A stretch of 64,000 nt of DNA from Ophelia neglecta (taxonomy: Eukaryota). This document shows positions 1 through 64,000 of this stretch, in pieces. The stretch spans positions 79,360,001-79,424,000 of the forward strand of contig OZ260661.1 of assembly GCA_965285935.1 (NCBI GenBank). Reading direction: 5' to 3'. How positions within the stretch are numbered: position 1 is the first letter of the stretch; each line of letters begins with the position of its first letter. Position numbers and translations under genes: made by a program. The notes beneath the pieces were generated by a model, which did not search any database, had not been told where the DNA came from, and saw nothing but the letters and a program-made list of their open reading frames with translations.

Positions 1-206
1 CAATGTACGTGTTTTCATGGAAATCCGCGAGCGGACGCAGGCCTAGGTAGAGATGTTTAAAGTTATAGCCAGACTATATACATTGCTACCAAAAGTTTAA
101 ACTAGAAATGGATATTACCCACCCTTGGGCATCTATAGTTTTCTAGGCTAATTGTCTTTATAGGAACCTTAGATTCATAGCTTCTTTCATCAAAAACGGC
201 CCATCA

Positions 207-240
207 ATGTATGTATGTATAAATTTATGTATGTATGTAT
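207..240. repeat. (TATG)n microsatellite, interrupted
   Basis: atgtatgtatgtat-aaattt-atgtatgtatgtat read directly. Confidence 0.85.
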
Positions 241-830
241 TCACTGCGGCGGTAGCTAGGCGTTCGCGATTCTAAAGAGAGACCAAACAATTCCCTACAA
301 ATACGCAATCCGGCCAAGCAAGCGTTGCTCCATTTTAATCCCTTTCTGAAAACGCCTAATTGGTCACCACTTTTAATTATTTACGTGAATAGTCAACTCG
401 GTCGGGTTGGTCTATTCAATATCTTTCATTAGGTCCATTTTTACAACGTCCATTTTGATTCCAAGTTGGAGCCATTCCCCCTATGTTTTACCGTTACCCT
501 CACTGAGTCCCTTTGCCTTACCTTACATGATACATAAACCTTACCTCTGCCTACCGTGTCCTTGTCCTACCTTGTCCTTTATTTGTGTTTATTTGCTCAG
601 TTTCTATGTTTTTACCTATGTTTATTTTGTTTTCCTATTCTTTGGTCATATGCCACCATCCAGTCTCTATTCTTTCCTCATTCTGACTTATATTCTTGCT
701 TATAGTCTCTTGACCCATAGTCTTTTGCTTATACACTTGTTTTAAATCTTCTTTGCTATTTACTCTTGTTTCATCTGTGTTTCCTGTTTATTATTTTGTA
801 ATCGCTCCTGCTTCATTATACTATGGCTTA

Positions 831-3800
831 CTTACATCCAATCTTTTCTGGCACCATTGTACTACGGCACACTAACATCCGATCACTTCTAGCACCATTG
901 TACTACAGCACACTAACATCCGATCACTTCAAGTTTCATTTTACGACAGCACACTATCATCCGTTCACTTCTAGCACCACTGTACTACAGCACACTAACA
1001 TCCGATCACTTCTAGCACCATTGTACTACAGCACACTAACATCCGATCACTTCTAGCACCATTGTACTACAGCACACTAACATCCGATCACTTCTAGCAC
1101 CACTGTACTACAGCACACTAACATCCGATCACTTCTAGCACCACTGTACTACAGCACTCTAACATCCGATCACTTCTAGCACCACTGTACTACAGCACAC
1201 TAACATCCGATCACTTCTAGCACCATTGTACTACAGCACACTAACATCCGATCACTTCTAGCACCACTGCACCACAGCACACTAACATCCGATCACTTCT
1301 AGCACCATTGTACTACAGCACACTAATATTCGATCACTTCTAGCACCACTGTACTACAGCACACTAACATCCGATCACTTCTAGCACCACTGTACTACAG
1401 CACACTAACATCTGATCACTTCTAGCACCATTGTACTACAGCACACTAACATCCGATCACTTCTAGCACCATTGTACTACAGCACACTAACATCCGATCA
1501 CTTCTAGCACCATTGTACTACAGCACACTAACATCCGATCACTTCTAGCACCACTGTACTACAGAACACTAACATCCGATCACTTCTACCATCAGTGAAC
1601 TACAGCACACTAAAATCCGATCACTTCTAGCACCATTGTACTACAGCACACTAACATCCGATCACTTCTAGCACCACTGTACCACAGCACACTAACATCC
1701 GATCACTTCTAGCACCATTGTACTACAGCACACTAACATCCGATCGCTTCTAGCACCACTATTCTAGCACCACTGTACTACAGAACACTAACATCCGATC
1801 ACTTCTACCATCAGTGAACTACAGCACACTAAAATCCGATCACTTCTAGCACCATTGTACTACAGCACACTAACATCCGATCACTTCTAGCACCACTGCA
1901 CCACAGCACACTAACATCCGATCACTTCTAGCACCATTGTACTACAGCACACTAATATTCGATCACTTCTAGCACCACTGTACTACAGCACACTAACATC
2001 CGATCACTTCTAGCACCACTGTACTACAGCACACTAACATCTGATCACTTCTAGCACCATTGTACTACAGCACACTAACATCCGATCACTTCTAGCACCA
2101 TTGTACTACAGCACACTAACATCCGATCACTTCTAGCACCATTGTACTACAGCACACTAACATCCGATCACTTCTAGCACCACTGTACTACAGAACACTA
2201 ACATCCGATCACTTCTACCATCAGTGAACTACAGCACACTAAAATCCGATCACTTCTAGCACCATTGTACTACAGCACACTAACATCCGATCACTTCTAG
2301 CACCACTGTACCACAGCACACAAACATCCGATCACTTCTAGCACCAGTGTACTACAGCACACTAACATCCGATCACTTCTAGCACCACTGTACTACAGCA
2401 CACTAACATCTGATCACTTCTAGCACCACTGTACTACAGCACTCTAACATCCGATCACTTCTAGCACCATTGTACTACAGCACACTAACATCCGATCACT
2501 TCTAGCACCACTGTACTACAGTACACTAACATCCGATCACTTCTAGCACCATTGTACTACAGCACACTAAAATCCGATCACTTCTAGCACCATTGTACTA
2601 CAGCACACTAACATCCGATCACTTCACGTTCCATTGTACGACAGCACACTATCATCCGATCACTTCTAGCACCACTGTACCACAGCACACTAACATCCGA
2701 TCACTTCTAGCACCACTGCACTACAGCACACTAACATCCGATCACTTCTAGCACCATTGTACTACAGCACACTAACATTCGATCACTTCTAGCACCACTG
2801 TACTACAGCACACTAACATCCGATCACTTCTAGCACCATTGTACTACAGCACACTAACATCCGATCACTTCAAGTTCCATTGTACGACAGCACACTATCA
2901 TCCGATCACTTCTAGCACCACTGTACCACAGCACACTAACATCCGATCACTTCTAGCACCACTGCACTACAGCACACTAACATCCGATCACTTCTAGCAC
3001 CATTGTACTACAGCACACTAACATTCGATCACTTCTAGCACCACTGTACTACAGCACACTAACATCCGATCACTTCTAGCACCACTGTACTACAGCACAC
3101 TAACATCTGATCACTTCTAGCACCACTGTACTACAGCACTCTAACATCCGATCACTTCTAGCACCATTGTACTACAGCACACTAACATCCGATCACTTCT
3201 AGCACCACTGTACTACAGCACACTAACATCCGATCACTTCTAGCACCACTGCACTACAGCACACTAACATCCGATCACTTCTAGCACCATTGTACTACAG
3301 CACACTAACATTCGATCACTTCTAGCACCACTGTACTACAGCACACTAACATCCGATCACTTCTAGCACCATTGTACTACAGCACACTAACATCCGATCA
3401 CTTCAAGTTCCATTGTACTACAGCACACTAACATCCGATCACTTCTAGCACCACTGTACTACAGCACACTAACATCCGATCACTTCTAGCACCAGCATAC
3501 TACAGCACACTAACATCCGATCACTTCTAGCACCATTGTACTACAGCACACTAACATCCGATCACTTCAAGTTCCATTGTACTACAGCACACTAACATCC
3601 GATCACTTCTAGCACCACTGTACCACAGCACACAAACATCCGATCACTTCTAGCACCAGTGTACTACAGCACACTAACATCTGATCACTTCTAGCACCAT
3701 TGTACTACAGCACACTAACATCCGATCACTTCTAGCACCACTGTACTACAGCACACTAACATCTGATCACTTCTAGCACCACTGTACTACAGCACTCTAA

Positions 3801-4448
3801 CATCCGATCACTTCTAGCACCATTGTACTACAGCACACTAACATCCGATCACTTCTAGCACCACTGTACTACAGTACACTAACATCCGATCACTTCTAGC
3901 ACCATTGTACTACAGCACACTAAAATCCGATCACTTCTAGCACCATTGTACTACAGCACACTAACATCCGATCACTTCACGTTCCATTGTACGACAGCAC
4001 ACTATCATCCGATCACTTCTAGCACCACTGTACCACAGCACACTAACATCCGATCACTTCTAGCACCAGTGTACTACAGCACACTAACATCCGATCACTT
4101 CTAGCACCACTGCACTACAGCACACTAACATCCGATCACTTCTAGCACCATTGTACTACAGCACACTAACATTCGATCACTTCTAGCACCACTGTACTAC
4201 AGCACACTAACATCCGATCACTTCTAGCACCATTGTACTACAGCACACTAACATCCGATCACTTCAAGTTCCATTGTACTACAGCACACTAACATCCGAT
4301 CACTTCTAGCACCACTGTACTACAGCACACTAACATCTGATCACTTCTAGCACCATTGTACTACAGCACACTAACATCTGATTACTTCTAGCACCACTGT
4401 ACTACAGCACACTAACATCCGATCACTTCTAGCACCATTGTACTACAG
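831..4448. repeat. 41-bp tandem satellite, ~88 units, consensus TTCTAGCACCAYTGTACTACAGCACACTAACATCCGATCAC
   Basis: Head-to-tail 41-bp period throughout; degenerate first unit at 831-870; one 14-bp insertion near 1761; recurrent diagnostic variants. Confidence 0.98.
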
Positions 4449-4465
4449 TGTGTGTGTGTATATAT

Positions 4466-4496
<31 letters not shown>
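4448..4496. repeat. (TG)n(TA)n compound microsatellite terminating the satellite
   Basis: Read directly. Confidence 0.95.
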
Positions 4497-5409
4497 CAAC
4501 GGGGAAGGTTAATTTAGAGCTTGGACCCGTACAGCGTTTCGATCGTCGAAGTAATCAAGCTTGAATGTCCTAACCGCAACCGAATGCCATAAACCTTTAG
4601 ATAAACTATCACGGTTGTTCCAGGTCACATTGCCTTTAAGAAAACATGCAGCAAAGCATGTTACAAGAAAAATAACATTAGCATACAAATGGGAAGGCTT
4701 GTCGATTTGAAACAACACTGGGACTAAGTGTAAGTTTTATCCCTGCAGGAGTGCTCTACGCCTAGCATGTACTTATCGCTTTTTTTCCCGCCATGCAACC
4801 GGTGTCGGCTGCTTTCAGGATTTGAAGCTTTGGTTTCGAGCGTGTTAATTAGAAATTTATCAGCATGACCACCATTTTTCACGGTCACCATAGGACACAT
4901 CAGTCTCGGTCAGCAAATTAGCCATTCCCTTAAAGTCATTATGAGATACAGGAGTTGCCATTACCTATTTATGCGATCAAAGGGGTAACTGAATAATATT
5001 AGGATAATGGATGTAATGTGTTTTACCATATTGACCGTTCGACTGTCGAAGCTATATTTTGTTGATAATAAAGAAGAAATATTAAATTTAACCTGAATGG
5101 TGGCATTCTGTTGTACATTTGGGAGATAAGCCGCGAAGCCTTGGTCCTGCGGTCGTCTGATTTTGTACAGGCAGGGCCCTAGCCGCTCTCATATGGATGG
5201 TCTACATGCAGTCTTGCAATAATTAGTAAGAGCTGACATTACAAACATCAATGGAGAAAATGTTTGTGTTTTGTATTCAAGTGGAAGTCGGTTTTTTCAT
5301 CAAGGGGCCAGCTAAACCCAAGTAGAATTCGGTCGGATTGTTTTATTTAAATGTGAATTAAATATAATGTATGAAAAAAACCTGTGAAGATTGGCGGATG
5401 TACCATGTA

Positions 5410-5602
5410 CAGTAAAACCTGTGAATTAAGACCACCCAAGCGACTTGAAAATGCTGGCCTGATTATAGAGGTGGTCTGTTTATACAGGTTGTTTTACATT
5501 GAAAATGTATAATATGATCTTCATATTAGTGGTCTGAATTGACAGGTGATCTGAATTGCCAGGTGGTCTTAATAGAGGTGGTCTTTAAGGTAGGTTTCAC
5601 TG
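5410..5602. mobile_element. Tc1/mariner (pogo/Tigger-type) MITE, 193 bp
   Basis: TA|CAGTAAAACCTGTGAATTAAGACCACC ... GGTGGTCTTTAAGGTAGGTTTCACTG|TA: ~27-bp imperfect TIRs starting CAGT, TA on both flanks, internal GGTGGTC subrepeats. Confidence 0.88.
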
Positions 5603-7140
5603 TATATACTATTGGGAACATGGTAAAAAGTATGTAGGCCATTGAGCTTAACTCAAAGCATTAAATGTTATTTTTGAGGGCGCATCAGGCAAATTGTCGC
5701 CCGCTCCGCTAAAGAGCTCCTGGTCAACCTTATTTTATTTCGTTTTTTTTAACGAATTTTCCTCCGAAAGACGTATCTTACATAGTTGTCACCTCATATG
5801 ATAATTTGTTATACAGTTAATGTGATACATACACTTAACATAACGGGAAAATGATGGAACGTCTCGTAGGGCAGATCTCAAGGGAATATAAGAGTGCTTA
5901 GAAACGGAAGAATATCCAGAATGATAGGAACAATGCAAATTTCTCACTTTTTTACGTCAAAAAATGAAAATAAAAAAGCAACAATTAAAATAAAAACCGT
6001 CTGCTTGCATCTACCACATAGATAAAAGTCGGGAAGAGAACATAAAGTTTATCATTACAGGCCTAACATATGCCCAGCCGCTATAAATATTGACCAGATT
6101 TAGCTGAGAAACTCGTTCGACCACGTCTGTGGGACCTTCATCTTTGTATTTCACTCGGTGCTTCCTCAGTATAGATGTATACTTGTTGAAATGTGCAGTT
6201 CTATGCTCGTTGCTACAAGCAACTGAGTGGAGAAGCAAAGTCTCTGTCGATTTTACCCCTGTGGTTCTAGCCTATGCTGTATGATGAATCGAGTAATCTT
6301 AAGTCACAATAACCGCCGACACGTTCTGTTTCTCATACTTGAGAGATGCTGAGCGGCTAAAAGGAACTCCAATCTTGGCGTCCAAGTGACCCTGGGGGGC
6401 ATTACAAGGCAGCGAACTGTTGAACAAATGTTTATATATTGCTTCTAACGTCGAGACAAAGAAGCGAGGTACCATGAGAGTCAATGATGTGGAAGAGTGT
6501 TAGTCCATCGGCCATCCACACGATCAGAGAATTACACTGATAACATTTAACCGGCTACATCTCGGAAAACTGGGGGCGACATTGTCAGCATATTAACGCC
6601 ACGAAACACGTTTTATTAACCCGAAAGGCAACGCTTTAGTCTATCTTCTATCGCTTGGCCACCACTAAACAATTGCTGTAATCAAGTGTACGTAATTTAT
6701 GAACATTTTACCAGATCTGCGACCAAACCAATAGTATCATTCGATATCGTTCGATCAATACATCTGCGGGTATTCCTTGGACATGGTTTCACATTCAAGC
6801 CACATAGGCCGGCATGGACATGTAATATCTTCTGAGCTATATATATGGGACAAGTCTGCAGCAGACGAGAATCTGTTAAAAAACAGGGAGAATAAGCAGG
6901 CACTTAACACGCAAGTGTCTGACTAAGATGGTCTCTGAGGGCACGATATTGCGAAGCAAGAAAGTGAATAGCCAGAGGTGTATTTATGAACCAAGCGACA
7001 GAGCTCCGTTGTTATTACTTTTTTTTATATCAAATTGAAATAAAAATCAAAGATAATTCAAAACAAGATTGCTAACTAAGAACAGTGGAAAATATTCCCC
7101 AGTAACAAGGTTATGAGATTAGGGCAGGACACAAATGTAT

Positions 7141-7215
7141 AAATAACAATAATAATAATAATAATGATAATATAATGATCATAATAATAATAATAATAAC
7201 TCTTATTATCATTAT
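7141..7215. repeat. (AAT)n microsatellite
   Basis: Read directly. Confidence 0.9.
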
Positions 7216-8477
7216 ATACCACATTTTTCGAGAGGTTTCTACATTCTCTGTTCGGTCTATATTCCAGTTATAATAGGATTCAAGAAGCTACATGATATCT
7301 GTTTTATTTCTATGTAAACGAGCTTCCAAATTAATAAAATCTTATACCATTGTTACACAGTAGTGAATGGACCAACAGTTAGTATGAACAGAGCTGGTTA
7401 GCATTTTAATAGTGTGTAGTTTAGCGGTACTCTTCCAGTGTGTCTATTATAAGATTGTTTGTTGACTCATACTTAACATCGCAGCTGAATTAATACATTT
7501 GCTAATCCCTTGTTGATTTCAACAACAAGAGCGGTCAGTATAAACAGCCAGCGCCTCCCCTTTCCGTTGACTATAACCACGGCCTTCAGCTGAAGAATTT
7601 ACATCTCCCTCTCACAGTGCATTGAGTTTTAAACTTGTAAACAATCCTGGGTGCATTAAGCTTTCAGGGGACGGGCATGAAAGGAAATCTTAGACTAAAT
7701 GGATTCCTGGTTCACGGTTCACATGTTGATGTTACTATAAATGTTCTCTGTTCCTCACTGTAGCGATTTACGGAGAAACGAGGAATGGCCAAGTTTGAAA
7801 CAGCGGACAACTGTAAGAAAACTCAACCATATACTCTCTAATATTTCTTTATGTCTACGCTCGTGTACTAACTTGAGGCCTAAATGTAGCCTGATATTTA
7901 AGAGTATTGACTTGCACGTCTGAATATTCCTATGGAATTAACACTAGCTGCCTTTACCTCCATGGGGTCTTGTTTAAAGTCAAATAAGCGAATAGATTTC
8001 AATCTATGCATTTTCTAATTTGAAGCTATGACAAAAGAAAAAAGCATAGGCCTGCTAAGCCCTACATATATACAGTATATATACATGTATATGAATCCTA
8101 AAAGGAGAAACTGGCAGAATCTTCTAATTAGCAAAGCGAAGATACACATTTTGAACCACTGTCTATAAGTCATCGCAAACTTGTTAATATTTGAGTATAA
8201 CTGATTCTGTAACTTCATTTTACCGCATCCAAAATGCTTTCTTCTACGTAAGGTATAGGAAATATTTCTTTTCTTTTTTTGTATTTTCCTTTTTGTACTA
8301 AACTTAATGATTTGTCTGTTAAAGTGGTGCTAATCAAAAGATAAATTGGCACAGCATTCATAATGATATCTTAAATGTTTATCGATTTGTCAATTTTAGG
8401 TAAGGGCCGGGTGTCTTTTAGCAATGATCAGTAACTTTTATTGTTGTTTTTTTGGCGAAAAGTGATTACTGAGGGAA

Positions 8478-8750
8478 TGTGCGTTCGGACTAGACTTTAT
8501 GATCTAGGTGTTCTGATTAGAATAATGTCCTATGCGTTCTGATAAGACTTATGTTCTCTATGTTCTGATAAGACTCATGTTATACGTGATCTGATTAGAC
8601 TGATGTTCTATATGTTCTGATTAGACTTATGTTCTATGTGTTTTGATTAGACTGTTGTTCTATGTGTTTTGATTAGACTGTTGTTCTATGTGTTCTGATT
8701 AGACTGATGATTTGTGTGTTCCGATAAGACTAATGTTCTATGTGTTCTCA
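8478..8750. repeat. 26-bp minisatellite, ~10 units (CTGATTAGACTKATGTTCTATGTGTT)
   Basis: 26-bp periodicity of GATTAGACT...GTTCTATG. Confidence 0.92.
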
Positions 8751-9109
8751 TTTGAAAGAGAAGTGTTCATGAAATCATAGACAAACACATATTTTAAGAT
8801 ATTAGGATGTAAATCTCTAGTTTTATCTCTTTCTGTTTATTTGAATTATGCATGACAAAAATCACCAAATGCTTTAGTCACATGCATTGACTTGCAAAAT
8901 AAATGTGTGTATGTCGTTAATACTACGCGTGAGTAAGCTTCGGGGATGGTACGAATGCCCCCGTCTATCCTCTCAGCCATCTCTCAGTTGAGCTATCCGC
9001 CTACCCCCCCCCCCCCCCTCCCTCGCAGACCGCCGGGCTTGTAAATAATTCTAACCAATTTGAATACACTGCCCATTTGCCAAAGGGATGAAAAGTGACA
9101 CCTATCTTT

Positions 9110-9525
9110 GCATGCCTGTCGGACTCCAGGTCAAGTCATGACCTATATTATAATAGTGCAGGTCATCCCTGTCAGATCCGCGACATGACCTATATAACAG
9201 GTCATTCCTGTCAGACATCTTGTCCGAGTCATGAACCCGTGTCCTAATCATAACCTTTAACCCTGGTCATCTCTGCTGGACTCCACGTCCGAAGTGTATC
9301 CTAGTCCTGGTGTCCCTAGCTGACGTCATGTCCGAGTCATGTCCTATCCCTACCTGACGTCATGTCCGAGTCATGTCCTATCCCTACCTGACGTCATGTC
9401 CGAGTCATGTCCTATCCCTACCTGACGTCATGTCCGAGTCATGTCCGTTAGTGCTGGTTATTCCTATCGGACTTCATGTTCGAGGCAGTGTCCTATTGTC
9501 CTGGTTATCCCCGTTGAATTCCAAG
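9110..9525. repeat. Minisatellite: perfect 34-bp core (9320-9446, ~3.7 units, each with TGACGTCA) inside degenerate ~45-bp units
   Basis: TGACGTCA at 9321, 9355, 9389, 9423; flanking related GGTCATCCCTGTC.GAC..CATGTCCGAGTCATG units. Confidence 0.9.
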
Positions 9526-10189
9526 ACGTTTTTATTCATAACTACAAGAGCTTCATGCTGTCTACTAAGACAATAAGTCTATACCCTAGACCTACAAAAC
9601 ATGCGAAATAAAATATCATGATCCTAAGAGTTGTTGGGAACCATTTGGCTTATAATTGTCTCTGAAGCTTGGGAATCTGCAGCAAGTGTAATATGAAATA
9701 CCTGTGAACAAAAGGTTTGTCAAATCCACTGGCAAAACCCGAGTTGGAGTGGCAAGAAAAGCTTTCTGCAATGCCGGCTGTCTGAAAAACTCGACGGTCT
9801 CTACATTTATTCTTGGGTAGGTATTTTTTGGTGCTTCGCAGAATTGGCTAGTAGTGGATTCTCTGCTACTTCCGTCTGTTCACGACGCATATTTGACTAA
9901 ACGACTTACAAGCATCAAGATTAATTTACTATAGAACTATAACACCATAGACCGATGTCTCGGCCAGAAACATGTTATATCACTACGTCTAGAAGGATAG
10001 TCTAAATCAAACAACTGTGCAATGTTTTTAAATAATTAAGTATACTTTACATTAGATATATACTTATATCTAAGTATTGATACAATTGAATTAGAACTCA
10101 TTTACAATAATCCTTCTTAATAGTGGTAGACAGGGCAATCCGCCCTGATTCTGTACCGTGGCGTGAGATAACTTTCAAATTTTGGTTCA

Positions 10190-10560
10190 GTTTGAACATT
10201 GGTTATTTCCCTTCAGTCTATGTTTTTTTTTTGTAACGTACACCCTGGTTTCGATTACTTTGCCACTACGGATCATGATTTAGATCACCCCAACTTCTGC
10301 AAAAGAGGGCAGGGAGGAGTTGCCATTCTGCGGAGCAAAACTTGTCTCTTAGAGGAGAAACAAATCCCACTTCGCCTGACAGAATTGTATCGATTCAACT
10401 AGAAACAAGCAAAATACAACCCTCGAGTTACTAAATACTTACCCTCCAGTAATCACGCCTTTAAAGTAATCACCTCTAGATAAAACAATCCCAGTAAGTT
10501 CTATATAAAACAGGCCAAAAGCATTGATATTAAGTATATCATAATGGGGGACACGGAAAC
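10190..10560 (+). mobile_element. Non-LTR retrotransposon AP-endonuclease domain remnant (frameshifted)
   Basis: Motifs in the expected order across frames: EHWLFPFSL, VHPGFDYFA..D.DLD, RGQGGVAIL, YLPSSNH, YIIMGD. Confidence 0.8.
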
Positions 10561-10692
10561 TTTGTGAAAATATACACTTTTAAGTTCGAGTAACAGCGCC
10601 TGGGTCCAAATACTGTTTCTATTAATTTCTGGAATCTTACAATCTTCCTGCACCAACTGGTTTATATCTATTGCCTGCCCCGGAACTGAATA

Positions 10693-10792
10693 TGGGGCCC
10701 AGCCAACCAGGAAAAAATAAGGCCTCTGAGGTGTTTACACACTCCTGCAGCACGCTTTATGTAGACTTCATTGTCCGGTTGACTGGGCCCCA
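10693..10792. repeat. 100-bp element bounded by 16-bp inverted repeats (possible small MITE)
   Basis: TGGGGCCCAGCCAACC (10693-10708) vs GGTTGACTGGGCCCCA (10777-10792), 15/16 complementary; no clear TSD. Confidence 0.6.
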
Positions 10793-10899
10793 CGTGTAGC
10801 CGACGGACTCGTCAAAAAACATCTAGACTCTCTGTTGATGATGTTAGCTTTGCGAAGAGAAAGAGAAATCATATCAATAGCTAAATTGGCTTCTAAGTA

Positions 10900-11070
10900 T
10901 TGGATTATATGCCCATCACGTTAACCCTAGTCAAGGCCAATTATGACCAGTACTAAATTGGGATTAATGGAATAGGGTTGGATTATTAAATGACTGAATA
11001 TATTGTAGATCATTTTGTTACTTTAATCGACACTAATCCTTGATAGTTCATGATTGGATTAATCCGCCCC
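10900..11070. promoter_or_regulatory. Cluster of six K50-homeodomain sites (GGATTA/TAATCC); candidate enhancer
   Basis: GGATTA at 10902, 10961, 10980, 11056; TAATCC at 11034, 11060; P3-like TGATTGGATTA at 11051. Confidence 0.45.
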
Positions 11071-14000
11071 ATTTTCCTCACTGGGCAGTTACTGTTGCTT
11101 AGAATCATAGGGTGTGGTTGTGAGGGTGCCGACAAATTCGCCCACAAAATATTTTACTTCGAAGGTGCCAGTTATTTACAGGTTTGTGTAGAAAAAGCAT
11201 CTTTTACCGCATGAGAACAAGTCTCACAACTATTCATCCCCCCCTCCCCCCAACCCAGGAAAATTTAATAGACCCCTCCCCCAAGGCGATGGATCATTTT
11301 AACTGTCATATTTTTCTTCTCCATCAAGCTCTGTTGGAGAATAAGTATAACATAAAGTAACGATTTATTATTTCTCTTCTAGACTTTTTGAGCATAGAAT
11401 TTGGACTTTTGATTTAATGAATGTACTTTGTGCTTTTCAGATCCATTCTCTGGCATAATATTTGATCGGGAAGATAAATGCCGATATAATGGAGCCATTT
11501 TTTGAGAGTAAACAAGATGCTTCAGAGAGACAATGGGTTCTAAACAACAATTTCCACAGTTTACACGCGGTTCATTGTCTAACAATAAAAATAGTGTCTG
11601 TATTTGCTCATTATGCATTGTCTTTGGACTTGACTAGAACTGCTATACTTTAAAGGTAATAAAATATAGCATAATAATCAAGATAGATAGATGGCAACTG
11701 GCAGTAATATTAGTGGATGTCATTATAAACGACCTTTGTCCCACCTAGGTTTTCTAGCAAGACTAACATCAATAATTCAGGGGGTGCACTGTTGAAAGTG
11801 TAAAGGCGTACAATTTACAGGGAATAGGCATAACTCGAACACTCAGCGAAAATAATCGATAATACAATATAGGCCTACGTAATAACGTGTTTACGTGCTT
11901 TTTTCATTGACATCCACGTGACATATTAAGTATTTTGACTTAGTTGCATACACTGATCGGCCCCATAAAATACTGTGCAGTCAGAAGTACAATGTACAGA
12001 TAGTAATATTATAAGCAACGTGGAGAACATCAAAGCATTATAAATTATTTGACGGAATTCAATTGTAAGCTTTCAGAAAAGCGGGTAAAGAGTTAGGCCT
12101 ATTTAAGTTTAAAAAAAGGGCGACACAAGATATTTCCAAAATAAAAATAAAAATTCCATCACCGTTTTCTTCCTAAACCCAAAATGTCATGCCGGGGATT
12201 ACAGGTCTATTGGCCACTAAGCTGATTTTCATAGACAAAATTGCAGGACCTTTTTTGTATATACACTATAGGCTGTTTGGAAAGCTAAAGAACGCTGTAG
12301 TGTAAACACATAGTAAAATGTGTATGGTTAAAATTTTGTCTGTTCACACGACGATGCATTTCCGACTGTGCATGTGGACTTTTTACACAGCTGAAAATAC
12401 CATCTCCCCAGGTCGCAAGCAAGACAGACGTTGTGTCACCAAATCAGGCTAAAAGATGACAGAATATTGAGGTCGTCCTCCAGGGACCTGCGTCTCAATT
12501 AAGAGCAATATGTGTGTGACCAGTTAACGATTTGTTCAGAAACTCAATGGCAGCTAGAAAAAAACTTTTAGAGTGCTTTATTACAGGCAAGAAAGGCCAC
12601 ATTATTTAAATCGTTATGGTACCAGAGAATATGCCGCCAAACAGCAATTCCACTCTTCTTTAAGTTGGTATTTTTTTGTAACCGGAGCCGGGTATCACTG
12701 TTTATGTTCTTTTAGAAAAGTAAACGCTTTATTAACCATAATCAAAATGGTGCCATGACCTGAAAACGAACCAACCAGTATTAAGCCATCTGGCGCCTTG
12801 TTGAATGGCAGGATTCACACCAAATTTGATCTTAATTGAACCCATAATGCGAACGTTATATATGTATATAAATGTATATGCGATCAGAGAAGACCGAAGC
12901 ATAATCTTGTCCATGCGGACGATGACAGGGGTAAATATACTAATCTAAAAAATCTCAAAGCCATTATTGTACAACATATCGGAAGTCCATGTATACGAGC
13001 GACGCCCTATAGTTTCCGTACAAACGACATCTGTGAAAACATTGGCCAATGAATATGTTTTAGACGGCGTTGGACCTAAATTAGAAACACGGATTTGGGG
13101 TGTGGTGTGTTTTGGGGTGGGGCCGGGTGGAAGTCGGTCCTCACATGACTAGATACTTATGATAGGAGGGAGGGGGGGGGGGGGAGTGTATGCTTACACA
13201 TGACCAGTTAATTTGAATTTGGTACTCCGCGTACTGGGCTCATGCAGCATTTTAATGTCCTTGACTGTTGTCTGCGCCGATCTCTGGCGATTAACTGCCA
13301 CATGGCAGGAAGGAAAAATTTAATATTATCTGATAATAACCAAATTAAGGAAAGCATAACATGTTGTTAATATGATATATCAAAAAAGGATTGGAATAAT
13401 TTGAAGATGGGCATTGAAGAATAGCTTTTAGAATTATTTCTTTGTAAATTTACATAACTTCATATTTCATAAAAATAAAAGGTGTAGAACCTACAATTAA
13501 ATATAAATACATTTTGACTATTATTGGGGCTATAGGAAACAATCATCTTGTGGCGTCATCGTGGCAAAAGCCCATTTATTTTAATGAAAACCAGAAGAAT
13601 AAACTTTATTCAACAAAAGTTTAGCGGTAATCAAATGATTTGTCCTTGATCGAGTTGTGCCCCTACTTGGGTCTCCTGAAAACGTTCCCTATAGTTTTTT
13701 TTTTTTAAAAAAAGCCAGTGACATCTTCGGATTTTAAGTCAGCAAATTTATCATGCTGTCACTTTTAATAACAGCTTAACGCGTCTTTTGATTTTTATAT
13801 AGGCAAAATAATCGTTTTATTAGTTTTTTACCCATCGCGAACCCATGTAGAGGCACCGAGTTAGTGTGATCTGCCAAGGCGAGTTGGCTCTCTCTCTCCG
13901 CGCGTCTTTTAACAGGAAAATGACGTTTATTAAGTGCCCCCACAATTCAATGGGGTTTTATCTGGCTTAATGCAATCAACTTTATTTCCTGCTGCGCTCA

Positions 14001-14299
14001 TATAGATTGTACCCAATTATTGGCAACTTTTATTTTTCATTAAGCGCGTACATAGGCAGACTCTCAATTTCCACGGTGAATTAACAGACAACCGTATCAT
14101 ACGATAGCTCATTATTCGCTTGTCACAAAAAATGCCTGGCTGGGAAATTGAAATTTCTTTTATTATATTCGCCGATTTGGTTTTTTCCCCAGCGATGACC
14201 CACTTAACCCACTAAAGCTGGGCCTAAATCCCAAATAATCAAATAGACAGCAGGCACCAGTTTCATTGTTTTCCCATAAAAAACAACAGGTATCGGGCT

Positions 14300-15320
14300 A
14301 TACCTCTTCCGTTATACCGATGCTCAAAATGAGCGTATGGAGTGTTTTGGGACAGGCGTATTTGCCTGGAGGACGATACGCTTATCTACAACATATAAAA
14401 AGTCGACAATGAGTGACATGGTTTATATGGAAACAGGGAGAGTTCCCCTGATTTATTTTAGGTATTGCAAAACTATTAAAGTCTGGGCGGAAATGAAAAC
14501 AGGTATTTGTGTGGTAAAGTTTTGTCAGAATATAATAGATTGGTCATTGTTACCACCTGGGAAAATAATGTTAAAAATCTGCTAAATAATATTGACCTCG
14601 GGCACTTATATGACTGTGATTTTGGTAAATTGAGTGTCACCATGTTATACAGAACTGTAAAAAGTAAACTCCTGGCTAGAGCCAAAGCTCAGATTTATAA
14701 CAATGTTTGTAGTAGTAGGAAGTGTATTACGTATAAACTGCTATGCAACGAGGATTGTAAAATGCCAATGTATCATACTTTAGGTGTATCAGTACAAAAT
14801 GTTGTAACTCTCACAAGGTTGTTCACTAGGAATCACAAATTGGCAATTGAAACTGGTGGCTGGACAAACCCTAGGGTTCCTCCCGAGCAAAGAGCTTGCC
14901 TCGTCTGTAATGAAATCGTGGACGAAATGCATTTACTGTTTAGTTGTCCGCTTTATTCTACCTTGCGTGACCACTATGTTGGCGACCTGCTTGTTGACAG
15001 AGATGTCGAGCCTTCTGCTCATAATGCATTATTCTTGGAACTAAGTCGGACGTTAAGACAGTATATAATAAATTCGCAATTTTCATCAGGAAAGCGCTAG
15101 AGGTGCATGCTAGATTGTTCTTATAAATATTCGCAATTTTTCGCTCTTAATTAGAGTTGTATGCTAGATTGCTCCTATAAGTATATGCGATTTTCGCTCT
15201 TAATTAGGGTAACATACTGGATTGTTTAATAAGCTTTTCTTAATTGTTCCAACATATACAAGAATTCATTCATCATTGTAACCTTTATTATTAACCTTTA
15301 TTAACCTTTATTAACCTTTC
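14300..15320 (+). mobile_element. 5'-truncated non-LTR retrotransposon (ORF2 C-terminus with CCHC knuckle, RTE-X-like) plus 3' tail
   Basis: ORFs 14337-14585 and 14507-15100 in overlapping frames: KKSTMSDMVYMETGRVPL, LTRL..NHKLAIETG.W, CLVC...DEMHLLFSCPLYSTLR; 53-54-bp repeats and (TTATTAACCT)n downstream. Confidence 0.88.
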
Positions 15321-15321
15321 C

Positions 15322-15377
15322 TATGTATGTATATATATATATATGTGTGTGTGTGTAGGTGTGTGTGTGTGTGTGTA
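15322..15377. repeat. (TA)n/(TG)n microsatellite
   Basis: Read directly. Confidence 0.9.
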
Positions 15378-18300
15378 TCAGTATATTGGAAGTACAAAAA
15401 CCAGCTTTTGAGCCAGTTACAACGGAAACGTCGAGTTAGATAAGATATTGGGGCAACAATTCGAACGGACGCTCCTTAGCTGGCACTTACAGATATACAG
15501 AATACTTGACGACTTTTATTGGGAATGATATGTTTTTAAAGTATGCCCCAAAGCCTTACTTATAGGGCATTACTCAGGCCCATGACCACATATTGTGCAG
15601 TTTAGCTCCGCTATTTTAATATAAACCTCATCTTATTGTCTCACAATGTCGAATATGAACAAAATTCGCCCAATTAACATTAATTTTCAAAAACTATACT
15701 TGTGAGCGGCTAAAATGCCAGATTTTGGGCGATGGGCCTGTGAAAATCCCTTAAAAAAATAATTCCCAATAAGGCATTCAAGTATTAGGTCGCCATGTAA
15801 AACACCAACTAAATATAAACTGCTCTAAATTGTTGTCTCTTTATCATGAAAGCTTTGGGGACTGCTCTATCCCTAAAAAACTTTCTTGCTGTCAATTTCC
15901 ATGTCGGCCTTTTTGTTGCTTACCATCTCTTCCGTTTTTTTTTCTTTAACGTCAGCATGATTTGGGTAAAGCGGTAAATTTTCAGAGAAAATCGAGTTTG
16001 AACAGGGCGCCTGTAAAGAGAGCTATTTGAAGGTATTCAATCTAGACTTTATCCGGATTCACGGAGTACTGGAGCCAGTTAGATCTAAATCATAAAAAGT
16101 TGACAAGTGAAATCGGTTCCTCTGTTTCCGAAGACGCAATTAAAAAAGGTCACAACTATTTGTATGATTGGTTGTCGCCATAATAGTATGGTTAGGTGAT
16201 TAGCCCTGATTAGTTGATAGTATGGATGATTGGTAAATCCTAGGCCATAGGATAAGGTCGGGTTTTTAGATAAACACTGATTAGACTTATTGGTTTTCTT
16301 TCATTTGATCATATCTTTAAAGACATAATTATACATAAGGCTAAATATCCACGACGGGTAAAATGTAGGTACTAGGTTTGTATTGCGCTGCGGAGCATGT
16401 AGATTCTGCCTCCTCGGAGATGGAGGGGGGGGGGGGGGGGGGACTCGGTCAGCGGTGTAATGAAAAAAGGTGATCCAGTCAACAAAGTGTTAAAAATTGT
16501 AAAGCGGGGAGCTTAATTACAGGAATTAGAACAAATATATATCATTTTATAACCAGGACTTTTATGTGGGTGTATATCATACTGAGGACAACTTGGTACA
16601 CCTGGCGGCAGTTAGCCCCACCATTTAGGCTATAGGCCTGCCCCTTCCACCCACTCATATTGAGACTGGTGTTCTATACCTAGTTGACAAGAGGCAAGGT
16701 AAGGCAATTTCAAAGACCTTCTTAGCGCCAAACCTATACAGGAAAATAATACGTCTGGAGACATATTTTGTCACGATTTCATATGATCTGTTTCAATTGG
16801 ATTTTGGTCCCCACCCCCGGGAATAAAACGAGACAACCGGGAAGCAGAGTACTGATTCTTGGAAAATGATTCCTGCATGCTAGATAGTGCATGGTGAAGG
16901 GTTGATTAGCTGGGCTACACGAAAGCATTCCCACCTTATCATATGACCTCCTTAACTCTCTTTAAAGGGGGCAAAATGGTTTTTTTCTCACCCTCATGAC
17001 ATATCATTTCAATGGGTCTAGTCGTAACGCAGAGGTGAAGAATGCAGGGCATCTGGCAATAAACTGAGAAACATGGCCGTGGTCGACGGGGAGTCGAAAC
17101 GCTTACATTTATCTTGTGGTTTTTCGATGGAACTTTATGCGCTCGGCATTTATTTACCAGACAGGATGAGCACCTGCGAACATTCCTGGTTGGAATCAAA
17201 TGGAACAATTTTGATATTTGAAAGTGGTGATTGGATGTATCTTGGCCTATTCTTTGAAAACAACCAGAGATATATTACTACCTCTTCAGTTCAGTCAAAT
17301 AGGCGAATAGTGGCGAATTGTGGTCATCTTTTACTAGGTATTACATGGTTTAACCAATATAAATTAATAAATAAATTTCGAGGTAGTTTTGAACATTTCT
17401 TGGTAGTTCGTCACATATTAGTTGGACGGTCAGTAAGCGTCACTCCGCAAGAACGTGGCATCAATTACTATGCTACTAACGAGGTTCTGACCTCGTTAGT
17501 AGCATAGTAATTGCGCCATGTCATCAAAGGTTAATTACCTATTTATAGCCCTACCTGTCCAATACAATATGCTTTGCCTTTTAATAATCCCTTCAAATTA
17601 GTCATCAAGTCACGCATTTGGCACATAAAGAAGCAATAGATATCTGTTTGAACGGATGCTATTCGTCTTTACCGTTATTTTGTTTCAAAATGAGCAACAT
17701 GGCAATGAATGGGATTGAAAACTGCGGAGCGGTGGCATTAAAATGTCACCGAGTCTGGCGATCAATCCAGGCTGGCACGACTGGCGCTGAACACGGTTAG
17801 CTTCGTCTAACAATCAAATTGTAAGGCAGCTATTTCTTGTCCGGAGAGGGTCAAGTGTAAATAATACTGACAATGTCATGATGAGCAGGGGCGTGTCTTT
17901 CTCAGCCGCAGGGCCTAACCCTCACCTCACCGGAAGTCATAATTAAGATACAACAGGAATGTTATATGGACGAAAGAAATGTATTACCTTTATCTCTTAA
18001 TAGTTCATAATACTTAGCTCTGCTTTTAAAAACGGACTCATTCCATTTTTGTAAACGACTGGCTTATAGGCCTAGTTATTGTGGCATAATTCGGCCATTC
18101 ATTATAATATTTTAATACAGCTCGGGCAAGCCTTTTATGTAGCAACATAACCGAAGGCGCATACCCGCTCCTATATATCAAGAGATATACAAAACACTGT
18201 ACCATAGCAAACCATGTAATGACCGTTTACGAGTGTACAGTCTTACATGATTGTGTTATAAGTAAATGTGATATAAGATCCATATTCATCACCAGACAAG

Positions 18301-19082
18301 GAAACAAAATTTGCTTTTCATGCCCATCTTTCGAATGTATATTTCTCTTGGCTATGTTATTGGGACAACTATACACCAAATTAAACAGTCAATCTGCCCC
18401 CTCCAAAGAAATACGATCATACCGACATATCTAACGGCAGAATGATGTGAATTTACAGCAACAGCACTTATCTCATTCACAATCTTTATACGGTTTATTA
18501 CATTCCGTAGGATTAGCCTGCTGTGCCTATGATGGAAAGCATCCTTGAAACGGGTTTATTGTAGCCATGTAAATATTTCCCAACTTATATATTAAAGTGA
18601 TTTGCGTCAGGCAGAGAGCAGTCCCATTGTACACACGATGGCACGCCAGGGATTAGAACGCCATTGATTCCCTGTTCTATGTAACTTACCATACAGTAGT
18701 CACCGAAAAGGACAGTCTCAAAGCAACCGAAGAGCTATCATTAACGAGGACAGCTAAGACATTGATCAGGCGTTTTTTTCTCGAATTAATGTCTGGGTCC
18801 TTCATAACTAGGCATTGAAAGCTCGTCTATAGCTGTAGATCTAACACATTTCCACGGTTATATTTTTACCTTAATGGTATTACCAGTTGAGCTAATGATG
18901 TGCGAGGATGCAGCTTTTGGCTCAGCTGTTATATCAGATTCACCTTTCAATGGAATCTACAGAATATATACCAGCTTAAAGGGATCCTTTGGTTATTGCT
19001 TCCATCTGCGGATGCACAGCGTCTTTGATCATTCATTATATGTTTGATTCACATAACATTCAGCACACCGGGGTCTAGTTTA

Positions 19083-19912
19083 AGAAAGGTTCATTATTTA
19101 ATAGACGGAGAGGGGGGATTGTGGGTAACTTTTCGCCAAGTTTGTCAGGTAGGGGTGAGGATGGGGTAGGGTGGGGGTGAATGGGGATCATTTGTTTCTG
19201 CATATGGCAGCAATTGCAAAGACATTCTTTACAAAGACGATTGATTGTCAGCGGCTTGCAGCATTGAGTGGCTATACTGTTTTATTTTGCTCGTGGCCAG
19301 TGGTTTCAGGCATAGTGTTCAGGTATCATATATATATATATATACCTAGGGTTTTACCGTAGGCCCAAAAATATTCTGCAAGGACATCTTTAATATCAGC
19401 AGAAACATGCTGTTTTCACACAGCTGGCTAGAACGGACAAATACTTCTGATTACAACATTTAAAAACATAGCCAACCATTCTTTCTTAGCCTTCCTTCCC
19501 TTGCCTCCAGGGCAATTTGGTTTCATCAATATGGCATGTATTGAAATGTGTTTCAGCTTGTGTTACAACCGACTTATTGGTACAACCACTACAATAGTAC
19601 GGCGTGAAAACACTGTAGTGATATTTATAAAACTACTTAACGATCTATAAAAGAAGAAAAAAATAATGTATACATGTAAGTCCCTTTCGGTGAAGACAAA
19701 TACCAAAATGTTGTTAATTTCATCTGCTAGACGGTACAAAATAAACCATGACGTGTCCTTGCCTTCGAAAGTCCGTTTACTGACTTAACATTTGAAATAG
19801 TGCCTCAATTCTCGACTAATCCATTACTATTACTCAATATGTTTGGTTTACCCAATTCAAATTCGATGCCCCCCCCCCCCCCCCCCCCCGGTGATAAATA
19901 ATGAGCGCTCTT
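19083..19912. mobile_element. PIF/Harbinger-type MITE, ~830 bp
   Basis: TTA|AGAAAGGTTCATTATTTA...GGGGGG on the left and C-tract...TAAATAATGAGCGCTCTT|TTA on the right: imperfect 18-bp TIRs with inner G/C tracts and 3-bp TTA TSD. Confidence 0.6.
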
Positions 19913-22164
19913 TTAATCAATGTGGAACCGTGTTGCTTTTGCTCATAGTTTTCGCCGCAACTGTTATATGATCTGAAACTTCATGCTGTCATTTTATAGA
20001 GCAGTCTCGCTGTCTCGGCAATGGAGCCAGAACTGAGAAATAACACGCAACAGAGGATCTAACTGATCATTGATCAATCGAGTAAAGATGAGCATTCTGG
20101 CTGCCAGCCAGATTAGCTTCCATGATTAAATATGCCGGCGTTTTATCGGAAGAACTTATATAAATGGGTTTGCTTCATCAAAAGCATAAAGAAACTTCGT
20201 GACACTATTCATCCAATATTAACTAGGTATCACTCAGACGGGAAAGTTTCTCATGCGAAAGCTTTCGAAGAATCATAACACGTACGCAGTTGCCTTTACG
20301 GCTTAACGGGTATTCCTTTTTCCAAAAGAACTTCATCCCAGCAAGCCACTCGGCTTGCTGCGGAAGCTAATATTCTGTGTGTAACACTCTTTTTACTCTT
20401 GAGTCATGATTGATCCTGACGGAATGACCGCTTTTCAATTCTATTAACAGCCTCTGGGCGCATAGAGCTGCTAGGCTTTACTTGCAGTTGACGGGATGGC
20501 CGCGACATAAATTGCGGCTGGTTTAACAGAATTCTTACGGCATCAATGATTTTTTCAAAGCAGCCAGAGGTGGATGGTGGACGCCACAGTGCTCAGCCGT
20601 CCAAGGATGTGGTTGGCGGCTTGGGGGCAGTTCCCCGAGGAAGACACTTGAACCTGAAATGAACATTAGCGGATCAATGAATGCCCATTCCAAAGTGGGA
20701 CACCTTGTCCAGAGGTTTTTAGACAATGATGATGAGATTTGTCGCCCTGACTAGCGTTTGGTGTCAATTACGAGAGAGATATATGTGTACGCTCGCCTTA
20801 GCCGGGAATTAAATAGTAGTCGATGTGCGATAATATAGTACGAGCATTGGGCTCGACCAGTATTAACAATCGACAGCCCATCTACAAGAAAATGAATTAA
20901 CCATCAGTCACGTGACAACGAAAAGCAATATGGACAACAATGAATTGTTAGCAACTCCACTGATGAATAAATTGTACAATTATTTTGGGACAACTAGGTC
21001 TATATATTAATGGAAGGGATGTACCCACATCAAGCAAGATTGCAACACGGAATAAGAAATTCCCATGGTGAAATAATTACCATAAACATAGTTTGCAATT
21101 GAGCAAATGTCGGCTGCAAAATGTTCGTCAGGATAGAAAATTTGGATGCATTTAAAGTTCGGTGTCTTTAACTGCACGTTGAACATGTGTCGTGGGTCAT
21201 CTAGCCTGAAGAGGGGGACTAACATTATGCGTATTACAAAAATCTAGATTGAGCTGCATGTAAAATAAATCTGCAGATTATAATGGCGTCATCCCATATA
21301 ATATTGTACATACAATAAATAGCCTATCCGAATCCTATTATCAAAGCCAACTGGGAAATCTTAAATCCGTGTGTTTGAAGCGGTTCTTCTCTGGCAAATA
21401 AAGAGAGCAGGCAGTTCCATGATAAAATTCTCTAGAGGCTGGTGACCATCACGAGCAATTTTTATCTATACACGAAGAGAAATTAAACATGTGCATGAAG
21501 ACCCAAGGCTAGAAACCTATCGCCCTGAAAAACAATGTTTATACTTTCCACTACCAAAGATATTTTCAATTAATTCACCAATCACTTCAATGATATGTTA
21601 GCATTCTTGTCAAAATACATTATTTTTGCGGTCCAAACTGATTTTAGACCCCATTGCTCTGAACATCTGTTCGCTAAGGGAATATTCAGACCTATACCTA
21701 AAATGAAACGGATAATTTAATGAGCTGCAAAAACTATCCGAATGATGGATGGAAAAAAGCTAACCTATATAACATGAATCAAATACAAGAATGTTGTTTT
21801 ATGATAAAAATCAATGAAAAACTCAATTTCCGACCATCGAATCCACTTTGGTCAACAAATTATAGCTAAGCGTCCTCTTGTGTACACGGCAAACTATGCC
21901 TTCAATACACACTTATGTACTTAACGGCCAGTGCATATGTCCATACACAGCTGATGTTGTTCGATCGCCGTAGGGTTACAATGTCAGCGGAAGCGTTGTC
22001 CATCGCTGTCAAAAGGACGCTGGCCAACAGTCACGAGACATATACTTCCCGACTTTATTAGGTCAAAGGTCTCAGCGCGTCAAATATGTCTCAGCTATTC
22101 AAAGATGATAAATTATTCTTTGTAATCAAACTTCCATCAATGATAAACATAATAATATTACAGG

Positions 22165-22362
22165 CAGTGGCGGACCCAGGATTTCAGGAAGGGGGGGGGG
22201 GGCAAATATTCCAAGGTTGACAGGGCCAATGTCTGGATTGTCCCCGGTACCAACCCTCTGAAACCACCTTGCGTGGGTCCAGATATAGGCCCTGGTCCGG
22301 GCCCACTTTTTGGCAAAGGGGGGGGGGGGGAGCAGGCCCCCTGCCCCCTTAATCTGCCACTG
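22165..22362. mobile_element. hAT-like MITE, 198 bp, with 6-bp TSD
   Basis: TACAGG|CAGTGGCGGA ... TCTGCCACTG|TACAGG; two internal poly-G tracts; GC-rich against AT-rich flanks. Confidence 0.85.
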
Positions 22363-23169
22363 TACAGGGAAGTATGTGCTGCTACAAGCACCATCCATAC
22401 ATTGTGCATGTATAGCAAATCAGTTGAGCAACGTGTTCCGTTAGGAATTCTATACATACCCATGCTTCCATGAACCAATTATGTTTCCCGACGCCAGTAA
22501 GTTTTTCCTCGGCAAATGATAATGAATCTGTAGACGGTAATATGACACAAGCCAGAAGTGGCTTAGTGCTCAATGTCGCTCTTGCATGTATGCATAGATA
22601 TTTTCTTGTATCAAATGATTATTTGCCTCCTCTGAAACCAACTTGACCCAATTGCAAATCCACTTATCTCGAGGCCTCATAAATGCTCGACTCATACCCA
22701 TCCATGAGTGGCGTTAATAAAGCAGACGAGATTAAAGCAAATTATTATTAATTAGCCTTGCCATGTTGCATTTGTTCGAAAACCCTACGGACAATTCTCA
22801 GAACCGAAGACTGCTTAAAAATAACCATCACGTTTAACAAATGTGAATATAAATGACTGCCCAAACACATTCCTAGTGGTCTAAATTTAATCATATGCCA
22901 GATTAGATTTCTTTGTATTAAGGGCTATTTCTGTTAAGTGCCGTGAACATTTTATTGCTATTAAATCAAAATATTGTTTGAATGCCTTTTACATGATGTC
23001 TGCTCCAAAATGATTAATGGTTAATCACTAAAATGTGTCTATATTTGGACGTAAAGTTCAATAGATCCATATATTTTGTGTGTGGGGCATTGGACGACAT
23101 CGCACTAATACGTCATTTGGGCCTACTGTGGCAATAGTCTACCTCAACTTATCAAATGTACAGATTTGT

Positions 23170-23605
23170 TTCCCTATTCAAACTGTCCATTTTTTCCAGC
23201 AATATCACTTCTTCTTAGTATGCACATTCCTAGGATGGTGAACTTTTTAAATTTTGAACAAGAGACAATTATGTCCAAACTATTGACTTAGTTTAATCTT
23301 TTCAGATTTAAATGGATTTTCTTGAGGAAAACAGACAAACAAATACTAATTTATCGGAATGAACATACATTCTGAAGATTTATTGAGATCAATAGCAAAA
23401 CCCAACGGCAAAAAATTCAGCCAGTCACTTTAAGGATTGGTACTGTTCGAGCTTATAATATCATTGCTTAGCTATAAGCTTTTATTCGCCAAAGAACGAC
23501 ATTGGTATCGAGCAATATCGAAAGTGTTCCATTTCGCTCCTCATAAAATATTGTTATAGATCCATAGGACCAAATATGAACCACACAATTCACATTTATA
23601 TCTGA
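23170..23605 (-). mobile_element. Ancient L2/Crack-group LINE RT fossil
   Basis: Minus-strand motifs in order with indels: INVNC..GSIFGP, (F)A(D)DTNV, SDWL, KFTILGMCI, WK. Confidence 0.6.
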
Positions 23606-24199
23606 CATCGTTTGTCACAACTGCACTTGCCTGTTCAGGCACAATAAAAAGCGCAATTGATCAATTTTTTGGAATCGACACCTTTGTTGCTCATTGTTGA
23701 GAAAATCAAAGCATTGTCTCCTCATTGGACAGGAGCGAAAAAAAAGTATGACGTCATAAAGTCAAAATGCATGCTATTGTAAAGAGGTTTTTGTCCATCG
23801 TATACTTATGAATCCCTTAAATAGTTTTTCATCCTCGTTCTGAGTTGAACTCTGGGCACTTAGTTTTGTGATGACCCATAGCGATTAAAACTGCAGATTA
23901 TAAGTTGAGGTTGGGACCTGCCATGCATGGACGGTACACGGTAAATTGGACAGGGAACAGTGGGGTAAGACGTGGAGTAGGCCTGCAAACTAATACCGAC
24001 AGTTACACAGAAGGTAAATCGATCAAGATAATTGCAATGCTTACTGTTTGATAGGCAGCTTTAGACTGTACCATGAAAGGAGATACCCAGAGGGGAGTTA
24101 GGGGGGGGGGGGGGGGCACTCTTACCAGGAACACGCAGCGAGAGACATTGACAATGATATTGGATTGTTGATAAAGTTGCTTAAGTTGAGCGGTGTATG

Positions 24200-24726
24200 T
24201 AGATTACATTGTACAGTCAATAGTCTTCTATTACGGAGTGAGGAAAACTTTAAATTTAAAAGGGGGAACATATTTCGCATAGCATTCTGGAAGCTGAATG
24301 CTATGCAATAAAACTTAGATCTACACGTCCGCCGTTTGTTAACTGATCTCCGGCGCCGACAGGAAGCTTATTTTAGCGCACGCGTGCGTATTAATAAAGC
24401 TCATTTGTCGTCTTTTAAATATATAATTATGGCTGTGACAAGCAGTTTCAAATCTGCTCATGCTTACCACTAGATATAAACTTGATTAAAGTTACTTTCT
24501 ATAGTTATTGAATTGGCGTTTTGTTCAATACTGGTCAGGCAAGACGAGTTAATCTTAACTATGATTGTGCATGGAACGGAAGTGTTACCAGCGATGTGGC
24601 TTCTGACACGGAAAGCAACACTCTGGTGGCTTCCAGATAAAGGAGGGTGGGACGAATAAATGTGCAGCTATAATGGGAGTGCGCCTCACTTCGGAACAAG
24701 AATCAGCGGAAAGAACAAAAAGAATA
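24200..24726 (+). mobile_element. Ancient CR1-group LINE RT fossil, 5' part (interrupted by a younger insertion)
   Basis: FKRGN, CDKQF/FKSAH (cf. QFGFR..HS), NLIKVT, TLWWL.D, GR, NGSAPHFGTRISG (cf. NG..S.W..V.SG) in RT order. Confidence 0.55.
24615..24726. repeat. 112-bp direct repeat, copy 1 (putative TSD)
   Basis: Identical to 25600-25711. Confidence 0.97.
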
Positions 24727-25599
24727 TATATTCATTTATTACCTCCATTTTCTGAAGAGTACAGTTACAATAACTGGAACAGTGCATGCATTTGACCGAA
24801 AGTACTAAAAAGCGAACAAAAAATATATAGTGATTATCAACAATATACATAGATTCTAGACAAACCGAGACAAAAAAAAAGCATAGCAAGGATGCAATGC
24901 TAAACTATTAATTGGCAAAAATAAAATGAAACTGGTACACGAGTTTACATTGGGGCAGTTGATATGTAACATCCTGGGAAATGAGCTTAGCATAGAAATG
25001 CATGTATAACAATTGAATTTATCATAAATGTGCATGCATACAAACTTGCAGGTACTATTCCATTATCAGTCCTATATTTACATATAAACATTTACGTACC
25101 TACACAAGCGGCGAGGCCGATATGATGCATTACCACTGACTAATGTTCAAATATAATTAGCGATATCAAAAGCGTCCACGATAACTGAGAGTTACATTCA
25201 GAGTGATACATTGCCTTCGACTACCACATAATATTTGATTTGCACAGGGGACACTGCCATATGTGCAAACCCACCTTATGCTAAGCTAAGATACTCTCTC
25301 TGGCAAATTCAAATCTATCATGGGATTTATTTCTGCCACACAAATTAATGGTCAGGCCCAGTATGTGCAGAACAAGGTCCTTGTCGTCACAGAGCATGAG
25401 ATGTCTCTCGAATTCAACAGGCCAGAGATCCGTAGACAACCAGAATATCTCTCTTTCAGTAACAAAGACAGGGCAGTAGCAAAAGAAATGCACCAACATG
25501 TCATCGTAGTCGCGACTACACAGGTGACAAAGTCCTGAAATGTTGCACGGGACTGCTAACAGGGACGCAAACGAATATAGAGCTCGCCAGTGGACAGTG
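24727..25599 (-). mobile_element. 5'-truncated non-LTR retrotransposon (ORF2 C-terminal CCHC region plus 3' UTR)
   Basis: Open minus frame from ~25599 to 25281: ...CHLCSRDYDDMLVHFFCYCPVFVTEREIFW...DDKDLVLHILG; AT-rich 3' UTR ending AATAAATGAATATA at ~24740-24727. Confidence 0.8.
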
Positions 25600-25711
25600 G
25601 CAACACTCTGGTGGCTTCCAGATAAAGGAGGGTGGGACGAATAAATGTGCAGCTATAATGGGAGTGCGCCTCACTTCGGAACAAGAATCAGCGGAAAGAA
25701 CAAAAAGAATA
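25600..25711. repeat. 112-bp direct repeat, copy 2 (putative TSD)
   Basis: Identical to 24615-24726. Confidence 0.97.
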
Positions 25712-26230
25712 GTAGGATCGTACTACTATTAAAGGGCATAATGATATTTACCTTTGTCAATCACTATAAACAAACAGACGATCAATGCAGTGTATGAATC
25801 TTTATCTGTCACCAAACGCTACATCGACGCACCTTATTAAAATAGACAAGTGGACAAATAAGCACGTTAAGCTGCGATAGCAGTCTATTCTTCCTTCGAT
25901 ATCAATAAGTTGTATTAGTTCCAGCGTTTACAAAATACTGGTCTCACTTAAAATATATAGGAGTAGGTCACATGGCTATAGCCAGAAGGTTGAATGTTTT
26001 AACGTTTAACCGTCACAGTATCAAACATAACCTGAATGATTCCTCAAACTCATCCTTAGCCTATAGGCATCAATTTATAATCTCATATCCATATTTTCAT
26101 GCCAAAAAATGGCCTTTTTGCACCCACATAGATGGGTTCCGCCGGTATCATTATCGGCTATCAAAAGCTTCGAGATAATGGCGAAGACCTCGAGGTACAT
26201 TTATAAAAATCCATTGAAAATTGCATCAAA
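25600..26230 (+). mobile_element. Ancient CR1-group LINE RT fossil, 3' part
   Basis: IVGS..LL..(I)NDI, TDD (cf. ADD), LIKIDKWTNK, KYIGV, RRPRG..IKI (cf. RRLRGD...YKI). Confidence 0.55.
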
Positions 26231-27699
26231 ACAGATGTTTTCTGTGATAGCTCTTTGATCCTAGCTTAGTCTATCACCTGCGTCGATGCAAAAGCGGTTT
26301 GTCAGTCGTATTCAAGTTTAACAACGTGGGCAAAAAAGCCACGGTAACGCTTATAAATCCCACTTTATGGCCATTACATAATGTGTTCAGTGTGAATAAT
26401 ATCATGTGGCATTCAAAATGGCATTGAGTGGCATGCTTACTGTCACAATTTGAATGAAAAGGCAGCAGGAAACAAGGGATGTAATGCCTCGACTTGCTGT
26501 ATCAATAAATACAGATAGTGCTACCTAGAAAGTATTGCGCTACGGCAAATAGTCCTAATGTAACAGTATTGGTAAAATACCCTCATGGTATATGTACAAG
26601 AAAAGGCATGATCATGAAATATTGATCCGGGATTAGCTTTGTAATCACGATATATGTAAACACTGGCTCTGACCAGAAGCTAACTACAGCCTTGAACCAT
26701 ATCATGCTCATAGTCACAGGCTATCACATCTCGGCAGAAACGAAAATAACGTCAAATATGAATCGAAGCGCTCATAAACCAAATGCGAGGTTTAATAAGC
26801 AAAACTATGGTTCGTTACTCGTGACAATCTTCTGATAGGGAACGGTCGTTAATCTGTAATAACGGCTGGTAAAAAGCCGCTAGAGCTCTACTATACAACC
26901 ATTAGGGCTTGTTAAGCAATGCAATTCTTGCCAGATCCGAAAAATCTAGTCGGTGTAAAAACTCAATTGAGTTGGCTGCCTTCTCTAGGCGGCCCTATTC
27001 TTGAGGGAGCCAAATACACCAAGCACGACACTAGTGAACTGGGAGCTGGAAAAAGTGTCGTCTAAGTAACTTTTTAATTCTATTCATGGCTCATTATTTG
27101 GCAAGAAACCAAAAGTAGAATAAAAGCGGAATGCTAAATACTCGGTAGGTCGCCTACTAAGGCAAGTGTTGCTTTCTTACTACACAAAATAATGCGAAAA
27201 ATGAGAGCCAAACTTATAACGTCCATTTGATGAGGCTATCGACCAGGGCTTGCGACAGAGATGATTTATAAACCCTACGGGCATCATCAAATTCATTTGT
27301 TTATACAAAGTACTAGCTAGCTAGACAGAACTTCATCTTCTCTGTCTCTATACGTGGCTTAATGGAGTGGAAGGCACCAATTTCTTCGATCAATCTCCAA
27401 CGACTATTTTTAAAATATTGCCCAGGGTTTAGTCAGGTGTTTTGAATAAAACAAAACCGACTTAAGCCTTTTTGTGAGATATAGAATATGACATACCTAT
27501 AGGCCTGTAGTGTAAAGTTGTCTTCTTGCCTGGATTCCTCTCTCGCTGTCTGTTGGAACTCAATAGCTGCAGTCACATAAGCTTATCCCTTGAAACGTTC
27601 CTTAAGTTTTGCTGGCATCGCTGTTGAAAAGGAGACTCAACAAAATGCATATCTTAAGATTTGAGATGCTGGTATTATAGCTACCAGCGACATGTGAAC

Positions 27700-29050
27700 A
27701 TGGAGCTATTTCGATTTGATTATATTTGAAGCGGAAGAATCCCACCTGCGGTCAACTCCCGGTCTGGCTTTACCAAAACATATTCCGACACTTGCTGGAG
27801 GCGATTTGGAAGCGCAGCCAAGAATGATGGCGGCGTGTCGCAATTGGAGGTTGAGGCCAGGCCTATAGTGTTTGAGCTATGTTCACGAAGGGATATATCT
27901 CTCTCAAAAGGCCACTCCGGATCAATGGCTACCATTCCCATCGAAAACCTTCCATAAATTACCAAAGATTCAGGTGTTTGGTGGAAGCTGTTAATTCAAT
28001 CAGTGTCTCCTAGCAGTTCCTCACCGATGAGCTCACATATATCACCCGGGCTACGACAGTGATTGGACCATTGACGGTGTGTCTATATCTTGTCAGCCGT
28101 TATCTGCCCTGACTGTCTTACAAGCTAGCGGCTATATATCATGCAGCCAAACAGTAGCGATCCGACACGCTTGCCAGCTTCTTGGTTACCTGTAGGATTC
28201 AGTGTTGCCTTAAATCGAATATCGAGACGCTGATATTGATTTATGCACTGTCCATATACGCGACTATCATGCCTATGATCAATGCTCATCAAAAACTCGC
28301 GGCACAAAGTCTAGTTAGTACGGCTGAGGGGCTACTTGTGGTGCTGGGCAGCAGCTTTTAGACGTGTCTAGTCGATCAAGAGTTAGTCATTGTACCGTTA
28401 CCACTTCTGTCAAAGGGAAGCTACAAAGAAAACAAAGTCATAAACTGCACCGATAACACTTGAATCGTCTGCTGAGTTAAGAAGAATTGCTTTCACAGTA
28501 AATCAACCATCACCTTAAATCAGTTGAAGTACCAAGTCTGTGCTGTGTTTCCCCTTTCAATCATCTCTAACGGAAGAAGTATGCCTCCGAGCGGCGTGAG
28601 CGCCGTGAATGAATTCAAGTTAAATTGTGAGGTGCAGTATTGAGTTTGGCGCTTTTCTGTATGGTTTTTGCGACAATTGCCGCAAAACCGGATCGTCTGC
28701 ATCCCGAGCGGCGCTGGCCAATCCTGCCTAGAACCGCCGCACGCCGACATTGATCATCCCCACAGAGGCAAGGGTGATAATTCCGTTGGTCGACCTCAGG
28801 AGCTCTTGCCGGCTTGCTACCCGACTGGCAGCACCGAGCCTTTATGAGAACAAGACTCCATGATCTTTCCATCAACCACCACTTTCTGCTACATCTATTC
28901 TTGAAATGCTTTTTTGCAACTGATAAAAATAGCATCACCCTAATAGATCACATCTTTATTCGCTTGATGCCATTGAAAAGAAGATGCCTCACTTCACGCA
29001 ACTGGCTCACCGTGGTGAAGCACACCTCATTCAACCGGGAAGATGGTCAT
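27700..29050 (-). mobile_element. Ancient CR1-group LINE ORF2 fossil (RT and C-terminal region)
   Basis: Minus motifs in order: TVSQLREVRHLL, DAIFISCKKAF, QKVVVDG, GSVL then CGDD ~29 codons later (the GSVLGP-to-FADD spacing), NQEAGKRV, TPPSFLAALPNRLQQVSEYVL. Confidence 0.65.
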
Positions 29051-29785
29051 AAAGAGAGCTCGAGAGGCCTTGTGGTTCCTTGGTCAAGACTGACATGAAA
29101 GACCATTAGAGGCAAGGCCGGGGTATGGGATTGCTATCACAGTCATCTATAGAGACCTATGTGAAGAGGGCCTAGCATTGCCTTTGTAAACATAGTGCTC
29201 TTGCAGGCAAACAAGCCAAATTAGCAAAGCCAACATTATATTTGAGACAGTTTTGCGTCGGAAAAGAAAGAACGTGCCGAATTAGGGCAGTGGCGGTAGT
29301 GGTACTTGACCAGTTATCATTGGTCTATCTCTCAAGCCATCAGTCAACAATTTAGCAGTCACGGTTTACAATTCGCCCCCTGATTAGCCATATCCGATTT
29401 CCAGTACCGAGGCATCTATTTAATAAGGGGACCTACAATAATTCTCCTGGACGAATCTTCAACCCGTTCCCGGAATCTGTACCGCTGTACCAGTTCATCA
29501 CATGTCCCCACAAAATATATATACCTATACACATGAATGGTATTGCCTGTAGATCACTGAACGAATATGTACAGTGAAACATGTATGCCTTAAAGACCAT
29601 CTCTATAATATGACCAGCATTTTCCACTTCCTTAGGTGCTATCTTTTGACAGGTTTCACTGTACGCCAGATAATCCATGGATGTTAACTAAAGGATTTGG
29701 GGAAAGGGTGAGTCCCTATAGCAGCTATTACTGACAGAGCGATGTGTGATTTACTTGCCCCTGTGTTGGTGTCAGTCTTATACAC

Positions 29786-29868
29786 ATATCCATATCCATA
29801 TCCATATACATATACATATACGTATGCATATACATATACATATACCTATACATATACATATACATATA
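29786..29868. repeat. (CATATA)n microsatellite
   Basis: Read directly. Confidence 0.92.
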
Positions 29869-31319
29869 TTTTCACAACATTTGTACAAGTACACGATTTA
29901 GCAATAAAAGAATGAAAAAAGTTGTAACACCACCATAGAGAGAAGGATTGGCTATTATAATGCCTGTATATGAATCAAAAGGTGCGGTGAATGTGATTCC
30001 AATAAGGCATAGAAACAATGAAGAAAAATTACCCAACCTTACTTTATTACTTTGATATTAAACTATTTCCATCATATTTTTAAACTCCGAAGGCAATCAT
30101 TATTGCAAAAGTGTTCTGACCTAAGAGTTAGTGTTTTATCTGCTCTTCAAAGCATGCGCACGTTTCCGGCGCAGTGATAGGTTTACCTACCGGCTGGCGT
30201 TGCAACCCTATCTTTTGCCATTGATTGAAAGGTTCAAGAGTCGACTCCACATGACCCATACCTTCAAATTATCGGCTCTCATTTCTGATCAATCCGAAAA
30301 TAGAGAGATCAAATATCTACGACTTGGTTTGATCTGGCGCTGGGCGTTAGCAGCTATTAATGTGCATCATTCCGTTAATATGTCTAATCACCCGAGAGGT
30401 GAACCAAGACTAGGTTTTTTGGTACGACTAGCTAATATTGATTCACGGTTAAGCACGTCGACCCGTATCAACTGTGGTAGATACCCACTTATTCATGGTA
30501 CATTTACACTCATATGGGCAAAGGGGTTGCCCCAATTCCACAACTCGAACTTTTTTGTCAACGTTTTTTTTTTGACCGAAAGATCCACATTTGTTTAACC
30601 GTCGGAACGGAATAGTGGTATTTTCGTATAAATACTGAACAAACGCTGGTTGTATCAACAAATCAGCTGGTCTACATCTGACGCTGGCCCAATTAGCTCG
30701 GCGTCATTGCGACTTTATAAACATTCGCCTATATAGGCCTAGTTTGGCCGGGTCTTATATATAAAAAAAAACCCGCAATGATCACAATAAAGACCTGTGT
30801 GCAATGATGTCTTCAAAGTGAGGATGTCAGAACAGGTCTAGGCCCACACACAACCTTTATTATCAGTAGTCATTTCAATGTCCAAAATTTACATATTGAT
30901 AAAAATGCCCGTCTGGTTGATCAGTGGTCGTTTTTCTGGCATTATGTATTTTGTCCTAACTTTGCACATAAAATAAAATGTAACGCATCTAGATTTAAGT
31001 CGGAGACTCGCTCTCTTGACAAGTGATTTCTGTAAGAAAGGGTATAGAAGCAATAGTTAGACAGCCTAGTTTTACCCAGCCCTCGGTGATTCCGTTACGG
31101 CCCCTTCCGGTTACAACGGCAGAATGACGTCATAGACCTAAAGTTGGCGTCCATTAAATGAAACTGTATAGAAAGAATGTCTGACATCTTCGACACATGT
31201 CTCCCGCCGGCTCTCGCATCTTTTCCTTTCTGATCTCCGAATTGCCTTATATTTTCAAACGTCCCTTTGTGAATGAATAGGCCGCTACACCTAGTATAGA
31301 ATCTCCTGTTCAACAGATG

Positions 31320-31830
31320 TCCACACCAGATTATTACCCACAATACACTGCTGTGGTTGTGCAGAAAGGGATGGAGTTGCCAAATAAGTACATAATATCC
31401 TCAAACACAATATAAGATGAAAAACTATTTACAAATATTGATCGACTCTGAAATGGCAAGCGAGAGATTTCAGATAGATTGGGTGTCTGCTTAAATAGAA
31501 AACATAAATTGGCTATTATGAATAAATAATCATAGACCAATTACCATTTATTATCGACTGTCACAAATCTATTTTTTTTCGGTAGCATATTTGTCGCTTG
31601 TGTAAGGGAATTTCTTCGATGTGACATACTATTTGTTTCAACATTAAGGAGGCCGATGTCTGAAGTTTACCTGAGAAGTTTCTTGGTCGGAGGTTAAATC
31701 TGATACCAGTATTTGTTTATCAGACATCAAGAAGCTTCGAATCAGGTAAACGTCTTGCTTGACGACTTCCACGTTCTCGTTTGTACTAAAATAAATCGGG
31801 TCTGAGCCTATAGTCTGTGGCGAACTCAAG
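31320..31830 (-). mobile_element. Ancient L2/Crack-group LINE fossil
   Basis: IYFSTNENVEVV (post-FADD region), LNVETNSM (cf. SLNV.KTNYM), VTVDNKM (cf. GV.ID.KL), HPFLH...VLW (cf. PYL.Y..VWG). Confidence 0.5.
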
Positions 31831-32109
31831 TCACATGTGTAACGTTAGGAGTTCCGCCAAAGCTAAAGCAGTGATTCTTTAATCTAAATGAGTTCAATCT
31901 TAAGTTCACCTCATCTGTTATTGGGCGCTTTAATCCCTATGTATACTATGTAATCAGCTGGCTAATGTACTTTGAAATTGGCATCTAATTTGTATAATAA
32001 CAGTAGACTAAAATATAAGACATTGCTTGATATGAAATGATCAAACATCATTCAATAGTATAAAAAAATGACTGGTGTGTTAAACAACTGTATGAGACAC
32101 AGTATAGAA

Positions 32110-32200
32110 TACCATTACCCTAGGGTTAAAGATGCAGTGACACTGAAATGTGAAATTGCCCGAGGAGAACCCGAGGGCTTTCAGGCCCTATAATGTTATC
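32110..32200. repeat. Possible remnant of a palindromic non-autonomous repeat
   Basis: AAATTGCCCGAGGAGAACCCGAGGGC resembles the GCCCGAGGCGAAGCCGAGGGC core I recall from marine-invertebrate palindromic repeats; from memory only. Confidence 0.25.
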
Positions 32201-35200
32201 ATGTTATTCAGTGTTTCGCTCGCCGGCAGATATGTAGCGTCGCTCACAATGGTAAAATAAGCATCTATAAAAGTTACGGTTGCGCCATAGATTGCCCTTT
32301 AGGACTTTTTGCTCAGACAATATAGGGTCTATGCTAAAAGTGCGCTTTCGAATGTCCAACTTGAGCAACAAAGATAGATATATTACCTGACAATTTCCTA
32401 TTATGGCCCACCAGAGTTAGCTGGATAAATGAGTCAAACACGTGTAACCTAATCGCTGCATGTTTATCGTTGCATGTTTCTAAACGCCGGTTAATAATGC
32501 AGATGAAAATCCCCGAAGTGATGCATGTTTCTAATATATATTGACCGGTTTACGATAAATAGTTGATAAGCCGTTTCTAGCCAAGCCCTGTAATCTGGTC
32601 TGGGCATGGACTCCTATGTGACCCTTTTCCGTATACCAGGCTGGCAAAACCTGCTATTCAACAGACTTGCGACTCCTTTCTTTACCATCACGAAGTTGAA
32701 TCTTATGAGACTGAAATATGAGCCTACATGAAACGTCAACAGTTCCTGTTGTAATATAGCAGCGCGACTTTGCAGCGCATCGCAGATTACAGGCAGCCCT
32801 AATAGGGGATTGCGTGGGGAATTTTTCTTAAACTGCGATCAGTCAAATTTTTTCTTTATAGCATGTAAGAAGGGTAATTTATCCCTCTTTAATCAATATG
32901 TGTTGACAGTGAACAGCTAAATTAATTTCCAGAGACCTGTTAAATCTGTTTTACGATATCCATGAAGCGTCATTTTATCCACCCTCCGTTTTCCACACGC
33001 CTGCCCACTCATCCATGCTCCCACCGGCGGTATACATCCAATCACTTTCAGTACAATTTCATCTAATATAGATAAAGTTTTAACTATAAGGTTTCAAATC
33101 ACTTCTAAAGAGTTATTCTATTAAGTCGATTCAGAAACGTCGGTATCAAAGAACCATAGTTAAGAATTTGGCCTAATCTAATTGCTTATAGTTTCAGTGC
33201 TCCGTTATCTATGTTGTACTAAGTAATTCCCAAACGACTGACTCAAAGTCCAAGAAATCGATGCTCACAAGTACTTGTTCATATCTGTATGAGATTCAAA
33301 ATAGAAGTCCCCATTTTAACTGAGAATTTATAAATTACTGCCTCGTGGCAGACCCCTCCCTTTTCTTAATTAACTTATTAGACCTATGTTTAATAAATAA
33401 ATAAATATTATTAAGTAAGCTTTGATATTAGGATTCTAGTATAAGCCGTGATGATTTAATCCAATTCACCAGATCTAATAAAATTCCTGGATATCCATAT
33501 GATTGGGATTTTCTTTTTTCCATTATCTGGTTGTCGAACTATAGGCCCTACTAAGCGATCCCAGAATTAATCACCTAGATGTGAAGAAATCGAATCTTAG
33601 AAGTATAATTAATAAGTATTTTTAGGTTAATATATTTGCAAATAGGCACCGAGTACTTGGGTCTGCCATGTGTACGAGGTGTTGGGCTGTTCTCCATATT
33701 GATCTGCTGGTCAAATGAGCCACTGGCTGACCATGGCCATGCACCACACCAGACGAGACTACTGAATGGAGAAATGCCAAGAACGGCGAAAGACATGTCA
33801 ATTAGGAATTGGAACATGTAAATCCACTTCTTCTCAGGAAATCAAACTTATTCAATTAAAATCGAACAATACACTGGAAAAGACCCAATAAATGAGACTG
33901 ACAAACTTGGAGAAGCCAGACACGGTGGGATCTGGGGTTCTCTCGGGGGTCTTTGCGGCTCACCGAATAGCTGAGTTAATCTGGGGCTACGTGACGAAAG
34001 GCTTTAGGAATTTAAAAAAAATGGATCTTAAGGTTAATCTCTCCATTGCGGACACTAGACCAAAGGAGCAGTGAGGAATATTCGAAAGAATGATAAAATA
34101 AATCTCATTTAAAAAAAAGATACATATGCAACGCTTCTTTCAGTCGTGTTGTAAATGAAAAGAACTAAAACATCTGTACGTATATTACTGCATTGTACAC
34201 TTTATTGTCATGTATTTTGACCCAATGCTTCGTGAAGGAGGACATAGGGTTACTTATCGGAGACGGTTAACTTCAATCATACTCACCGCGGCTTGAAATA
34301 AACATTTGTTTTAATGGAATGAATTAAGGGAGCAAGCCTCTTGCCCGTCGGAATAACAATTGAATAGTTCTATCAATCATCTTCTGTATTTGGCCGCTTT
34401 CTAATTAGTTGAGTTCGAGACGGAATTAGGGTGAGGCCTCTACTACAGGGGCCTAAGACGGGGAGCTTCACCTGGTCATCACTAACAAGAAAGACAAGAC
34501 CGCCCCCCCCCCCCCCCCACCATCAATCTCTCGAGAACTTCTCTCTCTTCCAGACGGCAAGCTAGTTAGGATTAGGCCGCCCTTTGAACATGGCTTTGTT
34601 TCTGATCAGATGATGACATTTTAAACTCAGTCCGTGGAGGATATCCGTCTGACGTCAATGGGGCGACACAGCTGCGCATTAATAATTTTAGTCTTTCTGA
34701 AGCTAATCTCACTTATCTGAAGAATACGCATTTGTTGGCACCGATTGCAGAGCTCTGCCATAATTCATTTTAAGCAGATAACCTTTGGATATAGATGGAT
34801 TAAATTCGCCATGAAACATCTACATGCACAGATATACCAAACCTGAAAATGTTATTTGTGTATTGTATTATTTTAATTTTGTCGAAGACGAGTCCCATTT
34901 TGTCTATTTATTCATCCTATAATCTGCTTCGTGATCTGTTTCTTCAAAATATCATTGTCGTCCCTCGGTAGATGGTCTGGACATGAAAAACAATATCAGA
35001 CACATGTGAACTAACAGAAGACAGTATCAAGCACAACTTACAAAATATCTTTTTTGATTCTATATTGTTAGAATAATATAATTTGCAATACGTCATAACA
35101 CGTCTGTTTTTTTTATATAGGTTCATTTGTTTTGTTTGGTGAGACTTGGAAGAGCGTGTGTTCCTTCCTGCGATGAATGTTTCCATTTCAATGCTAGGCC

Positions 35201-35356
35201 TTTTTGAAGTAACTCTTATTCCTGCGGGGATAGTATCTTTCTTTTCATCTTTTGTATGGAAATACGTACATACATCTGTGTATACCAGGCTTTTACTCTA
35301 CAAATAACTTTATTCGCCTTAACTGGAGGCACATACAAATGATTCAGAGGTAACAT

Positions 35357-35532
35357 TGTCCCATCAGGGGTCAAGTCGTGATATTTCGCGCATCGTTTAA
35401 ATGCGCGCTTGAAGTAGGTTACTTCCGGGCATGAAGCAGCTCATTCTGCGCACTGCTGACCCTGGAATGAGCCTATTTACTGCGCGGAATAAAACGGATG
35501 CGCGAAATTCCCAGAATTTACCCTAAAGGACA
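35357..35532. mobile_element. Foldback/palindromic element, ~176 bp
   Basis: Perfect ATTTCGCGCATC (35383-35394)/GATGCGCGAAAT (35497-35508), with imperfect complementarity extending outward to TGTCC/GGACA and inward toward the axis at ~35445. Confidence 0.7.
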
Positions 35533-35984
35533 CAGCTAGGTACAGCCCTTTATCCACTTTATGGACTTGGTTTCAGTTCTCAGTTGATCTATCTATCTTG
35601 TTAGTATTATCCGGATCAATCCTCCTTGACATCAAAGAATATCGTTTAAGTTTTGTGATGCCTATGGATGTTGTTTTCCTAAGTCAATGAGACTATTATT
35701 AATATCGATATACAGACTATGTGACATGGATTGCCTGGGAGATTTTGGTGGACAATTCGTGATATCTTGCAAGACAGATTTTTGTCCAGGGATCATTGCG
35801 CGATCTCTGCTCGTTTGGCGTATTTATACAAACTTATCATTTCTTAAGAGTATATAGGACTACAGTGTTATACCGCCTTCCGGGATCAATGCTTGCTTCA
35901 ACAGCATCAACTGTCCAGTATGACATTGTCCAGATAACATCATACTAAGGAAGTGTGGGGCATTGAGTTCAGCAGAAAATCGAA

Positions 35985-36385
35985 TTAAAAGATAAAAATA
36001 TTTATAAATAAATATTAAAGAAGTGACTCGATAAAGCAATCGCACTCACTGTTTTTTTTATATCAATGAATAAATTTCGAGTTTTGAATGTTTCTTCGGA
36101 ATTTTACTGACACACTCACACGTATATCCTAAATAATCATAAGGAAACATGCAAGGTTCGTGTTAATAGTACCGAAAACAAGTGAGAAATTAAACTGATG
36201 GGGTTTGATAAACAGTTTGTAGAGTACGGCACTGATGTTGTGAGGAAATTTGGTAGCAGATGTTAGGAATTTCTGATACTTTGATGAAAACATATTTATG
36301 GTATCCCTTGGAAGTGAGAAAAAAGGCATCATGGGTACCCTATCTTGTTCAAGGGTAACCTTTCCAGTTCAAATGCACTGCAGAG
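35985..36385 (-). mobile_element. Ancient L2/Crack-group LINE fossil (post-RT region)
   Basis: ELERL..KIG, LTSKGYHKYVFIKVS, FPHNISAVLYKLFIKPH.FNFSLVFG, LIFIYKYFYLL. Confidence 0.6.
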
Positions 36386-36889
36386 AGATGTTGAAAGATT
36401 TCTTACCATGATATCTAGGTAGTGAAATAGGAGCCCGTGCAGCGTTCCCTCACAACCCCACATCAATAAGTCAGGATTAAAGGCGAGAACACCGGGGCAC
36501 CGACTCCCGGCCACTCGCCTAATGGCGCTTTGAATGTCGTCGGCTATCCGCGTTCAATGTAATTCCGTAAGCAATACAATTCAATTGCCGAAATCACACG
36601 TTCAAAGGGGTGCAGCTATCACTATTCATGTAACGGGTCAAAGAAAATCGAAAAAGATCAATATAATTCAAGCCTCGAGTGATTCAGTTTGTTTACAAGA
36701 TTACTCTGCTCGGATATATCCATCAATGCCTGGTTAATTTTCCACAGACGACTTGAAGCGGGCGGAAGGAAATAAGTATTCGCACTATTTTCCTGCTCTA
36801 GCTAAGGCAGCGTCCACACCTGCACTGCTTTTTACAACTTTAAAATGAAAAACTTATCTCCGAGTCTAACAACTCCACTCCAATGTTCA

Positions 36890-37700
36890 TAGAGCCTGAA
36901 TCTGATTTAACCAATGACTTGGACGGTCGAACAGAGATCCATCAAAGATGCCTGCCTTCAGGGTGAAAGATAAAAAAATGGACGTAAACTAAAATAGAAC
37001 TTAGATTTGGCTTAATAACTATGATGTAAGGTTGGGAAAGGGTTGACAAAGTGGTAAACGGCAGAGTGATACATTCATCTTGCATCTAAAAAATTGAAAT
37101 GGCAGTGTTTCTCATGAATCCATGCCGCGATACTTACATCTACCTACCAAAACGTTCGTTGGTTCCACAAACAGTGAAAATGAATTACCAAAGTAGAAAA
37201 CCCATCAGACAGATTGAAAACCAATTACAGTGCATTATTGAAGAGAATATATGAAATGTTTATTACACAACCATCAGAGCGATCCAAGCGTCTAAAGCCA
37301 TACTTGTCAGTTATAAATGTGATTTGTGCACTTTAATATTTTAAAAGAGTCAGCACTAGTGGATAAATAATTCTAGAAAATCTTATTGATTGAAGTTCAT
37401 CTTTTCAATCTTAGGAATGGCCATGGTTCTTAGATTTAAGTAGGCAGCAGTTGGAACTATTCAAAACGCCGCGTATTCTTCACCACCACACTGGAAAACA
37501 TTGAATCAAATAGTGTATTTGTATTTTTTGTTCTCGTACAGTGTTAACAAATGTGATGTGCTACAGCTAGCTGATATTACCATTTAGAAGAGCACACTTT
37601 TATTTATTTTTACCGTTCTGATGATTTAGCGGATTCCTTTTAGAGAGAAATTCAGGTTTCCGAGATTCATATAGAACTAATATATAAAATATTCTCTGAC
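36890..37700 (+). mobile_element. Possible ancient CR1-group LINE fossil
   Basis: TNDL, KIEMAVF, LE.IQNAA (one frameshift), HWKTLNQ, RTN in the expected order. Confidence 0.4.
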
Positions 37701-39293
37701 ATGGGGTTTTAGAAGAATTTGTCCAATTTAATTTCTTGTAGTTTTACATTCCCTCTTGCTCTGTGTCTGACATATTAAGCTTTCTGTTCGACCTTTCCGG
37801 TATTCCCTTAATGCGACTCTTAAAACCTTATTGAACCTAATACGCCAATGTCAATATGAGATCCGACACTCTGGGAACACAGTCAAGAACGCAGCAACAC
37901 TCTGAAAAGGTTTGTTGTCAATTTTCAACCGAATCACTTTCCAAAGGATTTTCATAGGGCTCGTTTGATCCGCAGTTTTTTTTTACTGGCATAACAATTA
38001 TGTTTGGCGTCACCATCTAAATGATGATAATGCTGAACAAATACAAATAATAAAATACGAACAAATATAAGCATTTGCTTGTCTTGCGAAAATCATCTTT
38101 TCCCACCCCGACATTTTAACATGTCTATTGTCTAGTCACGACCTTTTCCGATACAAATAAAGGAACAAGTTGAAAAAAAGAGTAAATACAATTTAGATGG
38201 CAATATCAACCGACGCAATATGGTGGAATTGTGTCAGTCTGCCGTCATTCACTCTCAAAGACACAACGTGCATTGCCCAAAGGGGGGAAATAAAAATATC
38301 GGAGTGGCAGGCCAGACGACTCGGTGAATTCAAAACAGTCCGATTGGAATTGGTTGTATCTCTGAGATACCGACAGAAGGCAGCGGCTCAAAGAGGCGGA
38401 CGACAACATTGCCATGTACATGTCGGATATTACATAAAGCTGAATATTCTTTCCTTCTCAGAAATAGTGAAAGGATTTCAAAAGAGGAAAATCGATGCCA
38501 AATAAGGTAACGCGCTGCCCAATAAACTAATACCCACATAACTGCCGGTCGTGGCATCTTAAAAGCTCAAGGTCACGTGTAAAACTTCTGATACAAAAAG
38601 TTATTAGGATGAAAATGTGACTGGAATTTTCTCATCACATTGCTCTAGTTTAAAGCGCATATCAACATGGTGACAGCCCCGTTATGTAAAGGATTATGTC
38701 CTGCCCGATGAGATTTATATAAAAACTACAGCCGTCAATAGACAACAGCCTAGGGGCACTGAACGCGAGCCCTTTATCAACTGGCTTCTTATAATCCACA
38801 TGTCCGGTGAAGTATGGTATAGGCCTATTCAGGTTAGAAATAGAAAGTGACATAGTTTGTGGGCATTGTGTTTACTGCACAAACATAATCTTTGACACTT
38901 TTAAACAGACTACCCGAAAGTATGTTTGATCAATTATCTGATTTAGAGGTTTATGACAAAACGACAAAACAATGATTAAACTCTATATACTTGTAGCCAG
39001 GCCCTCTACTCTATTTTTTTCACATTCATGGATTCAGATGAACACATATAGATTTACAAAAGTGTACACTTTTCGAAAGTTTAGAATGTAGCCTACTGCA
39101 TGCAAAACCAACGTTTGATTTATTAGATGCTTTATTTTAGTTGATGATTTTGGATAGAAGATGTCTGTAATCACAAATCTGTTTGTCTTTTCCTCTCACA
39201 AATGCTTTAGTAGTTGAAGTGTCCTTGGCAGGAGCAGGCAATCATATATGGTGCTACTCTCCATGAGCACTTCAGCCAATAGGCTTGGTATCT

Positions 39294-39530
39294 ACAGTTA
39301 CCGTGAACTTCATGGCAAAGTTTACCTCAACTTGACAGTAACCGTTTTCCCCATTTGAAGCTACCGTCTCTGTACTGAATTTGAAACACAGAAAAAGGTA
39401 GACTTTGTACTTCTCTAAACTATATTACTAGTTACCATTTGGACAAGTAAACACATGCTTTTAGTTGTTTAATATAGCGCGCCAGGGACACGGTAACGTG
39501 CAGTTACCGTGTCCAGTTACCGCCGGAGTG
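39294..39530 (+). repeat. Dispersed repeat, copy A, with terminal perfect hairpin
   Basis: Core TACCGTCTCTGTACTGAATTTGAA shared with ~44969 and ~46115; GGACACGGTAAC-gtgca-GTTACCGTGTCC stem-loop at 39486-39514. Confidence 0.7.
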
Positions 39531-39669
39531 AAACATACTCGATCAGGAAAGTTGGGGCAAAATGATATGCGATATGAAATTATAGCGTCATCGGCGACTA
39601 CGACAGGATATAATGCGACATCAATCCACATGACGCTATAGAGCCGCTAGGTGACAAAAGTCAAAATGA

Positions 39670-40412
39670 CGTTGAAGCGCCATAGGCGAGTACAGCTGAC
39701 AATGACACTAACTAGAGCGCCATAAGAGACTACAACTGACAATGACACCATCTAGAACGCCATAATAGACTACAACTGTCAATGACACTATCTAGAGCGC
39801 CATAAGAGACTGCGGCTGTCAATGACACTATCCAGAGCGCCATGAGAGACTACAGCTGACAATGACACTATCTATAGCGCCATAAGAGACTACAGCTGAC
39901 AATGACACTATCTAGACCGCTATAAGAGACTGCGGCTGACAATGACACTATCTTGAGCGCAATAAGAGACTACAGCTGACAATGACACTATCTAGAGCGC
40001 CATAGGCGACTATTGTTAACAATGAAACTATTTAGAGTGTCATAGGAGTCTATAGTTAACAATGACACTACCTAGAGCGCCACAGGCGACTACAGTAGAC
40101 GATGACACTATCTATTGAGCGCCATAGGCGACTATAGTTAATAATGACACTATCTAGAGCGCCATAGGCGACTACAGTAGACAACGACACTATCTAGAGC
40201 GACATAGGAGACTACAGTAAACAACGACACTATCTAGCGCGCCATAGGCGACTATAGTTAACAATGAAACTATCTAGAGCGCCATAGGCGACTAAAGTTA
40301 ACAATGACACTATCTAGATGGCCATAGGCGACTACTGTAGACAATGACACTATCTAGAGCGCCATAGGCGAATATATTTAACAATGACACTACCAGGACC
40401 ATCATAGGCGAG
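39670..40412. repeat. 40-bp minisatellite, ~18 units (TCTAGAGCGCCATARGMGACTACAGYTRACAATGACACTA)
   Basis: 40-bp period; two sequence subtypes in the 5' and 3' halves. Confidence 0.96.
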
Positions 40413-42951
40413 TTAAAATGTTGTGATGCAATATACAGGAGAATGAGAATTTCCATGCCTCGATCCCAAATCACATCTACGCCGCTATCCAGGTGCTTTT
40501 GTCATCTAAGCAAATTTTGCAAGCTTTTGCTGTCTTCATGGACCATGTTTTAAAAATGAAATGCTTTAACATCATTTGTAAAAAGCACGTGTTTAATACT
40601 TGTCCACACTGATCTATCAAACTTGTTTTTGTATAGGCAGCTTTTCACGTCGAAAATTGGACTTTTTCTTAACTGCAATGGCACATCTGAGCTTATAGGT
40701 AAACTAATCATCGGAAATTCGGACTGGCGAATGGAATTCTTTTAGGCAGACCAAATGGAAAAGGAACATTAATCAAAAAAATAATCAAATCACCGTGACC
40801 GCTTGCGAACTCGCCGTGAACATAGGGCTATTACGGAAAATCTATCCTCACCTATGGTGGTTGCTAGGCGACTGATTTTAAGTTTTCCTGATCCCTTTCA
40901 TCACAAGATCTTGATTCCATAAAGCTTCAAACTAGGCAAGTAACTTCTGTTAAGCAGTGTAAACACAAAAACTTCATTCGTCTTTACTTTCCATCAGGTT
41001 TTATCCAATGCCGGGCTGTCTTGTTTCCCTGAGATGATAGTGTACAGTACGTCTGATTCTCACCAGACTACAGGCAACATAGCACAAGACGGTCAAAGAT
41101 GTTATTAATATTATTAAAGTCTTTGATGTTATTAGCCTTAGATGTAATTTGATTACAGTAAATTACAACAATGCAAAGTAAAATAAACTAATAAAGTGAG
41201 GGTTTACATCAACAAATAATTTTTTATAAGGAAAATCCCAAGACTGTCTAAAGATAATTTCAATACTACCAAATTTCTTAAGATGTGAAAAGGTCATTCA
41301 AATTAAAAAAAAAAAAAACTTAACTAAGACTAAATATCCCCACCTCCACATCGTACTCTGCTGGTTGAGAAAAAATAAGCTACTTTGGCAGCAAAGATTT
41401 GCACTATGACAATGTAAATTTAATAGTCTGCGCATATTTTGGGATCAAGAGCCCAACGAAGGGGAGTGGATACCATTGGATGACCGGTAGACAAACCGAA
41501 ATGGTAAGAAGAAAAGCGGCAAACCCCGCTAGAGTGTAGGTCAGCCGGGTAGCCTGGTAGCTGACGCCAAAAGTTGAAAATATTTACACTCCTGCCCTGT
41601 TTTTTTCCTAGAGACCGCTGCGTTGGATTGGAACAAGTTTGTACTCACCAAAAGACAAACGTCCCGAAAGTGAAACGACAGAAATATACATAACGTGTTT
41701 ATAACTGTACTGGTAAGTAACGTTGCAGTTTCATAAAATAATATTGACTAGTAGCTGGGAGTTTATATATGTCGTCCAGCAAACATGTCAGACGTGTAAC
41801 CACAGTGACTTGAACGCCTTGACAAGTCATTATCTTTTTATTAAGTGACAGTAAGTATTTACCAAACACAGAGGGTAAATATGAACAAAACAAGAACAAA
41901 TTGAAACAATAATTGATAAGAATTGAATAACTAATAAATTAATAAACTAAGACAAAACCTGTCATAGATATCTATAGTTTCCATTACCATTGTTCCACAC
42001 ATTAAGTCATGTACAATCAGTAGATCTATCACATTGGTGATATTAAAAACAAACACATACAGCTACTCGATGCGTGCGTCCAGGTCGTTTAAATTTATGT
42101 TCTTGTGATTTGGGGTGGTTCCCAATAGGCCGCCACGCCATTCTCAAACAAGTTCGGAAGGCAAACAGCGTTTTAAAATGGTGACCGATAAAACAGGAAC
42201 GGATTTATCCAGTAAATGACTACTAAAACATCAAAATAATGTGTCAGGACCATGACTTTTATGCACTGGAGAGTCATTTTGTTGCCAACAATGTCCCCTG
42301 AGAAATCATTAATGTGTTGTCGAAAAAAAATCAATAACATGATTAGCAAAGTTGTGTAATGTCTGTAGTACGGCACGCTTGAAAAAGTTCATTTTATTTT
42401 TATGGGATTATCCTTTGGAGTGCTGCTAGAAGCTAAAGTAAACCAACTCTGTTTACTGTTATCACAAAATAATTCTATTTCGCAATATCATTTTCAGCCC
42501 CAACGTAATAAAACTTGACTAACTCATAAATGCTTGTAAATAGACCTACGTCCAAAAACCCAATGGACAGCGGCGTTTATTGGTAAACCCTCAAACCTCC
42601 CCCTCTATCCTTTTTCTACACTATCGATATGAGATAAACGTAACTGCTGCGGTATAGTTTTTAAGGAACATGCATGCATGTGTTCCGAAAATCAATACAC
42701 TAATTTCATCCATATATAAAAAGAGCGATACCCTGATTGTAAAAGTATAGCAACTGTATCGTTGAAGTAGGTTTTATATCCGAGCTCGGATGTTATAACA
42801 AAATTTGGTCAATATTCACTTGCCAAATGAAATGGGGAATACCAGTACCTCGATTCCCAGAGCTGGCACATTCGAGGTCCATCATCTCGCATGCTTGTCC
42901 GCCATACTTCTCCGCCGAGTTCGGAATCTATAGCTACAGTAATAGCTTTTC

Positions 42952-43106
42952 AATCGATTTAATCATGATATGATACAGGCTTATAATAAATATGGACTAG
43001 AAATACTGTAAGTCCAGTAAATTTGACGGAAATCGAATTAATCATGATGTGATACAGGCCTATTTATTTGGAGTAGAAATACTGTAACTCCAGTAAATTC
43101 GACGGA
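42952..43106. repeat. ~78-bp tandem repeat (2 visible units) running into the assembly gap
   Basis: AATCGA.TTAATCATGAT.TGATACAGGC...TAGAAATACTGTAA.TCCAGTAAATT.GACGGA at 42952 and 43031. Confidence 0.85.
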
Positions 43107-43272
43107 NNNNNNNNNNNNNNNNNNNNNNNNNNNNNNNNNNNNNNNNNNNNNNNNNNNNNNNNNNNNNNNNNNNNNNNNNNNNNNNNNNNNNNNNNNNNNN
43201 NNNNNNNNNNNNNNNNNNNNNNNNNNNNNNNNNNNNNNNNNNNNNNNNNNNNNNNNNNNNNNNNNNNNNNNN
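43107..43272. other. Assembly gap (166 N)
   Basis: Run of N. Confidence 1.
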
Positions 43273-43659
43273 TAAACTTCATTTTTATCTCAATATTTCA
43301 TTAACGTATAGAGACTTTTGCATACTATTTTTTTTCGAGATTTATTTCCTATCGGGTTATTATTTGGCCAGTGATATAGGTTGAATGTTTATGGCTCGGA
43401 GATAATCCATCCGCCTGATAGCTTAATGGACTCCATTAGCACCATTTGAAGCTCTTGCAAATTTTTCGAGCCACATGGCTATGTACCACTGCAGTGACTG
43501 ACAAAAATGTTCACGCCTATTCATTTCTTTTTGTATAATATGCCACGCTAACTCAGTCTCCCACTATTTCTGTATTACAGATTGCTGTTACAGGAAACTG
43601 ATAAAGTATTCATGAGAAAAAGCTCCATACATTTCGTTGCAAAGCCTGACGGCACAAGC

Positions 43660-43830
43660 AAAAAGAAGGTGATTAATTTGGTAGTACATGGAGATATGAA
43701 TTTAAGAATAATAACAGACACTATTAATCTATGTAAACTCTTCAGTAAACAGCCGAGTTCGGCGTGTGTTCAACACGTCTCCGGTTACAAGATATTAAAA
43801 GACTGGCTATTAACCAAACCAAACCCAGCT
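43660..43830 (+). mobile_element. Possible LINE AP-endonuclease remnant
   Basis: NLVVHGDMNLRII ... KDWLLTKPN resembles the GDxN and D.I.TN motifs; spacing slightly short. Confidence 0.3.
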
Positions 43831-44433
43831 ATTAATATCACAAGACCCTAATAGGGGTCATTCAGGTCGGTGGTCAAGCCGTTCGAGGCTAGTATGTGGT
43901 CACTTTATCATCAGGCAAGTGAAGTGACCCCCCCCCCCCTCTCCCACTCCTCTCCCCTCCCCCGGCAGGCAATCCAGCTGACCCAAGACCAAATGGACAA
44001 CAACAAAGTGAGCTCATATATACACCGGAGTAAGTGAGAAGCTGAAAATCGTACGCTTGGGAGCTATTGGCCCGTGATTAATCCAGTTATTTCCTAATTG
44101 CAGCCCGGCCCTACTGGCCGATGGGCACAGGCCTGGCTGCGCAGGGCTGCTAACTGACACGTGTGCAGTCGCCCGTGAATCGCCCTGGTTATTCATTGCC
44201 CCATTGAGTTCCTCCCAACCAGCTGCGATGCTGTCTCCTATGTCCATGCTCGGCATGTCCAACGGACTCCATGGCAGATAGTCATTATTGTTCCGTGGAT
44301 AATAATGGAAAATCTGCGACGAAGGTCGATGAATATTTTACCAAGCAGGTTGAATAGTGTAAGCACTTAGACCACACAGTTTCAAACTTCTGTCATCGTA
44401 ACGACACAAGCAGCCCATGGCACAATGTAGCTA

Positions 44434-44493
44434 GTGATGACCGTACAGGGAGGTCCGGCATCGTGATGACCGTACAGGGAGGTCCGGCATCGT
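44434..44493. repeat. 29-bp perfect tandem duplication
   Basis: GTGATGACCGTACAGGGAGGTCCGGCATC x2. Confidence 0.95.
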
Positions 44494-44924
44494 CATGGCG
44501 GCAGGTGACTTTGATAGGTTTACATCGTGTGTTTTTTCTCGTATTCTGCGATGTTTTGTATAGCCTTGTTTACTTTATAATATGCAAAATTGACGAACTA
44601 CTATAATTTACATTCTTGTTCAAAGAGGAATTGCCCCACGAAGCAGGGGGGGGGGGATTTATGTTTACCCGGGTAAAATAACCCCTCCCCCTACGCCAAG
44701 TTTAACCACTAATTTAAAAGTAAATTTATTGGTTTAAAAAGTAAGTTCATAAATTAATCCTCAAGATTTGACATAATAATGCCATTTTCATTTTGCTCTC
44801 TCTAGCTGACACAGCCATTGGTATCTGGTTTTTGTGATGTATACTTGTATCGCTGCAGTTCTGTCAGTTTTCGAAACGCCATACGTTGAAGATGCAAAAC
44901 ATTATGCAAAATTCGAACTCAGGT

Positions 44925-45015
44925 TGGGAATTACACCTTGACAAGGACAATCCATATCATTTTATAGTTACCGTCCCTGTGTTGAATTTGAAGCATAGCT
45001 AAAAAAAACCTTCTT
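44925..45015 (+). repeat. Dispersed repeat, copy B (partial)
   Basis: CTTGACA...AGTTACCGTCCCTGTGTTGAATTTGAAGCA aligns with copy A. Confidence 0.55.
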
Positions 45016-46089
45016 AAAGAGGTGGGTGGCATAATACATTTTACGCTGAAATGAATAAATAATAAATATTAAAACTGTTCCCCTATTTGTATTTGTTTTT
45101 AAAAAGGCCATTTAATCTATACCATCTCAAGAAGGGGTTCTGAATATATTTATGACAGGCAAACCCGAACAACCCACTATTGTCTCTTTCAGCTCAAACG
45201 AATCTGGGGTAGGTGCCAATCTGATTGTATCTTACAGGCACACATAATTATGATAATTAAATGTTACAAATCGCATTTCTATTCAATCATAATCAATCAA
45301 CGAGATGTGATGCGATATGGCAAAGAATGTGCACAACGCAGTGAAAACGGTCGCATATAAAAAAGTTACAAATAATGTTTACTGGAGTCCGCCGACTTTT
45401 TGGGTGTAATCAAGCGACATTTTCTGTACCATTGAAATCTCATTTATCTGAACAAGAACAAGAAAACTATTTGATTGAAAAAGCAACTCAAGTACTATTT
45501 CGAACCACTGGACTAAGCATATAAGACCCAACAGCTGTTAAACGAAGAATGTATTTAGTCGGGCCTAGCCTCAGGTACTAGCCTAAACATTACTCGACAA
45601 CCTCACGGAAAATACCACAATATTCTAGAAGGATGGAAATTGGAAAGATGTTTCCTATATGATGAAATAAGATGGAACGTGAAGGTTAACTCACAACAAA
45701 GCAAATAAATGCATGTATACACAAATACAAGGCCGCTCAGAGTCGTACGAACAGATAACCTGTCAAACTTTTACCTTTTTGGATCTTTTGCTACATGGAT
45801 TTTCCATTTTATACTGGCAAAACGCGGGACAGTGCAGTGCGATTAACGTATATGCATTAGATATATTATTATATCACTATATAATAATAACGTAGCAGTT
45901 TATAGCAGTTTAATGTTACTCAAATCTAACCCACGCTGTGTAAAACCAATAATGATCTTTATTGAAATTTTCCAGCGTATGGTCAGCAAATTTAATAAAC
46001 AGCAAATAAGCTAAAGGTGTGTTCAATTTCCGGATCGCTGAGAGTAACATGTACAGTATAAAACAAAATATTGTGTCAACTTTGAACCT

Positions 46090-46340
46090 GTGAACGGTAT
46101 CTCATCTTGACTATTACCGTCTCTGTTTTGAATTTGAATTACAACAAAGGGTGGACTTATTACTTCTTTAAACAATATCACGTGATACAATATGGCTATC
46201 GAAAGACATGCACTCAGTTATATTAAAGAATCATGTGCATATCTGTGAAAAATCAGGCGAAGTAATTATGCAAAAATATAGCGGCTTGCCATGAAGGAAG
46301 CGGTATCTTCTGCTGCCGTGCTCAGTGGTGCGGGAGTGCA
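46090..46340 (+). repeat. Dispersed repeat, copy C
   Basis: TTACCGTCTCTGTTTTGAATTTGAA..ACAAAGGGTGGACTT..TACTTCTTTAAAC...AATATAGCG..GCCA...CGGTA...GGAGTG collinear with copy A. Confidence 0.7.
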
Positions 46341-47144
46341 GTGGCAAACTTTGATAAAAAAAAGTGACAAGACAACGAAAATTCTACTTGTACAGCTAGT
46401 ACTTCTTTAACATAGTTTACGTTCCTACTGTAGAAGGATGATTGATTTATATTTTGCCTTCAAGTACACAGCCTACCCAGACCTCAGTTTTTTAATTAAC
46501 ATAAATCGCCGTTTTTTTTCCTCATGTCAAATAAGGCAAACTACGGTATGATTTACTGTTTAAAAGACCATAGTCCGGTTTTGCAATCTCGCCTAGGCCA
46601 TGATCCAATAGTAATATATCTTTCGACACTTCCCCGACCCATTGTCTCTGTTTATTGCCGTATTACATTATGTTTTATCAGCCGAGAAGGGATTCGACGC
46701 ACGCGCGGAAGATTGTCGGCAGGCAGAACTAATGAGGCGGGCCGGTCTTCGGTCAATTGTTGGCCGATCCGATCAAAGGATGTGTGTCTTACTTGATGGA
46801 TAAATATGGTCATTAGACCATTTTATCAGAAATGGCTTGACACGGGGAAGGTCATCAGTTATACGTACATATTCTTATTAGATTAAAGACGACCGTATTT
46901 GGGGTTGGGTGTAATAAATAACAGGATGAGGGCAAACTTATTGGGATGAATATACAATCGAATTTTGGTCGTAGCGCGTGCGGTTTAATGCCATGAATTC
47001 TACTTTAACCTTAGTACCCAGGCCTGATAATGTTACTAAATAGAAGGCAATGCTCATTTGTGAGTTTTGGTGTGTCTGTAAATGTGAGTGAATGAGCGAG
47101 TGCGTCAGATAGGGAGATATAGTAAGCGGTGAGGGCTCAGGTGC

Positions 47145-47193
47145 TGTGTGTGTGTGTGTGTGTGTTATTAAGAGAGGGAGAGAGAGAGAGAGA
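47145..47193. repeat. (TG)n and (GA)n microsatellites
   Basis: Read directly. Confidence 0.9.
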
Positions 47194-48053
47194 TTCCACA
47201 TTATTAAAATTTTGACACGAGCCCTAACACTACTGCGAATTTCATTTAACAATGATCGCTTATATGACATTGTAACATTATAACAGATTGCTCTAAATAG
47301 TCTTAGATGTGTTTTCCACTGTATTATTGGTTCAGGTTGGGTCTACCTTTTCCTTAAGTTTCGAATGGACAAGGACAAATATGCAACTGAAGGCACTTGT
47401 CTGCGGTATGAGTTTGTAATCATTATTACCAGTTCAATCTGAGAAAACTACTTAAGTGGGCAAGCAGCGTCAGTCGTGCGAGTGACATTCACGTCGCCGA
47501 GCCTGCGGGCAGTCAGGGATTGTATTACTTCTTTTTATTGCCAGCCTGGGCCTTAGAATAGCCAACCAAAGCATTTGGACTGTTCATTAGGCTTTTGAAC
47601 ATCATAATATGAAGGCAGTGTGATGTTGATTGTCGTCTGCCAGATCTTTTCACTTATTATTAACAGTCTTTCATCAATGTATGGTCATAATAGTAAGAAG
47701 TGATCCATGTTCTGTCGATATAAATGACAGTCTTGTTTCCGGTGCCTCGTAAACATGGGCACGCCCAATTCAGGCATTGTTCTTCAATTTGTTTCGCGCT
47801 CTGGGCGTCAACGGCAATATAACAACGAGTTCGTTTGGAGGTGCTGGTTGATGGGTACCTCCCTGATGCTAAGAGACAGCATGGTATAGGTATTGGTAGT
47901 ATTTAATAGTCTACACTTCATGGTTATTGCGATAATAGTTTGTCAATCTCTTGTGAATGTTAAGGTTTGAAAAAGCTACATATTTCAATATTCAGTTCGT
48001 AAATTGCCATTCATTTAGGACATAATTATCGTCGTGCTCACTCCATTAAACGA

Positions 48054-48101
48054 TGAATGAATGAATGAATGAATGAATGAATGAATGAATGAATGAATGA
48101 A
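48054..48101. repeat. (TGAA)n microsatellite
   Basis: Read directly. Confidence 0.95.
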
Positions 48102-51100
48102 TTTGTTCATTCGAGTCTGACTTATCATATACAATGCAATAATATATTCATTTCAAAACATGTCTCCTCATGCAAGAGCGTATCAACAAAACCACACACC
48201 TACCTAAGGGCTGTGCTAGAAGCAAAACTATCATTTAAACGAGCACGTCATGTTAGTACAATGAACCTTGAGTATGTGCGCTTAACTTGGGACCATAAAA
48301 ACGGATGGAACCAAGTACGAGGTAGATGTGGAGGTGTTTCTTTGCAATACAAATATATAAATATGCACAGTGTTGTGAATGTAAATGTGACGATGTTTCG
48401 TTTCGTATAGCTTTCAAAATCATCTGTTGTGTAGGAATAGTTTTACACTCAGTCTGTTTAAAACTTAGTTCTCCTTGTATCACCCTGCAGCTTTATTTTA
48501 ATAATTTCTGATCCGATGGTTTATATGTTTATATATAGATATTCAAAACATTTATACGACAGGTATAACCCTATCTTGCTCTGTGGTCCCTTTTTACATC
48601 TTAATTGATTTAAAGCCTTTCATGGTTCTTTCTGATTTAGTTTTTGTGCTTACAAAAAGTCCCTATAGTATCTCCTTGTGCTTAAACCGGAAGTCTCTGT
48701 ATAGATGCCAAGTTCGAATCATCAATCATGGCTCTTGTTTGCCAATCAGGAGTGGCGTGAATCACTCGAGCGTAAGCTGAATTCACCACGAACCTGCACT
48801 CGATTAGCATTCATAAACGGTATCGGAATCTTGAAAGGCCTCTTCGTGCAAGAAATTTATCACGAATCCTTTTATTCGTTTTGGTTTATGACTCCCATTG
48901 CTGAATCATATTTGGGCGCTATATATGATCGGCCTAGTAATGTATCTGAACTGACTGGAATGCTAATTTGATATAAAGTTACAATACCCTTTAGGGTTGT
49001 TTTGTCATGCATGTTTTGAAATCCGATTTTAACATTTCAAAGACTACTTCCGTTTGTGACTACTACAGTACGTATAACTACTCGGCTTGCAGAAACTAGG
49101 CAAATAATGAAAAGTAAAATGGCTAGCTAGTAGCCAGTTACCGCCATTTGAAATCTGGGTTCATTCAGCTTGTAAAAATGAAATACCCAGGTCACATGAT
49201 GTAATGTTGGCATCCAAAGTTTGTTGTACATAATATGAAGGGTTTGTCCTGTGTATTTGGGAAGTAGAGCGCTATGTGGATTGGATTTTTTGCCTCACAA
49301 ATCATAGCTTCACACTGTGGTAGACTTGGTGCATTGTGTTTAAATGAAAACCGCCATTAAACATTCGCACAACATCTGTGCCTTGCTGTAGAATCACTGG
49401 TGTTCAATATTAAAAACAATTTTGGTTCATCTTACGCAATGTTACTTGTTCTTTTACCAACAAGCTCTCGCAAAACCGGCAGGATGAGAGTACTTCGTCG
49501 TGTTCGTAAAGTATTCATTAATATCGGTGTATTGCTACTCCAGTTAATGGTTCTCGTTAATGGTCTGTTGACATTTATCAGACTAACCATTATCTGTACA
49601 ATCTTTTAAATTAGTATCGCTATAATATTATTTAGACATTATAACGTGCTGGCGTGTAGACAAGAAATAATGAGATTTACCCAGCACCTGCTGAAGAAGA
49701 GTGAAAAACAATGCCATTAAGATATTAATCCTATTTCGGGTTACACGCACTTTCTTCTTTACGAGCATTGTAGCTAAAGTTACCCCCTGGTGTCTTTTCT
49801 GGTAGAAACTCACTCCGCCTGCAGCAGCCTTCGGCGGATTGCTTTTTGTTTGCCATAAATTAAGTCGTTCTATTTAAGTTCTTATAATTAAACAGCACAT
49901 GTGTTGAGTCACAATTTCAGGCGGGCAATCCTCATCCCCAATTCTTGATTATTTACTTAAAGCAAACTAGGAAAGTTTTTGCTTTTTTTTTCTTTCCAAA
50001 CAAAGTTTATGTCCTCAACGAATGATGCTTTAGAATATTTAGCGCACATCTGCTGCTTAACTTAACTGCTGACTATAATATTTTCAATCAATCGTTGATT
50101 TACGTTGAATTGATTAATTGATTGTTTAATTAAGGAAAAACTTCAAAAGAATATAATTTATTTTCAGACAAAGAATTCACCCTGTCTGGAGCGAGAACTG
50201 ACCCCGCAGTCACATCTTAGCTGGTAACCTAAAACTTCTCAAGGGTTTCGACATGTTTTGCTACCTTTTTGCGCTGGAATAAAACAACTACTTCAACACA
50301 GCCAAATGAATGGGTCTACATCACCAAGTACATAGCTAGTGTGTGATTGATCGAATTGGGTATATTCTGTGTTACTACAAGGTGAAATTACTTACAACGA
50401 GAAACGCGTAGTTAGCATAGAATACGAGCAAGACAGGGATGCCAGTATAATAGAGAGTTTACATTTTTCTGACGTGTTCGTGCGCTACATGAGCGGCCCA
50501 TCTTGCCAGGCTATAAAATCTGAACAATGTTCCTCTGTAGGTGTCATTTTTGCCTTAAACAATTTAACATGTGTTCTGTTTGCATAAAGTTGGTGTTTTT
50601 GCCAGACGTTCGCTCTGACAGCAATTTTAAAACGCAAATGTTAGTTAGAAGCGTGTAAATGAAGACTTTAGTTAACACCTGGTCCACTATATACTCACAG
50701 AACGTTCATTCTGAGTTTAGATATATGATGCTCGTTTTCCATGCAAATTATTGCAGAATTTACAAGTACATACGTGAAGTTCATAATCTTTGAATACCAC
50801 AGCGAACCAGACGAAAACACTTTGAGTCTCAACATATATTGGCCCTTATATATACTTATACCACACGTATCGGCTCTTTATATAAATCAAATTCTTTTTT
50901 AATATAATTCAGTCCAATTCAAATTATGTTTATATACAAAATTTATATAATATACTAGATCGCGACATAACCACAATATTAATGACCACTCTCAATCAGT
51001 GATTTAGCAGGACAATTGGGAATGGGCATCAACCGAGCAAACCAAGTGACATGTATGTGCTTGATCTTAAATGGAGTTCCTGTATTGTCTTGCAAAACAC

Positions 51101-51559
51101 AAATCGCTAGCAGATGAGTTTTTCTACCTGAGTGGCATCGAGAGAGGATTTTGTTCCTTTGATTGTGAGCAGGAACCCAACAAGTGTTTCCTCTTGTGAC
51201 ACCGAGAAAAGCATTACATTAAGGCGCAACTCCAATGTGCTAATTCTTCATATACATGTATATACGGACCAAATCACCATGGACGAGAAGAGTGCTCATA
51301 CTCTTTCAGGAAAGAATCGCTTTCGGTCACCTCACTTCCATATAAGTCGGTGATGTTTATGATGTCACAAAGATATTACAACGCAATTTGATTGTGAAGT
51401 CATGATGGCCGCCGAAAATCCTTATTACTCACGTACATATCTGTGAGTGCTGCTTCTTGTCTTTCCCAATAACACATGCTTGTATCTCGCGGGAAGCATC
51501 TCAATTTCCAGTCTAACTAACCAACACTTAGCACTAAAAGCAATCATACACTGGAGGTT

Positions 51560-52070
51560 ACCAGGTTGGAGTAACAATCAATCCAGGTAAACTATATTTA
51601 TGATAGGCTATTAAAATAAGTCTGAATTGGTAGTATCTTCTTGACTCAATTAGTAATAGTTCCATATAACAAAAAATACATGAATATGGAATAGCCATTA
51701 GTAATAATACCCACTTGACTTAACGAAGTTTACAGTCATTCCTATAAATAATATCATAAGGAAAAGTTAGTAACAGTCTTTTGGTGTGTATATCAGTAAT
51801 CTTAATAAATATATATATTCTTAAAATTAATGATGAGAATCGCTTTTATACATGTACCTTTGAGTTGAAAATAGTCCACAAAGATATAAAATGCGAACAT
51901 TTATTCGTTGATTTATAAATTGAAATTCCTTTTGGTAAGATCATTAATTCTAAAAACATATATTCTGCGAATTTGCTGATGATATGGAATGAATGAATAC
52001 CGCGCATTAAATATAGCATTAGAAAGAATCGAAAGTTTAACCATAGCTAAAAACGTTGGGGTAATCGACG
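51560..52070 (+). mobile_element. Ancient L2/Crack-group LINE RT fossil
   Basis: GSIFL, KIHEYGI, LT.R, IND, FADD (~51972), LERIES...GVID in order. Confidence 0.5.
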
Positions 52071-55000
52071 GCCAGGATATACGTGCTCCTGTAGTTACTA
52101 ATGTGGCTATTAAACCACCGATAAATTTTCTTGTCCTAAACCAGACAACTTAAGTAGATGAAATTCATTTAGATAATTATTCACCCCTTAGAAGTGCTGG
52201 AATGTCTAAGTTGTCGAAAAGCTTCTGCAACTATATATCACCAACTTTTCTTAATAAAACTATTACTTAATCTTCCACGTCACAAAGACTAAATATAATC
52301 CATTTTTCCTTGGATAGATCACGTGTCCAAAGCCTATCAACGTTTTAGGCATAGTTCACATAAGTTAAATGATATTTTTCCATATTATGAACCTTATCTT
52401 ACTCTTTTCATCAACCCTTAGATGCCCTTTGTGACCAAAAAAAGGTCAGGGTACTGAAAGAGACACGGGACAGGTGCGAAAGACGATTAAACCAAGTGAA
52501 TAAACGACGTGCATGCATGAGAACCACATTGTGTTAGCTATCGATTTTCGCAGGTTGTTATAAATACTTCGGCGCATTATAAGTAATCGTTTTTTAAAAA
52601 TTGCGCTAAGTAAAGCTCTTCCTGCGCATCAGAAAGCCACACGCCAAATAACCGGTACCCTAGTACAAATGTATGAAAAAAGGAATACTTTTCGCGTCTA
52701 TTGTATATAAAGGTTCCCAAGTGGCATGAACATACAAGGATCGAGATTAATCTGCTAGTCAATTCGCTGGTCGGACGTAGTATTGGTCACTTTACTGGTC
52801 AGCCAAGTAAAGGGCAGTTTGCGCACCTGCCATACAAATTTCAAATTCCAATATAAAGCCGTGGATGTGACCAGTATACTTAATGAGTTCATCACGGTAA
52901 TCAGACTGAGGAAAGCAGGCCAACCAATAAATAAACTGTCGGCAATTTTTGCAGTCGTGTACTAAGCTAAATTCAGACCTCAATGAACGCACCCATGGTG
53001 CTGACAGGTGACTGTAAAACTGGAATGTTAAATTGGAAAGTGATAATAGGAGCAGAAGGTTCTAGGGCTTTTTTGCTTTAGTGTTGTAATGTTGAACACA
53101 AGGTCAAAACATATTACGGTTACTGGGATTTCTTAACTGCTTTCCTTCATTATTGCCAGTTCTCACGGGGATATGAACAATAAATTAGCCATCTTTTAAT
53201 CAAGAAGACCATGAAATGTTGTGCTTTGTTGTTTATTAGCTGTGTTCGAATGCTAAAGGGCAAAACACGTTACAGTTTTACCAATTTCATCGACACTTCC
53301 TTAATTGTTTGTACCACATTACACTCGGTAGTTGGTAATAGATAAGGGAGTAGGGTTACATTGATAGTCTTAGAATAGCCCCGCTTTACGGTAAAAAAAT
53401 TTAAGATCCAAACAACACTGTGGCGTGGAAAGGTGGTGAGAGGCAGACAGGATCAATTCGCTTCGCAGATAAACTTGATCATCCGGCTGAGCTGATGATT
53501 GTCTACTAAGACCATCCACCGGGACTAATCTGCCGAAAAAAATGTTGCCTTAGCCGATTGCCAAGGTTCCTTAATTGCTAGTGTCTAATGGAACTCAAAT
53601 GCTTTATGGAACAATTAAACTGACAAATTGAGGTTTCATTATGGGGCTAAATTGTCATAAAATCAGCCATTCCTTAAATTGCCGCTCATCGCCGTTCCGG
53701 CCTTGCAGATAGATAAGAACAGTCTCAGGCTTCGTATTCTCATCCCTAAATCAAGGTATCGCTTGCTTTTATCTATTTATATGGAATATTTACGAGGGGC
53801 GTTGGTGACTGATGCGATTTTCGCTTCCCCTAATCTCAGGGGCCGAACCGGCGTGTGCCAATCGGTCGCGGACTGTATTTGGCTCTAAGCAGCCAAGTCC
53901 CAGACGGTTCTCCAACAAACTCAAGGGAGTTATCTGGCAGCTGATAATCTGATTTATTACCTGCACACTTAGACCAGAACTGTCCCATTAATTGTTTTCC
54001 TTGTCTATAAAGAGGCTGGAAATTTTCAGCGATCGAATGCTCTTTATAATATTGCACATGAAGCACGATATTTCAGGGGTTGCACTCCTATAATTTCAGT
54101 CAGGGTGCCGAAAGCTGATATCGGCCTCAAAATCAATTTAGCGGTCACGTCTGCTCAGGAGGGGTCTAACTTTATTATTTGAAGGCCGCAATATCACTCC
54201 GCTTTGGCTTGGCCCGGCTGAAGCCAATGACTTCTCAAACTAATAAGCCTCGATCGCTAAACTCACAGATAAGGCCCTCAGCTTGAAGGATCGGAAACAA
54301 CTGGTGTCATTGCTCATAATCGTCTGCTGCTGACTATAAATTGCTTTAGAATGGGTGGGTCTACCTAAGACGTCATCCATAGGCGGCCCATTATTGTCTT
54401 CCCAGCGCCATTGGTGGTGCAATTCAGGCGCCAAACACCGGAAGTGTTTGTTCTTGTCAGCTAGACATTGGCCAACGTGTAATGCCGATAAAGCTAGCTT
54501 ATAACTGGCTTACCAATACACCAACTAAGCCTAAGCTGCAGATGTTTTGTGTTGGCAATCGCATGATAAAATAAAGCGGACTACTTTTCTACAGGCCTGC
54601 ACGAGGCAGACGACCAAATAATCTCATTTAATACCAGACTATCACAGTAGATTATAGGATACACCTATATGCTTTACCCTGTCTTGCAATGTTGCTTTTA
54701 TATATGTATAAACTTAATGATAGTCATTTGATTTTAAACCATAAACTCGCGGTAAATAGGTTTTTTCAGGGTTTGTTTGTGTGAAGGCAGCACTATAGGA
54801 TAGATGTTTACCAACAAAAATGTTCACTTATTATTGAATTACAGGCACAGCAAAAGGCAGAGATAGCCCTAAGAATTGAACCAAAAAAAATCCTACACTT
54901 TTGTACACCTTGACGGGAAGCACAGTACCGTTAAATAGTAAATCGACATGGGAGTTTTTGTCACCAATTTAAGCTTTTGATTGGCTCCGAAACACGAGAC

Positions 55001-57814
55001 ACTGGCCCACGTGTAATGACGTTATAATAAACAAATTGCGTCACATGATTCGACAACCAATCAGAATGGGTATTAAATTTGGAGGCATCGAGTGTCGTTT
55101 CTGACACTAATTTCGTGCTTTGTGCGAATCCTCGCGTCGAAAAACACTCCAGAATTAAATAACCTGGGAAAATACTAGGGCAGTAGCAAAACAGGCCTGA
55201 AGGTGAACCACAAAGACACCCCATCTGTTTATTTGCATAATATCTTAATATGCAGGGCGGCACGTGTTTTTGTACCTGTGCGTCTAACGGCTGCTAAAAA
55301 GAAAACAAATGTGTCCGCACGGTATGCCGTGGAATTCAGTGCATATTTCTACCCCTGAAATTGACAGAACTTCCCAGCGGTGGTTTCCGGCGACGGAGAT
55401 GGATGGTTCTCTGGAGATGAATTGGGAATAAGGCGCATACGTCTTCTCCGTCTAAAACAGCTAATGGTTCTAAACTCATCAACTCTCGAAAGACAACGAC
55501 CTTAACGTTCCAAATTACTCAATTTCAACGCCCTATACTGTGACATGCTGTATCCCATATGGTTTAAGTTTTATTCCTGCCTATTTAATAGGAAAGATGT
55601 GATCACAATTCTTACCACGAGGGCAATCCGACACCTCTGACTGATAACTATAGAAACTCGAAGTTTTCAAACACTAATCATTGGTAAGAGGCTGTATCTG
55701 TCAGTCGGTGAAATTATTGTCCTGATTCTGGCTGTTTGGGGGTTAGTAGGCTTGACAATAATCGGTTCCAGTAGACTATATCTAATTTATATTCATGTCA
55801 ATAAAATAATTGATATACAAGAGGCATAATCTATAGCACAGTGCTGATTCCTAGACCAAGACTGCCCGGCAAAGCGCGACGATTCGTTCCCACCACGACT
55901 GAACATAGAAAAGAATGGTCGACTTGATCTCAAATAAATAGTATCTGCATTGCTAGGCGGTCTAAAAAATACAATAGTATGAATGGGCCCATTTCTCACC
56001 ATGGGCCAATGGCATGCCAAGTTTGAGCTACCTACATCCATGTACCATGCAGTATTTATGATTATATATGCCAGTTTATACATTCAGCTGAGTACAATTT
56101 ATTTTAATTGAGAATCAATCTTACATCGGCCACCTTTGTTGACCTTCAGAGTAATCACAGCGATAGGGCTCATGGTCACAATTTATTCGGAAGCAATAAA
56201 TTGTATTGGAATATTTCACAGTTTGAAGCTCAATATGGAACTCAGTCAAGACGCCCACTTAAATTAGGTACAGACTCAAAGAAAAATTACCATGAAAAAG
56301 ACTTCATTTCCTACAAAGAGAAAGTCCTTATTGGTATACAAGTGCATTCTTCCGCCAAATCCCAAGTCAAATGGGATTATCGCGGGTAATCTCGTTCTCA
56401 TCATGTGATTAAGCTCGTCAAAATCACATCTCAAATCCCACGACAGATTTCCTCAATTGACAGAGCATATAACCGCAGGCGTGTTCAACGGAATGACAAC
56501 ATCCCAAAAGGGATGCCGAACGTGACAATTAAATCTACAATGAAATTCACTGTGGATGCACCCGCAAAAAAATGTGGTGATTTGTGGTAAGGAAATCAAG
56601 GTTACACATCAAGGGAACATAATTCTGGCGATCATATTATCATTTTAAACCGCCTTTAGGAAAAAATGAACCGACTTCACTAATGGATTAGCGCATGCAT
56701 ATTGAGTTGGTTTGCAGTTGCAATAAAAAGTTGACAAATTGAGTAATGTCTTCACGATATTTCAGGGAACGAAATGCCTCGAAATGGACACATTTTGTCT
56801 CCTAAGTGTCTCCCTTGAGAGTTATATTAATAACAATTGTGACCCGCGGTTATTCGGGGTATTAAAGTGGTCAGTGATTGATAGGGGCGAGATATATATA
56901 TATATATGCGATTGTCCAAACGTCGTGGCTATTTCTGCCCGACGGGATTCTATTCGGTCAACTAACTGCGGATAATTTCTACCCGGTTCGCCCGCCTATT
57001 TACTGGGACTCGCTCAAAGAATGGCGGTCAAACGAGGTATGGAGCAGATTAGCCAAGTGCTGCCGCCTTAAATACGCCCAAGGCGGCTATCCTCTCACCA
57101 TGCCATTTTGAAGGCTATAGCGATAATGGACGAAGTACTACACAGCTGGGAATACAAATATCAGATCACACCAGATCGCTTAAACATGACCGTAAACCTA
57201 GGTTCTCGTGTAGTTCCCGTATGTGTAATCTAATAAGGTGTGAGTTGTCTTCTGGGGCACCTTCCGCGCGTTGTAACTTCTTCATGTCAGATTATATATG
57301 TTTTTAAGGTCCATATGTAAAGGCCATTGCAAACATCAACTCCAACATTTCGTTTCTTGAGCCTTTTTCGTTTTTACGGTAATAGATCTGCTTTCGATAG
57401 CATTGTTTGGATAGAATCTGAGCACTGACACTCTTACAAACTTTTTTTCTGACAGTATAGCCTATCACTTGAGGCATATAATAAACATCTGGGTCGCGTT
57501 CTCCTTATTATTAATAAAAACATAATCTGAAGTCCATGGACGACAGTACTGTCTTTTAGCTGCACTTTGCCCCGAAAGAGTGTTAAGAATCAATTGGATT
57601 ATACTTAGCTATCAGATAAAGCACGACAGAATGCGCATGGCAGTACCGCCACAGTATACAGAACCCGGTGCATTGAGTTATAGAGAATTCCTTGCTGGCA
57701 ATTTGGATCGATAGTAGCTGATGGCACAAAACGAGATTAAGAATCTGAAATTTTGTGTGCGACTGTAAATCTTAGAACCGAATTCTTCTAGATCTATTAT
57801 ATTTAAGTTAAAGT

Positions 57815-58500
57815 CGCCCTAAGGAGCATAACAAATACGGAAGATTCCCATGCTCTTTATTCCAAAAGTGCCTCAAACCGGTTGTTTACCAAGAAGAGCA
57901 ATTCAATTCAAGTTAAACATTGCTATAATTGGCAATTTCTGCCATCATTAAGGGCGCTCGACTGATACCTGCTAGAGGCACCACATTTGTAAACTCCTCA
58001 TTCTGCATTGTCGTGACATTTACAACAGCCACTATTTTTCTTCTGGAAAAAAACTCCCTTATACCCGCACCGAAACACGGTAATGTTTATAGCACCATAT
58101 TTGGATTTCCTCATTGGGATGAGTTCGCATGCAAGGAAATTGAAGCGTTAATAGTTAACGTAAATGGGACGGTTCAAGTTGCCGTAGACGGGTTCGATTA
58201 ACATGCTAGCGTTAAACACATTAAAGTACGACCATCTACTGCTGAGCCAAGCGCAGTTCGTGTGGGTCAAGGCCATTCTTCTGGCGTCTGATTCTGGGAA
58301 CTGGCTTTACGAAATTAAGTGGACGACAATTTACGATAATTAAGTCATAAAGGTATCACCATGCCATCTAGTCCGTGATAAATTGAAAGGCAATGTCTCT
58401 AAATAATGGATAATAAACAAGTCATATTCATAATGCTATTAAGCTCGATGTCCAACCCTCAATTAATGTGTTACGATATCAACTAGTAATCATCTATATC
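57815..58500 (+). mobile_element. Ancient CR1-group LINE RT fossil
   Basis: LFQKCLK.GCLP, ISAIIKGARLIP (cf. ITPIFKKGDR..P), LLEKNSLI...KHG (cf. LE.NNLI...QHGF), VKAILL...NWL, KGNVSK.W, V(N)DI. Confidence 0.68.
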
Positions 58501-60598
58501 ATTAAATATGATGTCCATACAAGAAATAATCTTCGAAATGTCCCATATGTTATGATATGTCAACAGATCCTCTGACCAATTACCTCTTTAATCGTTTCAA
58601 GTTGCTCAAAACAGAGGGAGACATTGTAGATTACACTGAAGCGAAATCAACGTATTTAAATATGGTTTTCTAACAGATCAAGCACCATGCAGATTGCACT
58701 TATTTAGATCTTTCCGAACCCGAGTCGATTGACTCCTTTTTTGAGTCTATATAGGGGCTATAGGGGCCTTCGATTAAAATCCTGATGTAAAACAGCCGTT
58801 ACTTAAGACCAGTCCCTGGCCACCAAATCGATGAAAATGGGTTCCGATGGTTTAGGATACGTATTCTGTGCCACAATACAAAAAGTCCAAAATCACGATT
58901 TTCCTTCATTATTGGCGGCGATCGGCCGCCTTTGGGCTCCGATATACATCATATAATACAATTAACGACATGCTTACAGCTTGTCAGTTTGTTTGTTGAA
59001 TAGTTTAAATTCTTTTACATCCTGTTTTTTTTCTAGAAATTACTGTTTCATGGGTATCTCTGCCAGTCCAGTGACACCCTGGAGGAGCGCAAAAATGATG
59101 TTCATATTAGATTATAAATATTGAATAGTCCCGCCTTAAAATACCTATTCAGATCACACACTCGCATAATTTGCCAATGCCCGCGAGCTTTTCCAGAAAC
59201 AAATAAACACTATCGTTCCACTTTTTTTAATTTCGCGGGGCACGTTTTCCCCTGTAAAATGATTCCTATTTTCTGCATTATTTAGGTAAGCAAGATAGTT
59301 GAAGAAAAGACAAAATGATTCCAACAACTGGTGACACAATATAATGTTACATTTCCGTATGTTGATGGGAGCTTTTCTAAAATGGACATACGCATATAGA
59401 AAGCTCTGAGAGTCCATTCTGGACTGAGACTCCTATGACTGGGAGATGGTCATTCTAAAAGACCGCCTGTATGGCCTAATGCTGGCACTGATTTGGGGCT
59501 GGGGGGTGAAGCGTGTGTTCTAGATCACCACCAAATCTAGTAATGGTAGATTACCATCAGTCGCTGGGTCGGCATATGCTCTGTCAGACTGATTAATCAG
59601 AAAATTAAAAACTAACTGACTGCACGAACCAAGCGGCAGCAGATAAGGAACAAGACATTTGCGCATCTATTTGGCTCATCCTCATCGGAGTTTATGGGTA
59701 AGGTGTTTGTGGGGGGGGGGGGGAGGGGGGGGGGAGGGGGGGGGGTCTTGAGCAGAGACAGCTCAAACACAGAACCCAGGTCATCTCTTTAATAGGCCCT
59801 GTTACAGCACGAAATCCCACACCAGAAACGGTGGCATATTTGTTAAAATAGGAGTGCTGGCCGTATCTATATATATATATGTATGTATATATAATCAAAG
59901 GCCTGGTTTATCACACCCATTTCTATCGTTATATTGTCTCGTCCTATTAGAATCGAAAGTCACTTTGTTAGATCAAAGCGTTTTCAGCAGGTTGATTTCC
60001 TTGTATTTCTGTCGCGCCATAAATATTCCATAACATAGGTGTTACCATAGTTTTACATCTCACCTACTCGGTTTGTCTGTCAGAAACATCAGGCATTTTC
60101 TGAACCGATCTCTATTGATAATCGTTACACGTACACCCTCCGGCAATTCCCGTAATGACATTCATCAACACAAAGTTAGATTTCTAGGTCAATAAGCCGG
60201 TGTGTAATTCTATGACGTGCATATTGCAGATAAGAGAAAAAAGGGGGGGCCTACCTTCAGTAATATCCAGCCAACTGAACAAAAATGTTTCCGCCTAGAA
60301 GAACAATGCTGTCAGCCGTGAGTAGGTCCGCTCCATCGGAGAATTCGGACCATGTGGGGAATTCTAGCCAAGATGTATCTTCATACTTCGTGTTCAAAAT
60401 TCAACCTGGGGAATAGCGACCAACATCAAAGAAATACCATGGCAATGTTCAAAATGTTACGAAATAGATCATTCCACATTTTGATAAATGCATCATCGCC
60501 TTGTCAACATCAGTTTTTTCAAAAGCCCGGAAGAATGCGGTGTGGGTAAAAGCAAATACGCACAGCGACGCTCTACTTGCTCCTTGAAAGCAAATTTA

Positions 60599-60790
60599 GG
60601 GGGTGGTTATTATCAATGGGCGAGCGGGGGGGGGGGAGGGTTTCGGTTCCGGTTTCGACGAATTTTTTTACATGTGGAATGGCGGCCAAAAACAAAGTAT
60701 TAATACCACGGCAATTTTGAAATTGTCGTGAAATAGATAATTCCACACCGCGTTTTTATTTGCTATGACCCCCCCCCCCACCCCCCCTTC
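60599..60790. mobile_element. Possible degenerate Harbinger-type MITE
   Basis: TTA|GGGGGTGGTTATTATCAATG...G-tract on the left, C-tract on the right; right TIR not recognisable. Confidence 0.3.
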
Positions 60791-61013
60791 AATAGTCTAC
60801 AAACCTACAGGTACAATTCGAATTACAACACAAACCCCCTAGAGCTACGTATTTATTTGAGCACCCTTTTTTCCATTGGGAACTTTACTCTGAATATCAA
60901 ACTAAACAGCTAGCTTTGTAACATTGTGACCACTTCTGGCAGGTTTAGGAGGAAGCAAAGATTCTCAGGATGTGTTTTGAGTCATGAACTGACTGTCTTT
61001 AAATATATATAAA

Positions 61014-61302
61014 TCGCCTCTCTGGCCTCCGTCCATCCAAGTGGAAAGTGAGTCGTCTCTATATAGCCTCCGCCCATCCAAGTGGCAAGTGAGTCGTCTC
61101 TATAGCTTCCACCCATCCAAGTGGCAAGTGAGTCGTCTCTATAGCCTCCGCCCATCCAAGTGGAAAGTGAGTCGTCTCTATAGCCTCCGCCCATCCAAGT
61201 GGCAAGTTAGTCGTCTCTGTAGCCTCCGCCCATCCAAGTGGAAAGTGAGTCGTCTCTATAGCCTCCGCCCATCCAAGAGGCAGACGAGTTATCTCCGTCC
61301 AT
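61014..61302. repeat. 39-bp minisatellite, ~7 units (AGCCTCCGCCCATCCAAGTGGMAAGTGAGTCGTCTCTAT)
   Basis: 39-bp period; explains the 13-aa periodic ORFs on both strands. Confidence 0.96.
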
Positions 61303-61514
61303 GCTTTTATTCTGAATCCCATAACCCCCCCCCCCCCCCCCCCACTTTAATCTGAAGGGGTCACAATTCCTTGACTCTCCGCAATGATATGCTCCCTATA
61401 TGAGCCCCTCCCGTAGTTTAAGACAAACCTTTTCAAACTAAAAATGTCAGCGATATTGCCTTGATATAAAGCGACACCAACGTCCATTGTGATTGTATTC
61501 TATCATTAAGCGTT

Positions 61515-61575
61515 ACTTGTTCTCAGCGGAGTGATTTGGTTATCACTTGTTCTCAGCGGAGTGATTTGGCTATCA
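61515..61575. repeat. 30-bp tandem duplication
   Basis: ACTTGTTCTCAGCGGAGTGATTTGGYTATC x2. Confidence 0.93.
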
Positions 61576-62099
61576 TAAGTCGTACACCGTACGAGTTTTC
61601 GCAGATGATTAATGCCTTACAAGGGTACAGAATGTTCTGAAATTCCAGTTGATTCCTTTAGGTTCCTATTCTTTCTCTCTGATGTATACATAGAATAATC
61701 AGTCATTTTTTTCTGGCAGCAATCACTACTAGCCTTTTTTATACGCTCATAGACCGGTCGCAATTGTATTTTACCTCATTCAGGACTTAGTCGACACCGG
61801 GCCTAATGAGCCTGAGATCAAGTTGGCCGTTTTCAGGCACTTTCACCCTCGACGAGTGGAGCTGATAGGCTCTTGGCGTATAGAGCCGACTTTATGAAAT
61901 ACCCAATGAGATCTTTGGTTACTCAATCTGTCGAAAGACAAGCCGATCTAGCGTTTTTGCTATCGCTTATAATATAGGCACATCTTGTATCTAAATCCCC
62001 ACAGATCAAAAAGGCTGCCTTATTAGGTCGTTTTATGAAAATCTACATGGGTTTAGGGCTTAGTAATAAGGATGGTGGCCATAATCAGGCTACACAGAG

Positions 62100-62290
62100 G
62101 TCCCTAAAATCAACGCTGCGCTGTTGGCGCCGCGCTGCTAGAGAACAATAGAAAGCCCCCACCCTGACTCTAGTCGGGCGCCACTTCCGGTGTACGCCAG
62201 AGCACCTATAGGGCCAAGCAAATGGCGCATCTCGCACAGCACCGAATACAGACATCCGCCACGCAGACCCTGTGTCTGGTTTTCGTGTGA
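62100..62290. promoter_or_regulatory. GC/CpG-rich promoter- or enhancer-like island
   Basis: CACTTCCGG (ETS/GABP), two GGCGCC, AAATGGCG (YY1-like) in a GC-rich patch; no downstream exon identified. Confidence 0.3.
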
Positions 62291-62779
62291 CGACTACATA
62301 GGCCTATATATATATATTGGCCTATTCCCTTATCAAACTGACTTGTGTTTGTTTTTCACATGCTTATGGTATCAAAACCTCTAGTTATACATAATATAGC
62401 CGGGCCTGTGCAAAAGGGACAAGTATACCAGCCCAACGAGTTCTAGAACGGGCCTACCATTATTTTTCATAATATGAATTGCGTATAGCTGTTATGAACT
62501 ATGTATTAAGCGTCAAGATTACTGTACAAGTTTGTTAGCTGTTAAAAAATAGCTCCCGGTTATTTAGGTATAGTGTCCTTGGTGGCATTGATATGCCATC
62601 ACCGTAATGTGATTATAAGTTATTGGCCTTCCAAGTCAGACTTATTGCTAACAAAGGATTGTCAGTCTTGTCTTTGCTACGTGAGTTGACAATTGCTGCC
62701 ATGGACAGACCACCTTGCCGTGGCAATTACTGACAAACCTTCATATCACGAGCCCCAGACTCTGTGTCAATATAAAAAA

Positions 62780-63130
62780 GTCGTCTTTGTTGAATTATTC
62801 CACTGTCGACCATGAAGGAGTGCATGAAGCGATAACCAAATTGGCTAAATCGGTTACAGGTTTGAGGGTTCACTTTTTTCTCTACAACAGTGTACCTCTT
62901 GAAAAGGAAAGAAGATCTATGTAATTGCTCATGCATGGGCTCGATTCGGAGAGCTTTACTTATCCCTCAGTGCTTAAGCCTGTCTTACTATTTCTTTTCC
63001 CATGATGGTTGCGAAAGTAAACTATTGTATTTCATTTCAAAGGAAAGAATTGGAACTTTGAAAAGATATCACCTTTCATTAACAAAAATTCCTACAAGGA
63101 GAGTCTTTCTTATGGACGCTCAAGTTCAAG
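62780..63130 (+). mobile_element. Possible very decayed LINE RT N-terminal remnant
   Basis: VDHEGVHEAITKLAKS, VPLEK, KLLYFISKERI, RVFLMD loosely match the region preceding RT domain 2. Confidence 0.25.
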
Positions 63131-64000
63131 GACGCGTCTTACAGCTGTCAAATTGTGATGCATTGATGGCGCAATAATTCTAGTTAAATCACCGACTGAA
63201 AATGCCAATCATATTGCCATATTAAATGGCACTTCTATGTATTAGAAGCCATTTGCTTTATGGACATTTTGTGTTCTGGCTTCCGACAGATCTAGTGCAC
63301 AACGAAATAATTGGCGGCTTTCTTACTTTACGAAAAAAGTAAATTCTCCGAGTTCAATAACAGCTCATTTTCATTGTATGTCCTCTACCATCAAGGCTGC
63401 TTTTGGGACGCAAGTAGATGACAATCTGTCCAAACGACTATCAAAGTAATCAGCAAGATGTCTGGCTGGAAATAAACCGTTGTAAAAATCATTGGCTGTC
63501 GTACAGTGAATGACAACTTCAAACTATCAGCCTAAAGGAATGACACATGCTTGTCGTTGGCGCGCGCTTCATTTAAGAGGTGCGCGTGAACCTTTTTATT
63601 TCATTGCAATTACAAACGCACTGTCTGCCGTCTGCATCACTGAAAATCATACCAAAGTTTGCTTTCATAAAACCAATATTCATGTCATTTTAAAGAATCT
63701 TCGTTATATCAAAATAAAAAAAGGTAAGCGGTTTGCCCAAACCAGTTGAGATACTGAATATGCAAAGTAATAAATATAGGCCGATTGGGGAATGGCCAAA
63801 ATATTAGTTGTAGATACATCCACATACAGATCTATTATAGACTAAATAGAGTGGGATCACGTTCCAAGTCATGAAAAATTATGAAAACCAATTATCACCT
63901 GGTACAATTTGTTTTTTGTAACATCCCTGGTAATTATTCCGACACGAATTACTAAAAATTAATCTTAACTATCAAATATCACAAAAATTCAATTTTACCC

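Follow-up and report, generated by a model that had tools for sequence, protein, structure and literature searches.

How did two identical 112-bp sequences come to lie at both ends of a short LINE fragment, and does the answer concern this one insertion or the whole family to which it belongs? The fragment lies in a window of 64 kb (the whole stretch of DNA analysed) that has the appearance of animal DNA poor in genes, with about 39% GC, satellites and LINE remnants. Of its 182 ORFs of at least 62 aa, the 150 longest were compared with Pfam, and none gave a convincing match that would provide a host gene context; the two ORFs with any Pfam match were low-complexity and under the cut-off. The initial annotation had described two 112-bp direct repeats, and these proved to be exact and 100% identical:

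24615..24726, no strand assigned: repeat copy 1, likely target-site duplication (TSD), adjoining the 3' end of the element and 100% identical to copy 2
25600..25711, no strand assigned: repeat copy 2, adjoining the 5' truncation point and identical to copy 1

Comparison within the window gave 112 identical positions out of 112, and no extension of the match was possible on either side. Both copies touch the 873-bp insert without a spacer. The next-longest exact dispersed match in the window, tandem arrays excluded, is only 20 nt, so the pair is not a product of chance. We found no further copy of the repeat or of the insert elsewhere in the window. With 0 mismatches in 112 positions, the upper bound on divergence is 2.6% (95%), and the duplication is therefore young, if real; the recent event proposed earlier is to this extent borne out. 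The GC content of the repeat (0.46) equals that of the ORF part of the insert, while the flanks have 0.40 and 0.36.

The insert itself occupies 24727-25599 (873 bp) between the two copies and has the following parts:

25284..25598, minus strand: C-terminal 105 codons of ORF2, 5'-truncated (phmmer, domains of relatives, profile matches)
25473..25529, minus strand: CCHC zinc knuckle, C-x2-C-x9-H-x4-C, with the C, C, H and C columns conserved in the alignment of relatives
25281..25283, minus strand: TAG closing the open frame (sequence)
24727..25280, minus strand: putative 3' UTR, 554 nt, 35% GC, so called from its position between the ORF2 stop and AATAAA
24727..24740, minus strand: 3' terminus, AATAAA at 24740-24735 and then an 8-nt AT-rich end

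For an exhaustive phmmer search, we used the 123-aa frame from stop to stop, in which the first 18 residues are encoded by the repeat; nine proteins were found at E <= 1e-3 (best 2.4e-6, 30-42% identity). Two of them, one being P0005, carry an RVT_1 domain. None of the nine matches starts before query residue 19, which corresponds to 25598 and is the first codon of the insert, and none reaches into the repeat. Homology thus begins at the junction, which shows that the insert is 5'-truncated. Its RT and endonuclease domains were lost by the truncation, and the remaining C-terminus matches proteins with RVT_1 and Exo_endo_phos. Pfam recovered zf-RVT alone on the insert, below threshold (E 0.11), and a word-indexed protein search with the insert gave no match. 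Across the window, profiles of the relatives matched strongly only at the insert, with an iE of 4.4e-10 for 120 long proteins and of 1.5e-16 for the 61 closest, a set that includes the nine proteins found with the query itself.

When P0005 was used as query, 146 relatives were found at E <= 1e-30, and RVT_1 is present in all 120 among the matches listed. Full-length relatives have about 1,140-1,200 aa, with an APE endonuclease and a C-terminal CCHC. We saw no endonuclease other than the APE type in their Pfam lists, and no RLE motif after the CCHC either in the insert sequence or among the Pfam domains of the relatives. The minus-strand, 5'-truncated LINE end of the initial annotation is borne out by this homology (phmmer, RVT_1 and APE in the relatives, profiles), and its CCHC knuckle and AATAAA are both there on the minus strand, at 25529-25473 and 24740-24735. 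Judged by homology, the insert is the 5'-truncated 3' end of a LINE with a predicted APE endonuclease and RT.

At the 3' side, the distance from the first Cys is 82 aa to the TAG and 102 aa to the following stop; in 52 of 54 relatives, 84-113 aa separate the first Cys from the end. The profile match on the insert runs to 25245, and the TAG at 25283-25281 may be a natural stop or a nonsense change. The putative 3' UTR has no Rfam match at gathering level, and its last 100 nt fold no better than shuffled sequences (z 0.12). At the 3' junction, the AT-rich terminal bases continue into the T/A bases at the start of the repeat. AATAAA and the AT-rich end, seen in a single copy, would represent the true 3' end of the family.

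Two identical sequences could also have been written by the assembler. A heterozygous insertion with a short TSD, or with none, may have been merged with the empty haplotype in gap closing, so that the same 112 bp appear twice. Such an artefact would fit the perfect identity and a repeat length near that of short reads. It would also fit the sized gap of 166 N at 43107-43272, which tells us that the sequence was scaffolded. Against it, neither junction contains an N, and the 3' junction, where the AT-rich tail runs into like bases of the repeat, is of the kind that TPRT leaves. Moreover, a 3.6-kb array of diverged 41-bp units was assembled through, which suggests long reads or Sanger data. We consider an artefact highly doubtful.

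To which LINE clade does the insert belong? In an atlas search, P0005 matched unnamed RVT_1 clusters only. A bivalve TE survey (PMC10294476, excerpted) contains an RT alignment, from which we chose by eye seven entries with the motifs of the relatives, namely the single match for one motif and six of the eight entries shown for two others. All seven are labelled as RTE superfamily, Proto2 clade; their RepeatMasker type is Proto2 in five cases and RTE-X in two, and the name "Proto2" is absent from one library file of the same survey, in the parts covered. In a tree of 29 RT rows, none of them a labelled reference, the relatives cluster by themselves in a group of 15 rows (93/97), and no branch joining them with the pair L006/L008, which resembles Proto2, or with P0128, which resembles RTEX, is supported; eight of the 22 proteins chosen for this tree were dropped as they were without the cut motif. 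From their sequences, the relatives likely belong to the RTE superfamily, as Proto2/RTE-X-like elements. They resemble the Proto2/RTE-X-like LINEs of marine invertebrates in the excerpted survey (PMC10294476) in having an ORF2 with APE, RT and CCHC, whereas the insert itself retains neither RT nor endonuclease and shares 30-42% identity with its nearest relatives.

We then turned to the repeat. The initial annotation had presented it as proven target DNA because, on the plus strand, it would lie inside an older RT:

24255..25965, plus strand: stretch proposed to be an older CR1-type RT fossil, which the tests did not confirm (Pfam, profile and frameshift-aware)

Most of the motifs on which this reading was based are present as letters: FKRG at 24255, DKQF at 24437, TLWWL at 24618, NGS and ISG, and further downstream DD and KYIGV at 25951. 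"INDI" itself is absent, and only NDI (25740) can be read. A corresponding RT did not emerge above background with Pfam or with frameshift-aware profiles. Pfam RT families matched in none of the six frames and in none of 11 short pieces with stops read as X, and HMMER with profiles of the insert's relatives gave no RT fossil signal in the region. In frameshift-aware comparison, the modelled empty site scored 17.4 bits against the RT profile of the relatives (200 nulls, mean 16.2, maximum 22.9). Against a CR1/I-like profile made from only six sequences, the RTs of fetched loci, 169, 145 and 87 of 200 nulls were as good at three gap settings; the null segments of these two tests overlap by half. 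With the same CR1/I-like profile, 1227 of 2000 nulls were as good as the repeat alone and 344 of 500 as good as the downstream flank. Decay-aware codon scoring of the claimed fossil was equalled by 45 and 46 of 120 nulls. As a control, a simulated fossil was found in 18-19 of 20 trials at 20% substitutions and in 4-8 of 20 at 30%, and a fossil decayed by at least 30% would usually be missed by these tests.

The spacing of the letters was compared by hand with a CR1-looking row of the excerpted alignment (PMC10294476), taken as such by its appearance and not by its label. Counted back from the Trp, FKRG is about 121 and DKQF about 61 codons away; the corresponding distances in that row are 62 and 26, so that both motifs are about twice too distant. 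In favour of a fossil, the W-NG-SG spacing within the repeat (16, 27) is that of the same row (PMC10294476), and NDI, DD, IDKW and KYIGV follow downstream in the right order. A plus-strand CR1 RT fossil is unsupported, and the data are still compatible with a very old one. As the fossil is undetectable, the earlier proof that the repeat is target DNA fails. An older Proto2 copy on the same strand was also considered as the target and rejected, the flank after copy 1 having no ORF2 continuation (64 of 300 nulls as good). Separately, a weak match to where the relatives' RT begins lies in the left flank, at 24360-24562 on the minus strand; its 23.2 bits are just above the maximum of 200 nulls (22.9), it is not collinear with the insert, and it is probably due to chance.

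TRIM and LTR elements likewise consist of two direct repeats, of about 100 bp, around a short interior. We rejected this class for the locus: the termini are not TG..CA, no 4-6-bp TSD lies outside the whole unit, and the interior is a LINE 3' end. The previous statement that the repeat is not an LTR therefore stands on other grounds, those of the termini, the missing outer duplication and the non-LTR type of the insert. Readings of the locus as a tRNA or an Rfam family were dropped as well, with no supporting match; the window contains no tRNA gene.

The repeat could also belong to the element. The locus would then hold a 985-bp copy (repeat plus insert) whose first 112 nt were duplicated behind its tail. 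This might have come about through internal priming and a subsequent end-to-end template jump, through a circular intermediate that integrated, or through a partial tandem duplication. In the ORF2 frame, the repeat contains two stops, in agreement with the initial annotation. Scored as upstream ORF2, it reaches 12.4 bits, whereas 49 relatives have a median of 42.1 and only one of them is lower; less weight attaches to this result, since the first 24 residues of the insert itself likewise score lower than all 49. The part of the repeat next to the 5' junction is more suggestive:

25600..25635, minus strand: junction-proximal 36 nt of the repeat with P-S-x-x-W-K, suggestive only (profile tests)

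One base off the ORF2 frame, these last 12 codons read P-S-x-x-W-K, in register with the motif of the relatives and at the expected distance from the CCHC knuckle. The same shifted frame is stop-free over all 37 codons of the repeat, and the ORF-like GC content would also suit an element-derived sequence. With the shift left free, the in-register likeness to upstream ORF2 was equalled by 7 of 4872 nulls, and in a further test by 5-28 of 1000. Profiles split in four and compared in loose register gave 401, 168, 3 and 704 of 3000 nulls; the third sub-profile is significant, which favours an element-derived repeat, and the other three are not, which speaks against it. The same origin requires a one-base frameshift at or near the junction, and when this is penalised the gain is 0.4 bits, with 154 of 400 nulls as good. 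In addition, the likeness stops at 36 nt, with no ORF2 signal beyond them or in 600 nt of upstream DNA, and no short TSD surrounds the whole unit. The motif was moreover noticed by eye before the tests were designed. We regard an origin of the repeat within the element as decidedly unlikely. The likeness itself is a hint: it may have arisen by chance, have been left by homology-guided 5' joining, or indicate that the repeat comes from the element.

Our preferred reading is that a copy of an APE-type LINE, young and 5'-truncated and of Proto2/RTE-X-like kind within the RTE superfamily, was inserted by TPRT into what would have been a single copy of the 112 bp, and that its genuine, atypically long TSD is a minority outcome. 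We hold this to be probable, with modest confidence; this grade and those of the alternatives are judgements and not computed values. According to TPRT biology and the junction sequence, the endonuclease would have nicked the plus strand at the right end of the 112-bp stretch, then present only once, and the RNA's AT-rich terminus would have paired with the A/T-rich primer end. Synthesis of cDNA would have halted after 873 nt and so produced the 5' truncation, in line with the start of homology at the junction. On the opposite strand, the opening would have occurred at a distance of 112 nt rather than 7-20 nt, most likely through a remote nick or through host repair of a stalled intermediate, perhaps aided by the imperfect similarity between the last ~36 nt of the repeat and the cDNA. 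Fill-in would have copied the 112 nt, giving the two identical copies observed at the two ends.

The endonuclease might have had no part in the event. In that case, LINE cDNA or a genomic LINE end would have been patched into a break or a stalled fork, and repair synthesis would have duplicated the 112 bp. Altered repair is known to yield long duplications (PMC5223499, excerpted). The T run that excerpts of PMC6007223 describe for RTE-clade targets, roughly 10 nt upstream of where the first nick falls, is missing at the locus, and no target-site consensus of the family speaks for endonuclease use here. However, the T-run signature is described there (PMC6007223) for RTE proper, not for Proto2. 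The insert also ends directly after AATAAA, as priming at the RNA 3' end predicts. We find an endonuclease-independent event very improbable.

Long flanking repeats occur at some copies of C. elegans RTE-1, and the endonuclease of the rotifer element R9 is of the RLE type. Our literature search did not find the claim of long TSDs for C. elegans RTE-1. The papers cited below were available in excerpts. Among 53 copies of RTE-1, 30 TSDs of 10-49 bp are given, so that in this element, of the RTE superfamily like, probably, the relatives of the insert, TSDs are not uniformly long; for the RTE clade, they are mostly 7-15 bp (PMC6007223). More generally, LINE TSDs have been said to measure between several and several hundred nucleotides (PMC1291365). 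In wild-type cells, one of 25 insertions of the zebrafish ZfL2-2 had a TSD of 1228 bp (PMC2666801). L1 TSDs of more than 100 bp, ascribed to a distant second nick, account for as many as 10% of the events in HeLa and for 57-91% of those in NER-deficient cells (PMC5223499), and extremely long ones are associated with 5'-truncated L1 (PMC2912911). In the excerpts of PMC7846101, PMC11203168, PMC4408412, PMC2887409 and PMC2861651, nothing on long TSDs was found.

As in the long-TSD insertions of human L1 and ZfL2-2, the element here is APE-type and 5'-truncated, with a duplication of more than 100 bp as a minority outcome. Those cases mostly concern engineered elements in cultured cells, whereas here the insertion is apparently natural, from another superfamily and in the assembly of an invertebrate. 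In all likelihood, the family is otherwise ordinary and the long TSD one of its minority outcomes. The initial annotation had gone further and proposed a family that duplicates host DNA at each insertion. This is more than one copy can tell and overreaches, because ordinary LINEs are known to produce long duplications in a minority of cases (PMC2666801, PMC5223499, both excerpted). As a single event, the locus is a tidy natural example of this outcome and changes little.

Family-wide duplication nevertheless has precedents. In the excerpts of PMC9977147, R9 of rotifers has a TSD of 126 bp as a family trait, which agrees with its earlier mention as a long-TSD element. Over half the Dualen-4b insertions of Chlamydomonas have a TSD above 50 bp, with a median of 900 bp, and the Dualen endonucleases are RLE plus APE (PMC9977147). 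Dualen was not among the elements named in the initial annotation. In the literature covered, family-wide long TSDs are those of R9 and Dualen. Both R9 and Dualen-4b share with the present locus a TSD of at least 100 bp around a non-LTR element. In both, the long TSD is a trait of the family, whereas the present locus is known from one copy; R9 is specific to rDNA, Dualen combines RLE with APE, and no RLE motif follows the CCHC in our insert.

On this basis, the TSD could be genuine and typical of its family, an active, APE-only, Proto2-like LINE family of a marine invertebrate that would duplicate about 100 bp or more of host DNA per insertion, the second cut being widely staggered or left to the host. 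The sole copy seen does have a 112-bp duplication, and the precedents are those just given (126 bp for R9, median of 900 bp for Dualen-4b; PMC9977147). TSD searches in genome surveys are limited to 30 bp (PMC2912911) or 49 bp (PMC6007223) in the excerpted parts, so that a long-TSD family could be overlooked. Our search, with subscription journals and Repbase Reports outside its scope, found no study of Proto2 TSDs and no published TSD lengths for Proto2 or RTEX. On the other side, this single copy was chosen for its oddness, the usual 7-15 bp of the RTE clade (PMC6007223) is far from such a trait, and none of 12 LINE blocks in fetched loci showed such a repeat, which weighs weakly. R9 and Dualen use RLE, unlike the APE-only family of the insert. 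We judge a family trait of this kind unlikely. If duplication were routine, second-strand opening would possibly be left to the host and the 5' end joined at imperfect homology between cDNA and target.

How the second strand is cleaved and how the 5' end is joined are the parts of LINE integration that are understood least. If long TSDs were family-wide, an APE-only family would offer a direct way of studying what determines the second cut. Such a family would also generate small host duplications steadily, and its insertions would be able to loop out by recombination between their own flanks, a possibility raised in PMC5223499 (excerpted).

The fetched loci came from a scan of a genome collection (GTDB set), which gave 20 loci in all, host-like LINEs in bacterial assemblies and one group II intron; none was a member of the insert's own family. 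No near-identical bracketing repeat was present at any of the 12 LINE blocks in the eight loci fetched. These are distant relatives and several are without a flank, so this count says little about the family of the insert. Only dispersed repeats of 80%, kilobases away, were seen at L006; L008 ends in AATAAA plus (ATT)n. L001-L018 and L020 hold eukaryote-type LINE RTs (Proto2-, RTE-, I- and CR1-like) inside bacterial genome records, apparently host DNA binned into the assemblies.

The window contains other LINE remnants. A second, unrelated LINE 3' end lies at 14280-15320 on the plus strand, with a C-terminus carrying an IETG motif and CCHC, a 54-bp duplicated UTR piece and a (TTATTAACCT)n tail. 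Its protein matched P0128 only, a 1131-aa EN+RT ORF2 that is RTEX-like by eye, and no flank match above 9 nt was found around it in the ranges searched. At 10167-10560 (plus strand), a decayed N-terminal endonuclease remnant (EHWL, RGQGGVA) belongs to the same Proto2-like superfamily as the insert. Finally, 50912-51142 on the minus strand weakly matches the post-RT region of the relatives' profile (iE 0.005, 26.4 bits) and is a possible further remnant.

Among the other repeats of the window, the largest is a strongly C-skewed satellite of 3.6 kb at 830-4448, with 88 copies of a 41-bp unit and 91% matches. Minisatellites occupy 39676-40392 (40 bp), 8483-8752 (26 bp) and 61014-61282 (39 bp), and two diverged 76-bp tandem units at 42952-43272 run into the gap of 166 N. 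Two old dispersed pairs are also present, one direct at 74% (39362-39466 and 46115-46219) and one inverted at 77% (5407-5477 and 29594-29664).
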